This document shows positions 1 to 12,205 of a stretch of 12,205 nt of DNA, one piece after another. The stretch comes from Promethearchaeati archaeon (GTDB lineage Archaea > Asgardarchaeota > Heimdallarchaeia > JABLTI01): assembly GCA_013166835.1 (NCBI GenBank), contig JABLTI010000120.1:1-12205 (forward strand). The letters run 5' to 3'. The notes beneath the pieces are model-generated. The model did not search any database, was not told the origin of the DNA, and was given only the letters and a program-made list of their open reading frames with translations. The position numbers and the translations under genes are program-made. Each line of letters starts with the position of its first letter. Positions within the stretch are counted from its first letter, which is position 1.

Positions 1-786
1 ACATTCTTTGGATTAGTTGATGATAATCTCACAAGTCAATTAGCACCAATTAGGAATATGATTCGTACTAAAGAAGATGGATTCAATCAAGTAACGACTA
101 CATGTTCAATGTGCTATAACACTCTTAAAAGAGCGAATATGCTTTTCAAAAACGATGAAGAAAAAGCAATGAGATTAAACGCTTTTATGTACGAAGAAGA
201 AGACTATGCAGGTGATGTAGAGGTTCTACATTTAATTGATATCATAAAGGATAAAATTGGTATCGAAAAATTAAGAGGAAAAATTGTTAATCCATTAAAA
301 GGACTAAAAATCGCTCCTTACTACGGTTGTACACTATTACGTCCAACTGAAGTTTCAGTGGATGAAAACACCGAAAAACCAACAATTATATCTGATTTGA
401 TTTTCGCTCTTGGTGCTGAAGCTGTGGAAGACCCCTATATGACTGAATGTTGCGGTTCTTACTTAACTGTAAAAGATAAACATCTAGTCGCTGATCGAAC
501 AAACAAAATACTCGGATCAATGACAAGAAAAGATATTGACCTCGTAATGGTATCTTGTCCATTATGTCAATTTAACTTGGATGCGCGCCAAAAAGAAGCT
601 AAAGAACTTAATCCCTCTTTCAAAGAGGTACCGATTGTTTATTTCACACAATTAATGGCTTTAGCATTAGGCAAAGATCCAAAGGAACTGGGTTTTGGAG
701 AACATAAAATTGATCCTACTCCCGTTTTAAAGAAACGGAAGTTATTGGGAACAGCTCAGAAAGTTCCCGTGAAAGCAAAGAATTAA
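1..786 (+). CDS. hdrB: Heterodisulfide reductase subunit B-like CCG-domain protein (5'-truncated; frame is open from base 1)
   Basis: Frame 1 has no stop from base 1 (TFFGLVDDNLTSQLAPIRNM...). CCG-domain motifs are TCSMCYNTLK, YYGC, ECCGS and SCPLCQFNLD, with PIVYFTQLMALALG at the end, as in HdrB. Confidence 0.85.
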   Translation, partial: TFFGLVDDNLTSQLAPIRNMIRTKEDGFNQVTTTCSMCYNTLKRANMLFKNDEEKAMRLNAFMYEEEDYAGDVEVLHLIDIIKDKIGIEKLRGKIVNPLKGLKIAPYYGCTLLRPTEVSVDENTEKPTIISDLIFALGAEAVEDPYMTECCGSYLTVKDKHLVADRTNKILGSMTRKDIDLVMVSCPLCQFNLDARQKEAKELNPSFKEVPIVYFTQLMALALGKDPKELGFGEHKIDPTPVLKKRKLLGTAQKVPVKAKN

Positions 787-796
787 GGTGGCAGAT

Positions 797-1489
797 ATGG
801 CAACCGAAATAAAACATGAAATGGTAAAAATAATTGTTGCAAACACAGAATTTGAGGTTCCGTCAAATCTAACGATAATGAAAGCCCTCGAGTATCTCGG
901 TTGGAGATTAGAGCGTGGAGTTGGTTGTCGTGGAGGTTTCTGTGGAGCCTGCAGTACAATCTATAGGTTACAAGGTGATCATAAACTCTACACAGGCTTA
1001 GCTTGTGCAACGAAAGTTGAAAATGGAATGTTGATCGCTCAAGTACCAATTAATCCTGCAAACAAGAAACAATACAACATTGAAGCATTAAAAGCTGAAC
1101 CAAGCACAATACTCGAATTCTATCCAGAAATTGCTCGATGTATATCCTGTAATACCTGCACAAAAGCATGCCCAATGGATATAGAAGTTATGGATTATGT
1201 CCAAGCGGCATTAAGAGGAGATATTGCTGATGCAGCTGAATTAAGTTTTGATTGCATTATGTGTGGCTTATGTGCAACAAGATGCCCAGCAGAAATTTCA
1301 CAATTTAATGTTGGTATTCTTGCACGAAGATTGAATGGGAGATACATTGTGCTAAAATACCAGCAAATGGATAAACGAGTAAAGGAAGTTGAAAAAGGCA
1401 CTTATGACGCAGAAATCGATAAAATGATGAAAGCAGACAAGAACGCTATAGCCAAACTCTACAATGCGAGAGTGAGGGAGGAAGACTAA
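797..1489 (+). CDS. Iron-sulfur subunit (SdhB/FrdB-like): N-terminal [2Fe-2S] domain plus two [4Fe-4S] motifs
   Basis: GCRGGFCGAC...LAC is the 2Fe-2S motif; CISCNTCTKACP and CIMCGLCATRCP are two CxxCxxCxxxCP motifs. ATG 797 is preferred over GTG 788 because AGGTGG at 786-791 is an SD for it. Confidence 0.88.
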   Translation: MATEIKHEMVKIIVANTEFEVPSNLTIMKALEYLGWRLERGVGCRGGFCGACSTIYRLQGDHKLYTGLACATKVENGMLIAQVPINPANKKQYNIEALKAEPSTILEFYPEIARCISCNTCTKACPMDIEVMDYVQAALRGDIADAAELSFDCIMCGLCATRCPAEISQFNVGILARRLNGRYIVLKYQQMDKRVKEVEKGTYDAEIDKMMKADKNAIAKLYNARVREED

Positions 1490-1510
1490 GAGGAACTGAG
1501 GTGCAAGAAA

Positions 1511-3163
1511 ATGACAGTAGATCCTTATCCAGATTATATGCGTGCATCAATTGAGAAAGTAGAAAAGACTCGAGATAAACGAGCAAAAGAAACCATAGAT
1601 CATTGTTCACCAGATGAAATAACAGATGTGTTGGAAAACTTCCATCCTGATTTCATTAAAGAACAAAAAACCAAACTACGGTTTGGAGTATCTAAAGGTG
1701 AAGTTGTTCCTCTTGAAGTTGCGAAAATTGTAGAAACAAAATCAATTCTAGATCCCAAAGCAATTGACTTGAATAAAGTCGATTTTGATGTTGATATTCT
1801 AATTGTTGGTGGCGGTGGTGCTGGTGCTAATGCTGCCTTATGGGCTATGAAAAGTGGTGTGAAACCAGAGAATATCCTAATTGTTACTAAACTAAGAATG
1901 GGAGATTCAAACACTACTATGGCTCAAGGTGGTATACAAGCAGCAGTAAGAAAAGTAGACAATCCAGCTATCCATTATTTAGATGCTTACGGTGGCGGTC
2001 ATTATGAAAATGATCCACCACTAGTTAAAAGACTAGTTAGAGATGCTCCACTCATTTTGAAATGGTACGAAGAATTAGGAATGATGTTTGACAAATTCGA
2101 CGATGGAACAATGGATGCAATTCATGGAGGAGGTACCTCCAGAAAGAGAATGCATTTCGGCAGGGACTTCACAGGTTTGGAAATAATGCGTACACTTCGT
2201 GATGAAGTCTTCAATAATAACATCAAAGTCATTGAATTCTCTCCAGCTGTTGAATTAATAAAAGATGAAACTGGTCAAGTTGCTGGTGCAGTTTTACTAA
2301 ATCTTGACAGTAAAGAATACATTACTGTAAAGGCAAAGGCAACTATTGTCACGACTGGTGGTTTTGGTCGTCTACACATTCAAGGATTTCCAACAACAAA
2401 CCATTATGGTGCTACTTTTGATGGTTGCATCATGGGTTACCGTGCTGGTGCTCCCTTGAAATTAATGAAATCAGTTCAATATCACCCAACTGGTGCTGCA
2501 TTTCCAGAGCAAATTGTTGGTTTGCTTGTAACCGAAAAGGTTCGAGGAAAAGGTGCCCAAGTTCTAAACAAAGATGGTGAACAATTCTGCTTCCCATTGG
2601 AAACTCGTGATGTTGAAGCGAGTTTACTCATTCGCGAGTGTCTTGGTAAGAAAAAGGGTTTAGTTACACCAACAGGTCAACATGGTCTTTGGTTAGACTC
2701 ACCTTTAATTGATGTCCTTCATGGTGAAGGTACCATAGAGAAGAACTTCGCAGCAATGGTGAAACAATTCGGAAGATTCGGTGTTGATATTGTACAAGAT
2801 CCTATGTTAATTTATCCAACACTCCACTACCAAAATGGTGGTTTAGCAATCAACGAATTCGCAGAAACAAAGATAAAGAACCTTTATGCTGCAGGTGAAG
2901 TTTGTGGTGGAACACATGGAAGTAACCGATTAATGGGTAACAGTTTACTAGAAATTAGTGTCTTCGGTCGAATTGCCGGTATAACTGCCGCAAAGAAAGT
3001 TGATAAAGTCAAACTAGGAAAACTAACACTCTCTCATGTCGACCAATACAATGCTCTCTGTGTTGAACACAAAGTCAAGAACCCACCATCTCCAATAATC
3101 TTCCCAGATTACACAGAAGCAAAACACAAAGGTAGAATCCTACCAACTGATTTCTTAGTATAA
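1511..3163 (+). CDS. Fumarate reductase/succinate dehydrogenase-family flavoprotein (FAD_binding_2) with an N-terminal extension; probably non-covalent FAD
   Basis: Motifs ILIVGGGGAG, TTMAQGGIQAA, VTTGGFG, QYHPTG, LVTEKVRGKG, ETRDV, PTLHYQNGG, LYAAGEV and GSNRLMGNSLLE. SD GAGGTG at 1498-1503. Confidence 0.92.
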   Translation: MTVDPYPDYMRASIEKVEKTRDKRAKETIDHCSPDEITDVLENFHPDFIKEQKTKLRFGVSKGEVVPLEVAKIVETKSILDPKAIDLNKVDFDVDILIVGGGGAGANAALWAMKSGVKPENILIVTKLRMGDSNTTMAQGGIQAAVRKVDNPAIHYLDAYGGGHYENDPPLVKRLVRDAPLILKWYEELGMMFDKFDDGTMDAIHGGGTSRKRMHFGRDFTGLEIMRTLRDEVFNNNIKVIEFSPAVELIKDETGQVAGAVLLNLDSKEYITVKAKATIVTTGGFGRLHIQGFPTTNHYGATFDGCIMGYRAGAPLKLMKSVQYHPTGAAFPEQIVGLLVTEKVRGKGAQVLNKDGEQFCFPLETRDVEASLLIRECLGKKKGLVTPTGQHGLWLDSPLIDVLHGEGTIEKNFAAMVKQFGRFGVDIVQDPMLIYPTLHYQNGGLAINEFAETKIKNLYAAGEVCGGTHGSNRLMGNSLLEISVFGRIAGITAAKKVDKVKLGKLTLSHVDQYNALCVEHKVKNPPSPIIFPDYTEAKHKGRILPTDFLV

Positions 3164-3167
3164 AATT

Positions 3168-3205
3168 GAAGGAATTTATTCCTTCTTCTTATTTCTTTTT
3201 ATTTT
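3168..3205 (+). terminator. Hairpin plus T-rich tract ending the hdrB/Fe-S/flavoprotein operon
   Basis: GAAGGAA-TTTA-TTCCTTC (3168-3185) lies just after the TAA at 3163 and is followed by TTCTTATTTCTTTTTATTTT. Confidence 0.6.
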
Positions 3206-3264
3206 ATAATTTAACACGAAATGTTATTTTAAGTACATCTCCATAATTCATTTGGCGATACTTC

Positions 3265-4455
3265 ATGAAGTACGATACAATAATAATTGGTGCGGGGGTT
3301 ATAGGAGCAAGTACAGCATACCACTTGAAACGTTTATCTCCGAAAAAGAAAATATTACTCATTGATAAAAATAACAAAGTTGCCGTCGGAAATACCGCTA
3401 AAAGTGCTGCTTTATACAGGAATCTTTTTTCGTCTAGAACAAGTCAGGTTTTGGCTAATAGCTCAATAAGTTACTATGAAAGTATCGCAGATAAAATCAG
3501 CTTGAAAGAACTTGGTTATTTTTGGATGCTATCTCAAGATGATTATCAAAAAGCAAAGACCGGATTAAGTAAGCTTGATGAAAAAAAGGACCGATTTGAA
3601 TTTTTGTCTGTTAAAGAAATACCTACAAATCTCAAGCTTAATACTTCAAAATCTGATGAATTTAGTGAAGTCGAATGCATTCTATATGGTCATCGTTGTG
3701 GTTCTCTCTCTGCAATAAAGCTAGCTAGATACTATGCCACACAATTTCAGAAGTTAGGTGGAGTAATACAGGTTCCTGCAAAAATTAAAAAAATAAATTT
3801 AACAGAAAAAAATCGATTTTACCCTCCTTGGTCCGATGTAAAAATTGATTCAATAACTGATCACAATGGAGTAGATTACTTTGCTGATGATTTCATTTTC
3901 GCCCTAGGTGCATGGACCCACTCTTTCTTATCTCAATATGGAATAGCTTCCCAAATATATCCTCAAAAACGTCAGATGTTTACATTAAAGATTAAGCCAG
4001 ACCAGATCGCTACTGATATTAAGCAGAGAATTCCAATTCTTGTTCTTCCAACTGGTGGTGTATACATTAAACCAGTCCTTCAAAACAGTATGGTAATGGT
4101 CGGTAGTGCCAATGAGCTAGGGAATCCATTTCAAATGGATGCCAATCCTCCAACTGCAGAAGAAGGTTATTTCAAAAATGCCATTGAGCCCGTTTTGAAT
4201 CATTATTTTCCGCACTTAAAAGATTATAGCATTTTCTCTAAATGGGCTGGTTATTATGCCTACTATTGGCCAGATAAAAATCCGGTTATAGAAAAAATTT
4301 CCAATATTCAATGGGTGAGTGGAACATCTGGTTCAGGTACAGCTGCAAGAAACCTATCTATGGATGAAGTAGAATTATTCGATGAAACCAAGTTTCAGGT
4401 AGCTGATTTATCATTGAAGAAAAGGAATGTAGATGCTGAAGAGCTAATAATCTAA
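3265..4455 (+). CDS. FAD-dependent oxidoreductase, DAO/glycine-D-amino-acid-oxidase family; possible in-frame deletion near the C-terminus
   Basis: Motifs YDTIIIGAGVIGASTAYHL, GNTAKSAA, FALGAWT, WAGYYAYYWPDKNPVI and SGTSGSG. Its stop overlaps the convergent TPR gene by 4 bp. Confidence 0.85.
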   Translation: MKYDTIIIGAGVIGASTAYHLKRLSPKKKILLIDKNNKVAVGNTAKSAALYRNLFSSRTSQVLANSSISYYESIADKISLKELGYFWMLSQDDYQKAKTGLSKLDEKKDRFEFLSVKEIPTNLKLNTSKSDEFSEVECILYGHRCGSLSAIKLARYYATQFQKLGGVIQVPAKIKKINLTEKNRFYPPWSDVKIDSITDHNGVDYFADDFIFALGAWTHSFLSQYGIASQIYPQKRQMFTLKIKPDQIATDIKQRIPILVLPTGGVYIKPVLQNSMVMVGSANELGNPFQMDANPPTAEEGYFKNAIEPVLNHYFPHLKDYSIFSKWAGYYAYYWPDKNPVIEKISNIQWVSGTSGSGTAARNLSMDEVELFDETKFQVADLSLKKRNVDAEELII

Positions 4456-6287
4456 TCTTGTTTGATAAATTCATAATATTTCCTTATGAATTCATCCCAG
4501 TGATCTATACGAGCAATTAATTCACCTTGTTGTCGAGTGATTTTTTCTGCAAGTTTAATTAAACCTTCTTCATCCGCCATATCACGAGCCTGTACCAAGA
4601 GTTTTTTCGCTTTTTGTATATCAATTTCGACAATTGAAAATTGAGCTTTTAACCAAAGTGTTAGTAGACGAATATTATTCGCTTCAATCTTGAGATTGTA
4701 GGCGTTTTGCTTCTTAGCTATCACTGTCAATGTTTCAGTGTAATTCTCTAGCTCGAGTAAAACTTCAGTGTCACCAGAAATACTGAATTCATTAATTAGT
4801 AACTCGCACAGATTAATCATAGCAAAAACTGTGAGAGTATGATTAAGTATCTCATCTTTAACCACTATTTCTAGAATCTCAATTGCTTTAATCCATTTTT
4901 TAGGCCTAGAACTGGCTTTTAGAATCAGAGCTTTTCCTACTTCAAGTGTTTGATTAAAATATCGGCTCTCATTTTCCCGAGTAATTTTGTCAAGTTTCTC
5001 CAAATAATTCTTAGCTAAATTAATATCTCCCTTATCAACTGATATAGTTATTAAAAGTAGTAATGTATCTATGAGATGATGAGTTACCTCCATTTTTGTT
5101 TGAACTCTCAAACTCTTTTGGGCATGATCCAATGCAAGGTTAAAATCTCCCTTTGCATGATAGATTTTCCCTAGAAGCTGTTGAGCTAAACCTATGGAAT
5201 AATTCTGAGAGCTCAAAGGTAAATTCTCAAGCGCATTCAGCGTTATATCTAATGCTAAATCAATTTTGCCTTGATCAAAATACATTGCAGCTAGGTTAAT
5301 AGAATTTAAATTAGCATGATATTTATCTCCAACTGATTCGTAAACCACAACACATTCTTTCATAAATTTAATAGCATCATCTAATTCCCCTTTTTTCCAA
5401 GCAACTAAAGCATCTTTCCATGATGCTTTTTGGGTAATCCTGAGATTTCTTATGTTACCTCGCATATTCGAGGCTTCTTGGAACAATTCAATCGCTTTAT
5501 CTAATTCCCCAATAAAATAGTGTGTTAATCCAATTCTGTACACTAGCTCATGATAATTTTTATTAATCGATTTTTGGATTTTAATGCCTTCTTCAAAAAC
5601 TTCTAAAGATTTACTATATTTACCAGTCCATTGATAATTAGCACCAATTATAGTATTACACTCTACTTCCGCTGCTTTATGCTCAATTTCTAAAGCAATC
5701 TCTTTCGCTTTAAAAGCAAAATCAATTCCTTGTTCATACTCTTCAGCGTGCATAGCAAGAACAGCTATCCATGTGTAGATATCCATAAGCAATTTCTTTT
5801 CATTTATCTTTTGTGCGAGTTTTTTAGCCTTTGTTAGAACTTCAAATGCTAGGTTTAATTCTGCCAATCTATCAAGATTAATTCCTTTGTAATACAACAA
5901 TGAAATTCTTTGTTTTGTCAGTTCCGCATTTTCCTTTTCTTCTATAATTTCTAATATTTCCTCTGCCTTTTCTATCGTTTCTAAACTTTCTCTGAATAAA
6001 GCTAATTGTTGTTTACATCGAGCTAGATCTATAAGAACTTCTAATTGTAATTCTTGATTATCCGATCCCTTACTCAACTCTAAAGCTTCTTCAACAAATT
6101 CCAGTCTTTTCTCAGGAGGAAATTCCTCTAGATTTCTACTATTCAAAAGCATAATTCTTACCAAAGCTTCTTTTGGTAAATTTCCCCTCTTATTCAATTT
6201 CTCTAATTTATCATGAGCAATTCTGAAATTATGCCAGTCAATATCTTTCTCAATAAGAGAGAGTTCTCTGTTTAATTTATTATCCAA
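4452..6287 (-). CDS. Tetratricopeptide-repeat protein with a conserved helical C-terminal domain (paralogue A)
   Basis: Repeated TPR helices such as IGANYQWTGKYSKSLEVFEEGIKI, IGLTHYFIGELDKAIELFQEA and LGKIYHAKGDFNLALDHAQKSL. TTG start with SD GAGGGG at 6298-6293. Confidence 0.88.
   Translation of the reverse strand: MDNKLNRELSLIEKDIDWHNFRIAHDKLEKLNKRGNLPKEALVRIMLLNSRNLEEFPPEKRLEFVEEALELSKGSDNQELQLEVLIDLARCKQQLALFRESLETIEKAEEILEIIEEKENAELTKQRISLLYYKGINLDRLAELNLAFEVLTKAKKLAQKINEKKLLMDIYTWIAVLAMHAEEYEQGIDFAFKAKEIALEIEHKAAEVECNTIIGANYQWTGKYSKSLEVFEEGIKIQKSINKNYHELVYRIGLTHYFIGELDKAIELFQEASNMRGNIRNLRITQKASWKDALVAWKKGELDDAIKFMKECVVVYESVGDKYHANLNSINLAAMYFDQGKIDLALDITLNALENLPLSSQNYSIGLAQQLLGKIYHAKGDFNLALDHAQKSLRVQTKMEVTHHLIDTLLLLITISVDKGDINLAKNYLEKLDKITRENESRYFNQTLEVGKALILKASSRPKKWIKAIEILEIVVKDEILNHTLTVFAMINLCELLINEFSISGDTEVLLELENYTETLTVIAKKQNAYNLKIEANNIRLLTLWLKAQFSIVEIDIQKAKKLLVQARDMADEEGLIKLAEKITRQQGELIARIDHWDEFIRKYYEFIKQD
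4468..4492. repeat. 9-bp inverted repeat AATTCATAA-N7-TTATGAATT inside the last codons of TPR gene A
   Basis: AATTCATAA at 4468-4476, loop TATTTCC, TTATGAATT at 4484-4492. The same arms occur at 6439-6463. Confidence 0.7.
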
Positions 6288-6425
6288 TAAAACCCCTCAT
6301 AGAAGCCACAATAACTTAAATTGATTAACATACAATTTTTATAACTATTAATTTTTTTGAAAAAAAGTTCTTATTATTTAATCTGCTTTCTTCTTTTCTT
6401 CACAATTTCTCGATTTAGGGGAATT

Positions 6426-8234
6426 TCAGCTTCTTATAAATTCATAATACTTTCTTATGAATTCATCCCAATTTTCAAATTTTTCAAGCATTTTATCATA
6501 TTGAGTTGTTATTTTAGATGCTAATTTTATCAAACCATGTGAATTAGCTAATTCTCGTGCTTCTTGTAGCAACCTTCGAGCATTTTGTATATTGATATCC
6601 AGCTTTGAATGTTGAGCTTGTAACCATAGTGAAATAATGCGAATGTGATATGCCTCAACTCTTAATGTATAGGAGTTTTGTTTTTGAGCAATATCCAGTA
6701 ATCTGCTGGTATGTGTTTGCAAATCGTTTAATACATCTTCATCACCTGAAATACTGTATTCATTTAGTAAGATTTCACATAAATTAATCAATGCAACAAG
6801 AGTAGTATTATAAGTTGCAATAGGTTCACATACTATTTCTTCCAAAATATCAATGGCTTGTGTCCAATATTTTGGTCTGCCTTTCGATTTTAGAACTAAC
6901 GCATTAGAGAGTTGATAATTTTGTCTAACAATTCTATTATCTGTTTTTGTAGAGAGTTCTTTTAGTTGATTTAGATATGAATCTGTTTCATCAAAACTTT
7001 CTTTTTCTAATAAAAATGTAATAAGAAAACGAAGTGTTTGAGCAATATCTTGTTTATTACCCATTGCCATTCGAAGATCTAAACATATTTGTGCATGAAA
7101 AAGAGCATTTTCATAATCATTTTTCTCGTGGTAAATCTTCATTAAACTAAAATGCGCCCAACCCAAACCATATTTATTTTCGATGTTCCCTAGAATTCTT
7201 AATGCTTCTTTAGCATGTTCTAACGCTTTCTCTAATTCCCCTCGGAAAAAATAAACTGTTGAAATACCAACTTGGCTATAACCAATGGTAGCTAGATGTG
7301 GAAAAACACTCGCAAGTTCAATTGTTTTCTCGTATAATTCCATAGCTTCATCCATTCTTCCAATTCGGGAATTTAAATTTGCTAGAATAAAAGTAACTAT
7401 GAAATTTTTGTCAATATCTTCAGACTCATGGAATTTTTCTAATCCACGTTCAATATATTCTAATCCTTTCTCTAATTCTCCTTCACGCCAATAACTATCA
7501 CCTATACTCGCTATAGCATGAGGGTATTCGCCAGTAATTTTGATTCTTTCTTTAAAACATTCTCTAGTTTTTCTATAATCTCCTATTTCAGCATAAGTTA
7601 CTCCTAGGTTATGCAATAGGTGTGCAACATTAAGCTCATCTCCTAATTCTTTGAAATGTTGTAACGCTTGTTTTTGATATTTAAGACATAAATCATATTC
7701 ACCTAACGTACCAAATCCATTCCCTAACCAATGTAATGTTTGACCTTTAATAACACTAAGTGAATTTTTTTCTGCAAAATCTAGTGATTCTTGAAGCCAT
7801 TTAATTGATTCTTTTGGTTTATAGAGAAAATTGTAGATAAACCCCTTCCAATATAACAGCCAACCTTTATTTTCAATTAATCCTGTCGTTAGTTTTTTTT
7901 CCTTTTCTAATATTTTCTCTCCATGATTAATTACTTTTAATGCTTCTTCTAATTTCCAATTTCCTTGGAATATATTAATTCTCAGGATCAGATTTTCAAG
8001 TACCTTTTCCCAATCTTTATTTTTGGTATATATTTCAATTGCTTGATCAACAATTCTATGAGCTTCATTAAACTTGTTCGAATAGATGAGAATTCGAATT
8101 TTAAAATTAGTGATTTTCTTTTTTTGAGCAGCATTTAATTCATCTTGCTTTTCAATTTCTAAGATAGTATTTAAGCATTCATCATATTTCCTATTCTTAA
8201 ATAACTCAAGTACCTTTTCTAAACCATCATTCAT
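6426..8234 (-). CDS. Tetratricopeptide-repeat protein with a conserved helical C-terminal domain (paralogue B)
   Basis: TPR repeats such as LGNGFGTLGEYDLCLKYQKQAL, LGVTYAEIGDYRKTRECF and IGDSYWREGELEKGLEYIERGL. The C-terminal ~158 aa align without gaps to paralogue A; both carry WDEFIRKYYEFI just before the stop. Confidence 0.88.
   Translation of the reverse strand: MNDGLEKVLELFKNRKYDECLNTILEIEKQDELNAAQKKKITNFKIRILIYSNKFNEAHRIVDQAIEIYTKNKDWEKVLENLILRINIFQGNWKLEEALKVINHGEKILEKEKKLTTGLIENKGWLLYWKGFIYNFLYKPKESIKWLQESLDFAEKNSLSVIKGQTLHWLGNGFGTLGEYDLCLKYQKQALQHFKELGDELNVAHLLHNLGVTYAEIGDYRKTRECFKERIKITGEYPHAIASIGDSYWREGELEKGLEYIERGLEKFHESEDIDKNFIVTFILANLNSRIGRMDEAMELYEKTIELASVFPHLATIGYSQVGISTVYFFRGELEKALEHAKEALRILGNIENKYGLGWAHFSLMKIYHEKNDYENALFHAQICLDLRMAMGNKQDIAQTLRFLITFLLEKESFDETDSYLNQLKELSTKTDNRIVRQNYQLSNALVLKSKGRPKYWTQAIDILEEIVCEPIATYNTTLVALINLCEILLNEYSISGDEDVLNDLQTHTSRLLDIAQKQNSYTLRVEAYHIRIISLWLQAQHSKLDINIQNARRLLQEARELANSHGLIKLASKITTQYDKMLEKFENWDEFIRKYYEFIRS
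6439..6463. repeat. 9-bp inverted repeat AATTCATAA-N7-TTATGAATT inside the last codons of TPR gene B
   Basis: AATTCATAA at 6439-6447, loop TACTTTC, TTATGAATT at 6455-6463. Confidence 0.7.
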
Positions 8235-8383
8235 TTTAACCTAGATCCTGATAAACAATACCCCCGAGCTAGAAATGCCTCTTTTATAATAAAAGTGGAA
8301 ATTCTGCCCCTAGCAATATAACTTATGTTCATTTTTTAATTAAATTTTGCTGACAAAATAAAACAAAAATCGATGAATAATTG

Positions 8384-8986
8384 CTAAGATTTTTTCTTGA
8401 TTTCACCTTTCTTAACTTTCACTTCTTTTTCAAGTTCATCAATTTTACTTTCAAAAATATCTAATTTTACTTTTCGACCATCTAATCTTTCTCGGTTTGC
8501 TAGTTCTGCTTCCATAAGATATAGTAGTGTTTGTTGTTGCATTCTTTCCTCTAAATTTTCAGTATTTTCTTGAATTTGAATGGTAACTTCCTTTATTTTC
8601 TGCAATGAGGAATTTTCTTTAGCAGCCAAATAATTTTTGTTGATAGTGCCCATCACAATGTTTTCCAATATTTCACTAAATGGTGCTTTTTCTTGAATCC
8701 TCTCGCGGAATTCTTCTACAAGTGATTCTAAATCTTGTACTCCCATTAACGCAATTTCACTTGGAGTAATCTTTTTCCAGGAGAACTTGTACACTTCATT
8801 GAAAACACCATCATCAAGAATTTCTTCTAGTGAATCAGATGAAAACATAGTTTGTTTTTCTAGTTTTTTAACTTCCTCTTCTAATACTTGCATTTTCTGT
8901 TTCTTGCGCTCATGATAAGCTTTTTGTCGTTCAGACCTTGTTTCATATTTCCTTGGACGACCTGCTTTTCTTTTTTCTTCTGGCAT
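8384..8986 (-). CDS. Putative DNA-binding regulator: AT-hook, bZIP-like basic helix/short zipper and C-terminal coiled coil
   Basis: KRKAGRPRK is an AT-hook (core GRP). It is followed directly by RQKAYHERKKQKMQVLEEEVKKLEKQ. The gene is divergent from the palindrome-bearing genes. ATG 8986 was chosen; GTG 8995 is the alternative start. Confidence 0.65.
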   Translation of the reverse strand: MPEEKRKAGRPRKYETRSERQKAYHERKKQKMQVLEEEVKKLEKQTMFSSDSLEEILDDGVFNEVYKFSWKKITPSEIALMGVQDLESLVEEFRERIQEKAPFSEILENIVMGTINKNYLAAKENSSLQKIKEVTIQIQENTENLEERMQQQTLLYLMEAELANRERLDGRKVKLDIFESKIDELEKEVKVKKGEIKKKS

Positions 8987-9018
8987 ACTACCCACTCATT
9001 ATAACATCTAACTTAAAT

Positions 9019-9047
9019 CATATAAATATTTTCGTCTTACTACAAAA
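9019..9047 (-). promoter_or_regulatory. Operator box 1 (9030-9047) and adjacent TATA box (TTTATATG, 9026-9019, minus strand) of the putative regulator gene
   Basis: The minus strand reads TTTTGTAGTAAGACGAAA-ATA-TTTATATG, the same box-to-TATA geometry (within 1 bp) as the promoters at 9998 and 10912. Confidence 0.65.
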
Positions 9048-9072
9048 TATTTTTCATTTTTTGAACTCTTTG

Positions 9073-9090
9073 TTTTATCATTCTACAAAA
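9073..9090. promoter_or_regulatory. Operator box 2
   Basis: TTTTATCATTCTACAAAA matches TTTTGT-N6-ACAAAA with one arm mismatch. Confidence 0.6.
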
Positions 9091-9097
9091 CCCTCGG

Positions 9098-9156
9098 CAA
9101 AATACTTAAATATTTATACATCTATATTTGTCCCGAGACAAAAATTCTCTGGGAGG
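9098..9156 (+). promoter_or_regulatory. Promoter of secreted paralogue 1: BRE/TATA (CAAAATA-CTTAAATA), operator box 3 (9126-9143) and SD GGAGG (9152-9156)
   Basis: CAAAATACTTAAATA mirrors CAAAATACTTATATA at 10011-10025. Box 3 is ATTTGTCCCGAGACAAAA. Confidence 0.65.
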
Positions 9157-9165
9157 AGAAGAAAA

Positions 9166-9933
9166 ATTAAGTTAAAACATAAAAAAATAACATTTGTGTT
9201 CTTACTGCTTAGTTTACTCTTGACAACTATGGTTTCAGTTATTTCAGATGATGACGATGATCAAGTAGTTACCATACTAATCTGGTTGGAACATCCGGAA
9301 AAACAAGTAATAATTGATGAAATAATTCGTGCACTTGAAGAATGTGATTTGGAAGTAAATGCATTATATATGCCAACTTTTGAAGAATGGGCGGATTATG
9401 AAGGAGATTTTGATCTCTGGTACGGTGGAATTCAGTCTTTACCAAGAGATGGAGATATTTTCATGTATGCTTTCATTAATTATTTGCTATACGAATTTAT
9501 TATGATGTATGAAGATGCAAAAATCTCCAAAAATGTTGGCAAGCTCTGGGACATGTATTGGGAAGCAATGGATGACCCTGATGTTGTAGATGAAGCATTC
9601 ATAGATGATATGGTTGATGCATTCCAAGACATCGAAGAACGTCTTTGGGAAAAACAATATCTTTCAGTTTTTAACCGATGGTTAGAACCATCTTCATTCG
9701 AATGGGGGGACGTTCCTACAATGAAGACAGAAACACTCGGATACAATTGTTTGCCTGGTTACGTTTTTGCAGACCCTGCATTAAGATTAGAATTAAATGA
9801 GGAAATCGATCGTGATGTCTTTTTAGACTATCATTCATCCTATAATCCCTACAGTACCTATGAGGTTTATCACGCCTTCCAATGGTTGCCGTTCCACGAT
9901 ACTTCTTTACCAAATGAATATCCTGATGCTTGA
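9166..9933 (+). CDS. Secreted acidic protein resembling a circularly permuted domain III of family-5 ABC solute-binding proteins (paralogue 1); probable ATT start
   Basis: SD GGAGG, 9 nt, then ATT, giving the signal peptide IKLKHKKITFVFLLLSLLLTTMVSVIS. Motifs GDFDLWYGG, FQDIEERLWEKQYL and YNCLPGYVFADPALRLELNEEIDRD. The ORF-track start at 8938 runs through promoter DNA and overlaps the divergent gene. Confidence 0.7.
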   Translation: MKLKHKKITFVFLLLSLLLTTMVSVISDDDDDQVVTILIWLEHPEKQVIIDEIIRALEECDLEVNALYMPTFEEWADYEGDFDLWYGGIQSLPRDGDIFMYAFINYLLYEFIMMYEDAKISKNVGKLWDMYWEAMDDPDVVDEAFIDDMVDAFQDIEERLWEKQYLSVFNRWLEPSSFEWGDVPTMKTETLGYNCLPGYVFADPALRLELNEEIDRDVFLDYHSSYNPYSTYEVYHAFQWLPFHDTSLPNEYPDA

Positions 9934-9958
9934 TGAATTTATAACTCAATAATTAGTG

Positions 9959-9990
9959 TCCGGTTTTTAACCGGATCACACCTCTTTTTT
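9959..9990 (+). terminator. Hairpin plus T tract after paralogue 1
   Basis: TCCGGTT-TTT-AACCGGA (9959-9975), followed after a short spacer by TCTTTTTT (9983-9990). Confidence 0.65.
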
Positions 9991-9997
9991 CTAACAT

Positions 9998-10069
9998 TTT
10001 CGTAGAACTACAAAATACTTATATACACTACTAAATATATTTTGTCATGCTACAAAATCCTCTGGGAGG
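9998..10069 (+). promoter_or_regulatory. Promoter of paralogue 2: box 4 (9998-10015), TATA CTTATATA (10018-10025), box 5 (10040-10057) and SD GGAGG (10065-10069)
   Basis: TTTCGTAGAACTACAAAA and TTTTGTCATGCTACAAAA start 42 bp apart and flank the TATA box. Confidence 0.8.
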
Positions 10070-10078
10070 AGAAGAAAG

Positions 10079-10855
10079 ATTAGACTAAAACACAAAAAAA
10101 TAATTTCTTTAATAATACTGATGAGCTTCTTATCCTTACCTTTAGTGGGATCAAATGCATCAAAAGGGCAAGAATACATAGAGGTTGAGTATATTTGGGA
10201 GGGATACTTCCCAATTCCAATTGTGGAAGAGATGCAAGTGCAACTCTTTAAAGATGCCTTTGCAGAAGCTTTGGAATATGGTATCAAATTTACTCTACGA
10301 GCTGAGGGAGATATAGATGCTATTCTCGCTAGCGGAGATTATGACATAGTTAACTATTATCGTCCTAGAATGCCTGGTGATTCCTTTGAGATCCTTTTAT
10401 TTACCCTTGAAGACATGTTTCTCGATGGTTTGATTCAACACCGATGTTCACAACTTGAAAGAAAAATCATAAAACTACAAAGAATATATGATAGTTACAT
10501 CATTGCTGAGGGTGACAAACAGGTTCAACTTGAAGAAAAATTCATTGCAGAATTTCACAAAATTGAGCGAATTCTCTTTGAAAAGCAATTAATCTATGAT
10601 TACTGTTATTTCCCACCACCTGAGGCACCAATGATATTTTGTGACAAAATGAGTGTACTTAATTCAGCAAAAGGTCATGTTTTTTCCAACAATCATTTAC
10701 GTATTGCTATGGCTAATGTTTTCGATCGAGATTTCGTATGTGAAATCGTAAAGGTAGCACTTTCATTTATCGGTTTAGAATCAACTCAGTCCTATCATCT
10801 CTTTGGCTGGTCACAATATCACGACACTACTTTGCTTGAAGGTGTGCCTACATAA
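10079..10855 (+). CDS. Secreted protein resembling a circularly permuted domain III of family-5 ABC solute-binding proteins (paralogue 2); probable ATT start
   Basis: SD GGAGG, 9 nt, then ATT at 10079, in frame with ATG 10121. This gives the signal peptide IRLKHKKIISLIILMSFLSLPLVGSNA. Motifs YGIKFTL, SGDYDIV, FHKIERILFEKQLI and LNSAKGHVFSNNHLRIAMANVFDRD. Confidence 0.7.
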   Translation: MRLKHKKIISLIILMSFLSLPLVGSNASKGQEYIEVEYIWEGYFPIPIVEEMQVQLFKDAFAEALEYGIKFTLRAEGDIDAILASGDYDIVNYYRPRMPGDSFEILLFTLEDMFLDGLIQHRCSQLERKIIKLQRIYDSYIIAEGDKQVQLEEKFIAEFHKIERILFEKQLIYDYCYFPPPEAPMIFCDKMSVLNSAKGHVFSNNHLRIAMANVFDRDFVCEIVKVALSFIGLESTQSYHLFGWSQYHDTTLLEGVPT

Positions 10856-10875
10856 TTCTCAGTTAATTAGTACTT

Positions 10876-10904
10876 AACCGGATTCGCATCCGGTTCCTTT
10901 TTTT
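10876..10904 (+). terminator. Hairpin plus T tract after paralogue 2
   Basis: AACCGGAT-TCGC-ATCCGGTT (10876-10895), then CC and TTTTTTT (10898-10904). Confidence 0.75.
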
Positions 10905-10911
10905 ATCTGAT

Positions 10912-10982
10912 TTTTGTAGAACTACAAAATTCTTATATAGTACTTAAACTATATTTTGTCACACTACAAAATTGTTTGGAGG
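10912..10982 (+). promoter_or_regulatory. Promoter of the DUF4242-like gene: box 6 (10912-10929), TATA CTTATATA (10932-10939), box 7 (10954-10971) and SD GGAGG (10978-10982)
   Basis: TTTTGTAG-AA-CTACAAAA has perfect 8-bp arms; TTTTGTCACACTACAAAA starts 42 bp further on. Confidence 0.8.
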
Positions 10983-10993
10983 AAAAAACAAGT

Positions 10994-11272
10994 ATGGCGA
11001 AATTTTTGGTCGTTCATCCGGTGCCCATACCTGCAACAATAGAGGAAGCAACTCCAATTGGAAAAGCTTTCAAAGGATTGAGTAATAAGGATGCTTATTG
11101 GGTGAAGAGTTGGGCAATATTCGATGAGGAAGGAAAAGTAACAAAAATCTTATGTCAATGGGATGCAAAGGATATGGACTCCGTAAAGAAGCTTACCGAT
11201 AAAGTCGAAGCTATTCCTACTGAGGGAATTTATCCGATGGGCATCTTCCATGGCGAGGATTTCAGAGAATAA
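10994..11272 (+). CDS. Small DUF4242-like protein (dimeric alpha+beta barrel)
   Basis: The pattern MAKFLVVH...YWVKSW...KILCQWDAKDMDSV...IPTEGIYP resembles DUF4242. ATG 10994 follows SD GGAGG; the ORF-track TTG at 10976 overlaps the SD. Confidence 0.6.
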   Translation: MAKFLVVHPVPIPATIEEATPIGKAFKGLSNKDAYWVKSWAIFDEEGKVTKILCQWDAKDMDSVKKLTDKVEAIPTEGIYPMGIFHGEDFRE

Positions 11273-11341
11273 AGGTAGAAAAACAATCCATCAAAAACAT
11301 CTCCGTACGCGGGAAATTCTACCTATTCTCTTTCTTTTTTT
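11264..11341 (+). terminator. Long-loop stem plus T tract after the DUF4242-like gene
   Basis: AGAGAAT(AA)AGGTAGAA at 11264-11280 pairs with TTCTACCT-ATTCTCT at 11317-11331 and is followed by TTCTTTTTTT. Confidence 0.45.
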
Positions 11342-11343
11342 GT

Positions 11344-11361
11344 CTCCGTATGAATACAAAA
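11344..11361. promoter_or_regulatory. Possible degenerate operator box 8 upstream of the membrane protein gene
   Basis: CTCCGTATGAATACAAAA keeps GT-N6-ACAAAA but has lost most of the left T tract. Confidence 0.35.
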
Positions 11362-11404
11362 AGAATATTTAGTATAAGGTTCTAATAATAAACGGGTGTT
11401 GATA

Positions 11405-11842
11405 ATGAATAAAGCATATTATTACAAGTACATGTTCATGGTAGTGGGAATCGGTTATATCTTGGCAGCAGTAATTTTTGGTGTAATTTCTCCTTTGGAA
11501 GATAATTTTATGCATTTCTTTGGATTGGAACAAAATGTGCAGATTTGGCTGTGGCTGTATAGTTATCTGTTAGTGATAATGAGTCTAGGGTTCATGTATT
11601 TCCTCGTAGGATTAGATATTACAAAAAACCACCTAGTGATTTCTGCAGGAATGATTTTTAAAATATCTCAATTTCTATTGTGGCTTATTGTTTATTTGAT
11701 GGGTAATTGCCATTATACTTTACTCATTGTGGGAGCTGTTGATCTTGTATTCGCTGCTTTATTCATAGAGTTCTTTGTTAATTTTAAGAAACTCGATCCT
11801 ACAGATATTGTTTTAGCTTATCCTGTTCGAAAAGATAGCTAG
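11405..11842 (+). CDS. Hypothetical membrane protein with about four TM helices
   Basis: Four hydrophobic stretches: MFMVVGIGYILAAVIFGVI, WLWLYSYLLVIMSLGFMYFLVGL, GMIFKISQFLLWLIVYLMG and LLIVGAVDLVFAALFIEFFV. ATG 11405 follows SD-like GGGTG at 11394-11398. Confidence 0.75.
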   Translation: MNKAYYYKYMFMVVGIGYILAAVIFGVISPLEDNFMHFFGLEQNVQIWLWLYSYLLVIMSLGFMYFLVGLDITKNHLVISAGMIFKISQFLLWLIVYLMGNCHYTLLIVGAVDLVFAALFIEFFVNFKKLDPTDIVLAYPVRKDS

Positions 11843-11977
11843 CAATCCTTCTTTCTTCTTTTATTTACAAACAACAACATTCATTTACTTGAAAGAACAT
11901 TAATTCTCTAGTTTATTGATAGAGTAGTATTTGCATTTGTTAAATTTCCATTACTAAAATGAACGTTGGTGACCAAT

Positions 11978-12205
11978 TTGTCGATTTATGATGACATGCT
12001 TAGTGACGAAGAATACTTGAAAAAGTATGATCTTAAGAGAAATCCTTTTGATAAAATTTCAGCTGAATCCATGACTGCTGATGAAATTACCAATATGCAT
12101 GTAATTACTGCTGCGGACAAGAAGATTGCTTCTAATCTCTCTACTATAATAAATGGTGGTTCAGCTACTGTTGCTCTTATAGGGGAATACGGTTCAGGTA
12201 AATCT
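11978..12205 (+). CDS. P-loop NTPase/AAA+ ATPase, N-terminal fragment (3'-truncated; not in the ORF track)
   Basis: TTG 11978 follows SD GGTGA (11968-11972). The frame is open to the window end: SIYDDMLSDEEYLKKYDLKRNPFD...TVALIGEYGSGKS (Walker A). Confidence 0.8.
   Translation, partial: MSIYDDMLSDEEYLKKYDLKRNPFDKISAESMTADEITNMHVITAADKKIASNLSTIINGGSATVALIGEYGSGKS

Follow-up and report, generated by a model that had tools for sequence, protein, structure and literature searches.

A putative archaeal gene switch that resembles eukaryotic bZIP factors, and the operator-like sites around its gene

Described systems nearest to the putative regulator

Archaea are generally regarded as poor in recognisable transcription factors; to our knowledge, almost all of those described are built on helix-turn-helix (HTH) folds. 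Eukaryotic bZIP factors, in which a basic helix runs unbroken into a heptad repeat, recognise sites of 8–10 bp and form parallel dimers through a zipper of about four or more heptads; their signature, N-x7-R, consists of an invariant Asn and Arg, and the small residues at signature positions 4–5 (Ala-Ala or Ala-Gln) face the bases. AT-hooks acting alone bind A/T tracts with low specificity, and in HMGA and plant AHL-type proteins they serve as minor-groove anchors of this kind, usually in several copies. In haloarchaea, GvpE resembles bZIP proteins and binds next to the BRE.

GvpE is one precedent for a prokaryotic protein called bZIP-like, and FrzCD of Myxococcus, whose N-terminus is given as a 'DB (bZIP-like)' domain in the accessible part of its report, is another (PMC12077210). 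Both differ from the protein studied here in lacking an AT-hook and carrying other partner domains. Among the zipper-like regulators of methanogens, AmzR (MA2561) has paired N-terminal basic helices that are proposed, in the accessible part of the preprint, to grip DNA in a manner reminiscent of bZIP and bHLH factors (10.1101/2025.05.05.652248). That text presents AmzR as a repressor at promoters and as a large PAS–GAF ligand-binding protein with disulfide-linked dimers, mentions no AT-hook, and raises homo- and heterodimer combinations (10.1101/2025.05.05.652248).

The window analysed here, a 12,205-nt stretch of DNA, encodes a 200-aa protein, here called the regulator, in which an AT-hook is followed by a basic helix and a miniature zipper. 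We consider it probable that the regulator is a dimeric, autoregulated local transcription factor with predicted sequence-specific DNA binding, bZIP-like by analogy and with common descent not claimed. Most likely, it represents a new kind of archaeal gene switch whose resemblance to eukaryotic bZIP factors is one of analogy. Within the archaeal lineage nearest to eukaryotes, such a switch would combine a non-HTH, eukaryote-like DNA-binding architecture with an operator code that can be read. It would also give a function to the unnamed GRPRxY..AERQxAYRER unit that is common in bacteria and phages. Because the system is small (a protein of 200 aa, or of 54 aa in its shortest form, and 18-bp sites), gel shifts and structure determination could test it directly. 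A literature search at the level of titles and listings, covering bZIP, leucine zipper or AT-hook in archaea or Asgard archaea as well as the motif strings, returned no paper on the regulator family.

Like AmzR, the regulator is a candidate archaeal transcription factor with a paired-basic-helix grip proposed. However, AmzR contains PAS and GAF domains, whereas Pfam detects neither domain at E ≤ 10 in the regulator, which has only 200 residues; as far as the accessible part of the AmzR report goes, the two families are unrelated. With HMGA and AHL-type proteins the regulator shares the GRP core and flanking basic residues, and the string GRPRKY occurs in the plant AHL literature, but its hook is single and fixed to a basic helix. 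The closest parallels, AT-hook aside, are bZIP factors of the Pap1/Yap/HapX type (PDB 1gd2, 7aw7), which provide the best sequence matches in PDB and Pfam and have in common with the regulator a basic helix unbroken into the heptad repeat, x9 spacing to the first zipper Leu, a RERK-type end of the basic region and palindromic targets. In contrast to bZIP factors, the regulator has an N-terminal AT-hook, an additional C-terminal helical domain, only two heptads and an 18-bp operator whose conserved parts are outermost.

The putative regulator and its relatives

The regulator gene (the 'FAM' gene of its locus) occupies 8384..8986 on the minus strand, within an ORF at 8384..8995. Translation from the likely start, the ATG at 8986, begins MPEEKRKAGRPRKYETRSERQKAYHERKKQKMQVLEEEVKKLEKQ, and in the upstream regions of orthologues this M1 start is kept together with a GAGTGG-like Shine-Dalgarno sequence. 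Residues 5–45, encoded at 8852–8974, comprise the AT-hook GRPRKY, the basic helix ERQKAYHERKK and then M32, L35, V39 and L42 in a/d register. The first-pass annotation had picked out this arrangement and assigned it to a probable archaeon. Both points hold: the segment is conserved in 70 relatives and is not a chance feature, and the relatives (n = 71, about 200 aa) are named Heimdallarchaeota or Asgard. Judging from the sequences found, the family members known to date all come from Heimdall-type Asgard archaea.

Residues G9, R10, P11, R20, A23, Y24, R27 and K28 are each kept in 68–69 of 70 aligned relatives. L35 and E36 are present in all 70, and L42 and E43 are almost invariant. Position 32 is Met in 55 relatives, Leu in nine, Val in four and Ile in two; position 39 is Val in 57, Leu in seven and Ile in six; position 42 is Leu in 64, Ile in three, and Phe, Met or Tyr in one each. 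The single hook sits a fixed 4–6 residues ahead of the conserved basic helix. In one subgroup, 11 further residues separate the basic region from the aligned zipper.

An AF2 model of the whole protein (mean pLDDT 82) leaves the AT-hook (residues 5–15, KRKAGRPRKYE; 8942..8974, minus strand), with its conserved GRP core, non-helical. Residues 17–44 (8855..8938, minus strand) form one continuous helix, with pLDDT 88–90 at residues 21–40, that leads from the basic region (R20, A23, Y24, R27, K28, K29) into the a/d residues. The Pfam AT_hook model (PF02178) gives the window protein 14.9 bits against a cut-off of 17.4, with the KAGRPRK core present. It matches 43 of 70 family members at E ≤ 1, and some relatives pass the cut-off (for example P0089 with 18.0 and P0117 with 28.3). 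A stable zipper would normally be longer than two heptads.

From the family alignment and the AF2 model, residues 50–199 (8390..8839, minus strand) constitute an all-helical C-terminal domain with the conserved blocks WKKITPSEIALMG and QQQTLLYLMEAELANRERL, closed by a 70-residue helix. Foldseek found no match to this domain in the PDB at E ≤ 0.001, and VIA-align returned only generic three-helix-bundle or spectrin-like matches (Z ≤ 9.4, under the level held meaningful for helical bundles). An ESM Atlas feature search produced no usable match, and neither Pfam nor NCBIfam has a family for the domain. Its function is possibly oligomerisation or partner binding. One family member of 54 aa, in another genome, consists of the AT-hook, basic helix and zipper only, without this domain.

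Residues 5–31 are clearly homologous to an unnamed prokaryotic and phage unit, GRPRxY-x3-AERQxAYRERxK, for which we collected 571 representatives at E ≤ 0.001 and 44 at E ≤ 1e-10. The first-pass annotation was right to caution that such motifs are widespread in small bacterial and phage-like proteins. The unit shares with the regulator G, R, P, R20, A23, Y24 and R27, but the proteins that carry it differ: many are shorter than 80 aa, some have the unit twice or C-terminally, and none has the Heimdall C-terminal domain. Zipper-like hydrophobics are missing from 72 of 111 motif-bearing superfamily proteins and some have two tandem units; therefore, a single AT-hook and basic-helix unit may bind DNA alone. 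In PHROGs the unit matched only weakly, and the families concerned (for instance phrog_10506, 9651, 6334 and 28252) are of unknown function. Pfam and NCBIfam contain no family for the unit beyond AT_hook, and a literature search found no function reported for it.

Operator-like sites at the locus and across the family

Seven palindromic sites of the 18-bp type TTTTGT-N6-ACAAAA lie at 9030–10971, in the regulator's own promoter and in three neighbouring promoters. The first (TTTCGTCTTACTACAAAA, 9030..9047) abuts the regulator's own TATA box (ATATTTATAT, 9020–9029, minus strand). A second (TTTTATCATTCTACAAAA, 9073..9090) follows in the divergent intergenic region, 43 bp from the first, and a third, with a different inner type (ATTTGTCCCGAGACAAAA, 9126..9143), lies just ahead of the Shine-Dalgarno sequence of the divergent gene; both are kept in orthologous loci. 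The divergent gene, target gene 1 (9166..9933, plus strand; 255 aa, probable ATT start), keeps its synteny in orthologous loci. By eye, the N-terminus of its product looks like a signal peptide or membrane anchor, and its only domain match is a weak one to SBP_bac_5 (E = 0.035).

Target gene 2 (10079..10855, plus strand), a paralogue of target gene 1, encodes 258 aa from a probable ATT start. In its promoter, O1 (TTTCGTAGAACTACAAAA, 9998..10015) is 2 nt ahead of the TATA box (CTTATATA, 10018–10025), and O2 (TTTTGTCATGCTACAAAA, 10040..10057), 42 bp from O1, covers the expected transcription start just ahead of the Shine-Dalgarno sequence. Target gene 3 (10976..11272, plus strand; 98 aa as listed, with ATG 10994 also possible) encodes a small protein that is SCO4226-like by a match to PF14026 (E = 1.5e-5, 25.5 bits against a cut-off of 28.5). 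Its O1 (TTTTGTAGAACTACAAAA, 10912..10929) has 8-bp perfect inverted arms and is 2 nt ahead of the TATA box at 10932–10939; its O2 (TTTTGTCACACTACAAAA, 10954..10971) again lies 42 bp from O1. The operator noted at first pass is present exactly at 10912–10929, and the O1 of target gene 2 is its one-mismatch copy. The site pairs and the synteny of the target genes are kept in four orthologous loci.

A strict search pattern, TTTYGT-N6-ACRAAA, occurs eight times in the 3.56-Mb genome, and five of these occurrences are within 2 kb of the regulator gene; other spacers give 4–6 per genome. All three genomic copies of the pair CTACAAAA-N34/35-CTACAAAA are at the regulator locus. Within the window, CTACAAAA was observed eight times against 0.93 expected, a number reached by none of 200 shuffles. 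Counted over the whole genome, the relaxed pattern TTYGT-N6-ACRAA stays at the background level (40, compared to 30–38 for other spacers), so only the local clustering of sites is significant. The signal is carried by the longer 18-bp pattern and the paired arrangement, as opposed to GTAGNNCTAC, the pattern proposed at first pass, which alone is not enriched (2 matches versus 1.62 expected). GTCYCGRGAC, with only three copies in the genome, is uninformative by itself. The sequence TGTCCCGAG has two genomic occurrences, one in the region of site 9126..9143 and one upstream of a family paralogue on contig C21, and from sequence we predict that this site is a target of that paralogue. We rejected repeat-element ends and RNA structure as explanations of the palindromes because the sites are fixed beside TATA boxes and absent elsewhere in the genome; Rfam found no RNA family in the window.

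Of 29 distinct family genes whose upstream sequence extends to 80 nt or more, 22 have a site (≤2 mismatches) that starts at −62 to −59 from the ATG, next to the TATA box, against a background of 0.016 per 20-nt window; orthologues and paralogues inherit gene and upstream DNA jointly, and counts across them overstate independence. The 22 are all of the ~200-aa members of groups A–D examined, with 40–47% identity between groups. The other seven (L002 and L012–L017) are more divergent forms: five carry sites at other distances, and in L014 and L017 no site with ≤2 mismatches occurs within 300 nt. Upstream of the 54-aa member, a perfect palindrome, TTTCGTGTTAACACAAAA, sits at −60.

The outer arms of the palindrome, 12 bp apart from centre to centre, are constant, and the inner bases differ from one paralogue group to another, as a rule in both half-sites (GTAG; GTG(T/A)T; GTA(T/A); GTAAC/GTATC; GTC(C/T)C). 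These differences go with changes at residues 17–19, 21, 22 and 25, a co-variation that could partly reflect shared descent. In the window group, the site at the regulator's own TATA box is asymmetric inside (TTTTGTAGT / TTTCGTCTT).

Proposed mechanism and competing readings

We propose that two copies of the regulator would bind the 18-bp palindrome: at the outer T4/A4 tracts the invariant GRPR AT-hooks would occupy the minor groove, and the adjoining basic helices (R20, A23, Y24, R27, K28) would read GT/AC and the inner bases. The helix pair would be held at least partly by the short M32/L35/V39/L42 zipper and probably also by the C-terminal helical domain. Conserved T4/A4 flanks around a variable centre are the pattern expected from this geometry. 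A fit between such a dimer and the neighbouring operator had been suggested at first pass; the flanks, the variable centre and the tight linkage of the gene to the palindromes are in line with it, binding itself being predicted. Cognate palindromes are present in the regulator's own promoter and in those of its neighbours, and the site that abuts its TATA box implies autoregulation; we propose 9030..9047 as the autoregulatory site. The site pairs, 42–43 bp or four helical turns apart, would bracket the TATA box and expected transcription start of the three neighbouring genes, a layout that makes repression by occlusion of TFB/TBP and RNA polymerase most likely. The putative targets would be two secreted-looking paralogues and the small SCO4226-like protein.

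A more ambitious extension is possible but doubtful. The regulator would then belong to a radiating Heimdallarchaeia family of minimal bZIP-like factors, down to 54 aa, whose paralogues have their own inner operator codes, pair with one another and exert combinatorial control as eukaryotic bZIPs do, with a TPR sensor; the family would either have arrived at the bZIP principle independently in archaea or represent its prokaryotic root. The sites of the window would form three classes: symmetric GTAG/CTAC sites would be bound by a homodimer of the window protein, the GTCCC/GAGAC site by the contig-C21 paralogue with its N-x7-R, and hybrid sites such as GTAG/AGAC and GTCA/CTAC by heterodimers.

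It is rather unlikely, in our judgement, that each AT-hook and basic-helix unit binds one half-site alone, with no zipper in helix 17–44 and pairing only through the C-terminal domain or DNA. Such an arrangement would suit the finding that many unrelated prokaryotic proteins carry the unit singly, in tandem or at the very C-terminus with no coiled coil after it, the 12-bp distance between the outer arms, and the 70-residue helix that ends the C-terminal domain. Against it stand the invariance of L35 and E36, and the near invariance of L42 and E43, in the 70 members, and the perfectly palindromic site of the 54-aa member, which has no C-terminal domain. Additionally, the inner bases nearest the dyad vary with residues 21–25, the end of the basic helix beside the zipper, as would be predicted for a pair of helices forking from the dyad. 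The zipper-assisted dimer is the preferred reading.

The first-pass annotation had also taken the segment for a Yap/AP-1-like bZIP. Pfam bZIP_2 (PF07716) aligns residues 24–46 of the window protein to profile positions 19–41 with 17.4 bits, against a cut-off of 22.3, and bZIP_1 (PF00170) has no listed match to it. No member among the 70 exceeds the bZIP_1 or bZIP_2 cut-offs (best E 0.0013 and 0.0029), although at E ≤ 1 the two models match 25 and 20 of the 70, respectively, and are the commonest Pfam matches after AT_hook. In a six-frame search of the genome, bZIP_2 ranks the regulator and its paralogue first two (19.4 and 20.9 bits; next match 12.9), and bZIP models also give weak matches in 14 of 14 control prokaryote genomes. 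The 12 of 23 identities to yeast Yap1 given at first pass have only weak counterparts in database searches. The first 60 residues of the window protein, searched against all PDB chains, reach the bZIP chain 7aw7_D at E = 0.32, and single-sequence searches range from 0.32 to 0.35. The family profiles match 7aw7_D as their best PDB hit (E = 2.5e-4 and 8.1e-4), ungapped through the basic region and zipper. The same profiles reach Pap1 (1gd2) at E = 0.056–0.089, GCN4 and Pap1 together spanning 0.06–0.16, and the non-bZIP coiled coils TNIP1/2 score on par with Pap1. A search of the PDB with a zipperless, superfamily-wide profile of the AT-hook and basic helix retrieves no bZIP at E ≤ 10, indicating that the bZIP signal comes largely from the junction of basic region and coiled coil.

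HMMER alignments to 7aw7_D define the register of the signature positions. As cautioned at first pass, R17 and H25 take the places of the Asn and Arg, and the zipper has two heptads. Across the 70 relatives, the six commonest residues at position 17 are Arg (38), Gly (14), Gln, Thr and Asp (four each) and Lys (two). Position 25 is His in 37, Tyr in 26 and Leu in six, and Arg in none, and the Asn/Arg signature is absent from the window protein and these 70 close relatives. N-x7-R is present in the genome's paralogue (NAARKKAYR) and in many distant relatives. In 124 wider cores, position 25 is Arg in 101 and position 17 Asn in 38. The bZIP Ala position, residue 20, is Arg in 69 of 70 members and 117 of the 124 wider cores. 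The R-x9-L spacing is kept: position 25 plus 10 is the invariant L35, in the single predicted helix 17–44. A zipper of about four or more heptads was not found; M32, L35, V39 and L42 are followed by T46 and S49, and the modelled helix ends at residue 44.

From these comparisons, bZIP/Yap family membership is not supported, and the resemblance appears to be one of analogy. That the regulator shares common descent with the eukaryotic bZIP superfamily, as a genuine but divergent member or as its prokaryotic forerunner, seems improbable to us. The descent would be in keeping with 7aw7_D as top match and GCN4 and Pap1 next, the frequency of bZIP_1 and bZIP_2 among Pfam matches, the R-x9-L spacing, N-x7-R in the paralogue and distant relatives, and a host lineage that is the closest archaeal relative of eukaryotes. 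Against it stand the sub-threshold scores of all 70 members and of single sequences, the weak matches in every control genome, the parity of TNIP1/2 with Pap1, the failure of the zipperless unit to find a bZIP and the Arg at the Ala position. The best matches are of what we take to be a derived fungal type, Pap1/HapX, rather than the general bZIP consensus, which fits convergence better than ancestry. The suggested bearing on the prokaryotic origin of bZIP factors is accordingly not supported at present.

Finally, a general chromatin or nucleoid-associated AT-hook protein, with the palindromes serving in promoters or being bound by a different factor (perhaps one that acts with the TPR proteins), would agree with the low specificity of lone AT-hooks, an A/T-rich genome (GC 0.29–0.40 in the window) and the overlap of the sites with the BRE/TATA region, but is very improbable given that the sites are restricted to the regulator locus, keep a fixed distance ahead of family genes in the different paralogue groups, each group having its own inner bases, and have no other DNA-binding domain encoded in the neighbouring genes, as judged by domain searches.

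The gene immediately downstream of the regulator gene, likewise on the minus strand, encodes a 602-aa TPR protein (6426..8234; MalT-like TPR in Pfam) and is followed by a second TPR paralogue of 611 aa (4452..6287, minus strand) with 36% identity to the first over 403 aa. The ~600-aa TPR protein is a probable partner or signal sensor of the regulator. A regulator-family gene followed by a TPR gene was found in 14 of 23 loci, and the 602-aa protein is 32% identical to the product of the TPR gene that follows the 54-aa family member in the other genome.

The probable regulator and its family

The regulator gene (open reading frame 8384..8995, minus strand) sits in contig C42 of a 3.56-Mb genome bin of 260 contigs, in A/T-rich DNA (window GC 0.29-0.40). 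Starting from the conserved ATG at 8986, it encodes a 200-aa protein whose residues 5-45 (window 8852-8974) translate to KRKAGRPRKYETRSERQKAYHERKKQKMQVLEEEVKKLEKQ. This is identical to the string that the first-pass annotation had described as an AT-hook followed by a basic segment and a zipper. The annotation had also called the host a probable archaeon, rightly so, because those relatives that bear names are labeled Heimdallarchaeota or Asgard archaeon.

A search of 5.8 billion proteins returned 71 relatives, nearly all of them 190-230 aa long. When 70 of these were aligned, G9, R10, P11, R20, A23, Y24, R27, and K28 were each present in 68-69 sequences, and L35 and E36 in all 70. Heptad positions 32 (M55/L9/V4/I2), 39 (V57/L7/I6), and 42 (L64/I3/F1/M1/Y1) remain hydrophobic throughout. 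The N-terminal module is more than a chance resemblance. An AlphaFold2 model built from the same alignment (mean pLDDT 82) has residues 1-16 extended, a single helix at 17-44, and a helical C-terminal domain (helices at 50-58, 75-80, 83-100, 103-122, and 128-199) that found no convincing match in structure or family searches. Three longer proteins from related genomes (L013, L015, and L016; 280-320 aa) share the N-terminal module but have a different C-terminal part and 11 additional residues ahead of the aligned zipper; their upstream sites are GTC(T/C)C-type and lie at different distances. We conclude that the regulator belongs to a family of small Heimdallarchaeial regulators with an AT-hook/basic-helix/mini-zipper layout; the family is uncharacterised, and our literature search found no publication on it.

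Palindromic sites and their association with family genes

The operator proposed in the first-pass annotation, TTTTGTAGAACTACAAAA, is present at 10912-10929, with a one-mismatch copy at 9998-10015. Its short core, GTAGNNCTAC, shows no enrichment in the window. CTACAAAA occurs 8 times there against 0.93 expected, a count reached in 0 of 200 shuffles, and the pair CTACAAAA-N34/35-CTACAAAA is found three times in the whole genome, always in the window. In other genomes, the DNA upstream of family genes revealed the general form TTTYGT-N6-ACRAAA. Of its 8 strict matches in the genome (4-6 with other spacers), five fall in the window; with up to two mismatches, seven sites cluster there at 9030, 9073, 9126, 9998, 10040, 10912, and 10954.

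One of these (9030-9047) lies at the regulator's own promoter and directly adjoins its TATA element (9020-9029, minus strand). At the two downstream promoters, the first site of each pair, O1, ends 2 nt ahead of CTTATATA; the second, O2, lies 42 bp beyond it, covering the expected transcription start immediately ahead of the Shine-Dalgarno sequence. Between the target genes lie terminator-like hairpins, so each target has its own promoter. The similar AACCGG...CCGGTT hairpins at 9955-9980 and 10876-10904, each with a T-run, follow the two secreted-looking genes and are terminator-like in form.

We looked at 30 different family genes drawn from related genomes; 29 of them have an upstream region of 80 nt or more. 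A site starts at -62..-59 from the ATG in 22 of the 29, against a background of 0.016 per 20-nt window, a count to be read with the non-independence of these relatives as samples in mind. The 22 comprise every member of four ~200-aa paralogue groups, with 40-47% identity between groups. The remaining seven (L002 and L012-L017) are divergent forms, five of which have sites at other spacings from the ATG; for the other two, no site was found within 300 nt. Even a 54-aa member (L051), consisting of AT-hook, basic helix, and zipper and nothing else, has a perfect palindrome, TTTCGTGTTAACACAAAA, at -60. Additionally, site pairs 40-42 bp apart are conserved together with the divergent target genes in four orthologous loci.

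The outer arms of the sites are constant, and the inner bases vary by paralogue group, mostly in both half-sites. The basic region ERQKAYH accompanies the inner half-site GTAG, DRSRAYY accompanies GTG(T/A)T, ARQKAYY with a two-residue insert GTA(T/A), and DRQRAYY GTAAC or GTATC. ERKKAYR goes with GTC(C/T)C, as does AARKKAYR, which is found in a second family member of the same genome on contig C21. For the type represented by this C21 paralogue, TTGTCCCG sites are kept upstream in three genomes. TGTCCCGAG has two copies in the 3.56-Mb genome, one 37 nt before the start codon of the C21 paralogue (G000:C21:12926) and one at window 9129 in the divergent promoter, which suggests that this paralogue cross-regulates the latter.

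Module layout and site architecture are directly observable features, as is the association between them. Arms and position persist at a level of protein divergence that would leave neutral intergenic DNA unrecognizable. Fixed position, conserved arms, and symmetric inner changes are what a dimeric self-regulating DNA-binding protein would predict. Two protomers would bind each palindrome, their invariant GRPR hooks inserted into the minor groove at the T4/A4 flanks and the conserved basic-helix residues reading GT/AC; contacts to the inner bases around the dyad would come from residues 21, 22, and 25, which adjoin the zipper. The binding geometry sketched in the first-pass annotation fits which parts are constant and which vary. 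We regard the protein as a probable regulator acting at these sites. At the target promoters, one site at BRE/TATA and another over the start, separated by four helical turns, suggest cooperative repression; activation from the BRE-proximal site is a possible alternative.

Relation to bZIP proteins

Membership in the bZIP family, as first proposed for this segment on its likeness to Yap/AP-1, did not survive profile comparison. The window protein scored below the Pfam cut-offs for both bZIP_2 (17.4 bits, cut-off 22.3; E=0.0046, residues 24-46) and AT_hook (14.9 bits, cut-off 17.4). At E<=1, 43 of the 70 members matched AT_hook, 25 matched bZIP_1, and 20 matched bZIP_2; the best E-values for the two bZIP models were 0.0013 and 0.0029, respectively, and no match reached a Pfam cut-off. 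Searched against all PDB chains, a whole-family profile placed the bZIP chain 7aw7_D first (E=2.5e-4), followed by GCN4 (0.078-0.16) and Pap1 (0.089). The N-terminal profile alone found 7aw7_D at 8.1e-4, and the non-bZIP coiled coils TNIP1/2 (0.037-0.068) were comparable to Pap1 (0.056). Single sequences gave no significant PDB match (E=0.32 for the window protein, 0.35 for the C21 paralogue). In the six-frame genome, bZIP_2 ranked the C21 paralogue first (20.9 bits) and the regulator second (19.4), with the next at 12.9; bZIP models also matched weakly in 14 of 14 control prokaryotes.

HMMER alignments set the bZIP register, with the Asn at residue 17, the Ala pair at 20-21, and the invariant Arg at 25. 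Residue 17 is variable (the six commonest being R38, G14, Q4, T4, D4, and K2; n=70), residue 20 is Arg in 69/70, and residue 25 is mainly H37/Y26/L6. The distance from residue 25 to the invariant L35 equals the R-x9-L spacing of bZIPs, and the heptad pattern ends at L42. One defining bZIP feature is present and four are absent.

To look beyond the close relatives, we searched 1.84 billion representatives with the N-terminal profile (first 54 residues, 17 sequences), which returned 571 proteins at E<=0.001, of which 44 reach E<=1e-10. Matches outside Heimdallarchaeia are small, mostly bacterial-looking proteins with a GRPRxY-x3-AERQxAYRERxK unit at either terminus, in some cases in two copies. 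The AT-hook is the only feature that Pfam names in these proteins; NCBIfam names no family, and the PHROGs matches are weak and to families of unknown function. A strict core occurs in 111 of 147 newly listed representatives. The idea that homologues might restore the bZIP Asn and Arg holds in part: Arg at residue 25 is absent from the close relatives (0/70) but present in 101 of the 124 cores of these 111 proteins. Of these cores, 38 have Asn and 31 Asp at residue 17, and 117 carry Arg at residue 20. Hydrophobics are missing at the two zipper positions in 72 of the 111, and many of these proteins terminate straight after the basic stretch. The core also appears as 4-6 tandem repeats (…ERxKAYRERKK…) in a protein of the tick Ixodes scapularis (P0120), and it is present in two other eukaryote-looking proteins (P0112 and P0148), one with a DUF6570 domain.

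Searched against the PDB, a profile of 42 zipperless units matched no bZIP chain at E<=10; therefore, the unit conserved across the superfamily has, at the profile level, no detectable resemblance to bZIP basic regions. The bZIP signal appears only with the coiled coil attached. For this reason, and because the best PDB matches are of the derived fungal Pap1/HapX type, convergence on a bZIP-like architecture fits better than descent, and true bZIP homology is very improbable. The bZIP label fails for family membership but is a reasonable description of how the regulator may work. A bZIP-like forked dimer is a serious though tentative proposal. An alternative reading, in line with the many zipperless relatives, has each half-site bound independently, with pairing through the C-terminal domain only.

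Comparable descriptions exist for other prokaryotic proteins. GvpE of haloarchaea has been termed bZIP-like. A 2025 preprint (10.1101/2025.05.05.652248) describes AmzR, an archaeal PAS-GAF repressor, as using paired basic helices 'akin to' leucine zippers; AmzR sets a precedent in principle, although the families are unrelated. FrzCD of Myxococcus is reported to have a 'bZIP-like' DNA-binding N-terminus (PMC12077210).

Predicted target and neighboring genes

Target paralogues 1 and 2 (9166-9933 and 10079-10855) have probable ATT starts, N-termini that look signal-peptide-like by eye, and weak Pfam matches only. The ATT codons (9166-9168 and 10079-10081) lie 6-8 nt past a strong GGAGG(AG) Shine-Dalgarno sequence, and an ATT AAx TTx AAA reading is kept in an orthologous locus; the listed ATG/TTG starts would remove the K-rich and hydrophobic N-terminus. 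Target 3 is an SCO4226-like small protein (10976-11272).

Two tandem 600-aa MalT-like TPR proteins, both with a conserved ...WDEFIRKYYEFI(R/K) tail, are encoded immediately after the regulator and likewise on the minus strand (4452-8234). The regulator-then-TPR order recurs in 14 of 23 loci on contigs of related genomes. Six of the other nine end within ~500 nt downstream; three have downstream sequence but no TPR gene there, two of these having one directly upstream. The 54-aa member also has a TPR gene of this type next downstream. Because this gene order recurs, we consider the TPR protein a candidate partner or sensor. It is likely, as the sequences stand, that the family combines paralogue-specific palindromic operators, autoregulation, and a small local regulon with a conserved TPR partner gene.

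An ordinary redox cluster at 58-4455 (plus strand) encodes a CCG cysteine-rich domain protein, a 2Fe-2S/4Fe-4S ferredoxin-like protein, an FAD_binding_2 flavoprotein (E=2e-65), and a DAO-type oxidoreductase. At the other end, an open-ended reading frame (11966-12205, plus strand) weakly matches the N-terminus of the BREX ATPase BrxC/BrxD (E=3.9e-4; 19.9 bits, cut-off 22.2), and a defence locus may begin here.

Follow-up and report, generated by a model that had tools for sequence, protein, structure and literature searches.

The window analysed here, a 12,205-base stretch of archaeal DNA, holds a gene for a protein of DNA-binding type, termed REG, that diverges from four co-oriented genes; gene calls and sequence give the layout first described in a reading made from the DNA alone (hereafter the sequence-only reading). 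The conserved unit extends beyond the coordinates originally given, to the TPR genes at 8234-4452. The elements of the locus are as follows.

4452..6287 (-): TPR1, 611 aa, paralogous to TPR2 and sharing its conserved C-terminal part (...WDEFIRKYYEFI)
6426..8234 (-): TPR2, a 602-aa cytoplasmic all-TPR protein immediately downstream of REG (Pfam TPR_12, TPR_MalT)
8384..8986 (-): REG, 200 aa, with a GRPRK AT-hook, basic helix, short zipper, helical middle and long C-terminal helix (ORF, homologues, alignment, AF2)
9020..9029 (-): TATA-like element of REG (ATATTTATAT), directly following box 1 in REG orientation
9030..9047: box 1, predicted own operator of REG, 61 nt before the ATG; TTTTGTAGTAAGACGAAA when read in REG orientation
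9073..9090: box 2, common to the divergent REG and gene-1 promoters
9106..9119 (+): TATA-like element of gene 1 (sequence and alignment of 11 upstream regions)
9126..9143: box 3, core GTCCCGAGAC, between the TATA-like element and SD of gene 1
9151-9158: GGGAGGAG (SD) before gene 1
9166..9933 (+): gene 1 (SBP1), exported, single-domain, family-5 solute-binding-protein-like; predicted ATT start
9956..9990 (+): hairpin and T-run after gene 1 (-12.8 kcal/mol, z -3.28)
9998..10015: box 4, abutting the gene-2 TATA-like element on its upstream side
10018..10025 (+): TATA-like element CTTATATA of gene 2
10040..10057: box 5, 42 bp past box 4, covering the site where gene-2 transcription is predicted to begin
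10064-10071: GGGAGGAG (SD) before gene 2
10079..10855 (+): gene 2 (SBP2), 26% identical to its paralogue gene 1; predicted to start at ATT
10876..10905 (+): hairpin and T-run after gene 2 (z -4.17)
10912..10929: box 6, the most symmetric copy (8/9 pairs), abutting the gene-3 TATA-like element
10932..10939 (+): TATA-like element CTTATATA of gene 3
10954..10971: box 7, 42 bp past box 6
Upstream of 10994: GGAGG before the gene-3 start
10994..11272 (+): gene 3, 92-aa SCO4226-like protein (formerly DUF4242; Pfam PF14026) without signal peptide
11338..11361: degenerate box, TTTTGT-N12-ACAAAA, before gene 4, then a TATA-like element at 11364-11377
11405..11842 (+): gene 4, hydrophobic membrane protein of 145 aa, assigned to no named family

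The TATA element, SD and terminator that the sequence-only reading assigned to each of the first three genes were all found, the hairpin and T-run behind gene 3 being the weaker (z -1.8). The start of REG was placed at the ATG at 8986, where its homologues begin, and not at the GTG at 8995. ATT or ATA starts are seen in 18 of 18 exported-protein genes of REG loci; these starts, the TPR protein after REG and the core type of the box at 9126 are new observations.

Exported Proteins and Neighboring Genes

The proteins encoded by genes 1 and 2 are 255-258 aa long with a signal peptide, leaving ~225 mature residues. They share with the cluster C family-5 solute-binding proteins (OppA, DppA, NikA; PF00496) a periplasmic-binding-protein-like fold and the motif N...F.D..LR...DR, and the alignment of the family-5 chains 8upi, 5u4o and 4ofj is confined to residues 6-185 of the model (Z 6.7-6.9). 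They differ from them in comprising roughly one lobe rather than two lobes of ~500 aa in native order, in having no ABC permease nearby, and in their permuted segments: residues 36-109 match profile positions 282-360 and the C-terminal part matches 203-281. Against PF00496, gene 1 scores 13.5 bits, below the gathering cut-off of 32.4, and a paralogue from the same genome (on C21) scores 32.3; gene 2 has no match in the Pfam search. The earlier label of permuted solute-binding proteins therefore holds as a resemblance, given the fold and the permuted HMM matches. So does the label DUF4242-like for gene 3, which matches PF14026 over profile positions 1-74 of 76 (E 1.5e-5; 25.5 bits, below the cut-off of 28.5); its homologue in genus g8 scores 21.5 bits. 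Gene 3 stands directly behind SBP2, operon-like, in six of eight loci. Neither the window nor the orthologous loci that were inspected contained a gene for an ABC permease or ABC ATPase, in agreement with the earlier remark that no permease is visible. Our guess is that this cargo of two exported proteins, a small cytoplasmic protein (gene 3) and a small membrane protein (gene 4) captures or senses an extracellular ligand.

TPR2 matches the Pfam families TPR_12 (3e-31) and TPR_MalT (2.6e-18), and domain searches of the TPR proteins found no domains other than TPR families. A TPR gene of ~600 aa lies downstream of REG on the same strand in 20 of the 25 copies with room for it; in two of the five exceptions it sits immediately upstream instead, giving the arrangement mini-REG, TPR, REG. 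Clade-F copies of REG are without a TPR neighbor. A search for a fused REG-TPR form found none, which is weak evidence. From gene neighborhood alone, the TPR protein is predicted to be the partner or signal sensor of REG. The flavoprotein, DAO and TPR genes keep a stable synteny across congeners and metagenome contigs, and an ATPase with a weak BrxC/D-like match is located after the locus.

Distribution of the Palindromic Boxes

The pattern TTTTGT-N6-ACAAAA, with at most one mismatch, has seven matches within 9030-10971 (boxes 1 to 7) and none in the rest of the window; the number expected by chance is 0.20 (sd 0.43), and none of 200 shuffles reaches seven. With the degenerate copy at 11338-11361, these account for the sequence-only reading's claim of one palindrome at the regulator gene and all four facing genes, weak for the fourth, and for its failure to notice a full-length copy in 1-9000. 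At the gene-4 position, the alignment shows orthologues with TTTTGTCTCCGTACAAAT, and three of five orthologous loci (L031, L051, L056) have a one-mismatch box there. Box 3 has the core that characterizes the putative operators of the distant clade-F paralogues, and it is conserved in L032, L033, L051 and L069. The target promoters follow the order box, TATA-like element, box, and across 31 loci neighboring boxes are spaced at 42 bp in 17 of 27 pairs and at 40 bp in four of 27. In aligned upstream regions the flanks diverge while the boxes persist. The upstream regions of the paralogous genes 1 and 2 share repeats of 41-75 nt.

The whole 3.56-Mb assembly has four exact and 72 one-mismatch sites, of which seven of 76 fall in the 2-kb stretch of the window; no second tight cluster is apparent in this list of 76. 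Genome-wide, the loose pattern is not more common than its reversed control (4 vs. 2 in the own genome, with similar numbers in 10 congeners); therefore, the signal lies in the clustering and not in the total count. With a clade-A matrix of 25 sites, seven of them from the window and the matrix thus partly trained on the sites it scores, five window sites score 24.7-26.7 bits and the best site elsewhere in the genome 17.7. The five top-scoring sites of the genome-wide scan are all at this locus.

The REG Family and Its Putative Operator Footprint

REG has 71 homologues at E<=1e-3, and the named hits are mostly labelled Heimdallarchaeota or Asgard. Of 400 genomes of the phylum, 34 have the family, and all of these belong to one class, within which the distribution is patchy and multi-copy (matches in 36 of 83 genomes, up to six per genome); it includes free-standing mini versions of 50-77 aa. 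Of 34 distinct REG copies, 31 have a box 59-63 nt ahead of the ATG, with no more than one mismatch in 28 of them and two mismatches in three, and a TATA-like element follows this box immediately; the copies with this footprint come from two genera and independent metagenome contigs. This box, upstream of the TATA-like element, is the sole one in the REG promoters of most clades; those of clade F have another, which covers the predicted start site.

The box core and the head of the protein vary together by clade:

Clade A: box core GTAGnnnGAC, head ...ERQKAYH
Clade B: box core GTrTTATCAC, head DRSRAYY
Clade C: box core GTAACnATAC, head DRQRAYY
Clade E: box core GTATnnnTAC, head ARQKAYY
Clade F: box core GTCyCGrGAC, head ERKKAYR

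When mapped on a REG tree from which the N-terminal 48 columns were left out, the box class requires four changes, the minimum possible, against a mean of 18.2 for shuffled labels (0 of 200 as low); the relatives are not independent, and the congruence rests on roughly four or five events. A single genome may contain several clades, and each of them then has a separate box (B, C and D in G078; A, B and C in G076). In other REG clades the box also precedes unrelated exported-protein genes. As a control, solute-binding-protein-like homologues away from REG are without boxes (0 of 7 loci), and an SBP1 gene adjoining a REG in G078 has them. A check of RNA runs found the locus in none of them. Across related genomes, box and regulator thus co-occur in the manner that the sequence-only reading had proposed to check, and its interpretation as an autoregulated local regulon gains support from the fixed box in the REG promoter, the core that tracks the clade, the boxless distant loci and the lack of a comparable site elsewhere in the genome.

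Features of the REG Protein

In the family alignment (A1), G9, R10, P11, R20, A23, Y24 and R27-K29 do not vary, and the conservation of R12 is 90% or more. The AT-hook core G-R-P is present and flanked by basic residues, with a PF02178 score for REG of 14.9 bits, below the cut-off of 17.4. Among 29 family members, sub-threshold Pfam matches recur to AT_hook (15), bZIP_1 (10) and bZIP_2 (8); the best bZIP E is 0.002 and all bZIP matches lie below threshold, including that of the window REG to bZIP_2 (17.4 bits, gathering cut-off 22.3). The family profile matches the bZIP chain 7aw7_D with E 1.6e-4, GCN4 with 0.08 and Pap1 with 0.17. At the sequence level, the bZIP similarity of REG is therefore recurrent but below threshold, and the earlier designation as an AT-hook/bZIP-like regulator holds as a resemblance.

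The AF2 model of REG is all-helical (pLDDT 81), with helices at 17-44 and 128-199, and found no significant fold match. Hydrophobic a/d positions are limited to M32, L35, V39 and L42, and helix 17-44 contains ~2.5 heptads, short of a zipper of at least four heptads continuous with the basic helix. As modelled, the 72-residue C-terminal helix would not stand alone. Domain searches found no helix-turn-helix (HTH), ribbon-helix-helix or winged-helix domain in REG and no DNA-binding domain above threshold. One homologue is named 'polyhydroxyalkanoate synthesis regulator phasin' at JGI, and the N-terminal motif by itself also occurs in unrelated short metagenomic proteins.

Comparison with Known Regulators

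Like eukaryotic bZIP proteins of the Pap1/Yap type (7aw7, 1gd2; PF00170, PF07716), REG has a basic helix running straight into a heptad zipper, and both are associated with palindromic DNA sites, predicted in the case of REG. The REG pattern Q-x-A-[YF]-x-E-R-[KR] aligns with QRAFRERR of 7aw7_D. The bZIP basic region carries the signature N-x2-[AS]-[AQ]-x2-[CSF]-R. Its Asn and Arg are not kept in REG: in the HMMER alignment with 7aw7_D the Asn column is variable (R/Q/G), the Arg column is H/Y, and only Q, A, Y/F and E-R-K are common to both. REG further differs in its shorter zipper, extra helical middle part and long C-terminal helix, in Pfam scores that are all below cut-off, and in a predicted site of 18 bp rather than 8-10 bp; its N-terminal extension would face the outer site flanks. 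With HMGA-type AT-hook proteins (PF02178), REG shares the invariant G-R-P core with K/R flanks, and the T4/A4 tracts of the outer box arms are the kind of DNA bound by AT-hooks; the difference is a single, sub-threshold hook fused to a putative sequence-reading helix.

In the archaeal regulators TrmB/TrmBL1, SurR, Phr and Ptr2, the effect is set by the position of the site relative to BRE/TATA. The REG locus resembles these systems in palindromes that abut TATA or cover the start, in probable autoregulation and in a small local regulon; the regulators themselves are of winged-helix/HTH type, neither of which is found in REG. TPR-based signal regulators include the RNPP family (PlcR, NprR, Rgg, AimR), and TPR chaperones act as co-activators in type III secretion (IpgC-MxiE, SicA-InvF). 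Both have in common with the REG locus a TPR protein coupled genetically to a transcription factor and to exported-product genes. Unlike in RNPP systems, the TPR and predicted DNA-binding proteins are separate polypeptides here, with no HTH, and the exported products are 177-402 aa and not short peptides; an HTH fused to TPR next to a short secreted pro-peptide gene was not found.

Proposed Mechanism and Alternative Explanations

Combined, the results indicate that REG is probably a dimeric, sequence-specific transcription factor, predicted to act on the TTTTGT-N6-ACAAAA boxes of its own gene and of three to four facing genes. The invariant GRP hook would occupy the minor groove at the T/A tracts of the outer arms, and the GT...AC core would be read from the major groove by the basic helix R-x-x-A-Y-x-x-R-K-K, in the manner of a bZIP basic region; dimerization would depend on the short zipper at residues 32-42 together with the C-terminal helix of 70 residues. 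The first box would abut or overlap the BRE position immediately upstream of the TATA-like element, and the second, 42 bp (four helical turns) further on, would cover the predicted transcription start. With this placement, joint occupation of the two boxes would block TFB and RNA polymerase. The TPR protein encoded directly downstream in most clades may sense a signal and switch REG.

We lean slightly towards REG being a repressor that also limits its own synthesis. A box upstream of TATA often means activation in other archaeal systems (TrmBL1, SurR, Ptr2), and REG could instead be an activator, its BRE/TATA-abutting box recruiting TBP/TFB with positive autoregulation and the downstream box shutting transcription off at high REG. 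The promoters of most REG clades, with their upstream box alone, and the greater symmetry of the upstream boxes (as at 10912) are consistent with this tentative alternative, as is the association of upstream-of-BRE sites with activation in those systems. It accords less with the second box of the target and clade-F promoters, which lies over the predicted start in a position that typically blocks polymerase, or with an upstream box that overlaps the BRE position instead of preceding it.

It appears unlikely that the boxes are read by another factor, or were copied as a promoter cassette with paralogous genes, and that REG is a non-specific coiled-coil or architectural AT-hook protein. The repeats shared by the paralogous genes 1 and 2 point in that direction, as do the missing above-threshold DNA-binding domain and the phasin name, and another co-inherited factor could in principle read the cores. 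However, the same box precedes REG, a gene unrelated to the targets, as well as the unrelated exported-protein genes of other clades; the core follows the REG clade even inside one genome, homologues away from REG have no boxes, and boxes outlast their flanks. Least probable is that the locus belongs to a mobile element or a defence island, its palindromes serving as recombination or replication sites, a reading to which the patchy, multi-copy distribution and the BrxC/D-like ATPase would lend themselves. The conserved synteny and the promoter positions of the boxes argue against it; no integrase, tRNA or RNA family was found at the locus, PADLOC yields only a generic TPR match, and phage and plasmid collections gave no match.

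Significance of the REG System

To our knowledge, almost all described archaeal transcription factors use bacterial-type domains (helix-turn-helix, ribbon-helix-helix). A full-text literature search for archaeal or Asgard bZIP and AT-hook transcription factors returned, at the level of listings and abstracts, no description of the REG family or system, in line with the sequence-only reading, which did not recognize the locus as a described system. If REG binds as predicted, it would represent a new kind of archaeal transcription factor, helical with an AT-hook and zipper-like head. Its candidate operators can be read straight from genomes, with five or six paralogue clades that each have their own core at the same promoter position; the clade-core pairs provide a ready specificity table for bench tests, and the locus offers a simple model for archaeal promoter gating from both sides of the TATA box. 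The conserved pairing of REG with a large TPR protein and exported-protein genes suggests a signalling module.

Whether bZIP-like DNA reading existed before eukaryotes becomes a testable question. We consider it unlikely that the first 50 residues of REG represent a genuine archaeal homologue of the Pap1/Yap-type bZIP, preserved in Heimdallarchaeia; were it so, bZIP-type DNA reading would predate eukaryotes, and the clade-operator code, mini versions and TPR partners would show a pre-eukaryotic bZIP network.

Clustered boxes at the REG locus

The window is the complete contig C42 of its own genome assembly (G000; 3.56 Mb, 84.75% complete, 33.7% G+C). The genes discussed here are as follows, with "box" denoting a copy of the 18-bp palindrome TTTTGT-N6-ACAAAA:

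8986-8384, minus strand: REG, a 200-aa AT-hook/bZIP-like protein and putative DNA binder
9166-9933, plus strand: gene 1, solute-binding protein (SBP)-like
10079-10855, plus strand: gene 2, SBP-like
10994-11272, plus strand: gene 3, SCO4226-like
11405-11842, plus strand: gene 4, membrane protein
6426-8234, minus strand: TPR2, a TPR protein of about 600 aa
4452-6287, minus strand: TPR1, a TPR protein of about 600 aa

The sequence-only reading had described one divergent gene opposite four co-oriented genes, and this layout holds, with REG on the minus strand and genes 1 to 4 on the plus strand. Seven boxes with at most one mismatch were located at 9030, 9073, 9126, 9998, 10040, 10912, and 10954, and the rest of the 12,205-bp window held none at this threshold. 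Shuffled versions of the window gave a mean of 0.20 boxes, and none of 200 shuffles reached the seven counted within 9030-10971. The G000 genome contains 76 sites at this threshold (4 exact, 72 with one mismatch), of which 7 fall within the window's 2-kb stretch, and no second tight cluster is apparent among the sites listed. The loose pattern is about as frequent as its reversed control in G000 and ten congeners; it is the clustering and the fuller motif, rather than the frequency of the loose pattern, that set the window boxes apart. With a scoring matrix built on 25 sites of REG paralogue group (clade) A, five window sites scored 24.7-26.7 bits and the best site elsewhere in the genome 17.7, a large gap in a scan that is partly circular because 7 of the 25 training sites came from the window. 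The five top scores all lie in the window.

Two other repeats were noted. Four sites in G000 (C78:13617, C78:14843, C181:2663, and C185:12741) share TTTTGTnyyCTAAGAAAA and may be a separate repeat with no relation to REG. The perfect 16-bp palindrome ATTTTGCTGACAAAAT (repeat D18) is at window 8344-8359, 24 nt past the REG stop codon and between REG and TPR2; its arms are those of the boxes around a 4-nt rather than 8-nt centre, and it may serve as a variant site or belong to a terminator.

Covariation of REG and box across relatives

REG loci were collected from relatives' genomes and metagenome contigs (37 copies, 34 distinct). A box is positioned 59-63 nt before the ATG in 31 of the 34 distinct REGs (28 with at most one mismatch and 3 with two), followed directly by a TATA-like element in every one of the 31. 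The three exceptions, two at locus L046 and one at L047, all belong to the most distant REG clade.

Basic-helix sequence and box core by REG clade
Clade A: ...ERQKAYH; GTAGnnnGAC
Clade B: DRSRAYY; GTrTTATCAC
Clade C: DRQRAYY; GTAACnATAC
Clade D (short forms, 49-77 aa): ERYKAYY; GTGTTAACAC
Clade E (2-residue insert): ARQKAYY; GTATnnnTAC
Clade F (distant, many about 300 aa): ERKKAYR; GTCyCGrGAC, flanking its own TATA-like element on either side

On a tree of 32 full-length REGs, from which the N-terminal 48 alignment columns had been removed, box class required four changes, the minimum possible, compared with a mean of 18.2 for shuffled labels and with none of 200 shuffles as low; since labels are common to relatives, this congruence is worth four or five events, not 32. 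Clades with different boxes occur together in single genomes (B, C, and D in G078; A, B, and C in G076), which argues that the box type is set by the REG paralogue rather than by the host.

The window's own genome also encodes a distant clade-F paralogue at C21:12962-13441 (L047:7963-8553), which has no TPR neighbour. An SBP-like gene with an in-frame TGA is located about 3.3 kb beyond it (C21:16813-17439). The promoter of this paralogue carries TTGTCCCGAGTC, the core type of the window box at 9126, and possible cross-regulation of gene 1 by two REG paralogues is suggested. A second clade-F-type site, C218:2183, lies inside a 537-aa open reading frame and was taken as a chance match.

The REG protein family

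The start of all 29 aligned REG homologues corresponds to the ATG at 8986 (MPEEK... in REG). A word-indexed search at E<=1e-3 returned 71 proteins, all without a recorded Pfam domain, and at the same threshold only 72 clusters matched when 1.84 billion cluster representatives were searched exhaustively by profile. The weakest profile matches, short and otherwise unrelated proteins, share only the N-terminal G-R-P-R-x-Y-x3-A-E-R-Q-x-A-Y-R-E-R-x-K, and the ten weakest matches to this motif are named only "hypothetical protein". Homologues of the window genes with a named source come mostly from Candidatus Heimdallarchaeota or "Asgard group archaeon", with two filed under other bins. Within the class Heimdallarchaeia 36 of 83 genomes carry the family (E<=1e-5); by genus, with G000 left out, the counts are 8/10 in g1, 22/25 in g8, 2/2 in g4, and 3/22 in g16. 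At E<=1e-8, 34 of 400 phylum genomes have it, often in several copies, and none of the 317 outside the class does.

Residues G9, R10, P11, R20, A23, Y24, R27, K28, K29, L35, E36, W70, T74, E77, and I78 and the block Q150...R167 are invariant in the alignment. In the AF2 model (pLDDT 81) the protein is entirely helical (helices 17-44 and 128-199); Foldseek found nothing for the model at E<=0.001, the best match being TraM chain 2q0o_D (E 0.36). The family profile matches the solved bZIP chain 7aw7_D over residues 15-61 (E 1.6e-4), and GCN4 and Pap1 more weakly (E 0.08 and 0.17). The sequence-only label of AT-hook/bZIP-like regulator holds as a resemblance: AT_hook, bZIP_1, and bZIP_2 matches occur in 15, 10, and 8 of the 29 members, every one below cut-off, but the signature Asn and Arg of bZIP proteins are not conserved and the zipper spans only about 2.5 heptads, so REG is not filed as a bZIP. 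As judged from these features, it probably works like a bZIP head with an AT-hook, with DNA binding as a putative function. NCBIfam gave no match for REG, genes 1-4, or the exported proteins of other clades; the best ESM Atlas value for REG was 0.83.

Free-standing "mini-REG" open reading frames of 49-77 aa, limited to the AT-hook, basic helix, and short zipper, were observed at L035:6357-6485, L037:3483-3355, G076:C72:827-973, and G075:C96:33856-34002. A separate box lies 60 nt upstream of every one, and the genes that come next are often one for a TPR protein and then one for a full-length clade-B REG; the mini-REGs could be competitors or heterodimer partners.

Promoter architecture

Upstream of genes 2 and 3 the order is a box, 2 nt, CTTATATA, about 14 nt, a second box, 6 nt, and the Shine-Dalgarno sequence, with the two boxes spaced 42 bp apart. 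Being 2 nt before the TATA-like element, the first box covers the BRE position, and the second would cover the predicted transcription start, near 10048 for gene 2, at the usual archaeal distance of about 26 nt past that element. Three boxes lie in the 180 bp that separate REG from the divergent gene 1: box 1 adjoins the REG TATA-like element, box 2, 43 bp from box 1, serves both directions, and box 3 is placed between the gene 1 TATA-like element and Shine-Dalgarno sequence. The window together with 30 related loci (77 boxes in 286 kb) gave 27 pairs of neighbours within 120 bp, spaced at 42 bp in 17, 40 bp in 4, 43 bp in 1, and 53-56 bp in 5.

The gene 4 box carries two substitutions in the window and in L032 (ACAAAT to ATGAAT by alignment); a 6-bp insertion was ruled out because the aligned orthologues are equal in length. 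Hairpins with T-runs follow genes 1 and 2 (z -3.3 and -4.2) and, weakly, gene 3 (z -1.8). Rfam and tRNA scans of the whole window gave no match.

SBP-like genes and other neighbours

Gene 1 is paralogous to gene 2 (26% identity, E 2e-13), whose family has 15 members at E<=1e-3. The gene 2 model (pLDDT 83, pTM 0.79) had no Foldseek match at E<=0.001, its top rows being periplasmic binding proteins at E 0.014 or weaker, and a wide VIA-align search reached Z of 8.2, middling by the tool's own rating. Residues 6-185 of the model align with residues of about 295-510 in the family-5 chains 8upi, 5u4o, and 4ofj. Gene 1 residues 36-109 match family-5 SBP profile positions 282-360 (E 0.038), and the C-terminal part of an SBP paralogue in the same genome matches positions 203-281 (E 7.4e-8). 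This permuted order, together with the middling structure scores, makes it plausible but not proven that genes 1 and 2 are single-lobe, circularly permuted relatives of family-5 SBPs.

SBP-like homologues occur in 12 of 83 genomes of the class. In all six g1 genomes that have them (G000, G074, G075, G076, G078, and G081) they stand beside REG and with boxes, and none of seven loci away from REG (L062-L068; six from g8 and one from g7) has a box with two mismatches allowed and GT and AC kept. The boxes thus accompany REG rather than the cargo genes. At the box-less g8 loci L062-L064, a different conserved stretch, TTAGTTGCAAAATAGTTTTACTATTTAATTTCACGTATATG..., precedes the SBP1-like genes and may be the site of another regulator.

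The SBP-like genes at REG loci are predicted to start at ATT (13) or ATA (5) and never at ATG (n=18), 7-10 nt past GGAGG (window 9166-9168 and 10079-10081; L031-L034, L051, L054, and L056). The next codons specify a conserved signal-peptide start, K/R-L-K-H-K-K, and vary synonymously (Leu as TTA, CTC, CTA, or TTG). Box-less g8 homologues start at ATG. Database entries begin the SBP-like proteins at a downstream ATG or TTG, which truncates the signal peptide.

Gene 3 scores 25.5 bits against the SCO4226-like cut-off of 28.5. It directly follows gene 2 without boxes of its own in 6 of 8 loci; in the window and L051 its promoter is separate, with boxes flanking the TATA-like element on both sides. 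Gene 4 encodes a 145-aa membrane protein of no named family, with ESM Atlas matches only to unnamed clusters. The gene divergent from REG in other clades encodes a different small exported protein, such as P0156 (197 aa) and P0157 (177 aa), both with signal-peptide-like N-termini; in one locus it encodes a 402-aa NosD/beta-helix protein (L049:6060-7268).

One conserved downstream neighbour is a 424-aa P-loop ATPase (window 11966-12205; full gene L032:9465-10739) with weak AAA_22 and BrxC/D-like matches and, in its winged-helix-like C-terminal part, HVO_A0114 and ArsR-like matches, all below cut-offs. Window 1-4455 encodes an HdrB-like CCG-domain protein, a 2Fe-2S/4Fe-4S ferredoxin-like protein, a 550-aa FAD_binding_2 flavoprotein, and a DAO-family oxidoreductase; the genes for the last two are syntenic with the REG locus in congeners.

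A candidate TPR partner

With one exact duplicate locus set aside, 36 REG copies remained; 11 had too little downstream sequence, and 20 of the 25 judgeable copies are followed on the same strand by a gene for a TPR protein of about 600 aa, at a gap of about 56-472 nt. In two of the five exceptions the TPR gene is just upstream, in the order mini-REG, TPR, REG, and the other three are clade F. The TPR proteins match only TPR families (TPR_12 and TPR_MalT) and have a conserved C-terminal part in common; among named models, those of the AfsR and FimS sensor parts come nearest. A search for REG-TPR fusions among proteins of 395-2000 aa gave none, a result that the tool itself counts as weak evidence. 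Judged from gene neighbourhood, the TPR protein is a probable partner of REG, with a putative physical link. At L031:9000-12802 (G075) the two TPR orthologues can be aligned from end to end but are divided among several open reading frames, through either broken genes or assembly errors.

Proposed mechanism and alternatives

Starting from the boxes, their positions, and their co-variation with REG, we infer how REG would act. REG dimers would bind the boxes; with two boxes on the same helix face bracketing the TATA-like element, occupancy of both would shut out TFB and the polymerase. REG would limit its own level through the box at its BRE/TATA-like element, and the TPR protein would sense a signal and alter REG activity. 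The sign of regulation has a live alternative, in which REG activates from the upstream box.

Reading of the boxes by some factor other than REG is unlikely, because box specificity differs between paralogues within one genome. A mobile or defence element is also an unlikely identity for the locus: it stays syntenic with the flavoprotein, DAO, and TPR genes, the only PADLOC match is a generic TPR model for TPR2, and a tblastn search with REG residues 1-50 found nothing in phage and plasmid collections (E<=0.01). REG represents a real, conserved, and lineage-restricted family of putative transcription factors whose operators can be read from genomes, new as a family and unusual for archaea.
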